A stretch of 64,000 nt of DNA, from positions 4,369 to 68,368 of the forward strand of contig JBNJDG010000001.1 of the NCBI GenBank assembly GCA_051819665.1. Reading direction: 5' to 3'. The notes beneath the pieces were generated by a model. The model was not told the origin of the DNA. It saw only the letters and a program-made list of their open reading frames with translations, and searched no databases. Positions 1 through 64,000 of the stretch are shown here, one piece after another. Positions within the stretch are counted from its first letter, which is position 1, and each line of letters opens with the position of its first letter. The DNA comes from Nanobdellota archaeon. GTDB lineage: Archaea; Nanobdellota; Nanobdellia; Woesearchaeales; CAZZGN01. The position numbers were made by a program, and so were the translations under genes.

Positions 1-398
1 CGGATCTATTAGCCATAACAGGATGAAGGGGAAGAAAGGAAATATAAAAACGTTACTGAGCAGATATTGCCAGAATCTGGGCCCTTCAGCCATTACCCTG
101 AGACTCATCAGTCTCTGTCCCGGCGTCTGTGAGAACTTCCATTCAAGGATCGTGAAATAAAGTACGATGAGAAGTGAAGCGATAAACATCATTGTAGAGA
201 GCTGATTCACCAGTCCGGGGCTTGACCGGAGGGTTTCTGTCAGTTCAGATATGCTGCCTTCACCTACTGTGTTCCTGATTATGGGCTGGAAAGCACTGAG
301 GACGACAAAATCGACGATTATAAAATCTATGATGAAAGCTATGGCTCTCCTCAATAAGAAAAATGCTCCTAGAATCTTTTCGTTGGGATTATTGGATC
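1..398 (-). CDS. RDD-family membrane protein, partial (C-terminus cut by window edge); start codon uncertain (possible TTG near 398, or internal ATG)
   Basis: Minus-strand frame open from the window edge to about 398. It translates to ...RRAIAFIIDFIIV...SQTPGQRLMSLRVMAEGPRF..., which resembles the RDD-domain signature (R..A..iD and GxxxGkRllglRvv) with hydrophobic segments. The stretch lies below the ORF-track length filter. Confidence 0.4.
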
Positions 399-646
399 TC
401 AACCTTTTTCCCTACCGCCTGGCCGGGCATGCCTTTCTCGAAAACAACTCTCACTGCCCCGCTGTTGCCGTGGGAAGCTCTTACTTCTCCATTTAGCTCT
501 TTCCCTGCTTCAGTCTTGTAGACTGTCTTCTTTCCCAGGAGTTTCTCTGCTTTCTCTTTGGTGTCAACATCTTTCACAGTAACTACCATGTGGCTGTCCT
601 TCTGATGATGTCTTCCCATCCTGAAATTGGTGATTGTTCCTTCCAT
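389..646 (-). CDS. rpl35ae: 50S ribosomal protein L35Ae
   Basis: 85-aa product; motifs KKTVYKTEAGK...HGNSGAVRVVFEKGMPGQAVGKKVEI are typical of archaeal/eukaryotic L35Ae. Confidence 0.8.
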   Translation of the reverse strand: MEGTITNFRMGRHHQKDSHMVVTVKDVDTKEKAEKLLGKKTVYKTEAGKELNGEVRASHGNSGAVRVVFEKGMPGQAVGKKVEIQ

Positions 647-740
647 AGAGAGCTTGGGATTCTCATATCATTTAAAAATGTTTCTGTTGCTCTCCAGATT
701 ATGGAAATATTTATAAAATCTTTACCTCCTATATTATAAT

Positions 741-920
741 ATGGCAGTCAGGGAAGTGACCGGTGATAATTATCAATATGAGTTTACCTGCAAGAGATGC
801 GGTTCGCATTCTTTCAAGGTAGTCAGTGCCAGCCAGCATAAGTTCGGCGGTGCCGGTGTAGAACCTACCAAGGTAAGGGTATGCACCCAATGCGGATATG
901 GTGAGGATGAGAGTGATTAG
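741..920 (+). CDS. small C4 zinc-ribbon protein (59 aa), function unknown
   Basis: ATG at 741, stop 918-920. The product is MAVREVTGDNYQYEFTCKRCGSHSFKVVSASQHKFGGAGVEPTKVRVCTQCGYGEDESD, with CxxC...CxxC spacing. A TATA-like aaatatttataaaatc lies about 30 nt upstream. It falls below the 60-aa ORF-track cutoff. Confidence 0.4.
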   Translation: MAVREVTGDNYQYEFTCKRCGSHSFKVVSASQHKFGGAGVEPTKVRVCTQCGYGEDESD

Positions 921-927
921 CCTGGTC

Positions 928-1290
928 TCAAAATAATCTTTCCTGTTTCTCTTTCATCTGAGGGGATTCTCTCTTTATCCATCTCATTATTATGTCTTTC
1001 AGATAGTTCATGTCTTTCTCATCAAGCTTCTTTCCTTTAGGGATCTTATGCCATTTTTCGATGCATTTCCTGCAGCATGTAGCGGTAGCATGCTGGGCTG
1101 TGAAGACAGGATGGCCTTTCCATGGTGTTTGCTTCCCGTCATTCGCGGGTCTTTCTCTTATGTTCTTATCAAGGAATTCATAAGCGTGCTTCTCTATGAT
1201 CCCAAGGCCCTTCTTTTTTATATAGCTGGTGTCTTCCAGCCGGAATGAGCCCCTGAATCCTGACTTACCGAGTCTTTCCAGTATGTCCAT
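928..1290 (-). CDS. DUF4186-family protein
   Basis: 120 aa with the TATCCRKCIEKWH cysteine motif and the overall pattern that I recall for DUF4186. Confidence 0.45.
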   Translation of the reverse strand: MDILERLGKSGFRGSFRLEDTSYIKKKGLGIIEKHAYEFLDKNIRERPANDGKQTPWKGHPVFTAQHATATCCRKCIEKWHKIPKGKKLDEKDMNYLKDIIMRWIKRESPQMKEKQERLF

Positions 1291-1461
1291 GAATACGGGG
1301 GAGAGCCAGAGGAATATTAATCTATTGTCCGGGAAAGCGATAATCCAAAATATTTATAAATGCCTGTCCTTTCCCTAAGCCAGACCTATGATTGATGATG
1401 ACATCAGAATGGTGTCTGAATGAGGTGCTAATTTTCTGCACGCTCATTGGAGGTAATTAGA

Positions 1462-1803
1462 ATGGCTGAAGAAGTATCAAAAGAAACGATGGAAGCGGCC
1501 CTTGAGGCTGTAGAACTTGCAAAATCATCAGGAAAGCTGAAGAAAGGGACCAACGAAGTCACAAAATCGATTGAGAAGCAGAGGGCAAAGCTTGTCCTTG
1601 TGGCTAATGACGTTAACCCACCAGAAGTTGTAATGCATCTGCCACTCCTTGCTAAGGAGAAAGGTATACCCTGTGTAACAGCAGCATCCAAAGAGGAGCT
1701 CGGCGTTGCAGCAGGTCTTGGAGTAGGAGCAGGAAGCATAGCGATTGTTGAAGAAGGAGACGCAAAAGACAAGGTTAAACAGGTTGCGGAAAACCTTAAG
1801 TGA
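1462..1803 (+). CDS. rpl7ae: 50S ribosomal protein L7Ae (also a box C/D and H/ACA sRNP / RNase P protein)
   Basis: MAEEVSKE...GKLKKGTNEVTKSIEKQRAKLVLVANDVNP...IPCVTAASKEELGVAAG matches archaeal L7Ae. A GGAGGT Shine-Dalgarno lies 7 nt before the ATG at 1462, and an AAATATTTATAAATG TATA box lies upstream. The ORF-track start at 1447 is an upstream TTG. Confidence 0.9.
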   Translation: MAEEVSKETMEAALEAVELAKSSGKLKKGTNEVTKSIEKQRAKLVLVANDVNPPEVVMHLPLLAKEKGIPCVTAASKEELGVAAGLGVGAGSIAIVEEGDAKDKVKQVAENLK

Positions 1804-1808
1804 TCAGA

Positions 1809-2066
1809 ATGGCAAAGGACAATAACAATTCAAAATCAGTCTCTTTTTCGGATGCAGTCCCTGCAAGCGTTGAAGAGGTATTGGAGAAGGCCGGGACCCA
1901 GGGGTCAGTGACCCTTGTAAGGTGCAAGGTCCTTGAAGGCAGGGATAAGAATAAGATCCTCAGGAGGAACGTCAGAGGCCCTGTCCAGATAGGTGACACC
2001 CTTATGCTCAGAGAGACTGAGATCGAAGCCAAGCAGATGAAGCGTGGCGGAAGAGGTAAGGCTTAA
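1809..2066 (+). CDS. rps28e: 30S ribosomal protein S28e
   Basis: ...VTLVRCKVLEGRDKNKILRRNVRGPVQIGDTLMLRETEIEAK is the S28e signature; ATG at 1809 begins right after the L7Ae stop. Confidence 0.85.
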   Translation: MAKDNNNSKSVSFSDAVPASVEEVLEKAGTQGSVTLVRCKVLEGRDKNKILRRNVRGPVQIGDTLMLRETEIEAKQMKRGGRGKA

Positions 2067-2067
2067 A

Positions 2068-2253
2068 ATGAAATGCAGCTTCTGTAGTAAGGAAATATCA
2101 CCGGGTAAAGGCAAGATGTTCGTTAAGAAGGACGGTAAGGTCCTTTATTTTGACAGCAGGAAATGTGAGAAGAACATGCTTGAGCTGAAGAGAAAGGCAA
2201 GAACCACTAAATGGACCGAAGAGCACAAGAGGATAAAGGAGGAGGCAAAATGA
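2068..2253 (+). CDS. rpl24e: 50S ribosomal protein L24e
   Basis: MKCSFCSKEISPGKGKMFVKKDGKVLYFDSRKCEKNMLELKRKARTTKWT is the classic L24e zinc-ribbon sequence; ATG at 2068. Confidence 0.85.
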   Translation: MKCSFCSKEISPGKGKMFVKKDGKVLYFDSRKCEKNMLELKRKARTTKWTEEHKRIKEEAK

Positions 2254-2720
2254 AGATAGAGAGGACCCTTATAATAATAAAGCCCGATGCTCTTAACAGA
2301 TCCCTTGTTGGGAAGGTCATAAGCAGGATCGAACAGAAAGGTCTGAAGATAATGGGGCTTAAGATGGCCCGTCTTGACGAGAAGACTCTGGATGAGCACT
2401 ATTCGCATCTTTCTGATAAGCCTTTCTTCAAAAGGCTCAAGGAATTCATGATGCACTCCCCTTCTATACTGTTAGCAGTGGAGGGGCTTGATGCAGTAAG
2501 AGTGGTAAGGCAGCTTGCGGGAGAGACCCATGGTGCCAAGGCTATGCCGGGTACTGTAAGAGGGGACTTTTCTATGAGCACCCAGTCTAATGTAATCCAT
2601 GCATCAGAATCAAAAGAAGTAGCAGAGGATGAGATTAAGAGATTTTTCAACGAAGATGAACTTTTTGTGTATGAGAGGGTCGATTTCGAGCTCTTATATG
2701 CGGATGACGAGAGAAGGTGA
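2250..2720 (+). CDS. ndk: nucleoside diphosphate kinase
   Basis: MKIERTLIIIKPDALNRSLVGKVISRIEQKGLKI...NVIHASES are NDK motifs. The start overlaps the L24e stop (atga). The rpl7ae-rps28e-rpl24e-ndk order is a conserved archaeal cluster. Confidence 0.9.
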   Translation: MKIERTLIIIKPDALNRSLVGKVISRIEQKGLKIMGLKMARLDEKTLDEHYSHLSDKPFFKRLKEFMMHSPSILLAVEGLDAVRVVRQLAGETHGAKAMPGTVRGDFSMSTQSNVIHASESKEVAEDEIKRFFNEDELFVYERVDFELLYADDERR

Positions 2721-2726
2721 TTATAA

Positions 2727-4904
2727 ATGGCAAAGATGGTAGAAAGGGTAACTACAACGATGAAGAACCCTAAGAACATAAGGAATATAGCTATCTGTGC
2801 ACATATCGATCACGGTAAGACCACTTTCTCGGATAATCTGCTTGCAGGCGCCGGCATGATGTCTTCAGACCTTGCAGGGGATGCCAGGCAGCTTGATTTT
2901 CACGATGATGAGCAGGAGAGAGGGATTACTATTGATTCAGCAGCTGTATCGATGGTGCATAAGTACAAGGATGAAGATTATCTGATCAACCTGATTGATA
3001 CACCGGGGCATGTTGATTTCGGTGGTGACGTCACGAGAGCTATGAGGGCTGTTGACGGAACCATTGTGGTTGCCTGTGCGGTAGAGGGTGTTATGCCCCA
3101 GACAGAGACTGTTCTCAAGCAGGCTCTGAGGGAGAGGGTAAAACCCATCCTTTTCATCAACAAGGTTGACAGGCTCATTAAAGAACTTCAGCTCTCACCT
3201 GAACAGATGCAGGCAAAGTTCGTGAAGATCATCAACCAGGTGAACAAGATGATCGATGACCTTTCGCCTAAGGAGCTGAAAGGTAAATGGAACGTGAAGG
3301 TGGAGGATGGAACTGTATGTTTCGGTTCTGCTTTCCATAACTGGGGTATGTCCATGCCCTATATGAAAGAGAATGAAGTGAATTTCAAGGATATCTACGA
3401 TGCTTATGAGCCGGGAGGAGACTATAATGAGCTCGCTAAGAAAGCGCCTGTTCATGAGGTCGTCCTTAACGCGGTAATCGCTCATCTGCCGAATCCGGTG
3501 GATGCACAGCAGTACAGGATCCCCAAGATCTGGCACGGTGATTCCGAGAGTGAATTCGGGAAATCCCTTGCCAAGGCAGATCCTAACGGGCCTGTAGCTT
3601 TCGTGATGACCAAGATCGTCGTTGATCCGCAGGCAGGTGAAGTAGCTGCAGGCAGATTGTTCTCCGGAACCATCAAGAAGGGCCAGAGGGTCCATCTGAA
3701 TGTCGGTAAACAGGATTCGAGGATCCAGCAGGTATTCGTATATAACGGAGAGAAGAGAGAGATAGTGGATAACGTACCTGCCGGGAACATAATCGGGATT
3801 GTGGGTCCGAAAGCTTATCCCGGAGAGACGATAACAGAGGAGAAACAGGAACCTTTCGAGGCTATAACCCATATCTTCGACCCTGTCGTAACAAAGGCGA
3901 TCGAGGCCAAGAATCCGGCAGATCTCCCGAAGCTCGTTGAAGTGCTTCAGCAGGTAAGCAAGGAAGATCCGTCTATAAAGGTAGAGATCAATGAAGAGAC
4001 GGGCGAGCATCTCCTTAGCGGTATGGGAGAGCTTCATCTGGAAGTCCTTGAGAATAGGATCCTCCAGGAGAAGAATGTGCAGGTACAGAGTTCGCCTCCT
4101 ATCGTGGTCTACAGGGAGGCCATAGAATCCAGCACGCCTTCGCCTTTCGAGGGGAAATCGCCGAATAAGCATAACAAGCTTTATTTCGTTGTCGAGCCTC
4201 TCCCAAAAGAGATAATGGATGCTATAAAATCCGGAGAACTTTATGAGGGAAGGGTCAAGAAGAAAGACCTTGAACTCAGGGACAAGCTTGTCTCTCTTGG
4301 GATGGATACAAAAGAGGCAGACAAGGTCAAGGATATTCATAATGGTAACATCTTCGTCGAGAAGACAAGAGGAGAGGTCCATATTGGAGAGATCATCGAG
4401 ATGGTCCTCGATATGTTCGAGGATGTCATGAATTCAGCACCTCTTGCAGGTGAACCGGGACTTGGCATGAAAGTGAGCCTTGTCGACACGAAGCTTCACG
4501 AGGATGCTATCCACAGAGGTCCTGCTCAGCTATATCCGGCTGTGAGAGAAGGTATAAGGGGAGCTATAAAACAGGCGAAGCCAAAGCTCCTTGAGCCTGT
4601 GCAGACCTTGAGATTCGAGGCGCCTGAAGAGCATATGGGTGAGATATCCAAGCTCATCTCCAACAAGAGAGGACAGCTCCTTGATATGCAGCAGGAAGGC
4701 AAACTTACAGTAGTGAGAGGAAAACTCCCTGTGGCAGAGATGTTCGGCCTTACAAGTGAATTGAGGTCAGCCACCGGCGGAAGAGGTTCAAGTTCATTGG
4801 TGGACCAGATCTTTGAGAAGCTTCCGGAAGAGCTGCAGGAAAAAGTGATTTCCAGGATAAGGAACAGGAAAGGCATGAAACAGGAGGATGAGGAATCTGA
4901 GTGA
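2727..4904 (+). CDS. fusA: translation elongation factor 2 (aEF-2)
   Basis: 725 aa. It carries the G-domain motifs AHIDHGKTT, DTPGHVDF and NKVDR, and the diphthamide-region motif HEDAIHRGPAQ. Confidence 0.95.
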   Translation: MAKMVERVTTTMKNPKNIRNIAICAHIDHGKTTFSDNLLAGAGMMSSDLAGDARQLDFHDDEQERGITIDSAAVSMVHKYKDEDYLINLIDTPGHVDFGGDVTRAMRAVDGTIVVACAVEGVMPQTETVLKQALRERVKPILFINKVDRLIKELQLSPEQMQAKFVKIINQVNKMIDDLSPKELKGKWNVKVEDGTVCFGSAFHNWGMSMPYMKENEVNFKDIYDAYEPGGDYNELAKKAPVHEVVLNAVIAHLPNPVDAQQYRIPKIWHGDSESEFGKSLAKADPNGPVAFVMTKIVVDPQAGEVAAGRLFSGTIKKGQRVHLNVGKQDSRIQQVFVYNGEKREIVDNVPAGNIIGIVGPKAYPGETITEEKQEPFEAITHIFDPVVTKAIEAKNPADLPKLVEVLQQVSKEDPSIKVEINEETGEHLLSGMGELHLEVLENRILQEKNVQVQSSPPIVVYREAIESSTPSPFEGKSPNKHNKLYFVVEPLPKEIMDAIKSGELYEGRVKKKDLELRDKLVSLGMDTKEADKVKDIHNGNIFVEKTRGEVHIGEIIEMVLDMFEDVMNSAPLAGEPGLGMKVSLVDTKLHEDAIHRGPAQLYPAVREGIRGAIKQAKPKLLEPVQTLRFEAPEEHMGEISKLISNKRGQLLDMQQEGKLTVVRGKLPVAEMFGLTSELRSATGGRGSSSLVDQIFEKLPEELQEKVISRIRNRKGMKQEDEESE

Positions 4905-5002
4905 GTCTTTCCGGGTTCCGCGGTTGTGATTTCAAATCATAACCTTTAAATATAAAAACAAAATCCCAGAGGTAACCTATTGGGATATAAGGAGGGGTCA
5001 TA

Positions 5003-6295
5003 ATGGCTAAGGAAAAAGAACACATGAATTTGGTTTTCATTGGACATGTCGATCATGGTAAATCCACAACAGTTGGAAGGATTATGTTCGACACTGGGTC
5101 AATAGACGAACAGACAATGAGGAGACTGAAGGATAAGGCAGCAGAACTTGGCAAGAGCGGATTCGAGTTCGCTTTCGCAATGGACGGCCTTAAGGAAGAG
5201 AGAGAAAGAGGAGTCACGATCGACCTTGCACACAAGAGGTTCGAGACTGACAAATACAATTTCACAATAATCGATGCACCTGGTCACAAGGATTTCGTGA
5301 AGAACATGATCACAGGTACATCCCAGGCTGATGCAGCAGTTCTTGTTGTTGCGGCTAATGACGGAGTTAACGCACAGACTCTGGAGCACCTGAGACTTTC
5401 CAAGGTCTTCGGTGTGAATCAGATGATCGTCGCGGTTAACAAGATGGACATCTCAGGGGTAGAATTCTCTGAAGACAGGTACAACAAAGTTGTAGAGGAT
5501 GTCAAGAAACACGCTGCGCCTGCAGGATGGAATGTTGAGAAGCAGGTCAGGTTTGTGCCTGTAGCTGCTCTGACAGGAGATAATGTAGTTAAAAAGTCAG
5601 ACAACATGTCCTGGTGGAGCGGAGGCACTCTGCTTGAGGAGCTTAACAAGTTCGAGCCTGTCCAGAGACCTACTGACCTTCCACTGAGGCTGCCGATCCA
5701 GGATGTTTATAACATCACAGGAATCGGTGTAGTACCTGTTGGTAAGGTTGAGACAGGTGTGATCAAGGTGAATGATAAGATCACAGTAGTTCCGGGCAGG
5801 GACGGAAAAGGCGCTTCCGGTCAGGTAAAGACCATCGAGATGCATCATTCCCAGCACAACCAGGCAGGTCCTGGAGACAATATCGGTTTCAACGTAAGAG
5901 GGATCGGTAAGAAGGACATTGCCAGAGGAGATGTACTCGGACATTCAGACAATGTGCCGACCGTGGCTACAGAGTTTACAGCTCAGCTGGTTGTACTCAA
6001 CCATCCGAGTGTTGTGACTGTAGGTTATACACCTGTATTCCATGTCCATACAGCACAGGTGGCATGCCAGATCACGGAGATCCAGAAGAAGCTTAACCCG
6101 GCTAACGGCCAGGTTCTCGAAGAGAATCCTGACTTCGTCAAGAACGGCGATGCAGCTATAGTTAAGGTTAAGCCGACGACTCCACTGGTGATCGAGACAC
6201 AGAAAGAGATCCCGCAGATGTCAAGGTTTGCAGTAAGGGACTCAGGTGCTACAGTCGGTGCAGGTATGTGTATCGACCTACAGAAGAAGGAGTAA
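5003..6295 (+). CDS. tuf: translation elongation factor 1-alpha (aEF-1alpha)
   Basis: 430 aa; [21 protein letters not shown] motifs; AAGGAGGGG Shine-Dalgarno upstream. Confidence 0.95.
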
Positions 6296-6330
6296 TTCCT
6301 TCTTTTTTTTAATTTGTAAGGGTAGAGAAA

Positions 6331-6642
6331 ATGCAGAAAGCAAGAATAAAACTAGCAAGCACGGATATTGGTAAAGTAAACAAGGTCACTCAGGAGATTA
6401 GAGATATAGCTGATAAGACAGGAGTGGAGATGAGGGGACCTGTTCCTCTGCCCACAAAGAAGTTAAGGATTACCACAAGGAAATCCCCTGACGGGGAGGG
6501 TAAAGCTTCATGGGAAAGGTACGAGATGAGGGTTCACAAAAGGCTTATCGACCTGGGTGTTGATGAGAGGGCCCTTAGGCTGGTAATGAGAGTACCTATA
6601 CCTGAAGGCCTTAACATCGAGATCGAGATGGTTGAGGCTTAA
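6331..6642 (+). CDS. rps10: 30S ribosomal protein S10
   Basis: 103 aa; [10 protein letters not shown]...[23 protein letters not shown]...RVHKRLIDL is typical S10. It follows aEF2-EF1a as in the archaeal str-like cluster. Confidence 0.9.
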
Positions 6643-7208
6643 AAGGGCGTTCCCTTTTTCCTTTGTTCTTTAAGCGCTTCTACATACCAATCGAATTCAT
6701 CAAGGAATTTTTCTATTCTCTTCTCATAAGCGGTTTCTATAGCATTACCTTTCTCATCAAAACTGTCCTGTACTTCAGACATGGGGAATATGCTTGAAAT
6801 AGTAGGACAGCCGAGTTCCGCCAGGAGGGCTCTCAGATGTACAGCTGCTCTGACCCCTCCGAAAGACCCTGCCGAATAAGAGGCTATCGCACTCGGTTTG
6901 AACATATACTCCTTCTGGAAATGATCGAGCAGGTTCTTTAATGCAGGAGGAATGCTGTGGTTGTATTCTCCGCTCACTATCATGAAACCATCAGACTCAT
7001 CCAGGATTTTCCCTATCTTTTCTATATCCTCTGGTGCTTTCTCAAATTCCTTGTACATCCTGTCAAGGAAAGGTATATCGTATTCTTTCGGATCGATCAG
7101 AGTGGCTTCATGACCTCTTTCTTTTACTTCATTCCTGATGAACCTTGCGGCCTTTATGCCTTGTCTTTCCTCTCTTACAGAACCATAGATAATAGATATT
7201 TTTGCCAT
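6639..7208 (-). CDS. NADPH-dependent FMN reductase family flavoprotein (flavodoxin-like fold)
   Basis: [17 protein letters not shown]... has the Rossmann-like start and ...[17 protein letters not shown] motif that I recall for the FMN_red (SsuE/ArsH-like) family. The internal ATG at 7208 is preferred over the ORF-track start at 7310. Confidence 0.55.
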
Positions 7209-7297
7209 TATACGAATCACTCCAAGGGGGTTGAAGTATTGGAGATATTTAAAGTTTATAGAAGATACTCTTTTATTAAGAAAAAGAAAGGGATAGC

Positions 7298-9871
7298 TCA
7301 GTCTCCGCATCCCTTCACTAATTTTCCGTTCTCGAACTTCACTTTACAGGCGCCTCCTCCGCCGCCTGAATCATCCTTTTCCACTTCCCCTTTATCATCT
7401 CTGGACTCTTCAACATCATAACCTTTTTTCATGGCGTGGAAAGGCGTAGTGAGGGTATTGTCTACCATGAATACATCGTCTCCTTTCATGATCCTCTCTT
7501 CACCACCCTCCTTGACCCTGAATAATTTGTCCTTATTCTCCTGGAACTCTGACATCTCTTTTGCGACGCTCAGGATCGGATACCTGCTGCCGTCCCTGTA
7601 TATGGTGACTCCTTTGAGGCCGTTCTTCCAGGATCTGAGGTATACATCCGATATGGTCTCTGGTTCTATGCTTTCGGGAAGGTTTATGGTGGAGGATATG
7701 CTGTGGTCGATGTAACCCTGGCAGGTCCCCTGCATCCTTACCCTGTTCTCGGGTTTGATGAAATGGGATGTCCTGAAGAAATGTTCGGGAAGCATATCTT
7801 TCAGATCATCGGTGTTCTTGGCATCCTTCGCCTTCTCATTTAGGCCTTTCTCGTCCAGATAAGCCTGGACAGTGGAATGGAATACCTTGAATTTCTTATT
7901 GCCGAAGCTTTCTGATCTTCTCTCGTAGAAAAGGGAGAATATGGGTTCTATTCCTCCAGAGACTCCGATGTAATTCTTTTTCTCTCCCTTATACCCGAGG
8001 ACGATATTGGATATCGAGCCAGTCGGTGCGATGGATGTAAGAGCTACATTCCTCAGCCCGTTCTCCTTTATCTTCTCCTTTACTTCTTCAGATAGCACTT
8101 CTTTGAAGAACTTTCCTCTGCTGTATTTATCGAAATCCCAGATGGGGACGGGACCCTTTTCACCTGCAAGCTCTGCGGAAGCTTCATAACAGGTGTTCGT
8201 GATGGTGTTCGTCACCTTCTCTACCATCTTCAGGCCTTCTTCTTCATCATAACCAATGCCCATCTGATTGAGCATATCTGCTATGCCCATAACACCTATT
8301 CCCAGCCTCCTTGTTTCTTTCGCAGCCTTCCTCTGTTTCTCGAGTGGATTCAGTGCAACGTTCCATGTTATGACATTATCGAGCATCCTTACGACATTCT
8401 TCGTAGTGTCTTTCAGGCTTTCCCAGTCGATCTCTGCTTCATCACTATAGCCTTTCTTCACAAACCTCGAGAGGTTCAAAGAGCCGAGGTTGCATGCGCC
8501 TCCGTCTTCAAGCGGCACTTCTCCGCATGGATTTGTGGAAGAGATCCTTTTCCCTATATAGTTTGAAGGCGAATACTTGCTCATCGTGTCCCAGAATATA
8601 AGACCTGGTTCTGCAGTAGAGTAATTCCCTGAGACAAAAGCTTCCCATATATCTTTCGCGTTGATTATCTTCCTTACATCATGAGTGTTCTTTGATCCAT
8701 AATAGGTCATGAACTCTCCTGTGTAGTGGATCGCATAATCGTATTCTCCTCCTTCTACAAGATAATCTCCGTAGATGTCCCTCTTCTCTGTATCCTTGAG
8801 GTCCTCTTCACTTATGTTCTTGCCCAGATATTCGTTGAGTTCATCGATATTCCTGAACTCTTTTACTATCTCATAATTCTCTACATCCTTCGAGGGGAGC
8901 TTGTATGAATAATCAGTATCCTTGTCCTGGGGTTTGTTGTATATCCTTTCCTTGTCATGTTTCTTATAGAGGAGGATCGAGCCTTCTTCGTGCTCTTTGG
9001 TCTCTTCAACGGCCTTCATGAACTCATCGCTGACTTTCAGGCTGATGTTGGCGAACCTGACCTGTGTGTTCTCCCTGACCTGTTTTTCTATCTCCTGAAG
9101 GCTTTCCTTATCGAACTTTCCTGACCATTCGCATTGCTGGACTACCTGCTTGGTCGCCCAGTTGGAATTCTGTTTCACTTTGATGAATTCCATCACATCA
9201 GGATGTTTAACATCAATGGTGATCATGAGGGCTCCTCTTCTGCCTGATTGGCCAATAAGGCCCGTAGTCAGGGAATAGAGTTCCATGAAAGAGACAGCGC
9301 CTGTTGATTTATCTGCAGCATTGTGGACGACCGAATCTTTCGGCCTTAATTTTGATATATCGAGGCCTATGCCTCCACCGTATGAATATGTCCTTGCACA
9401 GTCATAGGCGGCATTGTATATGGATTCTATGTTATCATCACCGATCACAGTGACGAAACAGTTTGCCAGGGTCTTCAATCTGAATAGATCGCCGGCTCCT
9501 GCGATGACCCTGCCGCCTGGCATGAAATAGCCTTGATAAAGCATATTATAGAAATTCTCTGCGTTCTCTCTCTGTTTGTTCTTCTCCTCTACCGATGCGA
9601 GAGAGGCTGCAATCCTCGTGAACACATCCTCCGGCCTGTCTTCGATGACTTCTCCGTTGAGATCCTTGAGGTAGTATTTCTGTTGGTAGATGTTCTGGGC
9701 AAGCTCATTACCGTTGAGATAATCCTCATGAAGGGACAAACTTCCTTTCTCCTGTTTTTCCTTAAGCTTATAGAACAATTCCTTATATGAGGTCAGGAAT
9801 TCCTGATTTACTTTGTTGTGGTGTTTTGTCTTAAATTCAAACATTTCTTTAAGTTTATTCTCCTTGTCCAT
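7298..9871 (-). CDS. nrdJ: adenosylcobalamin-dependent (class II) ribonucleoside-diphosphate/triphosphate reductase
   Basis: About 857 aa. The active-site region STNPCGEVPLEDGGACNLGSLNLSRFV is conserved. The tail ends in a C-terminal Cys pair (GGGGACKVKFENGKLVKGCGD). The ATG at 9871 (MDKENKLKE) is preferred because the ORF-track extension to 9925 would run into the palindromic operator-like sites. Confidence 0.85.
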   Translation of the reverse strand: MDKENKLKEMFEFKTKHHNKVNQEFLTSYKELFYKLKEKQEKGSLSLHEDYLNGNELAQNIYQQKYYLKDLNGEVIEDRPEDVFTRIAASLASVEEKNKQRENAENFYNMLYQGYFMPGGRVIAGAGDLFRLKTLANCFVTVIGDDNIESIYNAAYDCARTYSYGGGIGLDISKLRPKDSVVHNAADKSTGAVSFMELYSLTTGLIGQSGRRGALMITIDVKHPDVMEFIKVKQNSNWATKQVVQQCEWSGKFDKESLQEIEKQVRENTQVRFANISLKVSDEFMKAVEETKEHEEGSILLYKKHDKERIYNKPQDKDTDYSYKLPSKDVENYEIVKEFRNIDELNEYLGKNISEEDLKDTEKRDIYGDYLVEGGEYDYAIHYTGEFMTYYGSKNTHDVRKIINAKDIWEAFVSGNYSTAEPGLIFWDTMSKYSPSNYIGKRISSTNPCGEVPLEDGGACNLGSLNLSRFVKKGYSDEAEIDWESLKDTTKNVVRMLDNVITWNVALNPLEKQRKAAKETRRLGIGVMGIADMLNQMGIGYDEEEGLKMVEKVTNTITNTCYEASAELAGEKGPVPIWDFDKYSRGKFFKEVLSEEVKEKIKENGLRNVALTSIAPTGSISNIVLGYKGEKKNYIGVSGGIEPIFSLFYERRSESFGNKKFKVFHSTVQAYLDEKGLNEKAKDAKNTDDLKDMLPEHFFRTSHFIKPENRVRMQGTCQGYIDHSISSTINLPESIEPETISDVYLRSWKNGLKGVTIYRDGSRYPILSVAKEMSEFQENKDKLFRVKEGGEERIMKGDDVFMVDNTLTTPFHAMKKGYDVEESRDDKGEVEKDDSGGGGGACKVKFENGKLVKGCGD

Positions 9872-9921
9872 AGCTACACCCACCTTATTGTCATCATTTC
9901 GAGACGAAAAAAACCATAAGA

Positions 9922-9969
9922 ACACAATATGTTGTGTTTATAGTCATGTAACAATACAATATGTTGTAT
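9922..9969 (-). promoter_or_regulatory. two NrdR-box-like 16-bp palindromes (ACACAATATGTTGTGT at 9922-9937; ATACAATATGTTGTAT at 9954-9969) flanking a TATA-like element in the nrdJ promoter
   Basis: Both sites share the identical 12-mer ACAATATGTTGT. They match the bacterial NrdR-box consensus I remember (acaCwAtATaTwGtgt). Their centres are exactly 32 bp apart, and they sit 51-98 bp upstream of the nrdJ ATG. Confidence 0.45.
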
Positions 9970-10102
9970 AGGTTATTGTCTTAATCATCCATTTATTTAA
10001 GTCTTTTTATCCTGAATCCTATATGTTATTTTCTGGCGGTCATCGAGGAAAAAACTTTATAAAGGATTCCTATAGCCCAGACCAGGTAATACATACATTC
10101 AT

Positions 10103-10186
10103 GCCGTGGTCGCATAATCTGGTATTGCGCGAGACTGGAAATCTCGTTTCCTTCGGGATGTCCCGGTTCAAATCCGGGCCACGGCG
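10103..10186 (+). tRNA. tRNA-Ser (anticodon GGA), 84 nt, long variable arm, CCA not encoded
   Basis: The acceptor stem GCCGTGG/CCACGGC pairs 7/7. The anticodon stem CGAGA/TCTCG carries the loop CTGGAAA. The T-arm is CCCGG-TTCAAAT-CCGGG, with a 14-nt variable arm and a G discriminator. A TATA-like CTTTATAAAGG lies about 45 nt upstream. Confidence 0.85.
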
Positions 10187-10392
10187 TCTGTCCCATTATG
10201 CTACCTTGTGTAGCATTATCGTACCTGGGTTGATATAGGGCAAGGCCCTTATGTGGGAATCCGGGCCACGGCGTCTTAAATTTCTTAAAAAGGAGTGGGC
10301 TTGACTGAACGAAGTGAAGGAAACCCACCTTGCATTCCAAATTTGGGAAATAATTTGCGGGCCACGGCGTCTTAAATTTCTTAAAAAGAGAA
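10172..10392 (+). repeat. three direct copies of the tRNA-Ser 3' end (att-site-like scars)
   Basis: The native 3' end AATCCGGGCCACGGCGTCT lies at 10172-10190. The same 19-mer recurs at about 10259-10277, and GGGCCACGGCGTCT recurs again at about 10361-10374. The two displaced copies share an identical 30-mer GGGCCACGGCGTCTTAAATTTCTTAAAAAG. Confidence 0.5.
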
Positions 10393-10411
10393 TTTGTTCA
10401 TTCCTGTGTCT

Positions 10412-10966
10412 TCAGATCACAAACTGTATCAAAGCACATATCCCAGCAGTCGCCAGAGTGAAGATTATCATCTTGAGACTGCTCATGAACAGGTTCTCCT
10501 TCGAATGTTTTCCCGTATAAACACCCAGGTATGCTGCCATTATAGTCACAAGAGCAACAGAGCCGTAGATGGCTATGCTGGTATCCATGAAGAAGAAAGG
10601 CAGGATGGGCAGAACTCCGCCGACGAGACTGAAAGCTCCGTCAAGAGCCCCTCCCTTGATTATATCCTTGTTGATCGCTTTTTCTCTCTTTGTCCCTTTC
10701 AGGGATTTGAGCATCTTCTTCTCGATCTTGTCCAGTTTCTGATACTGGCTTGTCTTCTCTGCAGTGAATGCTGCTAATATGTTCGAGAATCCGTTCGCTA
10801 CAGCACCTGAAAAGCCTGCAGAGAGTATTATCTGCAGATTGTTAGAAAGCGAGGCACCTATAACAACTCCTAATGAGGAAAGGGCCCCGTCAACAAGGCC
10901 CCTGATCATAAGTCTTATCATCTTAATCCTGTGGGATCTTTGCTTCTTCCACGAACTCGTCTCCAC
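10412..10966 (-). CDS. VIT1/CCC1-family (COG1814, DUF125-like) membrane protein
   Basis: 184 aa; GLVDGALSSLGVVIG and multiple TM segments as in VIT-family Fe/Mn transporter-like proteins. Confidence 0.45.
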   Translation of the reverse strand: METSSWKKQRSHRIKMIRLMIRGLVDGALSSLGVVIGASLSNNLQIILSAGFSGAVANGFSNILAAFTAEKTSQYQKLDKIEKKMLKSLKGTKREKAINKDIIKGGALDGAFSLVGGVLPILPFFFMDTSIAIYGSVALVTIMAAYLGVYTGKHSKENLFMSSLKMIIFTLATAGICALIQFVI

Positions 10967-11210
10967 ATGCTACTTTATCTATACTGTGGATCGTTGCACT
11001 GTTCTTCTCGATGACTTCCCTTAGTTTAGTGAGATTGATGTCATCTCCTTTGATAGTGATCTTGATGCTCTCTACATCCCTGTCGACTTCCATGACGGTA
11101 ATGTTTGTTCCTTTCACTCCTTCCAGATCGCTTATCTCTTTTGCCATCTCTGTAACTGAAGGATTGTATGGTTTGAGGACGTCCAAAACCAAGTATCTTA
11201 TTACGCTCAT
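10923..11210 (-). CDS. DUF211 (COG1888) family protein
   Basis: 95 aa; RYLVLDVLKP...EVDRDVESIKITIKGDDIN...IHSIDKV pattern of DUF211; overlaps the downstream VIT-like gene by 44 nt. I recall these two gene families being adjacent in other archaea. Confidence 0.5.
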   Translation of the reverse strand: MSVIRYLVLDVLKPYNPSVTEMAKEISDLEGVKGTNITVMEVDRDVESIKITIKGDDINLTKLREVIEKNSATIHSIDKVACGDEFVEEAKIPQD

Positions 11211-11241
11211 TTGATCACCTATTTTAATGGCAGACGGTCCT

Positions 11242-11781
11242 TTATTTAAAACTTTCTTCGATAAAGCTCTTCAGTTTAAGAAGGGCTTTTCCTCTATGCC
11301 CTATTTTATTCTTGAGCTCGATCTCCATCTCTGAGAAAGTATTCTCATAACCTTCTGGAACGAAAATAAGGTCGAAGCCGAATCCGTTATCCTTTCTGGG
11401 CCTGACTATCTTCCCGTTGACTTCTCCCCTGAAGATCCTTATATCATCTTTCGAGAGGGCTAAAGCGACAGTACATCCCGCTCTTGCCTCATATCCTTCG
11501 AAATGGTCTGCCAGCTTCTCCACGCCTGCTTTCTCGAGGAACTCTTTGATGTAAGGGCCGGGAAGATAATCCCAGTCTTTTATGCCGAAATCCACATCCT
11601 CCACCATGCAGGGCTTCTGCAGGATCTTATAGGATTCTTTCGCTTTATGTCTTGCGATATCTTCAGGTTCTCCCTGTATCTCGGGAACACCTTTGATATC
11701 TTCCCTTTCAATATCACCAAAGAATTCCCTGACCTCCTCAAGTTTTTTCTCATTGCCTGTTACGAATATCAGGTTTTTCAT
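11242..11781 (-). CDS. non-canonical purine NTP pyrophosphatase (Ham1/ITPase/RdgB family)
   Basis: MKNLIFVTGNEKKLEEV...FGFDLIFVPEGYENTFSEM matches the Ham1 family. Confidence 0.8.
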   Translation of the reverse strand: MKNLIFVTGNEKKLEEVREFFGDIEREDIKGVPEIQGEPEDIARHKAKESYKILQKPCMVEDVDFGIKDWDYLPGPYIKEFLEKAGVEKLADHFEGYEARAGCTVALALSKDDIRIFRGEVNGKIVRPRKDNGFGFDLIFVPEGYENTFSEMEIELKNKIGHRGKALLKLKSFIEESFK

Positions 11782-11967
11782 ATTATTGGAAAACAATAGT
11801 TAATGGATTAAAAAGTTTTCGAAATGTTTTTATAAACCAATATAGGAATTTATGACATAAAATTTATATATTTCCTATTAAAAAACGAAAGTTTTAAATA
11901 TTATTAACGCCTCCTTTTTATAAAATTATTGTATTTATCACTATATTACGAATAGGGGGTTGGCTTT

Positions 11968-12897
11968 ATGGTATCAGGATATGTTAAGAAGTGCCCTGAA
12001 TGCGGGGGTATAAATCTTTTCTGGAATAAGGATAAGGGAGAGGTCATCTGTAAGGACTGCGGTCTTGTTGTTGAAGAGAAGATGATCGATTACAGCCAGG
12101 AATGGCGTGAGTTTGATTCTGAATCAAGTGAGAAGAGGAGAAGATCCGGTGCGCCGATGACTTATACACAGTATGATCAGGGTCTCGGCACAGAAGTGGG
12201 CAGGAAGGCCGATATATATCAGCTGGGCAACAGGGAGAGGAACAAGTTCTTCAGGCTCAGGAAATGGCAGTACAGGATATCCACAGCTATAGAGAGGAAC
12301 CTTAAGCTTGCTCTCGCTGAACTGAAAAGAGTGAGTTCTTACCTGAAACTTCCCAAGACCGTTGAAGAGGAGGCAGCCAGGATATACACGCTTGCCGTCC
12401 AGAGGGGCCTTGTAAGGGGAAGAAGCATGGAATCAGTTGTTGCCGGAGCACTATATGCTGCATGCAGAAGGCATGATGTCCCGAGGACTCTTGATGAGCT
12501 AAGCGAGAGCGGAGGCATTGAGAAGAAAGAGATAGGAAGGACCTATAGGTTCGTAACGAGGGAATTGGGTATAACGATCCTTCCCAGCAATCCTGCAGAT
12601 TACATCCCGAGATTCTCATCCTCACTAAAGCTTAGTGCAGAGACACAGTCTAAGAGCATTGAGATCCTGCAGAAGGCTCAGAAATCCGAGCTCACTTCCG
12701 GCAGAGGTCCTACAGGTATAGCTGCGGCTGCCCTTTATGTGAGTGCTCTCATCAATGGTGAGAAGAGGACTCAGAGGGAGGTTGCTGATGTTGCCGGCGT
12801 CACCGAGGTTACGATCAGGAACAGGTACAAAGAGCTGCTTGAGGATCTTGAGCTCGAGAAAGAGATAAAGAAATCGAAGAAAAAGAAGAAGAAATGA
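11968..12897 (+). CDS. tfb: transcription initiation factor IIB (TFB)
   Basis: N-terminal zinc ribbon CPECGGINLFWNKDKGEVICKDCG plus two cyclin-fold repeats. A long AT-rich upstream region has a TATA element. The C-terminus carries an unusual SKKKKKK tail. Confidence 0.9.
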   Translation: MVSGYVKKCPECGGINLFWNKDKGEVICKDCGLVVEEKMIDYSQEWREFDSESSEKRRRSGAPMTYTQYDQGLGTEVGRKADIYQLGNRERNKFFRLRKWQYRISTAIERNLKLALAELKRVSSYLKLPKTVEEEAARIYTLAVQRGLVRGRSMESVVAGALYAACRRHDVPRTLDELSESGGIEKKEIGRTYRFVTRELGITILPSNPADYIPRFSSSLKLSAETQSKSIEILQKAQKSELTSGRGPTGIAAAALYVSALINGEKRTQREVADVAGVTEVTIRNRYKELLEDLELEKEIKKSKKKKKK

Positions 12898-12898
12898 T

Positions 12899-13717
12899 TC
12901 ATCTCTCTTTCTCTAAAATCCTTTTTTTCTCATCAGAATTATCATAACTACCCTTATATCCTCCTATGCTGCCGTCTTCTTTTATGATCCTGTGACAAGG
13001 CACAAGGGGAAAGGGATTCTTCTTCAGTGCCTGTCCGACTGAAATAGCCGAACTTCCTGTTCTTTCAGCTATCTCTTTGTAACTGCTAGTTGTTCCTTTC
13101 TTCACCCTGCTGCATTCTATGAAAACTTTGTTCCTGAATTCCGTCGTCTCCAGAGCTGTAAGGATATTATCGATGAGATCCTTATCCTTCATATACCTTC
13201 TGGCAAGGTCTCTCATGAATCCTGTCTCCAGGAAAATACCCTTTTTCTCAAGTAAAGGTTTTATATTCCTGCTCAGGAGGAACTGTATGAACTGGTTTAT
13301 GTTCTTGGGTCTCTGACTATGGTTGCATCTCTCGAAATCTATCATCCTCGCTTCTTTGCTGATGATGATATGCTTCACTGGATGATGCATCTCCTCCTTG
13401 TTTATGCCGAGCCTGTCCATCCTATAGAGCTTCAGGAGAACCTCCCTGAGGATCTTTATGGTCCTCTTCCTGCCTGCTCCTTCAAGGAATTCACCTATGA
13501 GCTCTCCCTTTATGTATTCCTCAATGAGGTGATCCTCGCCTGCCTCATACAGCTGAGGGCCTATGCCGTGCTTGTTGAGCTTCCTGAGAAAATCTGCCTC
13601 GATCTTCAGCCTGGAGACCGCTTTGCTGTCCCTGTTCCTGACCTTCATGACAGCCTTCTTTCCCTTATATCCTGTCAGGTATACAACTCCTCTCTTTCCC
13701 TTGGCTAGGTATTCCAT
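12899..13717 (-). CDS. fusion protein: N-terminal Bud32/RIO-like small kinase-fold domain + C-terminal methylated-DNA-protein-cysteine methyltransferase (Ogt/MGMT) DNA-binding/active-site domain
   Basis: The N-terminal ~190 aa have a glycine loop GKRGVVY, a candidate VAIK-type lysine (AVMKV), a hinge LIEEYIKG and a DFG-like IDFE. The C-terminal ~85 aa have the Ogt helix-turn-helix and the PCHRII acceptor-cysteine motif (TSSYKEIAERTGSSAISVGQALKKNPFPLVPCHRII...GSIGGY). Confidence 0.6.
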   Translation of the reverse strand: MEYLAKGKRGVVYLTGYKGKKAVMKVRNRDSKAVSRLKIEADFLRKLNKHGIGPQLYEAGEDHLIEEYIKGELIGEFLEGAGRKRTIKILREVLLKLYRMDRLGINKEEMHHPVKHIIISKEARMIDFERCNHSQRPKNINQFIQFLLSRNIKPLLEKKGIFLETGFMRDLARRYMKDKDLIDNILTALETTEFRNKVFIECSRVKKGTTSSYKEIAERTGSSAISVGQALKKNPFPLVPCHRIIKEDGSIGGYKGSYDNSDEKKRILEKER

Positions 13718-14217
13718 ATCTTATACACATACAGCTCTTCGAAATCGAGTTTCATCGAGTCTAATTGTTCATGATCATAACCGTTCTCTTTAAGTATACT
13801 ATCTATCTTCTCCCTGCCGGTGAGGGAACTGAAAAGGAAGAGTATGATCCCTTTATCCTCAAGATGCTCTCTGGCTTCCCTCAGGAACCTTTCTGAAAGC
13901 TCCCATCCTTCTTTTCCTCCGTCAAGGGCTTTATCCTTCATATAGGGGTCTTCCGGAAGATATGGCGGATTGAATATTATCGTGTCGAATTTCTCTTTTA
14001 TCTCAGAGAAGAGATCCGACTCTACACTTTTCAATCCTTCTTTCCTGCATCTTTCCACAGCCTCAGGGTCAAGGTCTGCACAGAGGACTTCTTTCGCTCT
14101 TTCAGCGGATTTTGCCTGGATCCCTGTCCCTGAGCCCATGTCAAGCACTTTTCCGGATGCATAAGCATTTACGTTCCTCGCAAGCAGATCGCTGTCCTCC
14201 CTCGGTTCATATATCAT
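13705..14217 (-). CDS. class I SAM-dependent methyltransferase with NPPY motif (HemK/Mtq2-like release-factor glutamine N5-methyltransferase family)
   Basis: VLDMGSGTGI (motif I) and IIFNPPYLPEDP (NPPY). The size of about 170 aa is typical of archaeal Mtq2. The internal start MIYEPRED at 14217 is preferred. Confidence 0.6.
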   Translation of the reverse strand: MIYEPREDSDLLARNVNAYASGKVLDMGSGTGIQAKSAERAKEVLCADLDPEAVERCRKEGLKSVESDLFSEIKEKFDTIIFNPPYLPEDPYMKDKALDGGKEGWELSERFLREAREHLEDKGIILFLFSSLTGREKIDSILKENGYDHEQLDSMKLDFEELYVYKIWNT

Positions 14218-14630
14218 GGATATGTGTTTTATAGAAATATTTATATACTTTTCCGGACACACTCAATTTACATTGGAGAAACAGAGTATACTCTCCCTTG
14301 AGGATTTCCAGCAGTACATCAGGAAGCTTCCTCCTGACAAGCCCTGTTATTTCAGGATAGAGAGGGGAGTTCCGTTATGCGGTTCTGATTACAGATGTCC
14401 TTATAAGGGCGAGGATAGTTATCCTTACAGGGGCAGCAAGAAGAGAGAGTGCAGGAGGCAGACAATGCTAGAGCATAAGAGATTAATGGGTGAGAAGTGA
14501 TGATTTTTTCGATAGCTTATCTTATAACAAATTATATGAGCGGGGCAGTGCTGTCAACAGCTATACTCGTATTGTTCATAATAGCGGACCTGGCTTTCAT
14601 GGAAGCTGCAGAAACTTATCTGGAAGGCCG

Positions 14631-15080
14631 TTAGATACCCTGCATATATTCTTTTATCCTCGAGATTATATCGGGGAGGAGGTATTTCATTATCTTCTCC
14701 TGGAAGATCTCTGATAAGCTCATGAACTCGCTTATCCTGTACTTGTTCTTTATCTTCTCCACGAAGAACATATCCCTGAGTCTCTTGAGCTGTCTCCTTA
14801 TGTTCGAAGAGGCTATCCCTTTCATGGCGAGGTTTTTCTTCTCTCTCTCCTTAATGACCTTCTCCCTTATGTCCTCTGAACCGAGCATAAGCCTTTTTTC
14901 CGAAGCATCGATGAGAACCTTCAGCACATCAACTATTATATCCCTTGAATCTCCCGGCTGTAGAAGGCCGAGGCTGAGGCAGAATTTCCTTATCCTTGCT
15001 CTCCTGTCTTTAGAGTCATCCTTCTCGTATTTGCGGAAAGTCAGTTCATAGAGCGGAGTGTCTATTGATGTATTGGCCAT
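14631..15080 (-). CDS. hypothetical protein, possible winged-helix DNA-binding protein
   Basis: 149 aa with no strong family match by eye; segments resemble HTH/wing (SSNIRRQLKRLRDMFFVEK). Confidence 0.3.
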   Translation of the reverse strand: MANTSIDTPLYELTFRKYEKDDSKDRRARIRKFCLSLGLLQPGDSRDIIVDVLKVLIDASEKRLMLGSEDIREKVIKEREKKNLAMKGIASSNIRRQLKRLRDMFFVEKIKNKYRISEFMSLSEIFQEKIMKYLLPDIISRIKEYMQGI

Positions 15081-15188
15081 GATAGAAAGTTATTGGTTTT
15101 GATAATTTATAAATCTCATCCGTTGATGTCTAGTGTCCAGTGGTCTTATTGGATAAATTTATATATGAAAAAAGGAGCATTCTTCTCT

Positions 15189-15419
15189 ATGGGCCAGAAA
15201 TTCAATGTTGACGGTGACTGCTGGGAATGCGGCGAGATCACCCAGAGGGTCTGTGACGGATGCGGGAGGTTCATCTGTGATGATCATACTTATTCGATGA
15301 AATGTAAGGGAGAAGGATTAACTGTCTATGAAGTCTGCAAAGAATGTAAGAAGAAAGGGAAAGTGAAAAATCCGAAGGAAAATAGGATCAGGCGCCGTCA
15401 TGGACTTGTTGACACTTGA
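15189..15419 (+). CDS. small Cys-rich zinc-finger protein (about 76 aa)
   Basis: MGQKFNVDGDCWECGEITQRVCDGCGRFICDDH...CKGEG...CKECKKKGK preceded by AAAAAGGAG; overlaps the 3' end of ileS on the opposite strand. Confidence 0.3.
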   Translation: MGQKFNVDGDCWECGEITQRVCDGCGRFICDDHTYSMKCKGEGLTVYEVCKECKKKGKVKNPKENRIRRRHGLVDT

Positions 15420-18400
15420 TTTTCACTTTCTCTCCCTTGATATTGAATTCTTTCTCTCCTTCTCCGAAGTGGAGCTCGTCTGCACCGACCTTTTCTTTTA
15501 ACAATTCTTCATTCTCCTGAAGGTAAGCTTTAAGTTTTTCACTGCTCTCGATAGAAAGCTGTATACGGTCTGTCTTGTTAAGGCCCATCTCTTTCCTCAC
15601 AATCTGGACCCTTCTCATTACCTCTCTGGTATAACCTTCTGATTCAAGGTCCTTGTCCATCTCTTTGTTGATGTAGACCATACCCTTGTTTATCTCGCCT
15701 TCAGAATACTTATCCGGAGTGTTCTGATGTATGGTGAAGTGAGACCTGTCTAAGGAGATATCCTGTCCGTCTACCTTCAGCTTCACTGCATCCTCCTCGT
15801 TGAGTTTCTCTATTATCCTCGATTCGGTGGCAAGCCTGGCCATGATCTGGGGAACGAGGTTCTCGAAGTCTTCCCTTATCTTCTTGTAGTTGGGCTTGGC
15901 TTTCTTCTCAAAGCCTGCATCTTCAACTATCTTTACATCTCTTGCATTGACCTGTTTCTTGATCAGCTCTTTCCTCTTCTCCACTGCGTTCCTGTAGGTC
16001 TCGCTGGCACTCTCGATCATGACCTCTCTCACGGGCCATCTTACGCCCAGCTGGGCTTTCTCCCTCGCATAAAGGAGAGCCTGCGTAACTTCATCAGAGA
16101 TCCTGAACTCTTCCTCGAGGTTTTCATCTATCTTCTCCTCATCGTAAGAAGGCCAGTCATAAAGGCTAATACTTTCTTTCTCAAGCCCGAATTCTTCCTT
16201 CATGTTGAGGTAGATCTGCTCTGTCATGAACGGAGCTACAGGGGAGAACATCTTCAGTGTTTCCATAAGGACCCTGTATATTGTCCCTATGACAGTCCTG
16301 TCGTTAGATCTCTCCCTGACTTTCTGGATATATCCTCTGCTAAGTTCCAGGAAGAGCTCTTCCACTCTCCATGGTGCTTCATTGATCCTGTAGTCCTCGA
16401 AGCATTCGGTGCATCTCTTTATGCTCGAATTCAGCTTAGAGATTATGTATCTCTCTTCCACACCCGGATTGTTTATCTCCACATCCTTCGGATTGATTTT
16501 GTTCGTCCTTGACAGGTCGATAAGGTAATTGTGGAGGTTCCAGAGTATACCGAGGTTCTTGTGCTTCACCTTCACTTCATTGAAATTGTAGTTTATGTCA
16601 AGTCCCGGATTGGTGCCTCCGATCATGAAGTACCTCAATGTATCTGCACTGAATTTCTCGATGACCTCGTAAGGTGAGATCACATTACCGAGGCTCTTTG
16701 ACATCTTCCTCCCTTCTGCATCCTGCACAAAACCGTGCATGTAGACATTCTCGAACGGCTTCTCTTCCATGCCCAGCATAGATGCCACCATCAGGAGATT
16801 GAACCATCCTCTGATCTGGTCTTTTCCCTCCAGGATGAAGTCAGCCGGGAACATCTTCCTGAAAGTCTCCTGGTCTGCCGGGAAATTAAGGCAGTTCCAG
16901 CTCGCTGTTCCTGCATCGACCCAGACATCAAGCACATCGGGTATCCTTTTGTAGGTCTTACCGTCTTTCTCGATAGGGGTCTCGTCGACCCAGGGTATAT
17001 GAAGGTCCTCAAGCTTTTTCCCTGTAAGATCCTCGTATTCCTTCCTTGATCCTATAACTATTATGTCTCCGTCATCAGCTCTCCATATGGGTAGAGGGGT
17101 ACCCCAGTATCTCTGTTTGGATATGGAATTATCTCTAAGGTTCTCTAACCATGAATTGAAAGCATTATAAGCGGCTTCGGGAACCCACTTGATCTCGTTG
17201 TTCTCCTTGATCATCTTATCCTTAAGGTCTTCCACCTTGAAGAACCACTGCTTCGTAGCCCTGAAGACTACGGGTTCATGGCTCCTCTGCCCGAATGGAT
17301 AATCATGTTCCACTTCAGTGCTTTCTATCAGGGTTCCCTGATCCTTCATCAGCTCGATGAACTTGTCATTGTCCTTCCTGGCATGAAGTCCGGATAGCTT
17401 ACCCATATCTTCAGGGAATTTTCCGTTCTCCATGAGGTTATTCCAGGCGGGTATAGAATATTTATGTCCTATCTCGAAATCTTCAGGACCACAACCAGGG
17501 GCAGTGTGGACGAGACCTGTACCTGCATCCAGGGTCACGTATTCTTTGCTCAGAAGAACCGAATGTACATTCTGATGCTTCTCTTTGAGACTGTCATAAT
17601 GCTTTCCAAGATCCTTGTGGAAAGGATGCTCATATTCGAGACCTTCGAGTTCCTCCCCTTTGAACTCTTCTGTTGTCTCGAAATCCTTGTCTGCCACCAT
17701 CTTTATGACAGGTCCTGCCAGGCCTTTAGCGACGATCCACTTCTCGCCCCCAACATCAGCCTTGATATAATCAAGCTCCGGATTCACCATCACACCTAGG
17801 TTGTATGCTATCGTCCACGGTGTGGTCGTCCAGACTATTAGGTATTCGTTCTCTTTCCCTTTCACCTTGAACTTCAGGAATATGCTCTTGTCCTTAACTG
17901 TCTCGTATTCAAGCTCGTGCTTCGCTAATGCAGATTGGTGCACATAATCCCAGTGGATAGGTCTGTAATCCTCATAGAGCCTTCCTTTCTCATACGCTTT
18001 CTTTATCAGCCACCAGATACCTTCGATGTAATCCGGGCTTATGGATTGGTAAGCGTTATCGAAGTCCATCCAGACTCCCATTCTCCTGAAATCATCGTTC
18101 ATGATCTCCAGGTTCTCAACGGCCAGGTTCTTGCATTCTTTCATGAAATCTTTTACGCCGTATTTCTGGATATCCTCTTTCTGTTCGAGCTTCAGTTTCT
18201 CCTGTACCTTGTGTTCGATGGGAAGACCGTGCATATCATATCCTGCCCTGTCCCATACATTGAAACCTCTTGATCTCTTGAATCTCAGGACACAGTCTTT
18301 GAGGACCTTATTCCATGCTGTCCCGATGTGCACTTTCCCTGATGTATAAGGGGGACCGTCAAGAAAATAGAAATCCTTGTTGTTCTTGTTCTTCTCTCTG

Positions 18401-18489
18401 GCCTTCTGGAATATCTTATTGTTCTTCCAGTATTCGAGTATGTTATTTTCGACTTCATCCGGTTTGAATTTTTTCGTCATTTTTACCAC
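15388..18489 (-). CDS. ileS: isoleucyl-tRNA synthetase
   Basis: 1033 aa; class I HIGH-type motif PPYTSGKVHIGTAWN and KMSKSLGN; editing and anticodon-binding domains. Confidence 0.95.
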   Translation of the reverse strand: MVKMTKKFKPDEVENNILEYWKNNKIFQKAREKNKNNKDFYFLDGPPYTSGKVHIGTAWNKVLKDCVLRFKRSRGFNVWDRAGYDMHGLPIEHKVQEKLKLEQKEDIQKYGVKDFMKECKNLAVENLEIMNDDFRRMGVWMDFDNAYQSISPDYIEGIWWLIKKAYEKGRLYEDYRPIHWDYVHQSALAKHELEYETVKDKSIFLKFKVKGKENEYLIVWTTTPWTIAYNLGVMVNPELDYIKADVGGEKWIVAKGLAGPVIKMVADKDFETTEEFKGEELEGLEYEHPFHKDLGKHYDSLKEKHQNVHSVLLSKEYVTLDAGTGLVHTAPGCGPEDFEIGHKYSIPAWNNLMENGKFPEDMGKLSGLHARKDNDKFIELMKDQGTLIESTEVEHDYPFGQRSHEPVVFRATKQWFFKVEDLKDKMIKENNEIKWVPEAAYNAFNSWLENLRDNSISKQRYWGTPLPIWRADDGDIIVIGSRKEYEDLTGKKLEDLHIPWVDETPIEKDGKTYKRIPDVLDVWVDAGTASWNCLNFPADQETFRKMFPADFILEGKDQIRGWFNLLMVASMLGMEEKPFENVYMHGFVQDAEGRKMSKSLGNVISPYEVIEKFSADTLRYFMIGGTNPGLDINYNFNEVKVKHKNLGILWNLHNYLIDLSRTNKINPKDVEINNPGVEERYIISKLNSSIKRCTECFEDYRINEAPWRVEELFLELSRGYIQKVRERSNDRTVIGTIYRVLMETLKMFSPVAPFMTEQIYLNMKEEFGLEKESISLYDWPSYDEEKIDENLEEEFRISDEVTQALLYAREKAQLGVRWPVREVMIESASETYRNAVEKRKELIKKQVNARDVKIVEDAGFEKKAKPNYKKIREDFENLVPQIMARLATESRIIEKLNEEDAVKLKVDGQDISLDRSHFTIHQNTPDKYSEGEINKGMVYINKEMDKDLESEGYTREVMRRVQIVRKEMGLNKTDRIQLSIESSEKLKAYLQENEELLKEKVGADELHFGEGEKEFNIKGEKVKIKCQQVHDGA

Positions 18490-18683
18490 TAAGTTCTGTT
18501 GAGCATGGGCCCAGGATCTTGGGCTGATTCAGATAATAATAGAAATGCCGTTCCTGATAGAGCAGCTCCCAGTCATACCGATTAGTCCGGAAGCGTTATA
18601 TAAATAGTTTTGGGTGACCCTTATCAAAATATTTATATATCAGTTAATATCTTTGAGTAGTAAAGTATTTTGAGGTGGGTGTT

Positions 18684-19052
18684 ATGAAAAGATTATTGTT
18701 ATTCGTGGTTATGTTCATGATGGCGCTGGCTTCCGTTAGCGCACAGGTTACGGTTGACAGGGCACAGATAATCCCTGAAAAGGATGCTTTGAGGGCTAAT
18801 TTCGCTTACAGTTCTGATTCTGAGGACATGGGCAGGACCACTGTCAGTGTGATGATGTACGATTATCCTCTCAGGGCAACCCAGACTTTCAGTGAATTTG
18901 ACGATGAGATCAGGGGCAGTGTAACAGCAAGGCTCCCTTATGATATCGAACCAGGTCTTTATCCGGTGAGGATAGTTGCAAGCAATGATGATTTCAGGAG
19001 GGTAACTTTCAGGCACATCTATGTGGACGAAAGCCGGGTGGTCTGGAACTGA
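18684..19052 (+). CDS. hypothetical secreted protein (N-terminal signal peptide)
   Basis: MKRLLLFVVMFMMALASVSAQ signal-like N-terminus; GAGGTGGG Shine-Dalgarno 5 nt upstream of ATG 18684. Confidence 0.45.
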   Translation: MKRLLLFVVMFMMALASVSAQVTVDRAQIIPEKDALRANFAYSSDSEDMGRTTVSVMMYDYPLRATQTFSEFDDEIRGSVTARLPYDIEPGLYPVRIVASNDDFRRVTFRHIYVDESRVVWN

Positions 19053-19085
19053 ACCTTTTTATATATCTTTTTTTCACTATTTCTT

Positions 19086-20096
19086 ATGTACCAGCTTATA
19101 AGAGAAGGAAAGACTGAATCCTATGTGCCTGTAGAGAAGAAGGTATCGAAGAGACTGCCGGTCTTCTATAATCCTGTAATGAGATTCAACAGGGATATCT
19201 CAGTTTTCTTCGTTAAAAAACTACAACCTCAGCAGGTCTCTCTTCCTCTGGCCGGTACTGGTATTAGAGGCATAAGGTTCCTCAAGGAAACGGATCATGA
19301 CATGGCCGTTTATATGAACGATATATCTGAGGAGGCTGTAAAGCTTATCGGGAAGAACGCAGAGCATAATTCTGTATCGCATAATATTGTCCTCTCCAAT
19401 AAGGACGCTGATGAGTTCCTCCTTTCCATGCCGGGAGCGGATTATATTGATATCGATCCTTTCGGCTCACCTAATTTTTTCATTGATTCTGCAGTGAAGA
19501 GGCTTTCCAGGAATGGCTATCTTGCTGTTACGGCGACTGATACTTCGGCTTTATGCGGAACCCATAAGAGAGCATGCAGGAGGAAATATTGGGCAGACTC
19601 ACAGAATGATCATCAGATGCATGAGACAGGCTTGAGGATCCTGATAAGGAAAGTCCAGCTAGTAGCAGCGCAGTTTGATAAGGCCCTCTATCCTTTGATA
19701 TCCTATTCAAAGGATCATTATATGCGTGTCTTCTTCGTCTGCAGGAAGGGAAAGAAGAAGGTTGACGAGCTTCTGTGTGAACATGGTCCTCTCAATGGTC
19801 TCGGTCCTTTATGGCTCGGTACTCTCAACGATAAGAAACTTCTCCGTGATATCCTTGAAGACCTGCCTGAAGATTATCCGGACAGGAGATTCCTTGAACT
19901 TCTGGCTGAAGAATATGACACTCTTGGTATGAAAGACCTTCACATCCTGGCTAAGGAGAAGTCATTGTCCGAGCTTCCCAAGACAGATGAAGTGATCAGG
20001 AGGATAAAAGACAAAGGCTATAATGCCACAAGGACTCATCTTTCAAGGACTGCCATAAAGACTGACATGGAAGATCTGAGTGAAGTCCTTTATTGA
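19086..20096 (+). CDS. trm1: tRNA (guanine26-N2)-dimethyltransferase
   Basis: PVFYNPVMRFNRDISV..., DPFGSP and AVTATDTSALCG motifs of Trm1. Confidence 0.85.
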   Translation: MYQLIREGKTESYVPVEKKVSKRLPVFYNPVMRFNRDISVFFVKKLQPQQVSLPLAGTGIRGIRFLKETDHDMAVYMNDISEEAVKLIGKNAEHNSVSHNIVLSNKDADEFLLSMPGADYIDIDPFGSPNFFIDSAVKRLSRNGYLAVTATDTSALCGTHKRACRRKYWADSQNDHQMHETGLRILIRKVQLVAAQFDKALYPLISYSKDHYMRVFFVCRKGKKKVDELLCEHGPLNGLGPLWLGTLNDKKLLRDILEDLPEDYPDRRFLELLAEEYDTLGMKDLHILAKEKSLSELPKTDEVIRRIKDKGYNATRTHLSRTAIKTDMEDLSEVLY

Positions 20097-21067
20097 TTAT
20101 CCTTTTTTTTCCTGCTGCTTCTCTTTTTCTTAGTTTTCTTGCTGACCTTTTTCCTGAGCTTTTCATTCTCTTTCTCAAGCTCTTCCTGTTTAAGGATCTC
20201 ATTAACAGTATTTTCCTTGAAATCCTCAAGGTCCTTCACTCTTTCATTGAGCTCTTTCTTTGACTCTTCAAGCTCTTCGGTCCTTTTCTTCACTTTGTCC
20301 TCAAGCTCTTTACTGTATTTCTTTAGTTCTTTTTTCTGGGAGTCCAGTACCTCCCTCATCTGGTTGAAAGATGATGCAAGGTTCCCCAGCTCATCATTCG
20401 ATTTTATGTTTATCTGTTTCGTGAGCTTCCCCTCCTTATACAGTGCCAGACCCTTATTCAGCCTTTTGATGGGTCTTAAGACCAATCTGTTCGAAAAGAA
20501 TAGTATGAGGGCTGTCGAGAGGAGTGCGAATATGATCGTCCAGGCGGAGGTTTTCCATATGATTTTCCATATCCTTTCCTGAAGGTTCTCATAAGAGAAA
20601 TAATAGACTAGGGTATAATCATGCCTTCCCCAATCCTCTACATATGGTGAGATGACCCTGAAATATTCCTGCCCGTTAATCATCACATTTGATGTCTGTT
20701 TTTTGAGTTTCTTCAGTTTATCCTTTTCGGGAGGATCTATCTCTTTGTACTCATAAACGCTATGGTTATAGCTGTCGAATAATAACTCGCCATTGATTCT
20801 GAACAATTGGATCCTTTCCAGATCCTCTTCCATTTCGATTATCTCCTGTGTTTTTTCTACGAACTTGAGGAATCCGGAATCCTTGTAGAGCTTATAATCT
20901 TCGATTATATGCGATTTTGAGAGACTGGCCAGCGAACGGCCATCGTCTCTAAGGTCTTCTCTTGCATCTTCGATATTCTGTGTTATGAGCATATATGCTT
21001 CTACAAAAGAGACCAAAAAGAGGATGACCAAGATGGCCGAGATTATCTTAGTATTAAGGCTTGTCAT
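20090..21067 (-). CDS. membrane protein with extracytoplasmic domain, HAMP domain and C-terminal K/E-rich coiled coil (no recognizable output domain)
   Basis: An N-terminal TM segment is followed by a second TM and then the HAMP-like LRPIKRLNKGLALYKEGKLTKQINIKSNDELGNLASSFNQMREVL. A heptad-rich tail ends the protein. Confidence 0.5.
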   Translation of the reverse strand: MTSLNTKIISAILVILFLVSFVEAYMLITQNIEDAREDLRDDGRSLASLSKSHIIEDYKLYKDSGFLKFVEKTQEIIEMEEDLERIQLFRINGELLFDSYNHSVYEYKEIDPPEKDKLKKLKKQTSNVMINGQEYFRVISPYVEDWGRHDYTLVYYFSYENLQERIWKIIWKTSAWTIIFALLSTALILFFSNRLVLRPIKRLNKGLALYKEGKLTKQINIKSNDELGNLASSFNQMREVLDSQKKELKKYSKELEDKVKKRTEELEESKKELNERVKDLEDFKENTVNEILKQEELEKENEKLRKKVSKKTKKKRSSRKKKDNQ

Positions 21068-22580
21068 AACTGATTGTCTCCAGATCTAGTTTTGTATCTG
21101 CCCTTGGTCTCCAAGTCAGATCCTCGGATACTGCATAGGTGAGGCTCTGCCTGTGTAGCGGGATCCATGCTACATCGTCCATGGCTATCCTGAAACCTTC
21201 CTGCAGAAGGTCTTTCCTTTCAGAAGTATCAAGGATCCTGGAACTCTCTCCTGTTATCTCATCCACTCTCTCGTTTGAATAGTAACCGAGGTTATAGTTC
21301 CCCTCTCCTTCTGTCTTATTCACAGTAGTAAGGAGGTAATCAAAAACTTCTCCTCCATCTCCCGTTGTTGGCACCCAACCAAGAAGGTAGAAGTCAGACT
21401 CCCTTGCGAGTATCTTCTCAAAGAATTCTGACTTGGGCTTTGCGTTAGCTTTTACATCTATACCTATCTCGCCTAACTGTTCACTTACTCTTTTGCATAT
21501 CTCTTCATCTTTTACATACCTGTTGTCCGGACAGTCAAGAGTTATGTTGAAACCGTCTTCGTATCCTGCCTCTTTAAGCAATTCTCTGGCTTTTTCCTTA
21601 TCATGTTCTAGTCTTTCGATCTCCGGATTGTATCCGAGGATCTCAGGCGAGACGAACTGGGTGGCCGGTTCTGCAAGGCCTTTCATCACTTCTTCTATTA
21701 TCTCCTGTTCGTCGATAGCATGATACATGGCTTTTCTTACCTTGAGCTCGGCAGTCGGGCCCTCCCTGAAATTTGTGCCGAGGAATATGACCCTGCTTGT
21801 AGGCTTGGAGACCATATTGATCTCTTCTTTCAGTTCCTCATATTGGTCAGGGGGTATGAATTCTGCCAGGTCGATTTTCCCTGCCCTGAAAGCGTTTATC
21901 CTGTCCTTTGCTTCAGGGATTATCCTCATTATAGCAGTCTCTATATCTGCATTCTTACCCCAATAATCTTCGAACCTCTCTAAGATTACATTTTTCTCTT
22001 CCTCGTATTTCTTCAGCTTGTAAGGACCTGTACCTACGGGCCATCTGTCCAGTCTTTCATGGTCTTTCGGGACGATGAATACATCTGCAAGCTTGTGAAG
22101 GAGTACTGGTGTAGGGTCTTTGGTCTTTATGTCTATAGTATAATTGTCTACTATCTCTACTTTCTTAATGGGTGAAACAAGGTTTTTCAGAGCATTGTCC
22201 TTATCTTCCATTATAAAATCGAAGGTGTATTTGACATCCTCTGCGGTCATCTTTTCACCATTATGGAATCTGACTCCTTTTCTTAGATTGAATCTCCATG
22301 TGAGCTTATCGGGATTGGACCAGTATTCCGCAAGACTAGGTTTGATCTTGAATTTATGGTCGAACTGTACTAGAGAATCGAATATGTTCTTGTTCACATT
22401 CAGTGTTGCAGTCTCATAAGCCTGCATGTTCGGATGGAAACCCACCATATCGGCCTTCATCCCTAGTGTTACTGTATTGATCTGAACATTATCATCAATC
22501 TTTTCTTTTGGATCCTCTTCTGTTGGCGTACATCCGAGAACGAGAGCCAATACTAGCACAGTGAAGATTATTCTTTTCAT
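21054..22580 (-). CDS. ABC transporter substrate-binding protein, family 5 (oligopeptide/dipeptide/nickel type), lipoprotein-like signal
   Basis: 508 aa; signal with Cys (LVLGC); SBP_bac_5-like motifs (VRFHNGEKMTAEDVKYTFD). No permease or ATPase genes are adjacent. Confidence 0.75.
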   Translation of the reverse strand: MKRIIFTVLVLALVLGCTPTEEDPKEKIDDNVQINTVTLGMKADMVGFHPNMQAYETATLNVNKNIFDSLVQFDHKFKIKPSLAEYWSNPDKLTWRFNLRKGVRFHNGEKMTAEDVKYTFDFIMEDKDNALKNLVSPIKKVEIVDNYTIDIKTKDPTPVLLHKLADVFIVPKDHERLDRWPVGTGPYKLKKYEEEKNVILERFEDYWGKNADIETAIMRIIPEAKDRINAFRAGKIDLAEFIPPDQYEELKEEINMVSKPTSRVIFLGTNFREGPTAELKVRKAMYHAIDEQEIIEEVMKGLAEPATQFVSPEILGYNPEIERLEHDKEKARELLKEAGYEDGFNITLDCPDNRYVKDEEICKRVSEQLGEIGIDVKANAKPKSEFFEKILARESDFYLLGWVPTTGDGGEVFDYLLTTVNKTEGEGNYNLGYYSNERVDEITGESSRILDTSERKDLLQEGFRIAMDDVAWIPLHRQSLTYAVSEDLTWRPRADTKLDLETISYDKP

Positions 22581-22668
22581 AGATTATTACCTCTTTTTTA
22601 ATATCTTATTGAGATTTTGCGAAGAATTAATACTTAAAGTTTACTGTTATAAAATAAAATTAAAAGAA

Positions 22669-22947
22669 TTATTGGACTGCTCTTCTTACATCCGTAACTT
22701 CTACAGAGCTTATCTCTTCAAGGCTCTTCAGGTCTTCCTCAAGAGGGTCTGTAGCTCCTTTCTCTTCGTCCATGACAAAGGTTATATTTATCGCTTTCAG
22801 ACCGAAAGCTACAGGCTGGATATTCTTCCTGATCTCGGTCTCTCCTGCGAATTCCTTCACCTTACCCTCTATCTTCTCCTGTGCGGATTCCATGTCCACT
22901 TCAGGCGACTCAGGCATAACTTTCATAGAAACTATCGCTTTTGCCAT
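22669..22947 (-). CDS. translation elongation factor 1-beta (aEF-1beta)
   Basis: MAKAIVSMKVMPESPEVDMESAQEKI...AFGLKAINITFVMDEEKG...SVEVTDVRR matches archaeal EF1B. Confidence 0.8.
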   Translation of the reverse strand: MAKAIVSMKVMPESPEVDMESAQEKIEGKVKEFAGETEIRKNIQPVAFGLKAINITFVMDEEKGATDPLEEDLKSLEEISSVEVTDVRRAVQ

Positions 22948-22956
22948 TCTTATCCC

Positions 22957-23133
22957 TCAGTTCGGTCCCTCAAAACCACATTTCGGGCAATTGTATTTCA
23001 TTGCCAACTCTCTGGCTCTCTTTGACCTTACTATCTCGTACTCTCCGCATTTCGGGCACATGAACCTTGCAGTCCCGCCCATGTTCGTTATGTTTGTGTG
23101 TGTTGATGAACATTCCATTCTTGATACCTCCAT
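22957..23133 (-). CDS. small Zn-ribbon protein (COG2888-like), 58 aa, below ORF-track cutoff
   Basis: MEVSRMECSSTHTNITNMGGTARFMCPKCGEYEIVRSKRARELAMKYNCPKCGFEGPN. It lies immediately upstream of and co-directional with aEF-1beta, an arrangement I recall in other archaea. Confidence 0.5.
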   Translation of the reverse strand: MEVSRMECSSTHTNITNMGGTARFMCPKCGEYEIVRSKRARELAMKYNCPKCGFEGPN

Positions 23134-23283
23134 CTCCTATGGGCTTTCTGGCTCATTTAAAAATATTGCGTTTTAGTGATAAGGGAAACCGATGACCTGG
23201 CTTAAAAAGACCAGTTTTTTCCTGATGTGACTCTAAAGGAATTACTTAATTTTTTAAATAAATCATATTCTTTATATTCTCAT

Positions 23284-24732
23284 ATGGATGAGGATATTTC
23301 CAGTCTGCCCGAACCCCCTAAGCCGAGGAAAGGATTCCTTAAGAGGATTTTCGGGAAGGATCAGGCTTCTGAAGAGATTAAAGAGGTCAAAGCTCCTTCT
23401 GAGAAGACCGAAGGTTTTACCATTCCTGAGGATGAGGAGAAGAGAAACGCACACAAAAGGGAGTTCGAGAAGATAGCCACTGAAAGGAGGAAGCTTGATT
23501 ATGAGGTGAGGGAAAGGAGTACCCAGGTCAGGCAGAGAGAGAAGGAAGTGGCTGAAATGGAGAAGGACCTTGAAGAGAAGGAAAAAAACCTAAATAGCGA
23601 ACAGGAGAAGGTAAAGAAGGAAAAGGAAACTATTGAGGAGAAGAAGAGGGTTCTTGATGAGAGGGAGAGGAGCCTTAACGAGAGAGAAAAGATAGTCAGT
23701 TATCAGGAGAAGGATTATAATAAGGATATAGATTCTTTAGAGAAGAGGAAGAAGGAGCTCTCGAAGGAGGTTGATAATCTCCTTGATAAGAAGGAAGGCG
23801 CTAAACAGGAGCTTTCCCTCATGAATAAGAGGCTTGAGGAGACCAGAGAGGAATATGGGTCTATGATAGAGACCCTGAAGAATAATGAGAAGCTTCTTGC
23901 TAAGAGAGAGGAAGAGATCCTTGCCTCGGTCAATAGGCTTGAGAATGATAAGAAAGCCCTTGAAGAGAGGGAAGATGAGATACTTAAGACTCTCAATAAG
24001 CTTGAGAAGGACAAGAAGCTCCTCGATTCCAAGGAAGGGGAGATAGTCTCCAGGCTTAAATCCCTTCAGGGAGAGGAAGATAGGATAGAGAAGAAGAAGG
24101 AGAAGGCAGAGAAGGAGATAAAGGAGAAAAAAGATAAGGTGAAACAGGAAGAGAAGGACAAGAAGAAAGAAATGAAGGACTGGGAGAAAACCTTGTCGAA
24201 GAAAGAGAAGGAAGTGGAGAAGAGGGAGAAGAAGGTTAAGGAAGCGAAGGAGCTGAAGACCAGCAAGAAGAGGCTGAAGGATTCTTATGATAAGCTTTTC
24301 AGGGAATATAAGGAACTGAAGAAGAAATTCCTGAAAGGCAAGAGCCTGGAGGCTAAACAGAAAGAGCTTGAGAAAGTAAGGAAGGACCTCATGAAGAAGG
24401 AGAAGATCCTTTATTCTACTGATGAAACTTTGAAAGAGAAGAAACATGTCATTGACGAGCTCGAATATGATAATTTCAATATAAAACATCCTGATAAGCA
24501 AGTCTCCCTGACGAAGCCGAAGGATGATAACATAATCAAGGACAGGGATATCTTTGAGCTCATCAGGAGCACTAAGGACCTTCTGAATAAGGAAGAGATA
24601 AGCAAGGCGAAAGAGAACCTGAAGACCATTAAGCAGCTCTATGAGGATCTTCAGCTTGATAAGGATAAGAAGAGGAAAGTATATTACGATATCCTCGATA
24701 TAGAGAACGGCATCGAGATAGCAGAATTATGA
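23284..24732 (+). CDS. large K/E-rich coiled-coil protein with internal 21-residue tandem repeats
   Basis: About 480 aa of heptad-like sequence. Examples are KLLAKREEEILASVNRLENDK, KALEEREDEILKTLNKLEKDK and KLLDSKEGEIVSRLKSLQGEE. The ATG at 23284 is preferred over the GTG at 23227. Confidence 0.55.
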   Translation: MDEDISSLPEPPKPRKGFLKRIFGKDQASEEIKEVKAPSEKTEGFTIPEDEEKRNAHKREFEKIATERRKLDYEVRERSTQVRQREKEVAEMEKDLEEKEKNLNSEQEKVKKEKETIEEKKRVLDERERSLNEREKIVSYQEKDYNKDIDSLEKRKKELSKEVDNLLDKKEGAKQELSLMNKRLEETREEYGSMIETLKNNEKLLAKREEEILASVNRLENDKKALEEREDEILKTLNKLEKDKKLLDSKEGEIVSRLKSLQGEEDRIEKKKEKAEKEIKEKKDKVKQEEKDKKKEMKDWEKTLSKKEKEVEKREKKVKEAKELKTSKKRLKDSYDKLFREYKELKKKFLKGKSLEAKQKELEKVRKDLMKKEKILYSTDETLKEKKHVIDELEYDNFNIKHPDKQVSLTKPKDDNIIKDRDIFELIRSTKDLLNKEEISKAKENLKTIKQLYEDLQLDKDKKRKVYYDILDIENGIEIAEL

Positions 24733-24762
24733 TCATTTCTTTGAATATTATCTGATATTTTT

Positions 24763-25776
24763 TTATTTGAAGATTATATTCTTCGTCAGGTCTTTATCGA
24801 GGAACTTTTTACAGACTTCGATGCCTGCCTTCATATGGTCTGTCATCCTTCCTGTCTTAATCTCTCCCCCATAAAGTCCCAGCAGAGGGATCAGATTGTC
24901 AGTAAGGTGCTCATCAGCACAGATTCCGCTGTCTATGCTCTTTAGGAGCTTCCTGGCTGCCTCCTGTCCTGGAGAGTAAGGGTCTTTCTCATAAAGTTCA
25001 TCACCGCCCAGCCTTATCGGCCTTCTTCTTTCGATCTCATCCTCTCTCATGGTCAGGGTTGCCCAGAGCACAATTCCACCACCTGTTGATTCAGATCTGG
25101 AGGTTCTCGTGTCTATCCTGACAGGGCAGTCGTATTTCCTCAACAGACTTTTTGCTGACTGGGCGGACTTCTCATTCACATCGAGATCGGAGGAGGAGTT
25201 GGCTATGCCTTTTATGTGGACGAGTTTTCCCTGGCTTGAGAGCTCTATGCCCTTATCCTCGTCATTCCCTTTTACCTTGATCTCAACTTCCCCTCCTCCT
25301 TTCGGGAAGTAACCCCTTTTCCTGAGCTTCACCTCTATATCAGCATAGATCCTGTAGAAAGGGAGTACGACATTATCAAGATAATCGAAGGGCATGCTCC
25401 ATTTCACATCTGTACCTCCCCTTATACTGAGCCTGACCCTGTCCTTCTCCCTTATGAGCGCAGGGAGGAGTGCCTGGAGAAGAAGAGTCACAGAGCCCGC
25501 TGTGCCTATGTCGATATTGAGGCTCTTTCTTTTCAGTTTTCCCGGGATGAACCTTAGATTCTGTGAACCCAGATGGTCCCCTTCAGTCTTTGCCGAGAAA
25601 AGCTCTTTTGCGGCTTTTATGGCCTTGAGATGCTGTGCTTTCAGTCCGGGCTTAGGCCTTTTGGCCCTTATATTGGTCATATCAAAGGCCTTCCCTGTGC
25701 TCAGTGATAAGGCGATACTCATACGGAGCATCTGTCCTCCACCTTCACTTCCGTCAATCTCAAGGGGCCCTATCAT
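24763..25776 (-). CDS. rtcA: RNA 3'-terminal phosphate cyclase
   Basis: IDGSEGGGQMLRMSIALSLSTGKAFDMTNIRAKRPKPGLKAQH is the RtcA N-terminal signature; 337 aa. Confidence 0.85.
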   Translation of the reverse strand: MIGPLEIDGSEGGGQMLRMSIALSLSTGKAFDMTNIRAKRPKPGLKAQHLKAIKAAKELFSAKTEGDHLGSQNLRFIPGKLKRKSLNIDIGTAGSVTLLLQALLPALIREKDRVRLSIRGGTDVKWSMPFDYLDNVVLPFYRIYADIEVKLRKRGYFPKGGGEVEIKVKGNDEDKGIELSSQGKLVHIKGIANSSSDLDVNEKSAQSAKSLLRKYDCPVRIDTRTSRSESTGGGIVLWATLTMREDEIERRRPIRLGGDELYEKDPYSPGQEAARKLLKSIDSGICADEHLTDNLIPLLGLYGGEIKTGRMTDHMKAGIEVCKKFLDKDLTKNIIFK

Positions 25777-26513
25777 TTCAGTCTGAAATACACTCTCCTG
25801 TTGTTTTTTCCCTTATTATCCGCTTTGATTATCTCTATCTCACCTATCTCTTCAGTATTCTTAACATGCGTTCCTCCATCTGCCTGTTTATCGATATCTC
25901 CTATCTCTACGATCCTAAGCTCTTTCACTGAAGGAGGAAGCGCGCCTGCAAGTTTTACCATGCCGGGGATCTTCATGGCCTCTTCCCTGTCGAGGAAGTA
26001 TGTCTTAACATCAATATTCCTGTTTATTATCTCATTGGCTTTCTCTGCATATTCGTCTATCCTGTTCCTGTCAAAATCCTCGAGGCTGAAATCTACCCTG
26101 CTCTTCTCCAGATCAAGTTGATTGCCTGTTATCTTCGCACCTGCTTCGTTATGGAAAACTGCGCTGAGGATATGGGAGGCTGTATGAGCCCTCATCAGCT
26201 TGTACCTTCTCTCCCAATCGATGATGCCTTTTACATTCTTACCTTCACTGAGGCCTTCCTTATCTACTTCATGACTTATCTCCCCGTCGAATTTCCCGGT
26301 AAAGACGACTTTGTATTCATTCCCCTCTTCATCTATGATCTTCCCGGTGTCGAAAGGCTGTCCTCCGCTTTTTGGGTAGAAGGCTGTTTCCTCAAGGACA
26401 ATATATTTACCATCCGCTTTCTTGACTTTTGTATTGAATTCCTTCAGATATGAATCTTCCATGTATAGTGCTTTCATGATTTTCACCTCTATGTTTTTAT
26501 TCTCTTGTTTCAT
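25773..26513 (-). CDS. alaX: alanyl-tRNA editing protein AlaX-M type (tRNA_SAD, misacylated tRNA(Ala) deacylase)
   Basis: HTASHIL ... GGTHV zinc-binding HxxxH/CxxxH-type motifs and size (246 aa). Confidence 0.7.
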   Translation of the reverse strand: MKQENKNIEVKIMKALYMEDSYLKEFNTKVKKADGKYIVLEETAFYPKSGGQPFDTGKIIDEEGNEYKVVFTGKFDGEISHEVDKEGLSEGKNVKGIIDWERRYKLMRAHTASHILSAVFHNEAGAKITGNQLDLEKSRVDFSLEDFDRNRIDEYAEKANEIINRNIDVKTYFLDREEAMKIPGMVKLAGALPPSVKELRIVEIGDIDKQADGGTHVKNTEEIGEIEIIKADNKGKNNRRVYFRLK

Positions 26514-27538
26514 TCAGACGCCCAGAGACCCCCCCTGTATACGAAAGTCTTTACCTTCTTGTCCTGGCCGGGCTCTTTCAGTATCTGCGGGTTCTGGATC
26601 TGTTCGCTCTGATAACTCTCGGGATTGAGGGCTTCTATATTGGGTCTTATTGTGGTGATAGGGCTCTCTTTCGGTTCTTTCTCGATGGTCTCAATCTCCT
26701 TGTCCTTTGCATGGAACTTGACCTGTTTATCATAAACAAGATCATGTCCTATGATGTTGTTCTCCCTTAACCTCACTACCCTGTAAAGCCTGTCTCCTGT
26801 CTTTATGACGCTCCCTGTGTCATATTCGGGAAGCCTGATCAGGGCATTGACCCTGTAGATATCCTTGCTCCTCAGATGATCCCTTGAGAATACCTGCTCG
26901 TTGATCTTTATCTCTCCTCCGAATCTCTCGTGGAGCCTCCTCACTATGTCCTTTATATGTTTCTGGGAAGTGATGAGAGCATCAGCACCATCTTTAGTCC
27001 TCTTGAGGCTCGTCATGAAAACACTCCTCTTTGATTCAGATTTCATGATCTCCCTCAGGTATTCTATGCACTTCTCCGTCTTATCCTTCTCTTTACTCCT
27101 TATCTGTAGAGTGCCTTCAAAGTAGTCCGTATCCTGTTTGGAACATTTCTCGCAAGTGATGAACCTGATCGTTGAGGGGATCTCATACTCCTCATCAAGT
27201 TCGGAGCCTTCTTTAGTCTTACCCCTCAGGAAAAGGTAGACCGGAAAGCCTGCTTTATTACCTTGTTTAGGGGCATGTTGTGGAAGTTCGAATTCAAGTT
27301 CCAGAGAAGCATCTATGTCCTTGCTGAGCTTTATCCTTTTCCTGATGATTCTCTCGATCTCTTTCTTGGTATCTCCCTTATAGACCCTCCCTCTTTCATG
27401 GATATCTCCGCAGGACTGGCATATGGTGATCTCTTCAGGAGTATATTCGAACAGCTCAGTATTATCAGCAGAGCATTCTTTACACAGGCCGTCATAAAGT
27501 TCTTCTGTCTTTTTACCACACTTTGGGCAGAATCTCAT
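26510..27538 (-). CDS. NMD3-family protein (archaeal homologue of 60S export adaptor)
   Basis: N-terminal Cys clusters CPKCG...LCKEC...CQSCG and a length of about 340 aa as in the NMD3 N-terminal domain. Confidence 0.55.
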   Translation of the reverse strand: MRFCPKCGKKTEELYDGLCKECSADNTELFEYTPEEITICQSCGDIHERGRVYKGDTKKEIERIIRKRIKLSKDIDASLELEFELPQHAPKQGNKAGFPVYLFLRGKTKEGSELDEEYEIPSTIRFITCEKCSKQDTDYFEGTLQIRSKEKDKTEKCIEYLREIMKSESKRSVFMTSLKRTKDGADALITSQKHIKDIVRRLHERFGGEIKINEQVFSRDHLRSKDIYRVNALIRLPEYDTGSVIKTGDRLYRVVRLRENNIIGHDLVYDKQVKFHAKDKEIETIEKEPKESPITTIRPNIEALNPESYQSEQIQNPQILKEPGQDKKVKTFVYRGGLWASE

Positions 27539-27642
27539 GGCAGGGGTGTAATGAGCTATTGTTTATAAATGTTTTCTGCGCGTATCATACTGGAGAACCC
27601 TGCTAACACAATCCTAAAACCAAAGATTTATTAATAATCATT

Positions 27643-28323
27643 TTGATTGCGCTTCTTATGCCTAAGGAGAAAAGGGGCAGGAAGGCCCGGAGGATAGCCA
27701 GAGAGGTGTGGGATTTCATCTGGAATGATGATTCCCCTGCCAGCTGGATAGTGAATATAGTATTAGCTTACCTGCTGATAAAATTCATAGTCTATCCGGG
27801 CCTCGGGATGCTCCTCAGCACGGATTTTCCTGTAGTTGCCGTGGTTTCCGGAAGCATGTATCATGGTTTTGCAGATGCAGGCCATTATGGGGAGATGTGC
27901 GGAGAATTTTATCCGCCGGATATGGAAGAGACTTATGATACCTGGTGGGATAACTGTGGTTCGTTTTATGAGGCTAAGAACATAACAAAAGAGGAATTCA
28001 GGGACTTTCCGATGCATAATGGTTTCAGTAAAGGTGATATAATAGTCATTAAGGGATCTCCGCCTGATGAAGTGGAGGTTGGTGACATAATCGTCTTCAG
28101 GGGCAATAAATCATACCCTATAATCCACAGGGTAGTGGATACTGAGAATCGGAGCGGAAAGTTCTTATACCAGACAAAGGGTGATCATAACGAACGCTCT
28201 GATCCTGAATTCGAGAAAGGGATAACATATGATAAAATTATAGGAGAAGCTTATTTCAGAATACCTTATCTGGGATACTTAAAGATCTGGGCTGCTGAAT
28301 TGTGGTTCAGTATAGTGGGGTGA
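27643..28323 (+). CDS. signal peptidase I, archaeal/ER type (S26B)
   Basis: AVVSGSMYHGF (catalytic Ser box) and TKGDHN (His box) with N-terminal TM anchor. Confidence 0.75.
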   Translation: MIALLMPKEKRGRKARRIAREVWDFIWNDDSPASWIVNIVLAYLLIKFIVYPGLGMLLSTDFPVVAVVSGSMYHGFADAGHYGEMCGEFYPPDMEETYDTWWDNCGSFYEAKNITKEEFRDFPMHNGFSKGDIIVIKGSPPDEVEVGDIIVFRGNKSYPIIHRVVDTENRSGKFLYQTKGDHNERSDPEFEKGITYDKIIGEAYFRIPYLGYLKIWAAELWFSIVG

Positions 28324-28327
28324 AATC

Positions 28328-28648
28328 ATGTTGTTTTGTAAGAAATGCGGTTCGGTGATGATGCCGAAGAAGAAGAAGGACAAGAAAGTCATGGTCTGTA
28401 CGTCCTGTGGTCATGAAGAGAAATCTGCTGAAGAATCAAAGCTTAAGGAGGTTGTTGAGCACAAGGATGAGGTAGAAGTAGTTGGTAATGAAGCTGAAGA
28501 GACCATGTCCAAAGTGGAAGAGGAATGTCCTAAATGCGGTAATAATGAGGCATACTATTGGCTCCTTCAGACAAGGGCAGGTGATGAGGGAGAGACAAAG
28601 TTCTACAAGTGCACGAAATGCAAACATACCTGGAGAGAGTATGACTGA
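28328..28648 (+). CDS. tfs: transcription factor S (TFS; RNA polymerase subunit M-like cleavage factor)
   Basis: An N-terminal zinc ribbon CKKCGSVMMP...CTSCGH is paired with a C-terminal TFIIS-type ribbon carrying the acidic tip (QTRAGDEGETKFYKCTKCKHTWRE). Confidence 0.7.
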   Translation: MLFCKKCGSVMMPKKKKDKKVMVCTSCGHEEKSAEESKLKEVVEHKDEVEVVGNEAEETMSKVEEECPKCGNNEAYYWLLQTRAGDEGETKFYKCTKCKHTWREYD

Positions 28649-28688
28649 GTGATATCTCGTATTTTTTCATTGGAATAGGAAATATTGG

Positions 28689-30038
28689 TTATACCGGTTT
28701 GGGGTCATATATGTGGATCGCTTTCCCCGCAACTCGTTCTGCGGCTTCAGCAAGGCTTTCCGGCATTGTAGGGTGCGCATGTACTGTTTCTGAAAGTTCC
28801 TTCAATGTAACGCCGTGCTCTATGGCGAGGGTCGCTTCTGCTATCATATCTGATGCATTTGGTCCTACGCAGAGGACACCAAGGATTTCCTCGTTCCTGC
28901 TTATGATCTTGACGAAACCTTTTGTGCCATTAAGTGTCATCGCTCTTCCGGATACTGAAAGGGGCAACCTCGTTACCTTTATGTCCTCTTTATCCTCTGC
29001 CTCTTTTTCGCTAATCCCTACGGAAGCTATCTCAGGATCACTGAACACAGTGAAAGGGATAAGCTCTTTCCTTCCCTTATCATTACCTGAGATGTTCTCG
29101 GCGACCATCTTCCCTTCCATACTGGCCTTGTGAGCGAGCATGGGTCCTCCTGCTGCATCTCCTATCGCATATATGTCCTTACCTGCTCTGCATCTGTCGT
29201 CAACCTTCACGAATCCTTTGTCCAGACTGACATCAGTATTCTCAAGCCCCAGGTCTGTATTGGGTTTTCTCCCTACAGCCACAAGGATCTTCTCTGCTTC
29301 AATGGTCTTCTCTTCGCCTTCTTCTTCTATATTTACGTTCACTCTTTCGTCTTTCCCTGTGAAGCCTTTTGCCTTAGAGTTCAGATGTGTTATGATATTC
29401 CCTGTATTCAGTTTCTTGACAGCTTCCTGGTCCACACCGGGTAGTAGCTTATCTGTCATCTCAACTATATGGACCTTGCTCCCGAGCTTGTCAAAAACAG
29501 TCCCGAGTTCAGTTCCTATATAGCCTCCTCCTATGATAACAAGGCTCTCAGGTATGCTTTTCATGGAAAGTGCATCCGATGAGGACATGACCTTGTCTTC
29601 AGAAAAAGGGAAACCGGGGATCTCCACCGGGGAAGAGCCGGTAGCGATAATTGCCTTGTCAAAAGCTATCTTCTCATCGTTCACACTAATCTCTTTATTG
29701 TTAAGGAAGCTTGCCTTACCCTCGATGATCCTTATCCCGTTCTTCTTACAGAGAAAACGGACACCCATGTTAAGTCTCTTAACAATATTGTCCTTCCATG
29801 AGACCATCCTGGAAGGATCGAAAGAGTAGTCCTTTATATCTATACCCATCTTTGAGAATTCTTCAAAGCTCCCTAATACTCCGGCAGCATGTATGATCGC
29901 CTTAGTGGGGATACATCCCCTGTTGAGGCATACTCCTCCAACTTCTTCCTTTTCAATCAGAGTGACTTCATTCCCCAGCTGTGCAGCTCTTATAGCGACC
30001 GTATAACCGCCGGGACCGCCTCCGATGACCACAATCAT
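28689..30038 (-). CDS. lpd: dihydrolipoamide dehydrogenase-like FAD/NAD(P) disulfide oxidoreductase
   Basis: MIVVIGGGPGGY (FAD fold), redox disulfide GGVCLNRGCIPTK, C-terminal HAHPTMPE His-Glu dyad; the start overlaps the ferredoxin stop (atga). Confidence 0.8.
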   Translation of the reverse strand: MIVVIGGGPGGYTVAIRAAQLGNEVTLIEKEEVGGVCLNRGCIPTKAIIHAAGVLGSFEEFSKMGIDIKDYSFDPSRMVSWKDNIVKRLNMGVRFLCKKNGIRIIEGKASFLNNKEISVNDEKIAFDKAIIATGSSPVEIPGFPFSEDKVMSSSDALSMKSIPESLVIIGGGYIGTELGTVFDKLGSKVHIVEMTDKLLPGVDQEAVKKLNTGNIITHLNSKAKGFTGKDERVNVNIEEEGEEKTIEAEKILVAVGRKPNTDLGLENTDVSLDKGFVKVDDRCRAGKDIYAIGDAAGGPMLAHKASMEGKMVAENISGNDKGRKELIPFTVFSDPEIASVGISEKEAEDKEDIKVTRLPLSVSGRAMTLNGTKGFVKIISRNEEILGVLCVGPNASDMIAEATLAIEHGVTLKELSETVHAHPTMPESLAEAAERVAGKAIHIYDPKPV

Positions 30039-30199
30039 TCTGAAATTGCACCCTGAGGACAAGCTTCTTTGCATGCCCCGCAATCAATGCATTTATCCTG
30101 GTCTATCACAGCTACATCATCTTTCATGGTAATGGCTTCGACAGGGCATTTTTCCACACATGCACCGCATCCTATACATTTATCGCTGTCAACTTTCAT
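30035..30199 (-). CDS. 2x[4Fe-4S] ferredoxin
   Basis: CIGCGACVEKCP and CIDCGACKEACP motifs; 54-64 aa depending on start. Confidence 0.8.
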   Translation of the reverse strand: MKVDSDKCIGCGACVEKCPVEAITMKDDVAVIDQDKCIDCGACKEACPQGAISE

Positions 30200-33100
30200 T
30201 TTTGATATCCTCCAGTCTCCTTTTGGCATCTTTCTCTGCCTTATCGAATAACTTTTTGGCCCTTTCAGGAGCCTTTATTGTGAGGGATTTGTACCTTCTC
30301 TCTTTCATCAGGAAATCCTTGAAAGACTTCTTCGGTTCAGGGCTTTCCCATACTAACGGGTCTTTCCCCTCTTTCTCGAGATCCGGATTATATCTGTAGA
30401 GAGGCCAATAACCCGACTCGACAGCTTCCTTCTCCTCGTCTATACTGTGTCCCATATCACAACCATGGGCTATGCATGGCGCATAAGCAATTATTATCGA
30501 GGGCCCGTCATAATTCTCAGCCTCTACCAGTGCTTTCAACAGCTGCTGTTTGTTTGCACCCATGGCGACTGATGCGATATAGACATTGCCATATGACATC
30601 ATCATCAATCCCATGTTCTTTTTAGGGGTCTCTTTACCGGCTGAGGCGAACTTGGCACTTGCTCCCAGAGGCGTGGCCTTGGAAGCTTGTCCTCCTGTGT
30701 TTGAGTATACTTCTGTGTCAAGCACGAGAACATTTATGTTTTTGCCCTGGGCAAGTACATGATCGAGGCCTCCATAGCCGATATCGTAGGCCCATCCGTC
30801 TCCACCTACAGCCCATATGCTCTTGTTCATCAAGTAATCTTTCATCTCATCTATCTTCTTCAATACTGGCTCGCTTTCTCCGTATACGCATTCAAGTGCT
30901 TCCGGGAGGTTCTTCTTCACTTCAGCAGCAGCGTTCCTGGCCTCGTCATCTGTCTTGTCCCAGACCTTGAGCATGTTCTCTATTGCTTTTGAAAGATCAT
31001 CTGTAGTGCCTGTCTCCAGCAGTTTCTCCAGATACATCTTCAATTGTCCCCTCATCTGGTTTACTGCAAGCCGGAAACCCAGTCCGTATTCTGCATTGTC
31101 CTCGAATAAAGAGTTGGCCCAGGCGGGTCCTTTGCCTTCCTTATCCTGGCAATAAGGGATCGTGGGGAACATTCCTCCCCATATGGATGAACATCCTGTA
31201 GCATTCGCTATTATCATCCTGTCTCCGAAGAGTTGTGTCACTGTCTTTATGTAAGGTGTCTCGCCGCATCCTGCACAGGCGCCCGGAAATTCGAACATCG
31301 GTTGTTTGAATTGTGTATTCTTAAGGGTATGTTCTTTGGTGCCCTCTGTAACATTTTCAGGAAGCTTATCAAAGAATTCCTGTCTTTTATCCTCGCCGTC
31401 TTCCCTTGCTTTCTCGACAGGCCTCATCTCAAGTGCATTCACCGGACAGGCATTGACACATAGACCACATTCCACACAATCTTCAGGATAACACTGGACC
31501 CTGAAATCAAGCTCTTTATTGCTCTTTGATTGGATGGTCATGAAACCCTCAGGAGCACCCCTGAGATCTTCTTTCTTTATCTGTTTCATCCTTATCGCGG
31601 TATGCGGGCAGACCATTGAACAGAAACCGCACTGGATACATTTATCCGGTTTCCACTCAGGTACATTCTTGGTTGCTCCTCTCTTCTCAAGTTTTGTGGT
31701 CGAGAGCGGGACACTTCCGTCAAGCGTCATCTTAGAGACCGGGATACTATCCCCTTCAAAGAGCATGGATGGTTTGACTATATCTTTTGCGAACTTGTCT
31801 GCATCCTCAGGTACCATCTCCTTTACGGGAGCGGATTCCTCTCCAGTATCTGTCCTGGCCTTCTCGACTGCTTCTAAAGCCAAATCGACGCATTTCCAGT
31901 TCTTCTCGACGATCTCCTTGCCCTTCAGCCTGAATTGTTTCTCTATGAACTCTTTTATGTAACCGACCGCCTTATCTATAGGGATTATGTTGGTCAGCTT
32001 GAAGAAAGCCACTTGCATCACAGTATTTATCCGGTTCCCCAGGCCTGCTTTCTCGGCTATGCTGAAAGCGTCTATAACATAGAACTTTATGTTCTTCGCT
32101 CTTATAGTCTCCTGCATCTCTTTAGTGAGATGCTTGAATGCCTCATCCTTCGAATGCTTGGTATTCATGAGGAAGATGCCGTTCTCTTTCAGCCCTCTGA
32201 GCAGGTCGTATTTGCCGATGTAAGATGGTTTATGGAGGGCGATGAAATCAAGTTTTGTAGGCTTGTATGTGGATCTTATATTATCATCACTTATCCTGAG
32301 ATAGGACCTTGTAGTGCCTCCTGATTTCTTGGCATCATAAGAGAAGTATGCCTGGACTTCCTTATCGGTATTCTCACCGATTATCTTTATAGCATTCTTG
32401 TTGGCGCTCACAGTCCCGTCAGAGCCGTAACCCCAGAACTGGCACCTGTATACGCTCTCTGGTTCTGTATCTATCTCTTCCTTGATGGGGATTGAAAGGT
32501 TCGTCACATCATCATTGATGCCGACTGTGAAACCGTTGAAACCATTCTCAAGATGGTCGTATACTGCCTTTACCATCGATGGTGTGAATTCTTTAGAAGA
32601 GAGCCCGTACCTTCCTCCCAGGATCTCTATGTCCCTGCCTTTGAGAGCTGAAACAACGTCGAGGTATAATGGCTCTCCGGGACTTCCCGGTTCTTTTGTC
32701 CTGTCAAGTACAGCAACCTTCTTTACGGATCCGGGTATCTTATCGATGAAGTCTTCTGCGGAGAAAGGACGGTACAATTTCACCTTTATCGCACCAACTT
32801 TCTCTCCTCTTCCGTTCAGGTATCTAACAGTCTCATCTATAGTATCGGTGGATGAACCCATGGCCACGATGAGCTTCTCTGCATCCTCAGCTCCTGTGTA
32901 TTCGAAAGGTTCATATTTCCTGCCTGTTTTCTCATAGAACAGGTCCATATATTTCCTGACTATCTTCGGTGCTTCGAGATAATACTTGTTAACGGTCTCC
33001 CTTCCCTGGAAGTAGATCTCAGGTCCTTCCGCTCCTACCTTTGCATAGGGCTTTTCAGGTCGCAGGGCATGCTCTTTGAAATTCCTTACGGAATCCATGT

Positions 33101-33683
33101 TGACCATCTCCTTCAGCGTGTCATATTCTATAAGGTCTATCTTCTGTATCTCATGGGAAGTCCTGAAACCGTCGAAGAAATGGAGGAAAGGTATCCCTGA
33201 TTCGATTGAAGCCAGGTGGGCTATTGCAGCCATGTCCTGTGATTCCTGGACATTAGAGGAAGAGAGCATCCCGAATCCGGTGGACCTTGCAGCCATCACA
33301 TCCGAATGATCCGCATAGATGGATAATGCCTGTGCTGCCAGGCTTCTTGCAGCTATATGGAAAACGCCCGGGAGCATCTCTCCCGCTATCTTGTACATGT
33401 TAGGGAGCATGAGCAGAAGGCCCTGTGAATTCGTGAAAGTGGAAGTAAGTGCTCCTGCGCTCAATGAACCATGCACAGATCCTGAAGCTCCTGCTTCGGA
33501 CTGCATCTCCTGCACAGAAACTTTCTGTTCAAAGATGTTCTTCCTGTCTTTTGCTGACCATGTGTCCACAAGTTCACCCATGGGTGAAGCGGGGGTTATA
33601 GGGAATATCGCAGCGACCTCAGATAAAGCATATGCTACATGAGCTGCTGCTGTATTACCGTCAAAAGTAGCTTTTTTTACCAT
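30189..33683 (-). CDS. nifJ: pyruvate:ferredoxin (flavodoxin) oxidoreductase, single-polypeptide NifJ/PFOR type
   Basis: 1164 aa. The N-terminus MVKKATFDGNTAAAHVAYALSEVAAIFPITPASPMGE closely matches bacterial PFOR. Internal ferredoxin-like Cys clusters (CIQCGFCSMVCP, CVECGLCVNACP) and a TPP-binding region are present. Confidence 0.9.
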   Translation of the reverse strand: MVKKATFDGNTAAAHVAYALSEVAAIFPITPASPMGELVDTWSAKDRKNIFEQKVSVQEMQSEAGASGSVHGSLSAGALTSTFTNSQGLLLMLPNMYKIAGEMLPGVFHIAARSLAAQALSIYADHSDVMAARSTGFGMLSSSNVQESQDMAAIAHLASIESGIPFLHFFDGFRTSHEIQKIDLIEYDTLKEMVNMDSVRNFKEHALRPEKPYAKVGAEGPEIYFQGRETVNKYYLEAPKIVRKYMDLFYEKTGRKYEPFEYTGAEDAEKLIVAMGSSTDTIDETVRYLNGRGEKVGAIKVKLYRPFSAEDFIDKIPGSVKKVAVLDRTKEPGSPGEPLYLDVVSALKGRDIEILGGRYGLSSKEFTPSMVKAVYDHLENGFNGFTVGINDDVTNLSIPIKEEIDTEPESVYRCQFWGYGSDGTVSANKNAIKIIGENTDKEVQAYFSYDAKKSGGTTRSYLRISDDNIRSTYKPTKLDFIALHKPSYIGKYDLLRGLKENGIFLMNTKHSKDEAFKHLTKEMQETIRAKNIKFYVIDAFSIAEKAGLGNRINTVMQVAFFKLTNIIPIDKAVGYIKEFIEKQFRLKGKEIVEKNWKCVDLALEAVEKARTDTGEESAPVKEMVPEDADKFAKDIVKPSMLFEGDSIPVSKMTLDGSVPLSTTKLEKRGATKNVPEWKPDKCIQCGFCSMVCPHTAIRMKQIKKEDLRGAPEGFMTIQSKSNKELDFRVQCYPEDCVECGLCVNACPVNALEMRPVEKAREDGEDKRQEFFDKLPENVTEGTKEHTLKNTQFKQPMFEFPGACAGCGETPYIKTVTQLFGDRMIIANATGCSSIWGGMFPTIPYCQDKEGKGPAWANSLFEDNAEYGLGFRLAVNQMRGQLKMYLEKLLETGTTDDLSKAIENMLKVWDKTDDEARNAAAEVKKNLPEALECVYGESEPVLKKIDEMKDYLMNKSIWAVGGDGWAYDIGYGGLDHVLAQGKNINVLVLDTEVYSNTGGQASKATPLGASAKFASAGKETPKKNMGLMMMSYGNVYIASVAMGANKQQLLKALVEAENYDGPSIIIAYAPCIAHGCDMGHSIDEEKEAVESGYWPLYRYNPDLEKEGKDPLVWESPEPKKSFKDFLMKERRYKSLTIKAPERAKKLFDKAEKDAKRRLEDIKNES

Positions 33684-33722
33684 ATTATACCTCTTTTTTG
33701 TTATGCGGCGTCAATTTGGTTT

Positions 33723-34547
33723 TTATATTTTTCGTTGTTGTGATTTTTTCCTCTCATCCGTTATTATATTTCTCGGACAAGCGCTGACACATTTTCCGCA
33801 TTGTATGCATTTATCATAATCTATGACAGCCAGATTCTCCTTCACATGTATGGCATCTGCAGGACATGCCTTCTCACATGCTCTGCATGCTATGCATCCG
33901 ACCCTGCAAGTTTTTGTGACATCTCCTGCCTTATCCTTTGAAGAACATAGTACATGTATCTTCTTATTCCCGGGCACAAGTTCGAATAAACCTTTTGGAC
34001 ATGCTTTGACACATTCACCGCATGCAACGCATTTTTCTTTATCAACAACCGGCAGGCCGTTCTTGTCCAGGCTTAAGGCTCCGAACCTGCAGGCATCCAC
34101 ACAGTCCCCATACCCGAGGCATCCATATGGGCAGGATTTCGGTCCTCCCTGAAGCATTGACGCAGCCTTACAACTCCTGATCCCTTCATATTCAAACCTT
34201 CTGTCCGTCTCTCTGTCTCCTCCTGCACATTTCAATACTGCTACACGATCTTCCTTTTCACTCTTCCCGCCTCCTTTTCCGGTAATCTTTGATATTTTCT
34301 TTTTCACTTCTTCCTGGCCTGGTACACAAAGGTCAGCGGGTACTTTCTCGTTTTTCACCACTGCTTCTGCATATCCTCTGCATCCGCTATACCCGCATGC
34401 CCCGCAGTCAAGATGGGGGAGAATATCCAGGACCTTTTTCACTTCCGGATCCTCCCTTACACTGAACCTCTTAGAGGCGAAAGCCAGGAAGATCCCGAAT
34501 ACAAGTCCGAGTCCGCCGAGGACGATTATCGATTCAAGTATCATCAT
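33723..34547 (-). CDS. rnfB: Rnf complex subunit B (polyferredoxin type)
   Basis: N-terminal TM helix, CGACGYSGCRGYAEA motif, followed by several 4Fe-4S Cys clusters. Confidence 0.85.
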   Translation of the reverse strand: MMILESIIVLGGLGLVFGIFLAFASKRFSVREDPEVKKVLDILPHLDCGACGYSGCRGYAEAVVKNEKVPADLCVPGQEEVKKKISKITGKGGGKSEKEDRVAVLKCAGGDRETDRRFEYEGIRSCKAASMLQGGPKSCPYGCLGYGDCVDACRFGALSLDKNGLPVVDKEKCVACGECVKACPKGLFELVPGNKKIHVLCSSKDKAGDVTKTCRVGCIACRACEKACPADAIHVKENLAVIDYDKCIQCGKCVSACPRNIITDERKKSQQRKI

Positions 34548-35122
34548 ATCATTCCTGAAAAGGCTAAAAATGACAACGACATAAGGGCTGCGACAATGAA
34601 GGAGATAGGCATCCCCTCGAAAGCCTTTGGCACATCATTGAGTTCAAGCCTTTCTCTTATCCCTGACATTAGCATGAGTGCGAGGAGAAATCCTAAGCCT
34701 GCAGAGAACCCATAGACTGAGGTATGGAGGAAAGAATATTCCTTCTGGACATTCAGGAGGGCAACTCCCATCACTGCACAATTGGTGGTTATTAGTGGTA
34801 GGTATATCCCGAGCGTCCTGTAAAGTGCGGGGTTCACTTTCCGCAGGAAGATCTCGACGAATTGCACTAAGCTCGCAATAACTAGTATGAATACGATTAT
34901 CTTCAGGTATTCAAGTCCCAAAGGGAGCAGTACTATATTATACATCACCCAGGTAACTATCGATGCGAGTGTCATCACGAAAATCACTGCAAGACCCATT
35001 CCCAGAGCAGGTTTCGTCTTTTTCGATACGCCGAAGAAAGGGCAAAGCCCTAAAAACTTAGCTAATATGAAATTATTCACAAAGATGGCTCCCAGCATAA
35101 TGGATATGATCTCCTGAGTCAT
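34544..35122 (-). CDS. rnfA: Rnf complex subunit A
   Basis: NNFILAKFLGLCPFFGVS signature; 6-TM; 4-nt overlaps with neighbours. Confidence 0.85.
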   Translation of the reverse strand: MTQEIISIMLGAIFVNNFILAKFLGLCPFFGVSKKTKPALGMGLAVIFVMTLASIVTWVMYNIVLLPLGLEYLKIIVFILVIASLVQFVEIFLRKVNPALYRTLGIYLPLITTNCAVMGVALLNVQKEYSFLHTSVYGFSAGLGFLLALMLMSGIRERLELNDVPKAFEGMPISFIVAALMSLSFLAFSGMI

Positions 35123-35736
35123 TCTGTGGCCTCCTTCTTATTGCTTATATGCTTGAACAACCCCATCAACAGGCCCATGGTAAGAAGAGCTCCCGGAGGG
35201 AGTATGAAGATCATCGCTGGTTCCATGGGTATAGTGAAGAGTGTCATGTTGAATATCTCCAGGCTTCCTGTACCGAGGATCTCTCTGATTCCGCCTATAA
35301 GGAGGAGCGAGAATGTAAAGCCGATACCCATCCCTGCTGCATCAAGTATGGACTTGAAAGGCCTGTTCCTGGAGGCGAAAGCTTCGACCCTCCCCATGAT
35401 TATGCAGTTCGATACGATAAGAGGAACGTATATGCCCAGTGCTTCATTCAGGGAAGGGAAATATGCCTGCATAACAAGACTGACGATTGTTACGAATGAA
35501 GCTATGATCACTATGAAGACGGGGATCCTTACCCTTTTCGGGATAATGTTCCTGATGAATGATATTATTGTGCTCGAAAGGATAAGCACGAATGTTGCTG
35601 CCACGCCCATACCTATCGAATTATTAAGGCTCGTGGACACAGCGAGGAAAGGACATAGTCCCAGAACAAGGCAGAACACGGGATTCTTCCTGAATATCCC
35701 CTTTACAAGTTCCTGGAAATCACTCTTCTGTTCCAT
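35119..35736 (-). CDS. rnfE: Rnf complex subunit E
   Basis: LVLGLCPFLAVSTSLNNSIGMG signature. Confidence 0.85.
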   Translation of the reverse strand: MEQKSDFQELVKGIFRKNPVFCLVLGLCPFLAVSTSLNNSIGMGVAATFVLILSSTIISFIRNIIPKRVRIPVFIVIIASFVTIVSLVMQAYFPSLNEALGIYVPLIVSNCIIMGRVEAFASRNRPFKSILDAAGMGIGFTFSLLLIGGIREILGTGSLEIFNMTLFTIPMEPAMIFILPPGALLTMGLLMGLFKHISNKKEATE

Positions 35737-36223
35737 TCAATGCCTCCCTTACTCCTTCGGTCACTGCGGATGATGAGATTGTGGCTCCTGTGACAGCATC
35801 TATGCTTCCTCCTTCCTCTCTGAGCTTTATGTTTTTTCCCATTTTATTCTCGAATTGTTTAAGGAAGGTCCTGTTCTCTATCTTGGTTCCTAAACCGGGT
35901 GTCTCCTCCTGGTTGAGGACGTCCACTCCTGTCACCTTATTATCTTTGTCTATACCTACAATGAGCTCTATCTCTGATGAATATCCCTGGCTTTTCACCC
36001 TGACCACTTTTCCTATGGGCTCATCATCGAGGTAAGCTTCATAATGATCTCCTTTCTTCTCGAAATCATCTGCGTTCATAACCCTCTCCAGTGATCTGTC
36101 GAGCTTATCCTTCTGCCTCTCTTCAATCTTTTCAGAGGTGATATCTTTTGTGAGGCCGAGGGCACCGGCAGCTATTATGGTGACGATCATGAGTACAAGT
36201 CCTGTCCTTATTACCTCGTTCAT
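35720..36223 (-). CDS. rnfG: Rnf complex subunit G (FMN-binding)
   Basis: N-terminal TM anchor; FMN-attachment motif SIDAVTGATISS. Confidence 0.8.
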   Translation of the reverse strand: MNEVIRTGLVLMIVTIIAAGALGLTKDITSEKIEERQKDKLDRSLERVMNADDFEKKGDHYEAYLDDEPIGKVVRVKSQGYSSEIELIVGIDKDNKVTGVDVLNQEETPGLGTKIENRTFLKQFENKMGKNIKLREEGGSIDAVTGATISSSAVTEGVREALNGTEE

Positions 36224-37146
36224 TGTTTTGCACCGAAGGGTCTTCTTTTGGTGAATCTGTCTATAAGGGGCACTACCATGTTCATGAAGAGAATGGAGAA
36301 CATGACACCTTCAGGATACCCTGAGAATAGTCTCAGTATGATTGTCAGGGAACCGCATCCTGCTCCGAATATGAGCCTTCCTCTGGGAGTTATAGGGCTG
36401 GTGACATAATCAGTCGCCATGAAGAACGCGCCGATGAGAAGTCCTCCTGCAAGGATATGGAAGACAGGGTCCTGTCCCAGTATCAAGGAAAAGACGGCTG
36501 CTGTCCCGATGAAACCGAATGGGATCCGCCAGTCTATTATCCCCTTATAAAGGAGGAATGCACCGCCGATGAGTATTGCTATGGCTGATGTCTCCCCTAT
36601 GCATCCGCCGATATTGCCTATCAGGAGATTTTCGTAAGCTGCTTTTCCCCCTCCCTGTTTCAACATCCCGAGAGGTGTAGCGCCTGTGATGCCGTCAGGT
36701 GATACCCATTCGGTCATAATGCCTGACCAGGAGATCACAAGGAAAGCCCTTCCCACAAGGGCAGGGTTGAATATGTTCTGTCCCAGTCCCCCGAATACAT
36801 GTTTTCCAATGGATATAGAGACAATCGCTCCTATGAAGGGTATCCACCAGGGCACAGTCGGTGACAGTACGAGGGCCAGCAGAAGGCCCGTGAGTACAGC
36901 CGAACCATCTTGGATCGTGACTTTCTTACCTGCTAGTTTCTGTATCGTGAACTCGGTCAGTACAGCAGTCACTATCGAGACCGAGATTATTTTCACTGCG
37001 CTCATCCCGAAGAAGTATACAGATGCGAAAACAACAGGCAGAAGGGCCAGTACGACATACCACATTATGCTCCTTACGTTCTCTTTGCCCTTCATGTGAG
37101 GGTTATCGGAGATTACGGTCTTTCCTTCGTCCTTATTGTTTGTCAT
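36220..37146 (-). CDS. rnfD: Rnf complex subunit D
   Basis: NqrB/RnfD-like polytopic protein; FNPALVGRAF and DGITGATPL (flavinylation Thr) motifs. Confidence 0.85.
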   Translation of the reverse strand: MTNNKDEGKTVISDNPHMKGKENVRSIMWYVVLALLPVVFASVYFFGMSAVKIISVSIVTAVLTEFTIQKLAGKKVTIQDGSAVLTGLLLALVLSPTVPWWIPFIGAIVSISIGKHVFGGLGQNIFNPALVGRAFLVISWSGIMTEWVSPDGITGATPLGMLKQGGGKAAYENLLIGNIGGCIGETSAIAILIGGAFLLYKGIIDWRIPFGFIGTAAVFSLILGQDPVFHILAGGLLIGAFFMATDYVTSPITPRGRLIFGAGCGSLTIILRLFSGYPEGVMFSILFMNMVVPLIDRFTKRRPFGAKQ

Positions 37147-38434
37147 TTTCTGATATCTTCTCTTTAGTGAATCTCATCCATTGAACCAGGGGTATTTTGC
37201 TCGGGCAGACATATGAGCAGACCCCGCAGTTGTTGCAGTCCATCGCATGATAATCTTTCGCTTCCTCATATTTCCCTTTCCTTGCATTATGGATTATTGT
37301 TGTGGGCATGAGCCTCATGGGACAGGCCTCTATGCATCTTCCACATCTTATGCATTTCCTCTCTTCCTCTTGTGGAAGTCCATCCTGCGCCAGCAGACCG
37401 GAAGCACATTTTATTACGGGGAAATCATCGTCGGGCAGGGCATGTCCCATCATGGGTCCTCCGAAGATTATCTTGGCAGGATTGTCTGAATATCCTCCGC
37501 AGTATCTTATCACTTCCTTTGCAGGAGTGCCTATCCTGACCAGGAGATTCTTCGGTTCTTTTACGGCACCTGTTACAGTTACGATCCTCTCAATTAAGGG
37601 CTTGCCTTCATAAACTGCTTCGTATATAGCTTTAACTGTCTGGACATTCTGGACCACGCAACCGACATCGTGCGGCAGGCCTTTCCTGTTGGGTACTTCT
37701 CTTCCCGTAACCGAATATATTATGTTCTTCTCCGAACCTTGCGGATATCTTGTGCTTAAAGGCAGAATCTCTATGTTCTCCTTTCCTGACTTTTCCGTCA
37801 GGTTTGAGATGGCATCCTTCTTATCCTTCTCTATCGCGATGAAACTTCTCTCAGGCTCCAGGATCTTCTGCATGATCCTCAGGCCTTTTATGATCTTCTC
37901 TCCATGTTCAACCATCGTCCTGTGGTCTGAAGTTAGGTAAGGTTCGCATTCGGCACCATTGAGAATTATCGTGTCTATCTTCTTCCCTTCAGGCGGTGAC
38001 ATCTTAACATGAGTGGGGAATGATGCTCCACCCAGGCCGACTATTCCTGCATCCCTTATTATCTGTATTAGCTCTTTCTTCGTCAGCTTCTCCGGATCCT
38101 GCCTTCCGTTTATAGGTTTACCTTTCCTGTCTTTCCCGTCTGACCTTATCACTATGGTTTCTCCCTTGCCCGTAACAGGGTGATGCCTCTCTTCAACAGC
38201 CTCGACAGTTCCGGAGACGGGGGAATGGACAGGCGAGGTGACAGTCTTATCAGAATCAGCGATCTTCTCTCCGAGTTTTACCCTGTCACCTTTTTTTACC
38301 CTAGCTTTGCAGGGACATCCTATATGCTGGTTGAGGGGCAGGCTCACCATCTCAGGAGGGGGCATGACCTCTGTATTTCTATTTTTCGTGAGTTTATTCT
38401 GTTCTACACGGATCCCGCCAAAAAAGGATTTCAT
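37133..38434 (-). CDS. rnfC: Rnf complex subunit C
   Basis: GLGGASFPTHVKM (NADH/FMN-binding) and two 4Fe-4S motifs CIRCGRCIEACP / CNNCGVCSYVCP. Confidence 0.85.
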   Translation of the reverse strand: MKSFFGGIRVEQNKLTKNRNTEVMPPPEMVSLPLNQHIGCPCKARVKKGDRVKLGEKIADSDKTVTSPVHSPVSGTVEAVEERHHPVTGKGETIVIRSDGKDRKGKPINGRQDPEKLTKKELIQIIRDAGIVGLGGASFPTHVKMSPPEGKKIDTIILNGAECEPYLTSDHRTMVEHGEKIIKGLRIMQKILEPERSFIAIEKDKKDAISNLTEKSGKENIEILPLSTRYPQGSEKNIIYSVTGREVPNRKGLPHDVGCVVQNVQTVKAIYEAVYEGKPLIERIVTVTGAVKEPKNLLVRIGTPAKEVIRYCGGYSDNPAKIIFGGPMMGHALPDDDFPVIKCASGLLAQDGLPQEEERKCIRCGRCIEACPMRLMPTTIIHNARKGKYEEAKDYHAMDCNNCGVCSYVCPSKIPLVQWMRFTKEKISENDKQ

Positions 38435-38497
38435 AGATTAGAATCCTTGAATACCCATATAAAAAACTTTTTATATTCTTATTTCTCTATAAGGAAT
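38435..38497. promoter_or_regulatory. 63-bp divergent rnfC / apbE promoter region with near-palindromic double TATA (ATATAAAAAACTTTTTATAT)
   Basis: Symmetric A/T-rich element centred between the two divergent ATGs at 38434 and 38498. Confidence 0.4.
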
Positions 38498-39466
38498 ATG
38501 AGATATATCTATCTGTTTGCGGTTGTCTTTCTCCTTTTACTGGGTTGTTCTGCGACAGAGAAGACGGAAGAGACCAGGGAGCTTATGGGTACCGAGGTCA
38601 CTATCACTGTATACAGCGACAAGGGTGATTCAGATGCGGCTTCTTCTATAGATGATGCTTTCAACAGGATGGAAAGCCTGGAAGCTAAGCTCAGTGGGAC
38701 GGATAATAGCTCTGAAGTCTCCAGGCTCAATGAAAAAAAGACTGTGAGAGCTGGTGAGGACCTCCTTTATGTCATTAACCGGTCCTTGCGTTACAGCGAG
38801 CTTTCCGAAGGAGCTTTCGACATAACAGTACAACCTATACTGGACCTTTACAGCCACACTTTCAGCGAACTTGACAGGCCGCCCAATGCTTCTGAGATAA
38901 ATGAGACCCTGGAATATGTGGATTATCATGATATTTCTCTCGAAGGAGGGGATATAACTCTTGAGGAGAATATGAAGATAACTCTCGGTGGGATAGCTAA
39001 AGGTTATATAATCGATGAGGGTATTTCGGTGCTTAAGAGGGAAGGGATACGACATGCGCTGGTGAACGCAGGGGGTGACATAAGGGCAATAGGAGATAAG
39101 GGTTCTGATGACTGGCATATAGCTTTGAGGAATCCGGATGACAGTGATGATTATATTACCAGGCTGGATGTTGATAACAAGTCTGTAGCTACTTCCGGAA
39201 ATTATGAGAGATATTTTGATAAGGATAAGGAATACCATCATATCATAAACCCTAATACAGGTTATTCTTCAGATGGGATGATCTCTGTTACCATAATAAC
39301 TGATAAGGCGATTGATGCGGATGCTTTGTCAACCGTAGTCTTTGTCCTGGGCAGTGAGGAAGGTATGAGTATGGTAGAGGGCATTGGCGATGTTGAAGCC
39401 CTTATCATAAATGAGGACAGGGAAATTTTCAGGAGCACGGGTTTTGGGAGGTTCACTTCTGAGTAA
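38498..39466 (+). CDS. apbE: FAD:protein FMN transferase (ApbE family) lipoprotein
   Basis: It has a signal plus lipobox-like LLLLGCSAT. ApbE-family motifs are present (GGIAKGY, ...ATSGNYERYF, ...DALSTVVFVLG). It is divergent from the rnf operon, whose RnfG and RnfD are flavinylated by ApbE in characterized systems. Confidence 0.8.
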   Translation: MRYIYLFAVVFLLLLGCSATEKTEETRELMGTEVTITVYSDKGDSDAASSIDDAFNRMESLEAKLSGTDNSSEVSRLNEKKTVRAGEDLLYVINRSLRYSELSEGAFDITVQPILDLYSHTFSELDRPPNASEINETLEYVDYHDISLEGGDITLEENMKITLGGIAKGYIIDEGISVLKREGIRHALVNAGGDIRAIGDKGSDDWHIALRNPDDSDDYITRLDVDNKSVATSGNYERYFDKDKEYHHIINPNTGYSSDGMISVTIITDKAIDADALSTVVFVLGSEEGMSMVEGIGDVEALIINEDREIFRSTGFGRFTSE

Positions 39467-39508
39467 CATTAGTAACTTTTAAATCCAACCTAATATGTCT
39501 TATCGGGC

Positions 39509-39715
39509 ATGACCATAGAAAAACTACAGGATGCAAAAAAACAGGTTATTGATTCTATAAAGGCAATACTTCAGGATCTCCAGGAGCAGAAAAAGGCGCT
39601 TGATGAGAAGGAGGAAAGCCTTAAAGAGTACGAAAAGAAGCTCCAGCAGAAAGAGAAGGATATAGAACAGGAGATGGAGAGTTTCTCTAATGAAGTGAAG
39701 AATCTTATCGGTTAG
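39509..39715 (+). CDS. small coiled-coil protein, hypothetical
   Basis: 68 aa, heptad-rich K/E/Q sequence; no family recognized. Confidence 0.3.
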   Translation: MTIEKLQDAKKQVIDSIKAILQDLQEQKKALDEKEESLKEYEKKLQQKEKDIEQEMESFSNEVKNLIG

Positions 39716-41946
39716 TTCTTTAACATCTCTCCTATTATGGTGCTTGCTATAGCATTGAAGATTATCATCACCAGGAGAGATATGGCAATGTAGAGTGCTG
39801 TCGATTTCACAAGGTTCTTCCCGAGCTCGTGCTCTTCATTGAGCTTATCCGAGCCGTGCTCGATACTGTTGGAGATGACGGTCAGCAGGTATGTTATCTG
39901 GATCACATATATCCCTACTATGATCTGTGAATAGTAAGTGGGGATACCGTCTCCGAATATATTAAGCAGGCCTTCCATGCCGCCCATTCCGCCTCCGCCC
40001 CCTGCGGCACCTTCTCCGCTTGTCAGTTGTGACATCTGGCTCTTGAGCCTTGAGAGGATGTAAGTCACCATCGAGGTTATGCCTATCACTATTCCGGAGA
40101 TCGCCGGTGTCATGAAGGATATCTGGGATTTCATCGAGCCGATTATGTCTCCCATAAGGTCTTTCAGCCTTTCATTGACCCTGTGGATCTCTTTTACGTA
40201 TCTTGCTATGTTAAGCAGTGCCTGTGCAGCAACCTGGGGCCCTTTCTTGATGCTTTCCACGAGGACTTTCATCGAACTCTTTATCAGGTTTGAGGGGTAG
40301 TTCTTTATAGCTCCCACTTTCGGATCGAATATGGCCTGCTTGATGGTCATACCAAGTCTTCTTACATTTGTGGTGGCGATGTTGAAGAAATTGCCTGTGA
40401 CTGTGCCTTTCATGACCTGGGCGACTTTGGTGATGGCTATCTCTCCGGGCAGGCCATCTCCAAGGCGGTTCCCGAGCTGGAACAGGGATGAACCGAACTG
40501 GGATTCTATCTTTTTAGAGTCTTCCCTTATCTTCATAAGCTTTCTCGATTTTAGCCTGAAGTAAAGGCCGAGACTCACTCCTATCGTAAGAGGCAGGAAC
40601 AGGCTGAATATCGCGGCCCCGAGACCATAAGGCCCTATGTATTCATCAGAGTTCCCCGAAGAAGGCTTTTTGTAACCAAGGAACTGGAAGGTCGCTTGAT
40701 CGTATTTTTCATCATCATAGTGCATCACCTTTATGCCTTCCTCCTGGAGATTGACTATATCGATATCGGTGACTGCGTGCATGAATATGGGGAAGAGGCT
40801 TAACATCAGGCCTATGATGCCTATTATTGTCGCAAGAACTACTGGCGAAAGGCTTATGTTCTGCCCTCCCAGTTTGAAATTGACCTTTTTGTATTTATCA
40901 TACTTTCCGCTCGACATGTCTGTATCTCCGTAACCGGTAGGCCTGCTGGCCAGGATGTTCTTCCCGTAATAATACACTATTAGCGGCAGGGCTATGTTGT
41001 AGAAGAAAGCAATGTAGATTGCCAGTTTGTTGGGTGGCAGATCCTCACTCGTCATGAAACTTGCAAGTAGAGGAAGCATCACAAGGCCCAGTATCGGGAG
41101 GATAACTCCCAGCATGTGAAGGGTTGTAACAGGGGAATGCAGATTATGTGCATAATGGAGCATCTTCTCATATGTCTGTTCGAGGATCACGTCGAGGGAT
41201 TTATCAAGCAGGTTTATTCTCCTGTCTTCAGAAGATTCTGCAAGAGAGGATTCTATAAGGTGCATAGCTTCCACGAATTCGTTGTTCCATTTCTTCCAGA
41301 ATTCAAGATAATCGTCCATCGATTCCTTGATCGTGTTGAACTTCTCCGTTTCCACATCCCAGATGACCTTTCTCATGTCCAGTGCCAGAGGCCCTGTGAG
41401 GTGATCCGAAGCGAAGATGAGTGCATTCTCAAGGTTGCTTGTGTGTCTCATATATGTGACCACATAAAATACTGAGAGCACCATCTCATTGCTTGCCTTG
41501 AGCCTCCAGTTGTTTGCCAGAAAACTTGGTAATTTGTTCATCAGCCCGTATACTGCAGCTCCTGCGATCATTGAGACGAATATCCCGAAGGTACCTATAT
41601 CTATGCCGATTATGGGGGGGATTATGACGCTCAGAACGAGACCTGCAAGTACAAGCGCTAAAGGGGCGAGTATCGCTACGCTCTTAAGGCCGGCAGGAGT
41701 GGCATTCAGGTGGCATGTGTTTATAGATTCCCGGAGATCTTTCGCTTCTTTTTCATCCGGTTTTATGTTCAGTATTTTCTCGCTCAGGTTAGCGAAATAT
41801 TCGTAACGGGAGAGATGGTTGGGGAGGATCTCCTTCCTGAATTGTTTATATTCTCTGTTCATCACTGTAGGGGTGGGCTGTGGATTATCTCCGAGTTCCT
41901 CTTTCAGCTTATCCATATACTTGTTCTTCAGGTCATCAGCTGACAT
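39712..41946 (-). CDS. type IV pilus/archaellum-type assembly platform membrane protein (FlaJ/TadC/PilC-like), unusually long (744 aa)
   Basis: Two repeated units, each a cytoplasmic helical domain followed by TM triplets (T2SSF-like). It lies directly downstream of the secretion ATPase, with the stop and start adjacent. Confidence 0.6.
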   Translation of the reverse strand: MSADDLKNKYMDKLKEELGDNPQPTPTVMNREYKQFRKEILPNHLSRYEYFANLSEKILNIKPDEKEAKDLRESINTCHLNATPAGLKSVAILAPLALVLAGLVLSVIIPPIIGIDIGTFGIFVSMIAGAAVYGLMNKLPSFLANNWRLKASNEMVLSVFYVVTYMRHTSNLENALIFASDHLTGPLALDMRKVIWDVETEKFNTIKESMDDYLEFWKKWNNEFVEAMHLIESSLAESSEDRRINLLDKSLDVILEQTYEKMLHYAHNLHSPVTTLHMLGVILPILGLVMLPLLASFMTSEDLPPNKLAIYIAFFYNIALPLIVYYYGKNILASRPTGYGDTDMSSGKYDKYKKVNFKLGGQNISLSPVVLATIIGIIGLMLSLFPIFMHAVTDIDIVNLQEEGIKVMHYDDEKYDQATFQFLGYKKPSSGNSDEYIGPYGLGAAIFSLFLPLTIGVSLGLYFRLKSRKLMKIREDSKKIESQFGSSLFQLGNRLGDGLPGEIAITKVAQVMKGTVTGNFFNIATTNVRRLGMTIKQAIFDPKVGAIKNYPSNLIKSSMKVLVESIKKGPQVAAQALLNIARYVKEIHRVNERLKDLMGDIIGSMKSQISFMTPAISGIVIGITSMVTYILSRLKSQMSQLTSGEGAAGGGGGMGGMEGLLNIFGDGIPTYYSQIIVGIYVIQITYLLTVISNSIEHGSDKLNEEHELGKNLVKSTALYIAISLLVMIIFNAIASTIIGEMLKN

Positions 41947-44199
41947 CTATCCACCTCTTTTTTTGACCTCTTCAAAAAACCACTCTTCCCATCTCCTGTA
42001 TATCTCATCCTGATCCATCCAGCCTTTGTCATTGGATACTTCTTCACTTATATTGTGGAACATATCATTGCATTTTATCACGAAAGGTGCTTCGAGCATG
42101 TCATCATCCTTGTTCTTGATGGCTGTCTCTGCAATCTTCCCTTTGATCTTCCCCCTTAATTCTATATTGTTCCAGACAGCATCCCAGTTACCGGCGAATT
42201 CTTTTATGTTCCCTGCTATTGATTTCAATATCTCGGATTCTCCGTTTATTATAGCATCTGTCGGCTCTACCTTATCTGTTTTGGAGTTGTATTTCATCAG
42301 GTCCACGAAACCGTTCTCCCTTGATGGGTCTTCACTCCAGTCTTTCCTCACTTCAGTGATCTGGGTTATCCTCCTGTGCTTGTGAAGCCCGTCTGCAGAC
42401 TTTATGGGGGTGGCGATTATTATGATGTCCGTCGCCTTGAAAGAGGTGGTTGGTACACCGATATCATTCACGACCCTGTCGAAGATACCGTATGGGCTGT
42501 CGCCGTGGATCGTGCCTGCTACAACATTTGCAGAAGCGCCCACTCTCATGGCTTCATAAAGTGCCTTTGCTTCTTTACTCCTTACCTCTCCGACAATGAG
42601 TGAAGAATCACCTAGTCTCAGGGTGGCCCTTATTCCGTCGCTTGCATCCATTTCAGAAGAGCCTTTCTGCAATGCGGAAGCGACTTTCATCGGCTGTATA
42701 TTGAAACCGAGCTTTCTCATCTCCTCTCCCGGAAGCTCCCTCGTGTCTTCTACAGTTATTATCCTGTATCTTCTCATTATCTCGACCAGGAGAGAGGTAA
42801 GGAAACTTGATTTTCCGCTTGACCTTGTACCTGCGACGAGCATGGTCTTGGTCCCGTCAATGAGAAAGCTCAATAATCCTGCGGCTATGGGTGAGATCAT
42901 GTTGAATTTGATGAACAGGGGCAAAGTCCATGGTTTGCTCCTGTGTCTTCGGAAGGAGAAAGCCAGGCCTGTCGGGTCAAGCGGAGGACCAATGAGTGAT
43001 ATCCTTGTGGATGCACCGGGAAGGTCAAGTTCAGTATCGAGAAGGGGGTTAGCTTCATCCAGGGGTCTTCCCGAAATCATCCTCAGCTTGGATGCCCAGC
43101 TTTCCGCTTCCGTCCTGGTAGGTATGATGTTTGTCTTACAGTCATCATAATCTCCGTGTACAATGAAGATCGGGACCTGTCCTAGCGGGCTGTTGACGGA
43201 GATATCCTGCACTTTCTCGTCCTGGAGGAGAACTTCCACAAGGCCGAATCCGACGGTGTACCTGACCAGGATGCCTGTAAGGTGTTCCACCTCTTTTTTC
43301 AATAGCCTTATCCCTTTGTATTGTGAAAGCTCCTGGATCAGATCTTTGCCCACATCGAAGAAGATCTTCCTCATCCTCTGCGGGTTGACGAATTCCTCTT
43401 TACTTGGTTTATGCTCGGACATGATCTTCCTTGCATTATCCAGCAGCTCGTACTTCTCCTCATCAAGTTTGAACTCGGGGGGCATCATATGGTAGATGTA
43501 CTGCACGGAGTCCGGTAACTTGAAGATGGTCACTTCGACCTCTCCGGAGACGGTGTAGCTGTCGAGTTCCTCTCCGTTTTCCGGATATGAGGCCATTAAT
43601 TTGGTGAACATGAAATCCGGCTTGATGACAGGGTGGAAGATTCTCCTGTAGATCTCCCTTGAGCCAGCTTCATGGCCTGCCAGATAAGGTTTTGCTACAC
43701 TGACCAGTCTTGTATTGTCAAGTTGTTCGATCACATAAGTAAGAAGGGAGACATATTTGTTGATGGAGTTGAGAGCACGCTGGTTGTTGGTGTTCTCTTT
43801 ATTCATGTTCTCTCTTCTCAATATCCTCGTTAACTCGGAATAAGCACCCAGTGGATCGTTCTTGAGGGTATGGTAAAGAAGTTTCTTGATCTCTGTATAA
43901 AGCTCTTCTGAACTGTTCAGATGATAATAGCTTAAGGTATTCTTGTCCTTTACTATATTTGTGAAGACAGATCCTATCTCATGGAGGAGCATGGTCTGGC
44001 TGTAATCATATTCGTAATCTCTTTTATCATACAATAATATCTTTGTGGTGTCCCTGTTTTCTATCAGTTGATCTATCACAGTGGACATGCACAAAGCAGA
44101 ATCTTCAATGGATGGTGGAACTCCTGCTAATTCGCAATTCACCCTGAGAATGACTTCTTCTCCCTCTCTGATTACTGTGAACTTATCTTCTTCTTCCAT
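41947..44199 (-). CDS. type II/IV secretion system ATPase (FlaI/PilB/GspE family), 750 aa with N-terminal extension
   Basis: Walker A (VAGTRSSGKSSFLTSLLVEI) is present, followed by ITVEDTRELP. Asp-box/His-box-like regions are present. The N-terminal ~250 aa have no recognized domain. Confidence 0.8.
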   Translation of the reverse strand: MEEEDKFTVIREGEEVILRVNCELAGVPPSIEDSALCMSTVIDQLIENRDTTKILLYDKRDYEYDYSQTMLLHEIGSVFTNIVKDKNTLSYYHLNSSEELYTEIKKLLYHTLKNDPLGAYSELTRILRRENMNKENTNNQRALNSINKYVSLLTYVIEQLDNTRLVSVAKPYLAGHEAGSREIYRRIFHPVIKPDFMFTKLMASYPENGEELDSYTVSGEVEVTIFKLPDSVQYIYHMMPPEFKLDEEKYELLDNARKIMSEHKPSKEEFVNPQRMRKIFFDVGKDLIQELSQYKGIRLLKKEVEHLTGILVRYTVGFGLVEVLLQDEKVQDISVNSPLGQVPIFIVHGDYDDCKTNIIPTRTEAESWASKLRMISGRPLDEANPLLDTELDLPGASTRISLIGPPLDPTGLAFSFRRHRSKPWTLPLFIKFNMISPIAAGLLSFLIDGTKTMLVAGTRSSGKSSFLTSLLVEIMRRYRIITVEDTRELPGEEMRKLGFNIQPMKVASALQKGSSEMDASDGIRATLRLGDSSLIVGEVRSKEAKALYEAMRVGASANVVAGTIHGDSPYGIFDRVVNDIGVPTTSFKATDIIIIATPIKSADGLHKHRRITQITEVRKDWSEDPSRENGFVDLMKYNSKTDKVEPTDAIINGESEILKSIAGNIKEFAGNWDAVWNNIELRGKIKGKIAETAIKNKDDDMLEAPFVIKCNDMFHNISEEVSNDKGWMDQDEIYRRWEEWFFEEVKKRGG

Positions 44200-44320
44200 T
44201 TTCTACCTCTTTTTTCAATGAATCATTCACATATTCGCTGATCGTCATGTCTTTCATGACACAAATATACTTGAGTTTCTTATGTTTTTCCTCGTCGATC
44301 TCTATGTTTATTCTTCCCAT
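44183..44320 (-). CDS. ribbon-helix-helix (CopG-like) small DNA-binding protein, copy 2 (45 aa)
   Basis: MGRINIEIDEEKHKKLKYICVMKDMTISEYVNDSLKKEV has the RHH beta-strand + two-helix pattern. It overlaps the ATPase start. It is below the ORF-track cutoff. Confidence 0.5.
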   Translation of the reverse strand: MGRINIEIDEEKHKKLKYICVMKDMTISEYVNDSLKKEVENGRRR

Positions 44321-44451
44321 TCTTTCTCTTTTTTTAATCTTTTCTCGATTATGCTGTTAATGTATTCTGTCATAGTCTTGCCATTAATCGCAGAATGAGC
44401 TTTGATCTTCCTGTGTATGGAATCATCGATCTCGATGTTTATTCTTGGCAT
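44308..44451 (-). CDS. ribbon-helix-helix (CopG-like) small DNA-binding protein, copy 1 (47 aa)
   Basis: MPRINIEIDDSIHRKIKAHSAINGKTMTEYINSIIEKRL; tandem paralogue of the next gene; below the ORF-track cutoff. Confidence 0.5.
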   Translation of the reverse strand: MPRINIEIDDSIHRKIKAHSAINGKTMTEYINSIIEKRLKKEKEWEE

Positions 44452-44628
44452 TTTAAAAAATGGTCCCTGGTCAGTCTGTTGGGGGGTTTTAGAATGAATC
44501 CAGGGACCGTTGATTATTTAACTTATTTAGTTAAGTTAATTAAGTTAGTTAATTTATATAAGTTTTTCGCTTTTCACTCACAAAGAACAACATAACATTA
44601 TTATAACAAACCTTATTTTTCTGATAAT

Positions 44629-45129
44629 ATGGTGGGAGATTCCGTAAGCGGGCAGCAGGAGCAGCAGAATCAACAGACTCAGGGGGGTAACGGTGCTCAG
44701 CAGAAGCAGTCGGGAAGCAAGACGATAACCTTCGGAGCCCCGAAAAAGCCCAAAGGGCCTTCTCCGGAAGTCAAGAAATTGACTTCTGAAGTGGGTGAAG
44801 TCGGCAGGAAGGTGAGGATACTTGAGGAGAGGTATTCGAACATAAGGAGGAAATCCCAGCTTACAGAGCATAACATGCTCACTATTCAGAAGAACCTCAA
44901 TAAAGAAGTGAAACAGGTAAACAATGAGATAAAGGAGGTCCAGAAGACAGCCAAGGAGCTGAAGGAGAAGATGGACCAGATCCTGAGGGAGATAAATAAT
45001 TTTGCCAGTTCGGATGAAGTCAAGGCCCTTGATGCCTATGTCAATTTTTGGAATCCTGTCGAGTTTATGACGAGGAAGGAAGCTGAAAAGCTTGTGAGGG
45101 ACATCATTGAGGAGAATAGAAAGATTTAA
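44629..45129 (+). CDS. hypothetical protein: Q/G-rich low-complexity N-terminus + coiled-coil C-terminal half
   Basis: 166 aa; QQEQQNQQTQGGNGAQQKQ then heptad-like region; TATA AATTTATATAAG upstream. Confidence 0.45.
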   Translation: MVGDSVSGQQEQQNQQTQGGNGAQQKQSGSKTITFGAPKKPKGPSPEVKKLTSEVGEVGRKVRILEERYSNIRRKSQLTEHNMLTIQKNLNKEVKQVNNEIKEVQKTAKELKEKMDQILREINNFASSDEVKALDAYVNFWNPVEFMTRKEAEKLVRDIIEENRKI

Positions 45130-45295
45130 AAATTACTTTAAGAAATAAAAAAGTAGGTGAATAAAAATAGCTCTCATATCTTTCGGAAAGAAAAAGGATG
45201 ATAAGAATAAGGATTCTTCATCCGGCCAGGGTCAGGGTGAACAGCCTCAGGCTCCTTCACAGGGTCAGGGCCCGCCGACAGAGTATGTTCTTTCT

Positions 45296-45958
45296 ATGCA
45301 GCAGAATGGCATGACCAATTATCAGATAGTTGAATATCTCCAGAGACAGGGCTATCAGCAGAATGAGATTTATGAGGCCATGAATCAGGCTTCAGTAAAG
45401 GGCAGTGTAGAGAATCCACAGGGTGAGCAGATGGCTTCACCTCAATATGCGGAGGATCAGGGTGCTTATGGAGCTCCTCCTGGCGGTCAGCCGGCACCTC
45501 CCGGCGGGCAAGCCCCTCCTGGCGGACAGGCTCCCGGTGGACAAGCTCCCGGACAGATGCCGCCGGATATGAACGGTGGAGTATCCAAGGAGGAGATCGA
45601 GAAGATAGCCGAATCTATCATCGAGGAGAAATGGAACCAGATAACCAAACAGTTCACCCAGCTTTCCGACTGGCGTGAAAAATCGGAAGAGAGGCTTACC
45701 AGGATAGAACAGCAGTTCCAGGATCTCAAGAAGAATTTTGATTCCCTTCATGACTCTCTTCTCGGGAAGGTGAATGAGTATGATCAGAATATCGTTCATC
45801 TCGGGAGTGAGATAAAGGCGATGGAGAAGGTATTCCAGAAGATCCTCCCCTCACTGACTGAGAACGTGAGTGAATTATCCAAGATTACCAAGAATATGAA
45901 AGGGGAAAAGGATAAGGATAAAAATCAGGGGAATACTGGCAGTCAGGATTACAGCTAA
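45296..45958 (+). CDS. hypothetical protein with small N-terminal domain, (P)PGGQA pentapeptide repeats and C-terminal coiled coil; N-terminus possibly longer (see findings)
   Basis: 220 aa; PPGGQPAPPGGQAPPGGQAPGGQAPG repeat; coiled-coil from about residue 100. Confidence 0.45.
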   Translation: MQQNGMTNYQIVEYLQRQGYQQNEIYEAMNQASVKGSVENPQGEQMASPQYAEDQGAYGAPPGGQPAPPGGQAPPGGQAPGGQAPGQMPPDMNGGVSKEEIEKIAESIIEEKWNQITKQFTQLSDWREKSEERLTRIEQQFQDLKKNFDSLHDSLLGKVNEYDQNIVHLGSEIKAMEKVFQKILPSLTENVSELSKITKNMKGEKDKDKNQGNTGSQDYS

Positions 45959-45989
45959 ATTTATATATTAGGCACTTTCTCTAGGCTTT

Positions 45990-46664
45990 ATGGTTAAGTT
46001 CGTTTTCGGGCCGGAATGGTTTTTCGGGATAGATTCGGTACTGGATATTTTCTCGGTCTTAGTGGCACTGGTGATAGCTTTCTATTCTTACCGTTTCTAC
46101 AGGCTTGCGGGGAAGAGGAATTACAAATTCTTCGCGCTCGCTTTCACTTTGTTCTCCCTCGCTTTCCTGTCTAAGGTACTCACCAACTCGGTTATATATA
46201 ATGGATTCCTTGAGACACTTGATCTCGGGATGATAAGCCTGTTCGGCTATGTGATAACGATGAAGGAGTTCTTTTATATCGGGGGTTATCTGGGTTACAG
46301 GCTCCTTCTCCTTCTGGGGCTTGCAGGCATATACATGGTCTCTTATAAGAAAACCAGTGAGATGGATATAGGTCTCCTTTTTTATCTGTTCTTCGTCGTC
46401 TGTATACTCAGTCATTACCAGTTCATATTCTTCCACATTACAGCTCTGATACTCCTCGGCTTTATCAATTATTTTTATTTCGGGAATTATTTCAGCAAGA
46501 GAAAACTTACGACCCTGCTTATTGCAGTATCCTTCATGCTCATGTTCGTAAGCCATGCTCTTTTCATCCTGACCCATTTTTCGCCACTCTATTACGTAGT
46601 GGGTGAGGTTGTCCATGTAATCTCCTTCATCCTTTTGATGGGAGTGATGATCGTGATAAGATGA
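45990..46664 (+). CDS. polytopic integral membrane protein (about 7 TM), hypothetical
   Basis: 224 aa, almost entirely hydrophobic helices; 4-nt overlap with downstream wHTH gene. Confidence 0.5.
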   Translation: MVKFVFGPEWFFGIDSVLDIFSVLVALVIAFYSYRFYRLAGKRNYKFFALAFTLFSLAFLSKVLTNSVIYNGFLETLDLGMISLFGYVITMKEFFYIGGYLGYRLLLLLGLAGIYMVSYKKTSEMDIGLLFYLFFVVCILSHYQFIFFHITALILLGFINYFYFGNYFSKRKLTTLLIAVSFMLMFVSHALFILTHFSPLYYVVGEVVHVISFILLMGVMIVIR

Positions 46665-46933
46665 CCAAGAGAAGATCAAGGATGGATATTGTATATGATA
46701 TGCTTAGCTCGATCCAGAAGAAGGATAACCGGATCAAGCCTACTCATCTCATGTATAAGTCTAACCTTTCTCATAAGCTTATGAACAGGTATCTTGACGA
46801 CCTTGTAAGGAATGAGATGGTCGAGGAGATCGAGGACAAGGGAAATAGATATCTTATCCTCAAGGACAAGGGTTTTGAGTTCATCACCCAATTCAGGAAG
46901 ATGAAAGAATTCGCCGATTCCTTTGGGTTATGA
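46661..46933 (+). CDS. winged-helix DNA-binding protein (COG3432-like predicted transcriptional regulator)
   Basis: MDIVYDMLSSIQKK...IKPTHLMYKSNLSHKLMNRYLDDLVRNEMVEEIEDKGNRYLILKDKGFEFI pattern of small archaeal wHTH regulators. Confidence 0.5.
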   Translation: MTKRRSRMDIVYDMLSSIQKKDNRIKPTHLMYKSNLSHKLMNRYLDDLVRNEMVEEIEDKGNRYLILKDKGFEFITQFRKMKEFADSFGL

Positions 46934-46943
46934 TTGATCAGCT

Positions 46944-47549
46944 TTATTGTTCTGTCCTTGTGAGCTGTGTTATTGCCAGGACAGAGATTATCATGATGAG
47001 TATGAATCCCAGCATCCTGGGGTGATATATGCTCGACTTTACGTTCTTATCGAAATCTTCTGTGTCTGTCTCCGGTGTTGATTCCGGCGAGGAATCCCCT
47101 GTTCCGGCATTACCCGGCTCATTAGAGAACTTGTATTGTGTTGTGTTCTCTGTAGCTTCAAGCTCCTGCTGTCCGTATACGTCAGCTATTGAACTCACAA
47201 GTATGATGAGTCCTAAGATTGCGACGGTCCAACCGATTATCTTCTTATTCTGGAGCTTATCGATTATCATCGAATCGCTGGCTCCGAGTGATTTGTATGT
47301 TATCACCAGAAGGAGCATGAAAATCCCCAGCATGATAAGCCAGGGAATCATGTTCATTATCACCTGGCTCATGCCTTCAGACATCATGATGATTATTCCT
47401 ATCACGAGAGCTATTATGGCATTTATGCTCTTGTTCTCACCTGTGATCTTGGTCTTGGTGAGAAGCCCGTAGACGATAGCAAAAACTATGAGCAGGATAA
47501 AAATAGGGGTTAACCCTTCCAAAAAGCCGAGGTCTAAAAAGCTTGCCAT
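46944..47549 (-). CDS. membrane protein, paralogue 3 of a tandem triplet (shared FxxLGxxDVxLPFLLxFxIxYAxLxKTKxxG motif), with acidic S/T/E-rich loop
   Basis: LDLGFLEGLTPIFILLIVFAIVYGLLTKTKITGENKS shared N-terminal block; 4 predicted TM. Confidence 0.5.
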   Translation of the reverse strand: MASFLDLGFLEGLTPIFILLIVFAIVYGLLTKTKITGENKSINAIIALVIGIIIMMSEGMSQVIMNMIPWLIMLGIFMLLLVITYKSLGASDSMIIDKLQNKKIIGWTVAILGLIILVSSIADVYGQQELEATENTTQYKFSNEPGNAGTGDSSPESTPETDTEDFDKNVKSSIYHPRMLGFILIMIISVLAITQLTRTEQ

Positions 47550-47550
47550 T

Positions 47551-48129
47551 TTACTCTTTCTTGAACATATTTGATAGTCCTTTCACGAAACCGTCTCCTT
47601 TGGACTGTCCTTCATCTTTGGTTACGAACCATAGCACTAGGCCGAATACCAATACCATCACCAGTACGGCCATGGTGTCTGTGCCGAATATACCTTCAAG
47701 CCATGACCATCCTTCCCACCAGTTTGCAGATGCACCGAAGATATAGAACACTGCCAGCACAGAAAGCAGGACAATCGTTCCGGTTACAGTATTTCCCTGT
47801 ACCCAGTCTGATTCTGCTCCCCATAGTCCTACCAGTAGCAGGACCATTATGATAGCAACAACCACTATGGATACCGTGGGGAGAGCGTTATGGAGTATCT
47901 CTATCGGGTCATAGCCCATCGGATAATTCCCTGTTACATGGGGGATTACGGTGGCCATGGCCATTACGAAAGCGAGAATGATGTTGTAGCTTTTCTTCTC
48001 TCCGAGAATCTTCGTCTTCTGGAAAACTGCATAGACTATAGTGAAAATCAAGAGAAACGGAAGAAGCACGTCCGAAAAACCCCAGTTTTCCAGGGCCATG
48101 AAAAAGTCTCTCCAGTTGTAATATGTCAT
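47551..48129 (-). CDS. membrane protein, paralogue 2 of tandem triplet
   Basis: ENWGFSDVLLPFLLIFTIVYAVFQKTKILGEKKS shared block; W-rich extracytoplasmic loop. Confidence 0.5.
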   Translation of the reverse strand: MTYYNWRDFFMALENWGFSDVLLPFLLIFTIVYAVFQKTKILGEKKSYNIILAFVMAMATVIPHVTGNYPMGYDPIEILHNALPTVSIVVVAIIMVLLLVGLWGAESDWVQGNTVTGTIVLLSVLAVFYIFGASANWWEGWSWLEGIFGTDTMAVLVMVLVFGLVLWFVTKDEGQSKGDGFVKGLSNMFKKE

Positions 48130-48141
48130 TTTTTATCCTCC

Positions 48142-48723
48142 TCATTTATTTGAATTGTTTTTGTTCCCTGAACTATCATTGGTGATGTAACCTATGATCC
48201 CGAGAGTGATGAGCACCATCACGATTGATCCTACAGCGTTGCCGGTCCAGTGGTCGACCAGCCAGTACCAGGCTGTTTCCAGCCAATTACTATCTCCACC
48301 TGCAGTCGGTATAGCGTAAAGCGTTATCAATACAATTGATATGAAGGCAATTACCATGAAAGTGACTCTCCATTTGCCTTCGAGTATCACATCTTCTCCT
48401 TCCCTGAAGAATGTTCCTATCAATACAAGGAACATCACTATCATTATAAGGACAAGCACTATATTTGCCAGTGCCTGATTGATCGTCTGTACAAGCTGTT
48501 TGGACGCTATGACGAGGAAGCCTGCCACGAAAGCTACCATCGCGTTGATGTTCTTCCTCGTTACCTGCTGGTCGCCTTCTCCTATCGTGCCGAAGACTTT
48601 CGTTTTCTCGAGGATAGCATACATTATTGAGAATACAAGCAGGAAAGGGAGTATAACATCATAAACACCCAGTTTCCCGAAAAATGTAATAATACCTCTG
48701 AGCATTGATTCTTCGGCCATCAC
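48142..48723 (-). CDS. membrane protein, paralogue 1 of tandem triplet
   Basis: GKLGVYDVILPFLLVFSIMYAILEKTKVFGTIGEG shared block; similar topology and W-rich loop. Confidence 0.5.
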   Translation of the reverse strand: MMAEESMLRGIITFFGKLGVYDVILPFLLVFSIMYAILEKTKVFGTIGEGDQQVTRKNINAMVAFVAGFLVIASKQLVQTINQALANIVLVLIMIVMFLVLIGTFFREGEDVILEGKWRVTFMVIAFISIVLITLYAIPTAGGDSNWLETAWYWLVDHWTGNAVGSIVMVLITLGIIGYITNDSSGNKNNSNK

Positions 48724-48801
48724 TATAGATTTCTCTTTAAAATCTTTATAAATTTTTCTATTTTAGAAAGTCTTATAAATCACTTCTGAGTCCAAGGATA
48801 T

Positions 48802-49365
48802 ATGCCTAAGGATGAACTTTTTTCAAGATTAAGGGAACAGTATGATAAGGATGAGGAAGACAGGGAATATCTCATCAGGAAGAGCAGGGAAATCGTCAGG
48901 TTGTCTAAGACCATAATCTCTTCTTTACATTCGGGCGAGCTTCCGCATGAGAAGATAGAGAACATAAGGTCCCTTATAGGTGAGATCACCAATAAATACG
49001 ATGGGACTAAGCATTATTACTCTGGATCTTTCAAGGTGGCTGTTCAGGAGTATTATGAGGCTCTTATCTATTATTATTTCGAGAAGGATAATGGTCTTTT
49101 AGGTCCTGATGATAACCTTGATTATGAGTTCTATCTCCTCGGTCTATGTGATGTATCAGGGGAGCTTGTAAGGAGAGCCCTCAAAGAGGGTATAGACGGG
49201 AATTTCGACAGGATAAAATCTATATATGATTTCGTTTCCTCGATCTATGAAGAGCTTTCCAAGTTCGGTTTCAGGTCGAATGAGTTGAGGAAAGGTACAG
49301 ACAGGATAAGATGGGACCTGAAGAAACTTGAAGAGATGATGTTCCAGGTCAGGATGAACAGGTGA
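48802..49365 (+). CDS. translin-family protein (archaeal translin/TRAX-like nucleic-acid-binding protein)
   Basis: 187 aa helical protein with the translin box YLLGLCDVSGELVRRAL. Confidence 0.6.
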   Translation: MPKDELFSRLREQYDKDEEDREYLIRKSREIVRLSKTIISSLHSGELPHEKIENIRSLIGEITNKYDGTKHYYSGSFKVAVQEYYEALIYYYFEKDNGLLGPDDNLDYEFYLLGLCDVSGELVRRALKEGIDGNFDRIKSIYDFVSSIYEELSKFGFRSNELRKGTDRIRWDLKKLEEMMFQVRMNR

Positions 49366-49371
49366 ATTTTT

Positions 49372-49938
49372 ATGAGAAAGGCAGCAGATTTTATACATGA
49401 GACAGGACAGCTCAAGAGAGTGAAGAGGACCGGCTGGTGGATGGCAGGGATAGACAATCCCGAATCAGTAGCCGACCATTCTTTCAGGGCAGGTGTAATC
49501 GCTTATGTGCTTGGGAAGAAGGAAGGAATCGAACCTGAGAAGGCTGGTTTCATGGCTTTGATCAATGATCTACAGGAGGCCAGGCTTAATGATCTCCATA
49601 AGGTCGGCCATAAGTATATTGATTTCAAGAAAGCAGAGGCTTCGGCTATAAGGGATCAGCTTCTTGGTATTGGGGATACCGGGAAAGATATGCTCGAGTC
49701 TTTTGAGCAGTTCCATAATGACGGTTCTAAAGAAGGGGTTGTCGCCAAGGATGCGGATCTTCTTGAATGTGCTTTCCAGGCGAGAGAGTATATGCATTTC
49801 GGCTATCCTGATCTGCAGGGATGGATAGATAATGTGGCCTCGCATCTCAAGACGGAGAGTGCCAGAGAGCTTCTTGACGGGATGAAGAATACTGATCCTT
49901 CGCAATGGTGGCAGGGCCTTAAGAAGACAGAAAGATGA
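49372..49938 (+). CDS. HD-domain phosphohydrolase (YfbR/HDDC2-like 5'-deoxynucleotidase family)
   Basis: ESVADHSF (H..HD), LINDLQEARLNDL, KDADLLE metal-ligand motifs. Confidence 0.65.
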   Translation: MRKAADFIHETGQLKRVKRTGWWMAGIDNPESVADHSFRAGVIAYVLGKKEGIEPEKAGFMALINDLQEARLNDLHKVGHKYIDFKKAEASAIRDQLLGIGDTGKDMLESFEQFHNDGSKEGVVAKDADLLECAFQAREYMHFGYPDLQGWIDNVASHLKTESARELLDGMKNTDPSQWWQGLKKTER

Positions 49939-49944
49939 GTTCAT

Positions 49945-50856
49945 TTGGTATTCGGTTATTTCAATCTAAGGGATGTTGAATCTGTATTGGTTGTTACTGA
50001 TAAACATAAGTATGATATAGCTGCCGGGATTGTCTCTGAGATTGAGGGAACTAATGAGGTCCTTCTCATACAGATACCTACAGGGAAAAAGCATGGTGAA
50101 GAACCTCCTGCTAAGGTAGCTGAGATGATGAAGAAGTTTGATGTTGTTGTTGCCCCAACTACTAAGTCACTTTCTCATACAAGAGCGAGGCGTGAGGCAA
50201 CTGATGCTGGTGTGAGGATGGCTACCATGCCCGGCATAACAAAGGATATCTTTGAAAGGGCATTGAAAGAGGACCCTTCCATGAAGGAGCTTACCATTAA
50301 ACTGAAGAAAGAACTGGACAAGGCTTCTGAAGTCAGGGTCAAGACCGAAGCCGGAACGGATATAAGGTTCTCTCTTAGGGGAAGGAAAGCTGTAAGCGAT
50401 TATGGTGATCTTACAGAACCCGGAAGTTTTGATAATCTCCCTTCAGGTGAGGCTTTCATAGCACCTTTAGAGGACTCGCTTGAAGGCAGGATGGTCGTTG
50501 ACGCATCTTTCGGGACAGGCATTCTCAGGAGTCCTGTTTCAGTAAAATTCAGTAAAGGTATAGCAGTGGATTTTGAAGGTGAAGGATCTTCCTCTATAAG
50601 ACAGCAGTTCGAGGGACACGGGGACAAGGGATTTACGGTGGCTGAATTCGGCATAGGTACGAACACCCATGCAGCTATATCAGGAAATACTCTTGAGGAT
50701 GAGAAGGTCAAGGGTACTTGTCATATTGCTCTCGGGAATAACATGGCTTTCGGCGGGATGAATGATGTTCCTGTGCATGTGGATGGTATAATGGAGGATC
50801 CTACAATAGAATTGGATGGAAAGGTTATAATGGAAAGAGGAAAGTTTTTAATATGA
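49945..50856 (+). CDS. aminopeptidase, M29/AmpS-like (thermophilic metalloprotease family)
   Basis: The C-terminal motifs GTCHIALGNN and VPVHVDGIM resemble M29 aminopeptidase metal sites. At 303 aa it is shorter than typical. Confidence 0.45.
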   Translation: MVFGYFNLRDVESVLVVTDKHKYDIAAGIVSEIEGTNEVLLIQIPTGKKHGEEPPAKVAEMMKKFDVVVAPTTKSLSHTRARREATDAGVRMATMPGITKDIFERALKEDPSMKELTIKLKKELDKASEVRVKTEAGTDIRFSLRGRKAVSDYGDLTEPGSFDNLPSGEAFIAPLEDSLEGRMVVDASFGTGILRSPVSVKFSKGIAVDFEGEGSSSIRQQFEGHGDKGFTVAEFGIGTNTHAAISGNTLEDEKVKGTCHIALGNNMAFGGMNDVPVHVDGIMEDPTIELDGKVIMERGKFLI

Positions 50857-50885
50857 ATTTAACTTCTTGACTTTGAGGTGGTTAT

Positions 50886-51521
50886 ATGATAGAAAATATA
50901 GAATGGCTGGGGCATGCATCTTTCAGGATCTTCTCTGATCAGTTGATATACGTTGATCCATGGAAAGTGAATCCCCAGGAGAAGGCAGACATCATTCTAA
51001 TAACTCACCCTCATCATGATCATTGCAGTCCGGAGGATGTAAAGAAGATACTGAAGGAGAATACAGTTATTGTTACAGTTGCGGATGCCGCAGAAAAATT
51101 ACAGGACATAAGTGCAGAGATATCTGTGATAGAGCCCGGTAAGAAGATCGATATAGACGGCGTAGATATAAGAGCAATACATGCTTATAACAGGAAGCTT
51201 GACTATCACCCTCGTAAGAATGGCTGGGTAGGTTTTCTTATAGATATGCTTGGGGACAGGATCTATTTTGCAGGCGATACTGATCATATAAAGGAGATGA
51301 AAGATCTCGAGGATGTCAGCATAGCTGTTCTTCCCATCGGCGGCACTTATACGATGGGTGTTGGGCAGGCAGTAGAAGCGGCTCTTGATATCCAGCCGAA
51401 ACAGGTCATACCTATGCATTATGGGGACATCGTAGGAGGAGAGTCTTTTGCTGAGGATTTCAGGGCTGCATTGAGAGAAAGAGACCCATCGATAGAGGTT
51501 TACATTAAGGGGGCGGATTGA
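50886..51521 (+). CDS. metallo-beta-lactamase-fold hydrolase (UPF0173-like)
   Basis: ILITHPHHDHCSPED (HxHxDH), later His/Asp ligands (AGDTDH..., PMHYGD). Confidence 0.7.
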   Translation: MIENIEWLGHASFRIFSDQLIYVDPWKVNPQEKADIILITHPHHDHCSPEDVKKILKENTVIVTVADAAEKLQDISAEISVIEPGKKIDIDGVDIRAIHAYNRKLDYHPRKNGWVGFLIDMLGDRIYFAGDTDHIKEMKDLEDVSIAVLPIGGTYTMGVGQAVEAALDIQPKQVIPMHYGDIVGGESFAEDFRAALRERDPSIEVYIKGAD

Positions 51522-51522
51522 A

Positions 51523-53199
51523 GTGAGGACACACACATGCGGAGAGCTGAGGAAAGATGATAAAGGCAAGGAAGTTACAATATCAGGATGGGTGAATAAG
51601 GTAAGAGAACACGGGAACCTATCCTTTGTAGATATAAGGGACCGTTACGGAATAACCCAGGTGACAGCGGATAAGATCGATGTTACAAGGGAATCTGTAG
51701 TGAAAGTCACTGGCCAGGTCGTCGAGAAGCCTGAGCCTAATAAGGAACTCGCTACTGGTGATATTGAGATAAAGGCGACAGATATCAAAGTATTAAGTAA
51801 GGCTAAGCCTTTGCCTTTGGATCTTAATAATACTGAGACAACTGAGGAGACACGGTTGAAGTATAGATACCTTGACTTAAGGTCCCGTAAGATGCAGGAT
51901 AACCTTAAGCTGAGGCATAAGACTACGATGTCCGTCAGGAATTACCTTGATAAGCTTGATTTTCTCGAGCTGGAGACACCTGTCCTTGGTAAGAGCACGC
52001 CGGAAGGTGCGAGGGATTATCTTGTGCCGAGCAGGGTGAACAGGGGTAAATTTTTCGCTCTCCCCCAGAGTCCCCAGGTGTATAAGCAGCTGTTCCAGGT
52101 TGCTGGTCTTGACAGGTATTTCCAGATAGTCAAATGTTTCAGGGATGAGGATCTTCGTGCAGACAGGCAGCCTGAATTCACGCAGATCGATATGGAGATG
52201 AGCTTCGTGGATGAGGGGGATGTATTCTCTGTGGTTGAAGGTATGGTGAAGCATATCTGGAAGGATGTTCTCGGTAAGGATCTGAATACACCTTTCAGGA
52301 GGATAACTTATGATGAGGCCATGCTCAGGTATGGAAGTGATAAGCCGGACCTCCGTTTTGGTCTGGAGATACAGGATCTTACTGAGTGGGCAAAAGGAAC
52401 TGATTTCAAGGTTTTCAATCAGGCTCCGTGTGTAAGGGCAATAAAGGTGAACAGTGATTTCTCCAGGAAAAATATAGACAAGCTTACTGATGTAGTGAAG
52501 GTTTATGGTGCCAAAGGGCTTGCATGGTTCAAGAAGGAGAACGGCGAGCTTTCAGGAGGTATATCGAAGTTCATAAAAGAAGAGCCTTTTGAGATGGAAG
52601 ACGGGGATCATGTTTTCTTCGTCGCTGATAAGGAGAATGTCGTCGCTGAAAGTCTCGGTGCCCTTCGGCTTGAGCTTGGGAAGAGGCTGGATTTGGTGAG
52701 GGATGAATGGAATTTCTGCTGGGTCACCGATTTCCCTATGCTTGAATGGAGCGAAGAGGACGGGAAATATGAGGCTATGCATCATCCGTTCACCAGTCCC
52801 AGGTTGAAGGACAGGGAATATCTCAAGGAGGCTCCTGAGAAAGCTAAAGCGAGGGCATATGATCTCACTCTCAACGGAGTAGAGCTCGGAGGCGGGAGCA
52901 TAAGGATCCATGACCGTGAGCTTCAACAGGAAGTGTTTGATGCTCTCGGGATCTCTAAGGAAGACCAGGAGAAGAAGTTTGGCTTCATGCTCGGCGCTTT
53001 CGATTACGGTGCTCCTCCGCATGGTGGCATTGCGTTTGGTTTTGACAGGATGGTCATGCTGCTCACTGGTATGGATAATATCAGGGAAGTCATCGCTTTC
53101 CCGAAGAACAAGGAAGCACAGGACCTGATGCTTGACGCTCCCTCGGACGTGTCGAAAGAGCAGTTGGATGAGCTTGGGATAAAGTCTGAGAATAACTAA
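51523..53199 (+). CDS. aspS: aspartyl-tRNA synthetase, bacterial type (with GAD insertion domain)
   Basis: 558 aa. KCFRDEDLRADRQPEFTQIDMEMSF and YGSDKPDLRFG...VYGAKGLAWFK closely follow bacterial AspRS, as in E. coli. The class II motif 3 GGGSIRIHD is present. Confidence 0.9.
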   Translation: MRTHTCGELRKDDKGKEVTISGWVNKVREHGNLSFVDIRDRYGITQVTADKIDVTRESVVKVTGQVVEKPEPNKELATGDIEIKATDIKVLSKAKPLPLDLNNTETTEETRLKYRYLDLRSRKMQDNLKLRHKTTMSVRNYLDKLDFLELETPVLGKSTPEGARDYLVPSRVNRGKFFALPQSPQVYKQLFQVAGLDRYFQIVKCFRDEDLRADRQPEFTQIDMEMSFVDEGDVFSVVEGMVKHIWKDVLGKDLNTPFRRITYDEAMLRYGSDKPDLRFGLEIQDLTEWAKGTDFKVFNQAPCVRAIKVNSDFSRKNIDKLTDVVKVYGAKGLAWFKKENGELSGGISKFIKEEPFEMEDGDHVFFVADKENVVAESLGALRLELGKRLDLVRDEWNFCWVTDFPMLEWSEEDGKYEAMHHPFTSPRLKDREYLKEAPEKAKARAYDLTLNGVELGGGSIRIHDRELQQEVFDALGISKEDQEKKFGFMLGAFDYGAPPHGGIAFGFDRMVMLLTGMDNIREVIAFPKNKEAQDLMLDAPSDVSKEQLDELGIKSENN

Positions 53200-53780
53200 A
53201 TTTCCTTTTTCATTTCCCTTAATTCTCTTTCCAGTTGTTCTTTATTCCGGAAGAGGATAGTCCTGAAACCGAGCTTTCCTGCAACCTCGATGTTCTCTTC
53301 CTTATCATCGATGAAGACGAACTCTGAAGCCTTCGCGTCAAGATCATCAAGCAAATACCTGAAGATCTCCTCATGAGGCTTCCTGAGCTTGATCTCGCAC
53401 GAGAAATACGTCCCTTTGAACCCGGACAGGAAATCGCCGAAATTCTCCTTTATATACTTTAGATGTATGCGGTTATTATTACTGAGGATGTAGAGCTCAT
53501 CATCAAGCCTCTTTGCAAAATCCATCATGTCATGATCAGGGATTATGGAGTTCAGAAACAGTTCCCTGAGCTTCTCTTCTCCAAGCTGAAGCCCATATTT
53601 CTCCTTGATCTTCTTATAGAAATCCTGAAAACTGATAAGATCCGAGTTCATATCATAGAGCAGAGGTCCGATGAAGTCAAGGCTTGTCTTAACACCTGTC
53701 TCATCTTTTATATTGTCAATGAAATTCCTGCCTTCCCTGCCTTTGGTGAAGATTCCTCCCCAGTCAAATATGAGCTTCAT
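53196..53780 (-). CDS. HAD-superfamily hydrolase (subfamily IA-like)
   Basis: Motif I LIFDWGGIF (DxG variant as in phosphonatase-type HADs), LSNN, KLRKP, FVFIDDKEEN motif IV. Confidence 0.55.
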   Translation of the reverse strand: MKLIFDWGGIFTKGREGRNFIDNIKDETGVKTSLDFIGPLLYDMNSDLISFQDFYKKIKEKYGLQLGEEKLRELFLNSIIPDHDMMDFAKRLDDELYILSNNNRIHLKYIKENFGDFLSGFKGTYFSCEIKLRKPHEEIFRYLLDDLDAKASEFVFIDDKEENIEVAGKLGFRTILFRNKEQLERELREMKKEI

Positions 53781-53833
53781 AGGCCTTTCAAATAAATAAT
53801 ATTATAAATAAGTTCTTATGAACAATACCTACA

Positions 53834-54550
53834 ATGACAATTATAAACCAATCAGTAGCGATACTGTGTGACGGAAACAATATTGAGAGGAGCATCCAGG
53901 AATCGAGGAGCTCCAACACTATGCTGAATTTCGACACCGTGATACCGAGGCTGTTGAATGGAAGAGGACTGAACAGGCTCATCTATTTCAGGGAAGGGAA
54001 GAACATATCGAAAAAGCTCGCTGAGAGGCTACATAACAATTATTACGGTTCTGTAGTTCCCTGCCATAAGTCTGCAGACATCCCTCTTTCCATAAAGGCT
54101 ACCCAGCTTGCATCAAAGGTGGATACTATTATAATACTTTCTGGAGACTCAGATTATGTCGACCTTGTGAGCCATCTGAAATCTGAAGGTGTCAGGGTAG
54201 AGATAGCAGCAGTGAAGAAGACTACCTCGAGGCTCCTTACCGGAGAAGCGGACTATTTCCACCCGATTGTTGATGAGGATCTTTTTGTCTTCAATTCTAA
54301 TGGCGGGCCTGGAGGGGATTCCCAGAAGAGCAACGGGCCTTCCAAGAAACCTCCCAAGAAAGATGATGCTAAAGGGGACAAGACCGACAGCTCTAAACCG
54401 AAGAAAAACACCGCCAAACCAACAGAGAAAAAGAAGCCTGCTTCAAAGAAAAGTACGAGCTCTTCCAGTGATAAGTCCTCCGAATCAGGTAGCGGCGAGG
54501 ATAACGGCGGCTTTGTCGGCTCGATGAAGAAGATCTTCGGGAAGAAATAG
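53834..54550 (+). CDS. NYN/LabA-like (PIN-related) nuclease-domain protein with K/P/S-rich disordered C-terminal tail
   Basis: VAILCDGNN..., DTIIILSGDSDYVDLV, and a tail of about 80 aa rich in K, P, S, D (KKPPKKDDAKGDKTDSSKPKK...). Confidence 0.55.
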   Translation: MTIINQSVAILCDGNNIERSIQESRSSNTMLNFDTVIPRLLNGRGLNRLIYFREGKNISKKLAERLHNNYYGSVVPCHKSADIPLSIKATQLASKVDTIIILSGDSDYVDLVSHLKSEGVRVEIAAVKKTTSRLLTGEADYFHPIVDEDLFVFNSNGGPGGDSQKSNGPSKKPPKKDDAKGDKTDSSKPKKNTAKPTEKKKPASKKSTSSSSDKSSESGSGEDNGGFVGSMKKIFGKK

Positions 54551-54558
54551 TCTCTTCC

Positions 54559-55005
54559 TCAGACCTCATCAAGCACGATCATCGATTTGGTGCTCTCAAT
54601 ACCGGAGATGTTCCTCAGTTTTTTCAGGATGAGCTCGTTTAGTTCATCCACATCTTTTACTCCTATTCTTATTATTATATCATAGTCTCCTGTAACTATG
54701 CTTATGTCCTCGACACAGCTTATTCTCTTTATCTTCTTCGCAAGATCCTTCTGGGTTATCTTCTTCTCTTTCAGGTAATTGCTGTCCACTCTTATCAGGA
54801 TAAAAGCGAAGATGTTCTTACCTATCTTCTTCTTGTTGATGATGACAGTGTAGCCTTCTATGACCTTACCTTTCTCCAGTCTTTTTATCCTGTTATGTAC
54901 AGTCGTGATAGGGATTAAAGTCTTCTTAGCGATTTTCTGTGTAGATAGGCTGCTGTCCTTCACGAGCATCTCCAGGATCTTATGATCCTTATCGTCAAGT
55001 TCCAT
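54559..55005 (-). CDS. Lrp/AsnC-family transcriptional regulator
   Basis: MELDDKDHKILEMLVKDSSLSTQKIAKKTLIPITTVHNRIKRLEKGKVIEGYT HTH_AsnC-type plus RAM domain; divergent from the asnA-like gene. Confidence 0.8.
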   Translation of the reverse strand: MELDDKDHKILEMLVKDSSLSTQKIAKKTLIPITTVHNRIKRLEKGKVIEGYTVIINKKKIGKNIFAFILIRVDSNYLKEKKITQKDLAKKIKRISCVEDISIVTGDYDIIIRIGVKDVDELNELILKKLRNISGIESTKSMIVLDEV

Positions 55006-55223
55006 ATTGAATATGTGTTCCATTTTAATTAATAAATTTGTCGATTTATGCAAAATTTTCCACATGAAAAAGAATATTTTTATTAATAAAATATGTTTAC
55101 ATCTTTTCCATGATACAGTCAAAGAAAGATAAACTGCTTCATTTCAACCGATTCAATCGCTAGTTCTGTTCATATCCTCAATATAAAGTCGCATTACAAT
55201 ATCATTTAATAGATTGATTAAGG

Positions 55224-56126
55224 GTGATTCAGATGAAAGAATCAAGATTAAGGATAATGGGTAAAGTATTCAGGTATACGGTGGATTTTTTCCACGAGAG
55301 AGGTTTTATACAGTTGATGCCAGTGATGCTCGGCAAGTCAGTGGATCCTTTGGGGCCGGATCCTTCTAGTTCGGTAGTTAAGATACCGGAGGTGGATTAT
55401 CAGGGGGATAAGCTGAGTCTTATGACTTCCATGATACTTCACAAGCAGATCGCTTTAAGGAGATTGGAGAAGATCTTCATCATGAGCCCAAACATAAGGC
55501 TTGAAAGTCCTGGCAGGAAGGACAGCGGTAAGCATCTCTTCGAGTTTACACAGGCTGACTTTGAGATCAGGGATGCAGAGATGGAAGAGGTATTCGGCCT
55601 TTTAGAGGAATATTTTGCCGGCCTCTCAAAGTACCTGAGAGAGCATGCTTCTCAAGAGTTCGGGAAGCTCGGGATACCTGTGTTTGAGTTCAGGACGCCC
55701 TTCAGGAAAGTCCTTACGGAGGACCTGGAAAAGAAGTACGGCAAGGACTGGGAGCGGATAGCCTCGGAGGAAGCAACACAACCCTTCTGGGCAATCAGCC
55801 ATAAGAGGGAGTTCTACGAGAAAGAGGATCCTGAAAGTGAAGGCAGGTTCCTCAACTATGACCTCATCTATCCGAAAGGATTCTGCGAAGCCATCTCAGG
55901 AGGACAAAGGGAGCATGACCATGATAGGCTGCAGGAGAAGATAGAGAAATCAGGCCTTGATAAGAAGAGGTATGAGAGGTACCTGTCTTACGCAAAGCAG
56001 GGGCTTTATCCGTCAGCCGGCGCAGGTATAGGTATGGAGAGGCTTGTACGTTTCCTGACGCAAGCAGAGCATGCGGGAGATGTATCATTGTTCAGGAGAG
56101 TTCCGGGAGAGAGTGTGGAAATATGA
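55224..56126 (+). CDS. asnA: archaeal-type asparagine synthetase A (AsnRS-core paralogue, aspartate-ammonia ligase)
   Basis: 300 aa class II aaRS catalytic-core-like protein without anticodon-binding domain (…FEFTQADFE…, GGQREHDHDRL, GAGIGMERLVRFL motif 3-like), as in the Pyrococcus AsnA-type enzyme. Confidence 0.65.
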   Translation: MIQMKESRLRIMGKVFRYTVDFFHERGFIQLMPVMLGKSVDPLGPDPSSSVVKIPEVDYQGDKLSLMTSMILHKQIALRRLEKIFIMSPNIRLESPGRKDSGKHLFEFTQADFEIRDAEMEEVFGLLEEYFAGLSKYLREHASQEFGKLGIPVFEFRTPFRKVLTEDLEKKYGKDWERIASEEATQPFWAISHKREFYEKEDPESEGRFLNYDLIYPKGFCEAISGGQREHDHDRLQEKIEKSGLDKKRYERYLSYAKQGLYPSAGAGIGMERLVRFLTQAEHAGDVSLFRRVPGESVEI

Positions 56127-56166
56127 AGGCAAGTTTTAAATATGTCTACGATTCTTTCGCCGGGAG

Positions 56167-57462
56167 GTGCGGAAAATGGGATTTTTATCGATAAAAGAAG
56201 CAATGGAACAAGGAGAAGGCGAAGTCGCTCTCCGAGGGTGGATTTATCGTGAACGAGGCAGTAAGAAGCTGAAATTCATCGTATTGCGGGATAGTACACA
56301 GATCATCCAGTGCGTTGTCAATCGAAGTAGTATTGGTGAAGAGAAGTTCGGGGCTGCTGAAAAGCTGCAGATTGAAACCAGTATGAAAATTTGGGGTACG
56401 ATAAAACAGGATGAACGGGCCCCTACAGGGTTTGAAGTGCAGGTGTCTGATTTTGAAGTGGTCGGTGAATCGGATCAGTTCCCTATCAACAAGGACCAGA
56501 GTGTCGAACACTTGATGGATAATCGTCATCTCGCCCTTCGTACGAGACGCCTGACCGCTATTCTCAAGATAAGATCGACGATGCTGTTCGCATTCCACGA
56601 ATATCTCCACGACCTTGGTTATACGGAAGCGCAGGCGCCTACGTTCAACGCTTCGACAAGTGAAGGCGGGTCGAGCACGTTCAAAGTCGATTATTTCGGC
56701 GGTAAGGCTTTCCTGACACAGAGCTGGCAGTTTTATGCTGAGAACTTCATCCACGCGTTAGAGGATGTATATGCTCTCGCACCATCATTCCGTGCTGAAA
56801 AATCATCGACGAACAGGCATCTGACTGAATTCTGGCATCTTGAAGTCGAATCCGCGTGGAAGGGTATGACTGATATCCTGAGTGTTGCTGAAGGGTGCAC
56901 CATGCATGCTATCAAGAGAATCCTTGAGAAGCATGAGACTGAGCTAGAGACTCTTGGTGTGGATACGGGCCCTTGGAAAAAGATCGAAGCGCCGTTCCCG
57001 CGTATGACTTATGATAAGGCTATCAAGACCCTTCAGGATAAAGGTTTTGAGATTAAGTATGGAGAAGATTTCGGTGCTCCTGAGGAGAAGGAGCTTGCAA
57101 GACCTTACGGTGTTCCTATCGCTGTGACGAACTATCCACTTGAGATCCTCAAGTTCTACCATGGAGAGGATCCTGATAAGCCAGGGACAGGTATGAACTT
57201 CAACGTGCTCGCACCAGGTCTTGGTGAGATAATCGACGGATCGCAGCGAGAATCTGACTTGAAGAAGATCGAGGAACGTCTCGAGCAGGATGGTGTAGAC
57301 CTTGGTGATTCTGACTGGTATCTTGACTCCAGAAGGTATGGATCCGTGCCGCACGCCGGCTTTGGTCTCGGTACTGAGCGTGTCCTGCAATGGCTTCTCG
57401 GTCTCGATCACATCAGGGATGCATTGCCGTTTCCCCGGTTCATGAACCGTATCAGGCCTTAG
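56167..57462 (+). CDS. asnS: asparaginyl-tRNA synthetase
   Basis: 431 aa; N-terminal OB domain; PSFRAEKSSTNRHLTEFWHLEVE is the AsnRS-specific motif 2 region; GFGLGTERVLQWL motif 3. Codon usage (CGN Arg, TCG, ACG) differs from the neighbouring genes. Confidence 0.85.
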   Translation: MRKMGFLSIKEAMEQGEGEVALRGWIYRERGSKKLKFIVLRDSTQIIQCVVNRSSIGEEKFGAAEKLQIETSMKIWGTIKQDERAPTGFEVQVSDFEVVGESDQFPINKDQSVEHLMDNRHLALRTRRLTAILKIRSTMLFAFHEYLHDLGYTEAQAPTFNASTSEGGSSTFKVDYFGGKAFLTQSWQFYAENFIHALEDVYALAPSFRAEKSSTNRHLTEFWHLEVESAWKGMTDILSVAEGCTMHAIKRILEKHETELETLGVDTGPWKKIEAPFPRMTYDKAIKTLQDKGFEIKYGEDFGAPEEKELARPYGVPIAVTNYPLEILKFYHGEDPDKPGTGMNFNVLAPGLGEIIDGSQRESDLKKIEERLEQDGVDLGDSDWYLDSRRYGSVPHAGFGLGTERVLQWLLGLDHIRDALPFPRFMNRIRP

Positions 57463-57627
57463 AAAAAGCGCTTGATATTGATTTTTATTTGGTTTTTTTA
57501 TTGAAAGGCTGATTTTCAGAAAAGTATATAAATGAGCGAATCTGTAATGTTAATCTCGGAATGTCAGAAAAAACCAAGAACAGTCCGAGTATAATTCTGT
57601 TATTTGGTTCTATTGGGGGTAATAAGA

Positions 57628-58158
57628 ATGGGTGCTGAATTGATTGGGCCTAAGGAGTATGATGTGAATAAAAACATGAGCAGGTTTCTTGAGGATTATA
57701 CTATAAATAATTTTTCTATGGATCCTGATATCGGCTTTGGACTCAAGGGTGGCTATAAGGATTCTGAGGATAAGAACATGATCAAGGTCTATGACCTCTC
57801 TGATATGAAGAGCATAACCAAGAACAAGAACAGTAAAGCCGCTGAGCTCAGGGGTATCTCTTTCAGGCAGAATACAGGGAAAAATGAGAATAAGAAATAT
57901 TCATGTTTTGATGTTGATATAGGTGACCTTCTCCTGAGGATATTCATGGAGAATAATGGTGTTTCTGATGAGATCTTCAGGGAACCGAACCCGCAGACAA
58001 TAGATCTTGGATATAGTCTTGATTCGATATTCAAGGAGGATAAAGGAATCAGAGTGAATGTCTACGAGAGCCTTCCTTATAATGCCGAGACGAGGTGGTT
58101 CAAGTATAAGCTGGAGAATGATTATGGCATAAAGTTAGGTACGAGGGTTTTGGAATGA
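57628..58158 (+). CDS. hypothetical protein
   Basis: 176 aa from ATG 57628 (GGGGGT Shine-Dalgarno upstream); no recognizable family. Confidence 0.35.
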   Translation: MGAELIGPKEYDVNKNMSRFLEDYTINNFSMDPDIGFGLKGGYKDSEDKNMIKVYDLSDMKSITKNKNSKAAELRGISFRQNTGKNENKKYSCFDVDIGDLLLRIFMENNGVSDEIFREPNPQTIDLGYSLDSIFKEDKGIRVNVYESLPYNAETRWFKYKLENDYGIKLGTRVLE

Positions 58159-58242
58159 ACTTAAAAACCTCTTCTTTCTCCGGAATATGAAGGCAAATAT
58201 CCTGATCTTGAGACTATAAGGAGCATAAATGAACTGAACGAG

Positions 58243-59436
58243 CTACTCTTCTAGGATCTTATCCATTGTGTCGATGATCCTCTTCTCGAAATCATGTTTG
58301 TTCTCTCCTTCTTCTTTACCGATATCGAGGTTCTGTATGAGTTTTTTCGTCGTCTCAGTCTCATTGTCAAGGTCGACTGAAATCTGCCCAATATGCTCAT
58401 TGATGACCTCATCCTCAATCTCTTCCATAGATCCCTGCTTCACCTTGACCTCGTTGAGCTTCTCTGTAGAGACAGCAGTGGTATTCTTCATTATGAAATA
58501 AGCTCCTCTGCTGTAAGCATCATCGAAGATCTCCCTGAAATTTATCTCGGATAGCTTACCGATAAGCTGTCCTTTCATCCTTAAAGTGATTATCTTATCC
58601 TCTGTGTGAGAGAGTTTCTGCCTTAGTTCCCTGCTTACCTCATCGGGTTTCCTGTTCGCGCAATCTATCTTTATGCTCTCATGCCCTTTAGGTATGATCT
58701 CTTTCCTTCTTATATCTCCCTCATCATATATGTAATAGCTTCCCATGCCGAGCTCTTCAAGCTCTGTGAAATTGTTAGGGTAAGTTGGTCCGGGATAAAC
58801 AACGTTCCTGTAATCATCCATGTTCTCATGCCTTGTTATGTGGACATGTCCTCCTGCATAATAATCGAATCCTTTCGGTAATAATGATATGGGCGAGCCT
58901 TCGATCTTCTCGAGCCTCTTCGGCTTAAGTTCTGAGACAGTGGTGTGGAACAGGAAGATCTTGAAGCCTTCCTCTGTTTCCAGATTCTCCCTCTCAAGGG
59001 ATTCGTAATACTGCCTGTCGAGCATCCCTCTCTTCCCCAGCATGCCCGTTATCTTCGCTCCTGTAGGATTATCCTCTGTAAATTTGAGCTTGAGCTTATT
59101 ATCCTCCACTTCTCCCTTCACTACATTAGTGGCTAGCCCTGCTTCCTCTATTATATCGAGCATGGTCTTCCCACTCGGAGAGTAATCATGACTTCCCGCT
59201 ATAATATAAACCCTGATGCCTTTCCCGTTGAGATCCTTTAATCTCTTGATGGCAAGCCTCAGTGAATCGACATCCGGGAAAGATGTGTTGAAAAGATCTC
59301 CTGAAATGAGAAGGAAATCGACTTCCTGTTCTATGATCTCATCTATTACTGTATTGAAAGCCTGGTGGTTTATCTCCTTCATCCGTGGCTCTCTCCATCC
59401 TCCGAGATGACAGTCAGCAATATGTGCGAATCTCAT
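58243..59436 (-). CDS. mre11: DNA double-strand-break repair nuclease Mre11
   Basis: Calcineurin-like phosphoesterase motifs are present: [14 protein letters not shown] (D-x-H), ISGDLFN (GDxxD), IIAGSHDY (GNHD variant) and GGHVHITRH (GH-x-H). A 4-nt overlap links it with herA. Confidence 0.8.
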
Positions 59437-61004
59437 AGACCTACTCCTTCAAAGCTTTTCTTGTACTTCTCTTTATTGTGCCTGTTCTGGTAATCTTCTG
59501 CAAATTTCCTGAAATAGGGTATCTTGACCGGAGCCGCGAATTTCATGAAGTTAGAGCTTATAAGCGCCTCTCCTACATCAAGGGAAGCTATGGCCTTGCT
59601 GTCCTCACTAAGATCCTGTGATGCGGACTCTATGATCGCCTGCCTTTCCGATTGCATCTCTATACCAAGGATTATCTTCGTGTTCATGTTCGCGAGTATC
59701 TCCCTCGGTATGAGTGAAGGAAGTTGGGTAACAGCTGTAAGCCCGATGTTGAATTTCCTGCCTTCTCTTGCTATGCTCGAGAATATGTTCGGGCCTTTCT
59801 CAAGAACCTCCTTGCCTAATACTCTCGGTGCCTCTTCCAGGACTACAGAGATGACGGGCTTCTCTTCAAGGAGTCCTTTCATCTTGTAGTGTTTGTACTT
59901 CGAGAAGACTTCTCCTGTTATCATTGAACCTATAAGTATCTCTACAGCTCCTGAGAAATTGGAAGTGTCGATTATCACCGTTTTCCCTTTCTCAAGGTCA
60001 TTGCATATGTCCTCGATGGTGTTCTCTCCCGAAGAGAGCTGGAAAGCACCATTGCATATGAGCCGGTTGTTCTCGAAGCTGAGGTTCAGGAGGCTCAGCA
60101 TCCTCCTCTTAAGGACACCAAGAGTTCCTTCGTGAAAATTCTCTACCGGCTTTTCAAGTATTATGGACTCGATCCATTTTTCCCTGTATTTCTTATAATA
60201 GGCATGAAGGGCCTCTGATTGTGCTCTGCTCCATTCCACAGAGCCGTTGAAATGATGCGGTTTTATCTTCTCCAGGTTTATGGCGAGTGTCCTCTGTCCT
60301 GCGGGAACGTCTTTCGTTGTATAATAGACGGGCTTTTGAGGATGATCCTTCATGCCCAGGTCGTTTCTCCCGTAATACTCGTCATGGGGATCAAGTACCA
60401 ACATGCCGCAATAGTCCTTGTCCATGCTGTCCCATATCATACAGCTGAGGAGATTACTCTTCCCTCTTCCCGTAGTTGCCGGAATCAGGATGTGGTGAGA
60501 GAGCGCTTTCTCTCCATTGAGGTGCACGGGCAGATCCATCTCTTTCGATCCTGACCTCAGCTGTCCCACTGACAGAGGCTTTGCGGGTTTGGTTATGAAA
60601 TTCAGGTCCTCTTTCTTCACCTCTCTCACTTCAGAGAAAAAACCGGGCAGGTTCTTCGGGAGCCTTGCACCGAACTTGTCTATGGTCAGTATGCTTTTCA
60701 GTTTTGCAAGGGTGTATATCCTCAGGTGCTTGTCGAAAAGCTCTTCATTGTTCCCCTCTTCAAGGCTCATGCCCGAGATGAGCTCAATGTTCTGCTGGTT
60801 TATCTGGCTCCCGTAAACAAGGTCTTTCGCTTGTAGGAGAATCTTTTCCTGACCTCTCTCTGCAATAAGGAGCTCACCTATCTCGATATCCTCATCGGAT
60901 TTCTTCCTGACCAGTATCTCATTGAAGTCCCCGCTTATTATCTGCCCTTTCATATCTTTATCGTAATATGAACTAATATTTAAAGTTTTGAGATTTTGGT
61001 TCAT
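59433..61004 (-). CDS. herA: HerA-type bipolar DNA helicase (FtsK/HerA superfamily ATPase)
   Basis: Walker A ([16 protein letters not shown]) and Walker B ([11 protein letters not shown]) are present, and it is about 520 aa as in HerA. It is translationally coupled to mre11. Confidence 0.7.
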
Positions 61005-61181
61005 CTGATTTTGGCAATATTTTTATATTTGCTCTCCCCTTTTCCGTTGATATGGATGAGAAAAAGAAAGAAGCCCTGAAGAGGGCCAAAGAGGAAGAGA
61101 AGAAACATATAGAGAGCTTTGATGAGCTCAAGAGGGAAGAGGAGGAGTTTGAGGAAGAGAAAGAGGAACTGGATAAGACCC

Positions 61182-61916
61182 TCAGCGAATGAAATAATCA
61201 AGGGTCTTCTGATCCTTCTTTATCGATTCTTTAATATCTTTCTTCATCTCCTGCTGTTTTAGCAGCGCTTCGATGAACCTCTTTCTCGATTTCTTCCCGA
61301 GCACTCTGCTTTCCAGAACTTCTGCGAGTTTCTCGGGCCTGTTGAGGGTTGAGTTCCTTATTATGTTGATGAGGGCGGGTTCGAAGCTGTCCTTGGCAAG
61401 CACCCTTTTCGTCTCCTCCTGCTCTGTCAGTTCTTTCAGGAAACTCTCCCTCGTGTTGATGTTCAGTATTCCTCCTTCATCCATGAGTCCGGCGAGATTA
61501 TTCGGCTCGGAAAGCATTATGTATTTTATGATCTGAAGAGTCCTCAGTGTATTGTTCATGTAATTGTGTGTGTCAATCTTCCTGAATGCCTCATCAAGGA
61601 CGTCCTCGAGCCTTATCACTTCTATACCCGGGATGCTGAATGAGGCTGTTCTGCCTATGATCAGCACCTTCTTGTAATTACTGCTGTACTGCCTGACCTT
61701 CTTTTCCGCTCTGCTGAACCTCTTTTTGATCTCTTTCTTATCAGCATTTATTATCGAGCTCACGATCTCGACATGCCATACTTCTTTCCCTTTGGCAATG
61801 AAATCTATCGTATTCTTCCCGTCAGGGATATCCTTTATCGTGTAGAAACCTTTCCTGTTGAGCCAGAATTCCACTATGTCTTTCTCAGGACCCATAAGAC
61901 CACCTGATAAGGACAT
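61182..61916 (-). CDS. hypothetical protein with N-terminal Hjc-like restriction-endonuclease-fold domain and C-terminal helical domain
   Basis: The stretch GPEKDIVEFWLNRKGFYTIKDIPDGKNTIDFIAKGKEVWHVEIVSS follows the Hjc pattern GxxxEREL...GF.V.R....DIIA.K....IEVK. The terminal Lys position is Val. Confidence 0.3.
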   Translation of the reverse strand: MSLSGGLMGPEKDIVEFWLNRKGFYTIKDIPDGKNTIDFIAKGKEVWHVEIVSSIINADKKEIKKRFSRAEKKVRQYSSNYKKVLIIGRTASFSIPGIEVIRLEDVLDEAFRKIDTHNYMNNTLRTLQIIKYIMLSEPNNLAGLMDEGGILNINTRESFLKELTEQEETKRVLAKDSFEPALINIIRNSTLNRPEKLAEVLESRVLGKKSRKRFIEALLKQQEMKKDIKESIKKDQKTLDYFIR

Positions 61917-61952
61917 GTGGCTTTAAGTATATATTTCTTTCTGTTATAAGGC

Positions 61953-62669
61953 CTAATAAACCCTCATATCCTCTATCTTCTTAATCTCATCAATCTCTTC
62001 CTTGTTCACAGAACATCCGTTGAGTTTCACTCCCCATAATACGCCTTCAAGGAGCTTGTCCCTGAGATTCTCTATGACCATATGCTCAGAATTCTCTATA
62101 TACCTCTCTAAAAGACCCAGTTCATAAGCTACTGTGACAAGTTCGATGGATCTTATCACCTTCAGGTGCTTCACTTCCTCAAAGAATTTGTCTAAGTTAT
62201 CCTGATCCACGTGGATCTTGGTGTGGAGCCTCTTCCTCAGGGTCTCTCTGACATCCTTCGGGTCCTCGATGAGCTTTCTCGTTATCCTCTCATCTATTAC
62301 AATAGTGTCCACTTGATGATAAAGGGCTGTGGCTATGGCTTCCACCTCGCCATACTGGATGATTTTTATCCAATTCCCCTTCGCTTTGAAACATCGGTTG
62401 GCCAGATCAAGGAGGTAATGTGATTTTTTCTTTATGAAATCGTTCTCTATGACCTCAAAAGTACCTTGGGTTATGAGGGGCATTATCTGCAGAGCCTCGA
62501 GCTTGAATTTCTTCGTTCCGAGGGGCCTGTCTATAAGCTCTTTCTTGACCGCCCTTGGAATATAGAAAGTGCCTCTGAATTCTCTGTGGAGTGGCTCGAA
62601 GAGCCATATGAGGTTATTGAGGGCAAGGTTTATTATGGGTCCTGTGTCAAATATGATTGCTTTTTTCAT
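61953..62669 (-). CDS. PIN-like domain protein (238 aa)
   Basis: N-terminal AIIFDTGPIINLA (PIN motif I Asp), later EVEAIATAL and TIVIDER acidic residues; long C-terminal extension. Confidence 0.35.
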   Translation of the reverse strand: MKKAIIFDTGPIINLALNNLIWLFEPLHREFRGTFYIPRAVKKELIDRPLGTKKFKLEALQIMPLITQGTFEVIENDFIKKKSHYLLDLANRCFKAKGNWIKIIQYGEVEAIATALYHQVDTIVIDERITRKLIEDPKDVRETLRKRLHTKIHVDQDNLDKFFEEVKHLKVIRSIELVTVAYELGLLERYIENSEHMVIENLRDKLLEGVLWGVKLNGCSVNKEEIDEIKKIEDMRVY

Positions 62670-63214
62670 TTTATCCCGAAGATCTTCCTCGCGTGGTTTA
62701 TCCTTGATTTTATCCTCTCGTCCGTACCGAAACTGTCAGCTATATTGGTCTTCCCTATGTAAGCCATTAGCTCCCACTGTGAGAGGTTCATCAGCTCTGC
62801 AACCCTCGGGAGTGAGAGGCCGTTATAGAACAGTTTGCTTCCTTTCTTTATCTCCGCCTGATTGTATACATGGAGGATATACCTTCTAAGCTTTGTGTCT
62901 GCATTGCTTATCCTGTCGATTATGTCCTTTATGCATTCCCTGTATTTCTCGTACTGGTCGCTTTCAAGGTAAGTCTTCGCTTTTCTGAAAAGCGGGGAGA
63001 ATGATCTGTCTGTCTCTTCCTCATCATTTGCTAGAAGCTTCGAAAGGGAATATACGACGACTGCCAGTGTTATAGAGTCCTCATCCTGGAAGATCGAGGA
63101 ATTGTGATTTATTTGGTTGCTTATCCTCGAGAGCTCATGGACATCCTTATCGTTTATCGCTTCCCTCACCTTGGTAAGTATCTTAAGGATGTCCTTCTTT
63201 ATGATATTGTTCAT
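62666..63214 (-). CDS. hypothetical HTH protein (UPF0175-like C-terminal helix-turn-helix)
   Basis: C-terminal GLSLPRVAELMNLSQWELMAYIGK resembles UPF0175/antitoxin-type HTH; 4-nt overlap with downstream PIN-like gene. Confidence 0.3.
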   Translation of the reverse strand: MNNIIKKDILKILTKVREAINDKDVHELSRISNQINHNSSIFQDEDSITLAVVVYSLSKLLANDEEETDRSFSPLFRKAKTYLESDQYEKYRECIKDIIDRISNADTKLRRYILHVYNQAEIKKGSKLFYNGLSLPRVAELMNLSQWELMAYIGKTNIADSFGTDERIKSRINHARKIFGIK

Positions 63215-63311
63215 GATGAAAACTATTCACTGAAGTTTATATAAATCTTTCCTGACCACTTACTGGTGAATCAGAAACTTTAAAATATAGGTTTATAGAG
63301 TTCCAATTATA

Positions 63312-63572
63312 ATGAAAATCACGATAGATACTAAAGAGGATTCTGAAGGTGACATAAGGAAGGTGATCTTTCTGCTCAAGACACTTGTTGACGATAAGGA
63401 GCAGGGAACTGACGAAAACAAAGGTACAGAAACAGAGAAAGAGGAAGTGAAGAACAATTTCGCTTCCATGGGTTTCATGGGTTCCCAGTCACAACCGGCT
63501 CCTGATAATAGACAGAAAGAGGAGAAGGAAGAGGAGAAGAGCTCGAACGAGCCCAGGATAGTGACCTATTAA
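63312..63572 (+). CDS. hypothetical acidic protein (86 aa)
   Basis: ORF with E/K/D-rich composition; no domain recognized. Confidence 0.25.
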   Translation: MKITIDTKEDSEGDIRKVIFLLKTLVDDKEQGTDENKGTETEKEEVKNNFASMGFMGSQSQPAPDNRQKEEKEEEKSSNEPRIVTY

Positions 63573-63573
63573 A

Positions 63574-64000
63574 ATGTCGAAACCGAAATTCGAGGATATA
63601 GAAGGCCTTCTGGAAGAGGAGAGGAAAGAGGTAGGAAAGATTGGCCACAAAGTAGATGTGCTGAAGGAGCGTTTTGTTGATAAGACTCCTAATAAATTTT
63701 CTATGAGGGATGTGGCAAGATCTTTCTTCGGTGCTATGGTGGTGGCTTTCGGTTATGTCCTTAAAGGAGCTACTGTCAGTACAGCAGTACGTATGAGCCA
63801 GACTCATGTGCTGACTCTCATCTTTGCGAGCCTCTTCATACTAACACTGGAGATCCATTATTTCGGATGCAGGAAGATAAAGAACAAGAAGCAGAGGAAA
63901 CCTTTGCAGTTCATCCTGAAGAGACTACCGACATTCTACTTGGTCTCTCTTATAGTCTCCGCAGGGCTTGTATTCATATACGGGATAAATTACGATGCTT
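63574..64000 (+). CDS. hypothetical membrane protein, partial (runs off window end)
   Basis: ATG at 63574 is 1 nt after the previous stop; the frame stays open to 64000; hydrophobic segments (AMVVAFGYVL, LTLIFASLFILTL, FYLVSLIVSAGLVFIYG). Confidence 0.35.
   Translation, partial: MSKPKFEDIEGLLEEERKEVGKIGHKVDVLKERFVDKTPNKFSMRDVARSFFGAMVVAFGYVLKGATVSTAVRMSQTHVLTLIFASLFILTLEIHYFGCRKIKNKKQRKPLQFILKRLPTFYLVSLIVSAGLVFIYGINYDA

What the first reader, a model, noticed from the sequence alone, without database searches (positions are those of the whole stretch)
9922..9969. Bacterial NrdR-box-like tandem operator in the promoter of an archaeal class II ribonucleotide reductase
Two 16-bp palindromes lie upstream of nrdJ, which is encoded on the minus strand: ACACAATATGTTGTGT (9922-9937) and ATACAATATGTTGTAT (9954-9969). 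They share an identical 12-mer, ACAATATGTTGT. Their centres are exactly 32 bp apart, about three helical turns. Both fit the NrdR-box consensus I remember from bacterial RNR operons (acaCwAtATaTwGtgt, usually tandem with about 31-32 bp spacing). A TATA-like ACTATAAAC sits between the boxes, and the proximal box covers the expected transcription start. That is a textbook repressor layout. The geometry also supports the nrdJ start at 9871 rather than the longer ORF to 9925. No nrdR gene (zinc ribbon + ATP-cone, about 150 aa) is visible in this window. NrdR is considered essentially bacterial, so either this archaeon carries nrdR elsewhere, or the RNR promoter came in by horizontal transfer with its operator, or an unrelated archaeal factor uses a similar palindrome.
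Basis: partly seen in the sequence, partly recalled or inferred. Interest (0 to 1): 0.6.

Follow-up and report, generated by a model that had tools for sequence, protein, structure and literature searches.

The report
NrdR operator on DPANN archaeal nrdJ
Two matching 16-bp sites in front of the DNA-precursor enzyme gene of a tiny DPANN archaeon are almost certainly the binding site of NrdR, a well-known nucleotide-sensing repressor that also occurs in many such archaea; this is a sound but unsurprising find, and its only fresh aspect is how the site sits on an archaeal-style promoter.

Summary
Two 16-bp near-palindromes (9922-9937, 9954-9969) share a 12-mer and lie 32 bp apart, 50 nt upstream of a class II RNR gene (nrdJ, minus strand, ATG 9871). 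Both carry all six critical NrdR-box positions (C4 A6 A8 T9 T11 G13) and the canonical 16-bp linker. Chance is excluded: 0 of 400 simulated windows hold such a pair.

The window comes from a Nanobdellota (DPANN) archaeon. Five related DPANN nrdJ or nrdR promoters carry the same tandem boxes at 31-32 bp, while the flanks have diverged. One of them has a canonical 149-aa nrdR next to nrdJ. NrdR is annotated in many Woese-, Nano-, Aenigm- and Micrarchaeota MAGs, and the literature puts it in 22% of archaeal genomes. "Essentially bacterial" is therefore outdated.

A conserved BRE/TATA (about 9994-10009) starts 31-32 nt (34 in L010) upstream of the distal box in all six loci. Calibrated on leaderless genes of this window, that puts the transcription start at the first base of the distal box, so the operator covers about +1 to +48.

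No nrdR lies in the 64 kb, and the rest of the genome could not be reached. Verdict: a new member of a known kind, of low to moderate interest.

The parts
9954..9969 (-). Distal NrdR box (box 1 in gene orientation: ATACAACATATTGTAT). The predicted transcription start falls at or within 1-2 nt of its first base (about 9969-9971).
   Evidence: Sequence. Score 25/28 with C4 A6 A8 T9 T11 G13 all present. Conserved in related loci.
9938..9953 (-). 16-bp linker between the boxes, not conserved in sequence.
   Evidence: The 15-16 bp linker is the canonical NrdR spacing (PMC13584703, PMC12051234). The linker sequence differs in every relative.
9922..9937 (-). Proximal NrdR box (box 2 in gene orientation: ACACAACATATTGTGT). 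It ends 50 nt upstream of the ATG.
   Evidence: Score 27/28, the best in the window. Top nhmmer hit of a profile built from sigma-70-type sites.
9994..10001 (-). Predicted TATA box of the nrdJ promoter (CTTAAATA on the gene strand), starting 32 nt upstream of the distal box.
   Evidence: Octamers with at least 7/8 match to TTTAWATA start at -32 or -31 from the distal box in the window, L004, L007, L008 and L009. In L010 no octamer reaches 7/8; TATATAAA was read by eye at -34. The same octamer type starts 28-33 nt before the ATG of at least nine apparently leaderless genes in this window.
10002..10009 (-). A-rich BRE-like tract (ATAAAAAGA on the gene strand) directly upstream of the TATA box.
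   Evidence: Sequence. A-rich tracts precede the TATA in all six aligned loci. BRE adenines at -34/-33 are described in PMC4158304. This assignment is inferred.
9880..9884 (-). Shine-Dalgarno-like GGTGG, 9 nt upstream of the nrdJ ATG, inside a predicted leader of about 98 nt.
   Evidence: Relatives have GGGG(G) at the same place.
7298..9871 (-). nrdJ: class II (adenosylcobalamin-dependent) ribonucleotide reductase, 857 aa, without an ATP-cone. This is the regulated gene.
   Evidence: Pfam PF02867 and PF00317 only. 100% identical to P0001, named by NCBI.
6639..7310 (-). NADPH-dependent FMN reductase-family gene. Its start overlaps the nrdJ stop by 13 nt, so it is probably co-transcribed and under the same operator.
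   Evidence: ORF coordinates. Pfam PF03358, E=6e-34. Co-transcription is inferred from the overlap.

Best explanation
This is a functional NrdR operator on the promoter of the nrdJ(-FMN reductase) unit of a DPANN (Nanobdellota) archaeon.

Proposed mechanism: NrdR, a zinc-ribbon plus ATP-cone repressor presumably encoded elsewhere in this genome, forms a tetramer when loaded with dATP plus ATP. The tetramer binds both 16-bp boxes, whose centres are three helical turns apart. When only ATP is bound it forms oligomers that do not bind DNA, and the gene is transcribed.

The promoter is archaeal. A BRE/TATA at about 9994-10009 directs initiation at about 9969-9971, so the operator occupies roughly +1 to +48. 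Bound NrdR would leave TBP/TFB binding possible but block RNA polymerase recruitment or escape, as archaeal repressors that sit on the start site do. This RNR has no ATP-cone of its own, so NrdR would be its only dATP feedback.

Shown: the boxes, their spacing, their conservation, the fixed TATA offset, and NrdR genes in DPANN relatives.
Inferred: the position of the start site, NrdR in this particular genome, the nucleotide switch (carried over from bacterial NrdRs), and the step of initiation that is blocked.
For: - Both boxes carry all six critical positions and a 16-bp linker (PMC13584703).
- They are the top two boxes of the window. No pair of this quality arose in 400 simulations.
- A profile made only from sigma-70-type sites finds them first.
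- Tandem boxes at 31-32 bp lie upstream of nrdJ in L004/5/6 (67% identical, syntenic tRNA-Ser|nrdJ|S10-EF1a), L008, L009 (Woesearchaeota MAG) and L007, and upstream of nrdR-nrdJ in L010/L011.
- In the alignment of the six promoters the invariant columns fall in the TATA and the two boxes.
- In about 1 Mb of related loci, every strong pair found lies just upstream of nrdJ or nrdR.
- L010 encodes a 149-aa protein with Pfam Zn_ribbon_NrdR plus ATP-cone. It aligns over its full length with E. coli NrdR structures at E=1e-44.
- Its closest homologues are named NrdR in Woese-, Nano-, Aenigm- and Micrarchaeota MAGs.
- The literature reports NrdR in 22% of archaeal genomes (PMC13584703), boxes overlapping the start site, and the dATP/ATP tetramer mechanism (PMC9110341).
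- The TATA octamer starts 31-32 nt before the distal box in five of six loci, and about 34 nt in L010.
- In this window the same octamer type starts 28-33 nt before the ATG of at least nine genes without an SD, which calibrates the TATA-to-start distance.
- Archaeal repressors that overlap the start site block RNAP recruitment (PMC4158304).
Against: - No nrdR lies in the 64 kb. The rest of this genome could not be reached: the MAG is not in the position index and not among the GTDB representatives scanned. One guess at a relative's NrdR landed in other assemblies.
- There is no binding or start-site data.
- The TATA assignment rests on conservation and on an internal calibration, not on mapping.
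- About half of the more distant nrdJ loci have no boxes, so the operator is not universal in this RNR clade.
Confidence: 0.8

Rival explanations
1. The operator is real, but with the first reader's geometry. The TATA box is the TATAA in the linker (9938-9942), transcription starts near 9911, and the proximal box lies between TATA and start site. NrdR would then compete with TBP/TFB rather than block polymerase downstream of them.
For: ACTATAAAC is present at 9936-9944. L009 also ends its linker with CTATAA. A 40-nt leader with an SD would be unremarkable.
Against: The linker TATAA is absent from L004, L007, L008 and L010, and it matches TTTAWATA at only 5/8. The upstream octamer sits at a fixed offset (-32/-31, about -34 in L010) in all six loci and is preceded by an A-rich BRE. 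That octamer type and its distance match the other promoters of this window.
Confidence: 0.12
2. The boxes are bound by something other than NrdR, or by nothing. In this reading the genome has no nrdR, and the sites are either a relic that came in with a transferred RNR gene or the target of an unrelated archaeal factor.
For: nrdR is not in the window, and its presence in the genome is untested. The nrdJ and NrdR families have about 60%-identical bacterial relatives, so transfer between domains has happened.
Against: A relic would decay. Here all six critical positions are kept in both boxes, and in relatives whose nrdJ is only 61-67% identical and whose flanks have diverged. NrdR genes are common in DPANN and can sit next to nrdJ behind the same boxes. 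An unrelated factor with the same consensus, the same spacing and the same target gene is an unnecessary assumption.
Confidence: 0.06
3. The palindromes act at the RNA level. As part of a roughly 98-nt leader they would form hairpins, or a box1:box2 duplex, that affects translation or mRNA stability.
For: If the start site is at the distal box, both palindromes are transcribed. The leader folds somewhat better than shuffles: -24.5 kcal/mol, z=-2.3, with 4 of 200 shuffles folding as well.
Against: What is conserved is the sequence, at the NrdR-critical positions, rather than mere pairing. The imperfect 7/10 position is not compensated. The same boxes sit on sigma-70 promoter elements in bacterial-type relatives. 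No Rfam family matches. The z-score is modest and is expected for any pair of palindromes.
Confidence: 0.02

Closest known systems
Bacterial NrdR / NrdR-box operators (for example S. coelicolor nrdRJ and nrdAB, E. coli nrdAB, nrdHIEF, nrdDG; cryo-EM 7P3F)
   Same: Two partially palindromic 16-bp boxes with C4 A6 A8 T9 T11 G13, a 15-16 bp linker, a position in the promoter of an RNR gene overlapping the start site, and autoregulated nrdR-nrdJ operons in relatives (L010). The DPANN NrdR aligns over its full length with E. coli NrdR.
   Different: The host is an archaeon with a TBP/TFB-dependent promoter. In bacterial-type relatives of this nrdJ the boxes abut or overlap a sigma-70 -35/-10. Here they follow a BRE/TATA at a fixed 23-24 nt and would cover about +1 to +48. 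Nothing has been tested biochemically for any archaeal NrdR in the papers I could search.
Haloarchaeal nrdR-nrdB-nrdA / nrdR-nrdA-nrdB operons acquired from bacteria (PMC3019208)
   Same: An archaeal genome carrying bacterial-type NrdR together with an RNR.
   Different: Those are class I RNR operons with nrdR as the first gene, sometimes on plasmids. Here the gene is a class II nrdJ in a conserved ribosomal-protein/EF neighbourhood of a DPANN archaeon, and nrdR is not adjacent.
Archaeal repressors that bind over the start site and block RNAP recruitment (MDR1, Phr, TrmBL1/Tgr; reviewed in PMC4158304)
   Same: A palindromic operator downstream of BRE/TATA overlapping +1, with the predicted step being exclusion of RNA polymerase after TBP/TFB binding.
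   Different: These are unrelated protein families (winged-helix and similar) with different ligands. NrdR uses a zinc ribbon and an ATP-cone, and needs two boxes bound by one tetramer.

Membership tests
NrdR-box operator | Two 16-bp partially palindromic boxes matching the consensus, with C4, A6, A8, T9, T11 and G13 conserved | tested here: met
   Both boxes have all six positions (criteria from PMC13584703). They are the best-scoring 16-mers in the window. A profile built from sigma-70-type sites ranks them first.
NrdR-box operator | Linker of 15-16 bp (centres about three helical turns apart) | tested here: met
   The linker 9938-9953 is 16 bp and the start-to-start distance is 32. Relatives have 31 or 32.
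NrdR-box operator | Located in the promoter region of an RNR operon (or of nrdR), overlapping core promoter elements or the start site | tested here: met
   The operator ends 50 nt upstream of the nrdJ ATG. The predicted start site lies at the distal box. That start site is inferred, not mapped.
NrdR-box operator | Conserved in orthologous promoters of related genomes | tested here: met
   Present in L004/5/6, L007, L008, L009 and L010/11. The alignment shows conservation confined to the TATA and the boxes.
NrdR-box operator | A cognate nrdR gene in the same genome | not testable with these tools
   nrdR is absent from the 64-kb window. The MAG is not retrievable. The gene is present in related DPANN contigs and MAGs.
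NrdR-box operator | dATP/ATP-dependent binding of NrdR to the site and repression of the RNR gene | not testable with these tools
   Requires EMSA/MST and expression data. The mechanism is known only from bacterial NrdRs (PMC9110341, PMC12051234).
NrdR protein family (in DPANN relatives) | N-terminal CxxC...CxxC zinc ribbon followed by an ATP-cone, about 150 aa | tested here: met
   L010 9251-9700 encodes 149 aa with Pfam PF22811 plus PF03477. It aligns end to end with E. coli NrdR 9gex at E=1.4e-44, with the CPFC, VVDxR, RRRR, CxxC and RFTT motifs kept.
Archaeal BRE/TATA promoter | A-rich BRE and a TATA box centred about 26-27 nt upstream of the start site | tested here: inconclusive
   The sequence elements are present and positionally conserved, and they are consistent with the other promoters in the window. 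No start site has been mapped.

The most novel reading that the evidence does not exclude
In DPANN archaea a bacterial-type NrdR may have been fitted onto TBP/TFB promoters in a fixed architecture, with the distal box starting at +1, 23-24 nt after the TATA box. It would then repress by excluding RNA polymerase rather than by competing with a sigma factor. In lineages like this one, whose only visible RNR lacks an ATP-cone, it would be the sole dATP feedback on dNTP supply. That would give a simple, testable case of one repressor-operator pair working on both bacterial and archaeal transcription machineries.
Probability: 0.5. Interest if true: 0.45.

Novelty: new member of a known kind. Interest (0 to 1): 0.3.

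Why it matters
This result corrects the impression that NrdR control is a purely bacterial matter. The same operator, with the same critical bases and spacing, sits on RNR promoters of DPANN archaea. It is placed relative to a BRE/TATA rather than to -35/-10 elements.

It also offers a compact system for asking how one nucleotide-sensing repressor works with two different transcription machineries, and how genome-reduced, probably host-dependent archaea control dNTP synthesis.

For annotation, it fixes the nrdJ start codon. It also predicts an unusually long leader of about 98 nt in a genome where many genes look leaderless.

The finding does not change what is known about NrdR itself. Specialists already report NrdR in about a fifth of archaeal genomes.

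Tried and rejected
1. Reaching the rest of the genome.
- Exact-protein look-ups of nrdJ failed.
- EF1a was found only on a 4.5-kb Logan contig.
- The GTDB scan returned only two distant loci, neither with boxes.
- Accession look-up gave MGM5484261.1 / MGM5484807.1 for nrdJ, but no accessions for the unnamed NrdR hits.

2. Guessing the NrdR of the closest relative from shared source labels (P0166). It belongs to other assemblies, although its own promoter also has boxes.

3. A third 'box 0'. A weak box lies 62 nt upstream of the distal box (10016-10031), but it lacks G13, and the weak boxes in relatives sit at other offsets. Rejected as not conserved.

4. An RNA-structure reading of the leader. 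The z-score is only -2.3, and there is no Rfam family in the window, L007 or L010.

5. L018, which has a TFB 86% identical to the window's. It shares only TFB and nrdJ with the window, has no synteny and no boxes. Not informative.

6. A third whole-database protein search for this MAG's NrdR was not run. The score distribution of DPANN NrdRs is flat, so the chance of the right protein appearing among 120 listed hits seemed too small for the cost.

Full report
**Observation**

ACACAATATGTTGTGT lies at 9922-9937 and ATACAATATGTTGTAT at 9954-9969. The two are separated by a 16-bp linker, so they are 32 bp start to start.
- The shared 12-mer occurs nowhere else in the 64 kb.
- Each box is a 7/8 palindrome; positions 7 and 10 do not pair.
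- Both carry all six positions that recent work singles out as highly conserved in NrdR boxes: C4, A6, A8, T9, T11 and G13. The linker is the canonical 15-16 bp (PMC13584703, PMC12051234).

Several tests exclude chance.
- A weighted consensus scan ranks the two boxes first and second in the window (27 and 25 of 28). They form the only pair at 20-45 bp.
- None of 400 Markov-simulated windows contained a comparable pair. The mean was 0.095 single boxes per 64 kb.
- A profile HMM built only from eight sites in sigma-70-type promoters of related nrdJ genes puts 9922-9968, on the gene strand, at the top of the window with E=0.012. Of those eight source contigs, only L055 was checked directly as bacterial.

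**Context**

The gene downstream on the minus strand (7298-9871) has the RNR barrel and all-alpha domains and no ATP-cone. It is 100% identical to an NCBI protein named adenosylcobalamin-dependent ribonucleoside-diphosphate reductase of a Nanobdellota archaeon MAG (accessions).

The window is archaeal. It encodes TFB, aEF1-alpha, aEF2, S10, L7Ae, S28e and L24e.

The start at 9871 is supported by three things:
- the 857-aa NCBI model;
- the alignment of homologue N-termini;
- a GGTGG 9 nt upstream.

An FMN-reductase-family gene (6639-7310) overlaps the nrdJ stop by 13 nt and is probably co-transcribed. A tRNA-Ser gene lies divergently at 10102-10188.

**Related loci**

The organism is poorly represented in the collections. 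The GTDB scan found only two distant loci without boxes, and the MAG is not in the gene-position index.

Homologues of the RNR at 60-67% identity gave usable contigs. All five independent archaeal contigs carry tandem boxes:

| Locus | Identity to window nrdJ, context | Spacing (bp) | Boxes lie upstream of |
|---|---|---|---|
| L004/5/6 | 67%; same tRNA-Ser, nrdJ, S10-EF1a neighbourhood | 32 | nrdJ |
| L008 | 66% | 31 | nrdJ |
| L009 | 65%; Woesearchaeota MAG | 31 | nrdJ |
| L007 | 62% | 32 | nrdJ |
| L010/L011 | 60% | 32 | a 149-aa gene followed by nrdJ |

The 149-aa gene in L010/L011 has the Pfam domains Zn_ribbon_NrdR plus ATP-cone. That protein aligns end to end with E. coli NrdR structures at E=1e-44. 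Its closest database relatives are named NrdR in Woesearchaeota, Nanoarchaeota, Aenigmarchaeota and Micrarchaeota MAGs.

A metagenome scan with an alignment of the DPANN nrdJ clade added 80 loci. In about 1 Mb of sequence, every strong box pair lies just upstream of nrdJ or nrdR. Roughly half of the more distant loci have none.

**NrdR in archaea**

The literature is not uniform.
- One preprint, citing the original 2005 analysis, still says NrdR is absent from archaea (10.1101/2025.03.28.645925).
- Others say 'rare in archaea' (PMC9110341, PMC12176259).
- One says 'a few archaeal RNRs' are NrdR-controlled (PMC12051234).
- The most recent gives 22% of archaeal genomes (PMC13584703).
- Haloarchaeal nrdR-nrdAB operons of bacterial origin were described in 2010 (PMC3019208).

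An operator in a DPANN archaeon fits what is known. I found no paper that combines NrdR with DPANN names or with archaeal promoter elements.

**Promoter geometry**

Box-anchored comparison of the six archaeal loci shows a TTTAWATA-type octamer preceded by an A-rich tract at a fixed offset.
- The octamer starts 32 or 31 nt upstream of the distal box in the window, L004, L007, L008 and L009.
- In L010 no octamer reached the 7/8 threshold; by eye, TATATAAA starts 34 nt upstream.
- In the multiple alignment, the invariant columns fall in this octamer and in the two boxes. The rest has diverged.

I calibrated the distance inside the window itself. At least nine genes have the same octamer type starting 28-33 nt (mode 31) before their ATG, with no Shine-Dalgarno sequence. 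That is the pattern of leaderless transcripts. It also agrees with a TATA centre at -26/-27 (PMC4158304).

Applied to nrdJ, this puts the start site within a base or two of the first base of the distal box, at about 9969-9971. The two boxes then occupy about +1 to +48 of a roughly 98-nt leader that ends in the SD.

In bacterial-type relatives of the same RNR, the boxes instead abut a TTGAyT -35 and overlap the -10. One such contig, L055, carries Rho and bacterial RecJ.

**Mechanism**

The most likely mechanism combines two bodies of established knowledge.
- From bacterial NrdR: a tetramer loaded with dATP plus ATP binds both boxes, and ATP alone gives oligomers that do not bind (PMC9110341, PMC12051234).
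- From archaeal repressors: operators downstream of BRE/TATA that overlap +1 let TBP/TFB bind but exclude RNA polymerase, as with MDR1, Phr and TrmBL1/Tgr (PMC4158304).

Both steps are inferred for this locus. This nrdJ has no ATP-cone, whereas many relatives do. NrdR would therefore supply its only dATP feedback. That too is an inference.

**What remains open**

No nrdR is in the window. tblastn with E. coli and B. subtilis NrdR found nothing, and an HMM of 121 NrdRs against all 719 six-frame ORFs gave a best E of 0.61. I could not reach the rest of the genome, and a guess at a relative's NrdR failed.

The strongest indirect argument that a cognate factor exists is purifying selection. All critical positions are kept in both boxes across relatives whose RNRs are only 61-67% identical.

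Rivals considered:
This disagrees only on the layout, not on the operator.
- A relic site, or a different binding factor.
- An RNA-level role. The leader folds with z=-2.3, and there is no Rfam match.
- Chance, which is excluded.

**Verdict**

This is a new member of a known kind. Its one modestly new aspect is the fixed placement of a bacterial-type operator on an archaeal BRE/TATA promoter.

Noticed in passing
window 10171-10388: The 3' end of tRNA-Ser(GGA), AATCCGGGCCACGGCGTCT, is repeated downstream at 10258-10276 (100%) and at 10354-10372 (84%). A 31-nt unit, CGGGCCACGGCGTCTTAAATTTCTTAAAAAG, occurs exactly twice, 96 nt apart (10262 and 10358). This looks like stacked attachment-site scars of integrative elements at the tRNA 3' end, or a small tandem array.
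   Followed up: partly
window, promoters of genes starting at e.g. 15080(-), 20096-side 19086(+), 23284(+), 27538(-), 38434(-), 45990(+), 48720(-), 53834(+), 63214(-): At least nine genes have a TTTAWATA-type octamer starting 28-33 nt before the ATG and no Shine-Dalgarno sequence. This suggests that leaderless mRNAs are common in this DPANN genome. nrdJ, with a leader of about 98 nt and an SD, is an exception.
   Followed up: partly
window 6639-7310 (-): An NADPH-dependent FMN reductase / flavodoxin-like gene overlaps the nrdJ stop codon by 13 nt, and so probably forms an operon with the RNR. It could be an electron-supply partner for the reductase. The same gene is not present after nrdJ in L004 or L008.
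   Followed up: no
L010 9701-10000 and L007 9784-10000: Long spacers that look structured lie between the NrdR-controlled start and nrdJ. In L010 this is a 300-bp GC-rich stretch between nrdR and nrdJ. In L007 it is a 217-nt leader with two similar hairpins (CACAGCAAGCTGTGGG, GCCGTAGCAAGCTACGGG). No Rfam family reaches its gathering score.
   Followed up: partly
L007 10001-17730: Behind the NrdR boxes this DPANN contig has an extended dNTP-synthesis cluster: nrdJ, a 218-aa ORF, a second RNR with an ATP-cone, cob(I)alamin adenosyltransferase, DUF192, thymidylate synthase and DHFR.
   Followed up: no
L045, L051, L052, L055, L056, L058, L060, L080 (upstream of nrdJ): Bacterial-type relatives of this nrdJ carry box pairs 31 or 33 bp apart start to start, that is, with 15- or 17-bp linkers. 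A TTGAyT -35 abuts the distal box. L055 is confirmed bacterial by Rho and RecJ.
   Followed up: partly
L018 14302-15159: A metagenome contig (Ga0209541_10002526) encodes a TFB 86% identical to the window's TFB. Otherwise it shares only a 58%-identical nrdJ, has no synteny with the window, and has no NrdR boxes.
   Followed up: partly
window 10016-10031: A weak third NrdR-like box (gene strand AAATAACATATAGGAT, score 21/28) lies 62 nt upstream of the distal box, beyond the TATA. In the plus-strand reading (ATCCTATATGTTATTT) it lacks G13. Weak boxes in relatives sit at different offsets, so it is probably chance.
   Followed up: yes

Follow-up and report, generated by a model that had tools for sequence, protein, structure and literature searches.

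The 64-kb window analysed here (the whole stretch of DNA, 64,000 nt) contains an intact tRNA-Ser(GGA) gene and, downstream of it, two displaced copies of the gene's 3' end, which on balance are probably the products of two past integrase-type insertions in the T-loop region of the gene, with nothing resident now. The inserted DNA presently amounts to 68 and 65 nt and contains no recombinase, and therefore nothing is resident or mobile at the locus today. In related archaea, roughly one tRNA gene in five has a miniature footprint of this kind. The recurring miniature intervals, together with the hairpin modules common to different tRNAs, are a lineage-wide feature that is invisible from the window alone.

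The tRNA-Ser(GGA) gene is the sole tRNA gene within the window. ARAGORN places it at 10102-10188 and Rfam at 10103-10186, while sequence reading sets G1 at 10103 and the discriminator G at 10186; by all three the gene is continuous, its mature sequence lacking an intron. The elements of the locus are as follows.

10103..10186, plus strand: intact tRNA-Ser(GGA) gene (ARAGORN; Rfam RF00005, 55.9 bits; sequence reading)
10171..10189, plus strand: copy 1, the 19-nt block AATCCGGGCCACGGCGTCT, from T-loop A58 to the discriminator plus three trailer bases (TCT) (repeat search)
10190..10257, plus strand: proximal insert I2, 68 nt, non-coding (sequence, fold and family search)
10195-10219: hairpin 1 of I2, ATTATGCTAC-CTTGT-GTAGCATTAT (sequence)
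10224-10231: T-stem-like strand CCTGGGTT of I2, which can pair with AATCCGGG of copy 2 around hairpin 2
10233-10252: hairpin 2 of I2, ATATAGGGC-AAG-GCCCTTAT
10258..10292, plus strand: copy 2, displaced tRNA 3' fragment, attR-like (repeat search)
10293..10357, plus strand: distal insert I1, 65 nt, non-coding (sequence and fold)
Within 10293-10357: hairpin GGAGTGGGC...CCCACC(TT) and palindrome CCAAATTTGG of I1
10358..10388, plus strand: copy 3, the farthest and most degenerate displaced fragment
10412-10966, minus strand: VIT open reading frame, ending at the stop codon at 10412

The 3' part of the tRNA from A58 (10171) constitutes copy 1 of the repeated block and is attL-like in its position as a regenerated target. 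The displaced copies recognised in the first-pass annotation are present, spaced by 87 nt and then 96 nt, with coordinates that required slight correction. Copy 2 reproduces the complete 19-mer at 10258-10276, 87 nt from copy 1 start to start. Copy 3 matches the 19-mer at 16 of 19 positions (10354-10372) and keeps the exact 15-mer CGGGCCACGGCGTCT at 10358-10372, 96 nt beyond copy 2, while its T-stem strand reads TGCGGG in place of TCCGGG. The sequence shared by copies 2 and 3 is perfect, as first described, but is one base longer than the 30-mer then given: the 31-mer CGGGCCACGGCGTCTTAAATTTCTTAAAAAG occupies 10262-10292 and 10358-10388, runs 19 nt into the trailer and takes in the trailer sequence TCTTAAATTTCTTAAAAAG. 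The repeat units measure 87 and 96 nt, and the duplicated blocks 19 and 31 nt. The sequence after copy 3, up to the VIT stop codon at 10412, is probably the native trailer. When up to two mismatches are allowed, the 14-mer core has three sites in the 64 kb against 0.16 expected, a number reached by none of 100 shuffles, and the trailing 20-mer of copies 2 and 3 occurs in the window at these two sites only. No further core copy (up to two mismatches) lies in the 53.8 kb downstream or the 10 kb upstream, which makes it unlikely that the repeats mark the start of a larger island, as had been proposed, and rules such an island out within the window.

The two inserts are unrelated in sequence, and Tandem Repeats Finder detects no tandem array at the locus. 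A search for terminal inverted repeats on the inserts found only CCCA/TGGG (4 nt) at the ends of I2 and none at the ends of I1. The hairpin with the CTTGT loop reported behind the tRNA exists but ends at 10219 rather than 10221. The Rfam 15 covariance models, run over 10050-10450 at E<=10, return the tRNA only, and the spacer units have no match. Both window units fold no better than shuffled sequences (z-scores -0.9 and -1.5). The value of -0.9 is that of the fold that pairs CCTGGGTT with AATCCGGG around hairpin 2.

Upstream of the locus lie genes for a class II ribonucleotide reductase (RNR, minus strand), EF-2, EF-1alpha, S10 and an FMN reductase, and downstream those for VIT, DUF211, Ham1, TFB, MGMT and a methyltransferase; 30 more ORFs across the window either encode housekeeping functions or lack a Pfam match, and none of these 30 is a transposase. 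As previously remarked, no integrase is nearby: none (PF00589) was found among 40 scanned ORFs of the window. The DUF211-VIT pair, once considered the nearest candidate cargo, lies beyond the last copy and amid housekeeping genes (Ham1, TFB, MGMT), and it is ruled out as a bounded cargo by its position outside the repeats. A protein identical to the DUF211 of the window was found only on a 1.3-kb Logan contig that ends 13 nt past copy 3 and is uninformative; an equivalent look-up of the RNR protein found none. The RNR and EF-1alpha proteins match those of a Nanobdellota (DPANN) archaeon MAG, the host, at 100% identity; the nearest RNR from another genome is 67% identical and the nearest EF-1alpha 88%.

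The block extends from the T-loop to beyond the end of the tRNA, in direct orientation and downstream of an intact gene, and therefore carries the signature of a tyrosine integrase according to the principle applied in Islander (PMC4383910). In that collection 1836 of 3919 islands belong to the T-stem-region class and 3760 of 3919 involve 3' fragments (PMC4383910). A tyrosine integrase presumably made the two junctions of the window. Each insertion would have brought its own copy of the tRNA 3' end, regenerating an intact gene (attL-like), and would have pushed the previous 3' end downstream as an attR-like fragment. I2, with its 19-nt identity block, would represent the newest event, beside the tRNA, and I1 the older, distal event, with a 31-nt block whose T-stem strand has decayed. 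The short inserts would then be collapsed or miniature derivatives of larger elements. The earlier proposal of integrase-type insertion is retained on the strength of the block position, the direct orientation and, among relatives, adjacent integrases, serial arrays and the L053/L056 polymorphism described below, but the scar mechanism, the island and the cargo that accompanied it are not. Successive excision scars are the wrong mechanism, because precise integrase excision leaves no scar.

Related archaea display the same architecture. A search with the 19-mer gave no match in viral contigs and 16 single matches in GTDB species representatives, a collection without the source genome; 14 of the 16 are chance matches in bacteria. 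The remaining matches fall in two other DPANN MAGs, in both of which the tRNA-Ser(GGA) gene is interrupted in the T-loop (GGTTCAAA / 47-80 nt / TCCGGG...) and missed by ARAGORN. The T-loop-interrupted gene of L005 is followed by an extra 3'-end copy 55 nt downstream. The 23-mer of the distal block has no match in the JGI metagenomes. Syntenic contigs (EF2-EF1a-S10-RNR-tRNA-Ser) were recovered from four independent assemblies (L018, L019, L020 and L084), in which the tRNA...TCCGGGCGGCAGCG, a 49-nt spacer, a second TCCGGGCGGCAGCG and a T-run are identical across the four sources; L022 has a spacer homologous to this group and a 3'-end copy with two transitions. In the NCBI MAG L020, a run of N at 6467-6567 has the 5' part of tRNA-Ser duplicated on both sides, which is a scaffolding artefact of that assembly and no biological repeat.

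A metagenome scan with the conserved 5' part of tRNA-Ser(GGA) yielded 120 stretches representing 108 distinct regions, about 18 of which contain one to three extra copies of their own 3' end, and ten different acceptor stems are each accompanied by a matching displaced copy. When the 3' 13-mer of each gene was sought within 600 nt downstream with at most one mismatch, 14 of 64 Ser(GGA) genes had such a copy, as did 6 of 37 genes for other tRNAs (Ala, Ile, Gly, Val, Glu and Met), while the 5'-end control gave only two matches, both more than 500 nt upstream and none nearer. In searches spanning whole loci, the 15-mer copies are found 58-198 nt downstream apart from a single one at 1435 nt, and neither upstream nor inverted copies occur (52 tRNAs with more than 2 kb of downstream sequence). 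The intervals between identity blocks measure 32-179 nt in 27 of 29 cases; the two larger ones, 746 nt in L113 and about 1.2 kb in L039, hold one ORF each, without an integrase domain. The left edges of the blocks fall from T-loop position 54 to T-stem position 62, block boundaries in all ranging from 49 to 62, and the duplicated blocks are 13-37 nt long and reach up to 21 nt into the trailer. About 80% of the tRNA genes in the same contigs have no displaced copies.

Several relatives display signs of insertion at the tRNA gene. L039 has four displaced copies in series, the farthest degenerate (TTTGGGTCATGGCG) and one keeping nearly the whole T-arm. L137 and L091 have one insert in common, and L137 bears a further one of 140 nt between it and the tRNA; therefore new material enters beside the functional gene and older copies move outward. 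Copy 3 of the window fits such outward decay with its TGCGGG, a form also found in the distal copy of L091. The comparison of occupied and empty sites that had been suggested produced one pair: L053 and L056, from different metagenomes, differ over about 400 aligned nt by a single 81-nt unit, consisting of a 63-nt insert and an 18-nt tRNA block, and are otherwise identical. These two form a clean occupied/empty pair, in which the 81-nt difference may reflect gain or loss alike.

Integrases were observed directly beside tRNA-Ser genes of relatives. In L098, tRNA-Ser(GGA) is followed after 78 nt by the start of a 400-aa tyrosine recombinase (PF00589, E=1.4e-16, plus a zinc ribbon); the L043 contig ends in sequence matching residues 1-16 of this integrase, and L052 has an integrase fragment after tRNA-Ser(GGA). 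Homologues of the L098 integrase number 1328 matches, mostly in Woesearchaeota and Nanoarchaeota, and no relative was found in viral contigs. In L150 a homologue immediately follows a tRNA-Ser(CGA)-like gene, and in L152 a tRNA-Ser(TGA)-like one; next come genes for NikA-like, TrbL/TrbC/T4SS-pilin, DNA methylase and restriction-modification proteins, and these gene sets look like ICE-like elements. The left-end motif of L150 (GAGCCCTTTTTGGGCTACAAA) has no match in viral contigs. It is also found 3' of the displaced copy in L126, where the integrase is absent, and therefore elements decay in place at such junctions. A search for a complete element with both att ends found no second copy within 10-12 kb in L150, L152, L153, L154 or L098.

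The short intervals can be grouped into families whose members are found in different genomes and beside different tRNAs (Ser, Met, Val, Ile, Glu and Ala); in each family a hairpin directly precedes the displaced copy. Four types were distinguished.

Type 1: ACGGGCCC, a 7-bp hairpin and CGTG; L018, L022 and the three tandem units of L087
Type 2: inverted T-loop, GGATTTGAAC; L034, L039, L063, L074, L137 and L069, at tRNAs Ser, Ala and Ile
Type 3: GATAAGGGC-loop-GCCCTTATG; window 10232-10253 (Ser), L087-Val, L135-Glu and L069-Ile
Type 4: GTGCAGG-hairpin-GTGCAGG, a two-hairpin family; L053-Ser and L143-Met

Hairpin 2 of I2 is the window member of the GATAAGGGC..GCCCTTATG family, whose other members (L087, L135 and L069) also lie directly 5' of displaced tRNA ends. 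In the type-1 hairpin, double substitutions preserve the pairing (GC/CG/UA/AU at one pair, GC/AU at a second). The inserts of L087 and L018 contain an acceptor-like 5' strand, and insert and displaced copy together fold into a minihelix-like structure with z-scores of -4.9 and -2.7. The compensatory changes and the minihelix-like folds suggest that the modules are selected rather than decaying. In L087 (minus strand), tRNA-Ser(GGA) is followed by three tandem 95-nt units, each with a variable segment of about 40 nt and then a nearly identical 55-nt module made up of the acceptor-like strand, the hairpin and the copy of the tRNA 3' end; this array of conserved repeats and variable spacers is identical in L101. 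In viruses, the hairpin pattern ATAAGGGC-N3-5-GCCCTTATG gave 11 matches, all of them terminator-like hairpins with no adjoining tRNA end, and was set aside.

Bulge-helix-bulge introns of 13-80 nt at T-loop position 59/60 interrupt tRNA-Ser(GGA) in L005, L008, L036, L045, L046, L052 and L054, and also in L055, L058, L064, L078, L113 and L145; ARAGORN fails on these genes. The hBHBh' motif is defined by a 4-bp central helix (UUCA/UGAA), two 3-nt bulges and an inner helix. In the introns at 59/60 the outer helix is the T-stem, UGAA is the partner of U54-A57, and AAN and ARU make up the bulges. The copy-2 junction of the window, TGGG-AA/T, has intron-like spacing, and its TGGG could pair with UUCA by means of two G-U pairs; folding predicts neither an inner helix nor a 5' bulge there. 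The idea that T-loop introns start with a decayed copy of the 3' exon is not supported, with 49 matches against 54.7 +/- 4.2 in shuffles. The link between displaced copies and T-loop introns is suggestive only, because the introns hold no trace of the 3' exon and the block edges range from 49 to 62 and extend into the trailer. Some loci combine these features in other ways. At about 9700-10000 in L153, a 404-aa tyrosine integrase directly follows a tRNA with introns in the anticodon loop and in the T-loop (the latter about 115 nt), and L052 joins a T-loop intron to its downstream integrase fragment. In L059 (3279-3530) and L143 (minus strand, about 990-1500 in reverse-complement coordinates), a complete tRNA-Ser(GGA) is nested in another tRNA-Ser(GGA), between the variable arm and the T-arm, and the nested gene of L059 has long inverted repeats on both sides (GTACCAAATTCTGC / GCAGAATTTGGTTGTAC).

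Successive integrations do not accommodate every observation. Random decay of kb-sized islands should give a broader spread than 27 of 29 intervals at 32-179 nt and only two at kb scale, and the presence of the same interval families at different tRNAs also argues against successive integrations, because every target of an integrase element calls for a matching attP copy. The compensatory hairpin changes, the minihelix-like pairing of insert and displaced copy in some units, the 81-bp unit, which is too small for a double-stranded circle, and the failure to recover any element that is complete at both ends and has a matching right-end module point in the same direction. The attP requirement and the circle limit imply that the units are either collapsed ends of related element families or a miniature cassette class, and plain decay of ordinary islands does not explain the lineage-wide miniature pattern well. 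A cassette class would consist of 45-180-nt non-coding hairpin units inserting by themselves or mobilised in trans at many tRNA T-loops; the second tRNA 3' end would arise as a target-site duplication or through an att site folded from a single strand, and the units would not be island remnants. Such an origin is unlikely. It fits the narrow size range, the same families at different tRNAs in different genomes (types 2, 3 and 4), the compensatory changes, the discrete 81-nt polymorphism between the identical flanks of L053 and L056, and the imperfect-palindrome architecture of insert strand, small hairpin and displaced copy. However, terminal inverted repeats are lacking, the block length varies (13-37 nt) where a transposase would leave a fixed stagger, the units have no candidate enzyme linked to them, the family members are diverged (about 65% identity) and not recent copies, L126 holds a real element remnant at the same kind of junction, and the L053/L056 polymorphism could equally be loss through recombination between repeats. 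That DPANN archaea of the Woesearchaeales/Nanobdellota type carry undescribed hairpin cassettes of about 45-180 nt, in arrays after about one fifth of tRNA genes and with the window units as members, is a tentative and rather doubtful proposition, under which the cassettes may insert at the T-loop of many tRNAs, regenerate the gene and displace the old 3' end.

The same compensatory changes, together with the acceptor-like stems and hairpins of the L087 and L018 units (z-scores as above), would also be expected of co-transcribed trailer structures, that is, functional parts of the tRNA transcription unit matched by pairing selection, acting as minihelix-like mimics of the acceptor/T-arm or as processing or termination signals. 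The displaced copy does match the acceptor strand of its own tRNA in ten lineages and T-runs follow many distal copies, but this explanation is distinctly improbable: the structures are absent from about 80% of the tRNA genes in the same contigs and are present or absent between the identical flanks of L053 and L056, distal copies decay (TGCGGG in window copy 3 and L091, TTTGGGTCATGGCG in L039), close relatives with the same acceptor stem have unrelated inserts, and the window units fold like their shuffles and have no Rfam family at E<=10. The copies could alternatively be former 3' exons, left downstream with the old intron when an ancestor with a T-loop (59/60) bulge-helix-bulge intron was healed by a 3'-exon copy placed after the 5' exon; the reverse is also possible, in which case T-loop introns would derive from the arrays. 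Canonical 59/60 introns are present in about 13 related tRNA-Ser(GGA) genes, many displaced blocks start exactly at T60, and the junctions TGGG-AA/TCCGGG of the window and TTTGAATG/TCCGGG of L063 resemble the intron 3' ends TGAA-AR/T. This origin is nevertheless very improbable, as most junctions have no UGAA central-helix strand, the introns show no 3'-exon remnant at their 5' ends, the window fold contains no bulge-helix-bulge, and block edges from 49 to 62, reaching up to 21 nt into the trailer, are no property of an exon. Local replication slippage or a MAG assembly artefact is scarcely credible: the repeats are short and close together and the window comes from a single metagenome assembly, but the repeated part of the 87- and 96-nt units is limited to 19 and 31 nt, the rest being unrelated, and analogous arrays occur in many independent assemblies (JGI, ENA, NCBI and Logan). 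Slippage duplication itself is ruled out by the lack of a Tandem Repeats Finder array and by the unrelated inserts.

Read as two successive integrase-type insertions, the locus shares with tDNA islands, produced by tyrosine integrases and including tandem arrays (Williams 2002 sublocation classes; Islander, PMC4383910), an intact regenerated tRNA with direct displaced 3' fragments, a block start in the T-loop/T-stem (here A58), and serial accumulation with the newest unit next to the gene. Islander defines an island by an integrase between the tRNA gene and the fragment and a length of 2-200 kb, and discards candidates below 2 kb (PMC4383910); such units are therefore invisible to that approach. 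The window agrees with Islander in the regenerated tRNA, the direct 3'-side fragment and the region of the block start, but it has no integrase or cargo and its intervals of 65-68 nt fall outside 2-200 kb; in relatives, moreover, the interval families recur at different tRNAs. A model put forward for the tRNA-Thr gene of Caldiarchaeum subterraneum has the gene disrupted by an integrating element carrying a tRNA fragment (Sugahara et al. 2012, PMC3293823), and proposes a link among integration, tRNA fragments and non-canonical introns. Both cases involve tRNA fragments near a full archaeal gene and genome heterogeneity within one population (PMC3293823), but the Caldiarchaeum case involves a 5' fragment and an element of 1.8 kb that encodes a recombinase, whereas the window has 3' ends, tiny inserts and an undisrupted tRNA. 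Archaeal bulge-helix-bulge T-loop introns resemble the window in gene family, T-loop position and a short hairpin-bearing sequence 5' of TCCGGG..., and differ from it in that the window tRNA is continuous, no bulge-helix-bulge is predicted and the block enters the trailer. Casposons and other transposons of tRNA 3' ends are flanked by a direct duplication of 14-15 bp or more. The insertion at a tRNA 3' end with direct duplication is alike, but the units described here have no terminal inverted repeats, Cas1 or polymerase, their duplications are 13-37 nt and their inserts are below 200 nt. CIMEs, non-autonomous derivatives of integrative elements, are kb-sized, and integron cassettes insert at attI, not at tRNA genes. 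With these and with the folded attC-type recombination sites of integrons the units have in common att-type flanks without a recombinase gene and small imperfect palindromes whose structure is conserved while the sequence varies; they differ in being far below kb size, and nothing of the IntI type was observed.

Directly repeated tRNA 3' ends count as a textbook mark of integration, and the window locus alone is an ordinary empty footprint. What the relatives add is that such footprints are very common in these ultra-small archaea and almost always miniature, and that their hairpin modules recur at different tRNAs. This layer of tRNA-gene dynamics has probably been overlooked, since island-finding pipelines discard intervals below 2 kb. 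If the units are mobile in their own right, they would represent a new kind of tRNA-targeting element, and the origin of non-canonical tRNA introns, fragments and splits in archaea would become directly testable. Should they be cassettes, their arrays could be raw material for T-loop introns and for nested and split tRNA genes. For annotation, many tRNAs with a T-loop intron escape ARAGORN and similar tools in these genomes, and short tRNA-end repeats in them should not be taken for island borders.

Two features of the window lie apart from the tRNA locus. Genes of an Rnf-type complex (RnfC/D/E-like and a Fer4 protein) and RtcA RNA 3'-phosphate cyclase occur at 33723-38434 and 24763-25776, a content that indicates a metabolism richer than usual for a genome labelled Nanobdellota. 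In addition, two 16-bp palindromes, ACACAATATGTTGTGT and ATACAATATGTTGTAT, lie 32 nt apart at 9917-9969, upstream of the RNR gene, and the syntenic L018 has kept both (9622-9670). They look like paired NrdR boxes, and such boxes would be remarkable in an archaeon.

What the first reader, a model, noticed from the sequence alone, without database searches (positions are those of the whole stretch)
12899..13717. Unusual fusion: Bud32/RIO-like small kinase-fold domain joined to an Ogt (O6-alkylguanine-DNA alkyltransferase) active-site domain
The C-terminal ~85 aa carry the complete Ogt DNA-binding helix-turn-helix and the PCHRII acceptor cysteine (…NPFPLVPCHRIIKEDGSIGGY…). The N-terminal ~190 aa instead resemble an atypical small protein kinase (COG2112/Bud32-like). 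They have a Gly-loop GKRGVVY, a lysine in AVMKV, a hinge LIEEYIKG and IDFE in place of DFG. The catalytic-loop region (GINKEEMHH) does not have the canonical HxD, so it may be a pseudokinase or use a non-canonical mechanism. The normal Ogt N-terminal domain is absent. The gene is convergent with, and 1 bp away from, the TFB gene.
Basis: partly seen in the sequence, partly recalled or inferred. Interest (0 to 1): 0.5.

Follow-up and report, generated by a model that had tools for sequence, protein, structure and literature searches.

The report
ArkI-type RNA kinase fused to Ogt
A DPANN archaeon encodes one protein joining an ArkI-family RNA (tRNA) kinase to the cysteine-bearing half of the DNA-repair enzyme Ogt; the same two modules, plus a release-factor methyltransferase, sit side by side or fused in many related archaea, which suggests they work together, though nobody has tested how.

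The parts
12899..13717 (-). Whole ORF, 272 aa plus stop: ArkI-family kinase domain fused to Ogt C-terminal domain
13148..13717 (-). Kinase domain, aa 1-190 (ArkI/COG2112 family)
13682..13705 (-). P-loop A5-K-G-K-R-G-V-V12. K6/G7 align with TkArkI K32/G33, which are needed for activity.
13643..13645 (-). Lys25 (VMKV), the beta3 ATP-binding lysine, aligned with TkArkI K51
13370..13405 (-). Catalytic loop I105-N-K-E-E-M-H-H-P-V-K-H116. K107/E109/K115 align with TkArkI H130/Q132/K137. Same loop type as G. acetivorans Ark1 (QKEEMNHPDRH).
13331..13342 (-). Metal-binding loop I-D127-F-E (the DFE triplet typical of ArkI, in place of DFG)
13187..13195 (-). Y175-M-K177, the counterpart of the ArkI alpha7 YKR RNA-binding motif (YK[KRNQ] in most relatives)
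12899..13147 (-). Ogt C-terminal domain, aa 191-272 plus stop codon
13034..13048 (-). A224-I-S-V-G228, start of the recognition helix. The arginine finger (R in 46 of 52 aligned module and reference Ogt sequences) is missing here.
12989..13000 (-). P240-C241-H242-R243, the alkyl-acceptor cysteine motif
13705..14262 (-). HemK2/MTQ2-family methyltransferase directly upstream. Its stop overlaps the kinase ATG by 13 nt. The likely true start is the ATG at 14217 (MIYEPREDS, as in relatives). It is fused to the kinase in most related genomes.
   Evidence: NF011529 170 bits (cut-off 162) and TIGR00537 124 bits (cut-off 87)..
11968..12897 (+). TFB (transcription factor B), convergent, with its stop 1 nt from the fusion's stop. 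It is the conserved downstream neighbour of the module.

Best explanation
The gene encodes a bifunctional enzyme. It arose by fusing two neighbouring genes of a conserved Woesearchaeota/Nanoarchaeia operon: HemK2/MTQ2 methyltransferase, then an ArkI-like kinase, then a short Ogt-C protein. SHOWN: aa 1-190 are an ArkI/COG2112-family kinase with all ATP- and metal-binding residues present. Its catalytic loop is the KEE type, also seen in the ATP-bound G. acetivorans Ark1 crystal structure. aa 191-272 are an Ogt C-domain with HTH, Asn hinge, Tyr213, Cys241-His-Arg and Glu271. The three modules are adjacent, or fused in several combinations, in many genomes, and their catalytic motifs are conserved. 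INFERRED: the kinase half uses ATP to phosphorylate an RNA 2'-OH, most likely U47 of tRNA as ArkI does. Glu109 sits where eukaryotic-type protein kinases have the catalytic Asp. The Ogt half is a single-turnover alkyl acceptor that takes an O6-alkyl group from guanine onto Cys241. The kinase domain replaces the missing Ogt N-domain as the structural partner that caps and stabilises the C-domain. Repeated independent fusions suggest that the kinase, the Ogt-C protein and HemK2 act as one physical unit on the translation and nucleic-acid maintenance machinery. In the window protein specifically, loss of the Arg finger predicts weak base flipping on duplex DNA.
For: Domain identity: sequence; structure. 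Residues that mutagenesis showed TkArkI needs (PMC9095486) are present: K6/G7, K25, E40, K115, D127, N139, Y175. The KxE[MLF]xxPxK loop is invariant in all 24 fused cluster representatives, and the loop is conserved in the standalone and HemK2-fused homologues aligned and in GaArk1 (P0127). The Ogt cysteine is kept in 24/24 fused representatives and in all 49 aligned module Ogt sequences (48 of 49 keep P-C-H; L072 reads SCHR). Conserved module: among 81 loci, HemK2 is present in 70 of 80 informative loci, and Ogt-C is fused or downstream in 38 of 62 loci with at least 2.5 kb of flank. Architecture census of 150 cluster representatives: 69 HemK2-Kin, 57 Kin, 19 Kin-Ogt, 5 HemK2-Kin-Ogt. Independent fusions: the fused forms are scattered in the kinase and Ogt trees, their nearest relatives are mostly unfused, and their linkers of 0-55 aa are unrelated in sequence. 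High pTM values suggest fixed domain packing: 0.86 for the two-domain model and 0.77 for the three-domain natural fusion. Precedent: the Ogt N-domain is not strictly required, and C-domain-only fusions are active (AGT-EndoV, AGT-2; PMC10779285).
Against: No activity has been measured for any member of this DPANN clade. TkArkI H130 and Q132, both important for activity, are K and E here, so substrate or chemistry may differ. I found no publication for the G. acetivorans 'RNA kinase Ark1' structures. The window protein lacks the Arg finger, has T162-equivalent replaced by N141, has YMK instead of YKR, lacks the C-terminal extension of its relatives' Ogt-C, and has lower model confidence in aa 230-272. 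Its Ogt half may therefore be drifting. Loci without Ogt-C mostly also lack TFB (21 of 24), so part of the linkage may be plain synteny. Fusion of overlapping neighbour genes needs only a 1-nt indel and could be neutral. The trees have no support values. pTM is only an indirect proxy for an interface; no PAE or coordinates were available.
Confidence: 0.55

Rival explanations
1. Neutral fusion of independent housekeeping genes. The kinase modifies tRNA and the Ogt half repairs DNA, with no functional or physical coupling. The genes merely sit in a conserved, tightly packed syntenic block of a compact DPANN genome, where overlapping stop and start codons are easily merged.
For: Adjacent module genes commonly overlap, and in the window HemK2 and the kinase overlap by 13 nt, so a 1-nt indel converts neighbours into fusions. 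The block extends to housekeeping genes IleRS and TFB in the window, L001 and L002. Ogt-C and TFB are lost together in 21 of 24 loci. Only 61% of loci with full flanks have Ogt-C nearby. In Geoglobus and another Archaeoglobi-type genome the homologous kinase has unrelated neighbours.
Against: At least 4 junctions of different length and sequence arose independently and were retained, with the catalytic residues of both halves intact. The order is conserved across lineages only about 40-50% identical in the kinase. High pTM values for the fused models suggest a defined interface.
Confidence: 0.3
2. The Ogt module is not a DNA-repair enzyme here. It works for the kinase/HemK2 unit in one of three ways: as an RNA/tRNA-binding or base-flipping module, as an O6-alkylguanine repair activity on RNA, or as an alkylation sensor whose irreversible Cys alkylation destabilises and shuts down the attached kinase (and the methyltransferase in triple fusions).
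For: It is repeatedly fused to an RNA kinase rather than to DNA-repair enzymes. The neighbourhood is rich in translation and tRNA genes: IleRS, Trm1, aEF-1alpha and HemK2. The duplex-DNA base-flipping Arg finger is dispensable in some fused lineages: Q in 2 and absent in 2 of 24. The known instability of alkylated Ogt proteins is from my own knowledge and was not tested here.
Against: 20 of 24 fused and nearly all separate module Ogt-C proteins keep the full DNA-type toolkit (Tyr, Arg finger, Asn hinge, PCHR, Glu), as in canonical DNA alkyltransferases. No alkyltransferase is known to act on RNA physiologically. No direct evidence was obtained here.
Confidence: 0.12
3. One reading: a Bud32/RIO-like protein kinase or pseudokinase domain that regulates, or is regulated by, the Ogt domain through protein phosphorylation or nucleotide binding only.
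Against: Identity to RIO/Bud32 is 15-17%, against 29-31% to Ark1/ArkI. The Bud32 models score 16-17 bits against cut-offs of 246-372. The loop that looked degenerate is invariant in the family and occurs in an ATP-bound solved enzyme. All nucleotide- and metal-binding residues are kept, which argues against a pseudokinase.
Confidence: 0.05
4. The module is a mobile or defence-type system related to MADS (methylation-associated defence), which pairs a HemK-like methyltransferase with a kinase.
For: HemK2 matches PADLOC mad2 at E=4.6e-19, and the triple fusion matches at 2.8e-23. The kinase has faint hits to the NCBIfam MADS6 kinase (E=1.8e-4) and to PD-T4-6 (E=6e-4).
Against: The mad2 match covers only the methyltransferase core (profile positions 273-427 of 492) at 66.6 bits. 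The same protein scores 170 bits, above the cut-off, on the archaeal HemK2/MTQ2 model. MADS6 gives 20 bits against a cut-off of 460. The module lies in a fixed housekeeping context (IleRS, TFB) across diverse genomes, with 312 confirmed relatives in species-representative genomes. No other defence genes are adjacent.
Confidence: 0.02
5. The fusion in this window is an assembly or sequencing artefact: a 1-nt indel in a MAG merged separate kinase and Ogt-C genes.
For: This exact protein is known from a single contig (P0001: 1 member, 1 contig). Its closest kinase relatives in the NJ tree have a separate Ogt-C. A 1-nt change would be enough.
Against: There is no homopolymer or frame anomaly at the junction, and the join is seamless from the kinase tail into the first Ogt helix. 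The same architecture occurs in 23 other 50%-identity clusters from independent assemblies.
Confidence: 0.04

Closest known systems
ArkI / Ark1 archaeal RNA kinase (COG2112, 'AQ578' family): T. kodakarensis ArkI (PDB 7vnx; Ohira et al. 2022, PMC9095486) and G. acetivorans Ark1 (PDB 8yv4/8yv5)
   Different: TkArkI's HGQ triplet is KEE here. Thr162 is replaced by Asn, and YKR by YMK. The protein is shorter than TkArkI and carries an Ogt C-domain at its C-terminus. It is operon-linked or fused to HemK2, and comes from presumably mesophilic DPANN archaea. ArkI in Sulfurisphaera is next to the CCA-adding enzyme, and the Geoglobus gene has unrelated neighbours.
Ogt/MGMT O6-alkylguanine-DNA alkyltransferases (PF01035; e.g. 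M. jannaschii 2g7h, S. tokodaii 1wrj, P. kodakaraensis 1mgt)
   Different: No N-terminal domain (PF02870). No arginine finger in the window protein. Attached to a kinase.
C-domain-only alkyltransferase fusions: Ferroplasma AGT-EndoV and C. elegans AGT-2 (reviewed in PMC10779285)
   Same: The Ogt C-domain, with its active cysteine, is joined to an unrelated functional domain that replaces the N-domain.
   Different: The partners there are a DNA endonuclease or a histone-like domain, i.e. a DNA-centred logic. Here the partner is an RNA kinase and, in triple fusions, also a protein-glutamine methyltransferase.
ATL (alkyltransferase-like) proteins
   Same: Single-domain, N-domain-less relatives of the Ogt C-domain. 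Similar in size to the module's free-standing Ogt-C proteins of about 100-130 aa.
   Different: ATLs replace the cysteine, usually with Trp, and are non-catalytic damage flags. The module proteins and this fusion keep the cysteine.
Bud32/PRPK and RIO kinases, including the Kae1-Bud32 fusion of M. jannaschii (3en9)
   Same: Small atypical archaeal kinases lacking the activation segment. Bud32 also occurs fused to a tRNA-modification enzyme.
   Different: Only 15-17% identity. The family profile models score far below threshold. The catalytic loop is different (HGD...N against KEE...K).

Membership tests
ArkI / COG2112 RNA kinase family | Significant sequence similarity to experimentally characterised or solved members | tested here: met
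   phmmer against PDB: 8yv4/8yv5 E=8e-13; 7vnx TkArkI E=4e-10 over aa 2-179
ArkI / COG2112 RNA kinase family | Minimal eukaryotic-type kinase fold, closest in structure to ArkI | tested here: met
ArkI / COG2112 RNA kinase family | ATP-site residues needed for TkArkI activity (K32, G33, K51, E65) | tested here: met
   K6, G7, K25, E40 align with them and are invariant in alignment A1
ArkI / COG2112 RNA kinase family | TkArkI-type catalytic loop H130-G-Q132...K137 | tested here: not met
   The loop is K107-E-E109...K115. Only the Lys is kept.
ArkI / COG2112 RNA kinase family | Alternative Ark1-type loop K-E-E-M-x-H-P-x-[KR]-H, as in G. acetivorans Ark1 | tested here: met
   INKEEMHHPVKH against IQKEEMNHPDRH. 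K, E, P and K are invariant in 24/24 fused representatives.
ArkI / COG2112 RNA kinase family | DFE metal-binding triplet (D149) | tested here: met
   I-D127-F-E, invariant
ArkI / COG2112 RNA kinase family | Subdomain IX N160/T162 and the alpha7 YKR motif | tested here: inconclusive
   N139 is kept. The T162 position is N141 (Thr in most relatives). YKR is Y175-M-K177 (YK[KRNQ] in relatives).
ArkI / COG2112 RNA kinase family | ATP-dependent 2'-phosphorylation of tRNA U47 | not testable with these tools
   A tRNA survey of the fetched loci gave only 3 class-I tRNAs (one with U47), which is uninformative
Ogt/MGMT alkyltransferase (PF01035, TIGR00589) | C-terminal DNA-binding/active-site domain scoring above the curated threshold | tested here: met
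   PF01035 70 bits (cut-off 27); TIGR00589 70.3 bits (cut-off 46.4)
Ogt/MGMT alkyltransferase (PF01035, TIGR00589) | [IV]PCHR[IV][IV] motif with the nucleophilic cysteine | tested here: met
   V-P-C241-H-R-I-I
Ogt/MGMT alkyltransferase (PF01035, TIGR00589) | Base-flip Tyr, Asn hinge, and the Glu of the Glu-His-water-Cys network | tested here: met
   Y213, N234 and E271 align with the conserved columns
Ogt/MGMT alkyltransferase (PF01035, TIGR00589) | Arginine finger at the start of the recognition helix | tested here: not met
   The window has SSAI-SVG. The column is R in 46 of 52 sequences, Q in 4 and a gap in 2. R is present in 20 of 24 fused representatives.
Ogt/MGMT alkyltransferase (PF01035, TIGR00589) | Two-domain architecture with the N-terminal domain (PF02870) | tested here: not met
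   No PF02870 hit at E<=1. aa 1-190 are a kinase. The full-length MGMT equivalog models score 56-60 bits against cut-offs of 164-250. The review states that the N-domain is not strictly required.
Ogt/MGMT alkyltransferase (PF01035, TIGR00589) | Stoichiometric alkyl transfer from O6-alkylguanine | not testable with these tools
   Needs biochemistry
ATL (alkyltransferase-like) | Active-site Cys replaced (usually by Trp); no alkyl transfer | tested here: not met
   Cys241 is present, and Cys is kept in 24/24 fused representatives
Bud32 / RIO atypical protein kinases | Family profile match above threshold | tested here: not met
HemK2/MTQ2 methyltransferase (the upstream partner gene) | Equivalog-level profile match and NPPY motif | tested here: met
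   NF011529 170.2 bits (cut-off 162); TIGR00537 123.9 bits (cut-off 87). FNPPYLP is in the ORF.
MADS defence system | mad2 methyltransferase and mad6 kinase matches at family level, with the other mad genes adjacent | tested here: not met
   mad2 gives only a core-domain match at 66.6 bits. MADS6 gives 20.1 bits against a cut-off of 460. Neighbours are housekeeping genes.

The most novel reading that the evidence does not exclude
HemK2/MTQ2, the ArkI-like kinase and the cysteine-bearing Ogt-C protein form one complex in Woesearchaeota/Nanoarchaeia. In it, the alkyltransferase module acts on RNA or the translation apparatus rather than on genomic DNA. It either repairs O6-alkylguanine in tRNA/rRNA, or serves as an irreversible alkylation sensor that switches off tRNA 2'-phosphorylation and release-factor methylation when the cell is alkylated.
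Probability: 0.12. Interest if true: 0.8.

Novelty: new variant of a known kind. Interest (0 to 1): 0.55.

Why it matters
Both halves belong to well-studied families, but the combination is not described in the papers I could search. ArkI was recognised as an RNA kinase only in 2022 and is discussed mainly as a thermophile adaptation. Here a large, mostly non-thermophilic DPANN radiation keeps a distinct ArkI subfamily. It is almost always welded or operon-linked to the release-factor methyltransferase HemK2, and often to a minimal Ogt. If the linkage is functional, it ties internal RNA phosphorylation, translation-termination factor methylation and alkylation-damage handling into one unit. 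It would also be a natural test of whether an Ogt C-domain can work with a non-cognate scaffold, or on RNA. Practically, the free-standing Ogt-C proteins of about 100 aa and the fusions are natural minimal 'SNAP-tag-like' modules. If the linkage is only synteny, the finding is a tidy annotation correction: the deposited name 'methylated-DNA--protein-cysteine methyltransferase' misses two thirds of the protein.

Tried and rejected
1. A divergent Ogt N-domain in aa 1-190: rejected. There is no PF02870 hit. The long NCBIfam MGMT alignments over aa 126-269 score lower than the C-domain model alone. The structure is a kinase.
2. A frameshift or stop splitting the ORF: rejected.
3. Searching with the Ogt half alone in the word-indexed database returned only 6 proteins: short 101-106-aa Ogt-C-only forms and 154-159-aa full-length Ogt. 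That is too few to place the domain. My own HMM scan of the 80 loci replaced it.
4. Alignment A2 was too diverse for the search for related loci. A1 worked.
5. U47 frequency in DPANN tRNAs: only 3 class-I tRNAs lie on the fetched loci and the window has one tRNA-Ser, so the check is uninformative.
6. A second Ogt, kinase or HemK2 copy in the window: none. The rest of the genome is not available.
8. Literature: nothing found on 8yv4/8yv5. Nothing on COG2112/AQ578 fusions. Nothing linking ArkI, HemK, Mtq2 and DPANN. The MADS search returned only plant MADS-box papers.
9. A defence-system reading was considered because of the mad2 hit and judged unlikely.
10. HemK2 or Ogt linkage outside DPANN: absent in the two Archaeoglobi-type contexts examined. 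This is a small sample.

Full report
OBSERVATION. All quoted motifs are present. Pfam PF01035, the Ogt DNA-binding/active-site domain, matches aa 193-272 at E=1.6e-19, and TIGR00589 matches at 1.1e-19. No Ogt N-terminal domain model matches. TFB (11968..12897, +) is convergent, and its stop lies 1 nt from the ORF's stop codon. At the DNA level the kinase tail runs straight into the first Ogt helix in one frame. The other two frames are closed, and there is no homopolymer at the junction. The identical protein is deposited from a 73-kb Nanobdellota (DPANN) MAG contig under the name 'methylated-DNA--[protein]-cysteine S-methyltransferase'.

- Foldseek: target-normalised TM 0.80-0.86 for Ark1 and 0.72 for TkArkI.

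ArkI is the COG2112/'AQ578' family. Ohira et al. 2022 showed it to be the ATP-dependent kinase that makes 2'-phosphouridine at position 47 of tRNA. They described its non-canonical motifs, HGQ for HRD and DFE for DFG, and a C-terminal YKR motif (PMC9095486). Up47 also occurs in mesophiles (PMC10159004).

I mapped the residues whose mutation cripples TkArkI onto this protein:
- Kept: K32/G33 = K6/G7; K51 = K25; E65 = E40; K137 = K115; D149 = D127; N160 = N139; Y200 = Y175.
- Changed: H130-G-Q132 is K107-E-E109; T162 is N141; K201-R202 is M176-K177.

The KEE loop is not decay. G. acetivorans Ark1 has the same loop (IQKEEMNHPDRH). K-x-E-[MLF]-x-x-P-x-K is invariant in all 24 fused cluster representatives and is conserved in the standalone and HemK2-fused homologues examined. 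By the paper's HRD/HGQ equivalence, Glu109 occupies the position of the protein-kinase catalytic Asp; this step is my inference.

THE WIDER PICTURE. Homologue searches show three recurrent forms of the kinase, nearly all from Woesearchaeota/Nanoarchaeia MAGs: alone (about 190-210 aa), fused behind a HemK2/MTQ2 methyltransferase (about 385 aa), or fused to Ogt.

In the window, the gene directly upstream (13705..14217/14262, -) is a HemK2/MTQ2 methyltransferase above the NCBIfam equivalog cut-off (170 bits). Its stop overlaps the kinase ATG by 13 nt.

I fetched 80 loci from species-representative genomes, out of 312 confirmed relatives. I scanned them with my own HMMs for the three modules and TFB. 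A conserved module emerges: HemK2, then kinase, then a short Ogt-C-only gene (about 100-130 aa, no N-domain), then convergent TFB. The arrangements among 81 loci, including the window, are:
- 28 HemK2-Kin fusion plus a separate Ogt-C (20 directly adjacent).
- 16 HemK2-Kin fusion with no Ogt-C in the flank.
- 8 with all three genes separate.
- 7 Kin-Ogt fused.
- 3 HemK2-Kin-Ogt triple fusions.
- The remaining 19 have a separate kinase gene and either no Ogt-C or no HemK2 within the fetched flank.

Correcting for truncated contigs, HemK2 accompanies the kinase in 70 of 80 loci. Ogt-C is present in 38 of 62 loci with at least 2.5 kb of downstream flank.

The exhaustive search of 1.84 billion cluster representatives gives the same picture. 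Of the best 150 clusters, 69 are HemK2-Kin, 57 Kin, 19 Kin-Ogt and 5 triple fusions. The synteny with IleRS and TFB is shared by the window and by the loci of two other fusions.

INDEPENDENT FUSIONS. In NJ trees of the kinase and Ogt domains (no support values), the fused forms are scattered and their nearest relatives are mostly unfused. The window's kinase groups with HemK2-Kin lineages that have a separate Ogt-C. Junction linkers range from 0 to about 55 aa and are unrelated in sequence. Only L040 and L051 share a junction. I count at least 4 events and possibly 7-8.

In the fused representatives the catalytic residues of both halves are kept. The kinase loop and beta3 Lys are present in 24/24. 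The Ogt Cys is present in 24/24. The Arg finger is R in 20, Q in 2 and absent in 2.

AlphaFold2 gives pTM 0.86 for the two-domain window protein. It gives pTM 0.77 (pLDDT 93.1) for the natural 461-aa triple fusion, where the last methyltransferase strand runs directly into the first kinase strand. This is compatible with fixed packing, but I had no PAE or coordinates to check.

LIMITS OF THE LINKAGE. Loci lacking Ogt-C usually lack TFB too (21 of 24), so part of the association is block synteny. In Geoglobus and a second Archaeoglobi-type genome, the KEE-loop Ark1 has unrelated neighbours, so on this small sample the module looks DPANN-specific. The window holds no second Ogt, kinase or HemK2. 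Its neighbourhood is housekeeping: aEF-1alpha, RNR, Ham1, TFB, IleRS and Trm1. HemK2's PADLOC 'mad2' hit (E=4.6e-19) covers only the methyltransferase core and is far weaker than its MTQ2 match, so a defence reading is unlikely.

MECHANISM. I commit to the following, at confidence about 0.55. The gene encodes a bifunctional enzyme derived from operon neighbours.
- Shown: the domain identities, intact motifs, conserved module and repeated fusion.
- Inferred: the kinase half phosphorylates an RNA 2'-OH, most likely tRNA U47. The Ogt half is a single-turnover alkyl acceptor at Cys241. The kinase domain substitutes for the missing N-domain as scaffold. The three modules act as a physical unit.
- For the window protein itself, loss of the Arg finger predicts poor base flipping on duplex DNA.

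The rivals are: a neutral fusion of independent housekeeping genes (0.30); an Ogt module repurposed for RNA or for alkylation sensing (0.12); a protein kinase or pseudokinase of Bud32/RIO type (0.05); an assembly artefact (0.04); and a MADS-like defence system (0.02).

NOVELTY AND SCORE. Both domains are known kinds, and C-domain-only Ogt fusions have precedent. I found no description of the ArkI-Ogt pairing, or of the HemK2-ArkI-Ogt module behind it. I rate it a new variant of a known kind, interest 0.55. It offers a specialist a clear, testable association, but no function has been demonstrated and a neutral explanation remains open.

Noticed in passing
window 13705..14262 (-) and loci L004-L082: The HemK2/MTQ2 release-factor methyltransferase is fused N-terminally to the ArkI-like kinase in most Woesearchaeota/Nanoarchaeia (69 of 150 cluster representatives). 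In the window the two are separate genes overlapping by 13 nt in different frames. I found no paper describing this fusion.
   Followed up: partly
window 13708..14217 (-); P0002 aa 22-141: The HemK2 partner matches the PADLOC 'mad2' methyltransferase model of the MADS defence system (E=4.6e-19; triple fusion 2.8e-23), and the kinase faintly matches the MADS6 kinase model. This is probably domain-level homology, but MADS also pairs a HemK-like methyltransferase with a kinase.
   Followed up: partly
window 13034..13048 (-), aa 224-228: The window's Ogt domain lacks the arginine finger that 46 of 52 aligned sequences keep. It also lacks the C-terminal extension found after the conserved Glu in its relatives. 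Only the L040/P0181 type shares the Arg loss.
   Followed up: partly
window 14631..15080 (-): A 149-aa gene with no Pfam family lies between HemK2 and IleRS. A 154-aa gene occupies the same position in locus L001. It has a faint PADLOC CARF_HEPN hit (E=1.2e-3), probably not meaningful.
   Followed up: no
window 15126..15419 (+): A small Cys-rich ORF (CxxC...CxxC...CxxC, zinc-ribbon-like) with no Pfam hit overlaps the start of IleRS on the opposite strand. It may or may not be a real gene.
   Followed up: no
L034 5335..6564: A 410-aa stop-to-stop ORF has the kinase at aa 223-405, but its N-terminal part gives no HemK2 hit. It may be a different N-terminal partner, or simply open upstream sequence.
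   Followed up: no
loci L004, L006, L014, L017, L019 and others (record titles): Many source records are titled 'uncultured Methanosarcinales archaeon', although their module, synteny and closest relatives are Woesearchaeota/Nanoarchaeia. The MAG taxonomy labels are probably wrong.
   Followed up: no
window 11968..12897 (+): TFB ends in a lysine-rich tail (KKSKKKKKK). It is the conserved convergent neighbour of the Ogt-C gene across loci. Ogt-C and TFB tend to be present or absent together downstream of the kinase (21 of 24 loci without Ogt-C also lack TFB).
   Followed up: partly
window 11242..11781 (-), 19086..20096 (+): A Ham1/ITPase (non-canonical purine NTP clean-up) and a Trm1 tRNA m2,2G methyltransferase lie within 6 kb of the module, alongside IleRS and aEF-1alpha. 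The neighbourhood is rich in nucleic-acid hygiene and tRNA genes.
   Followed up: no
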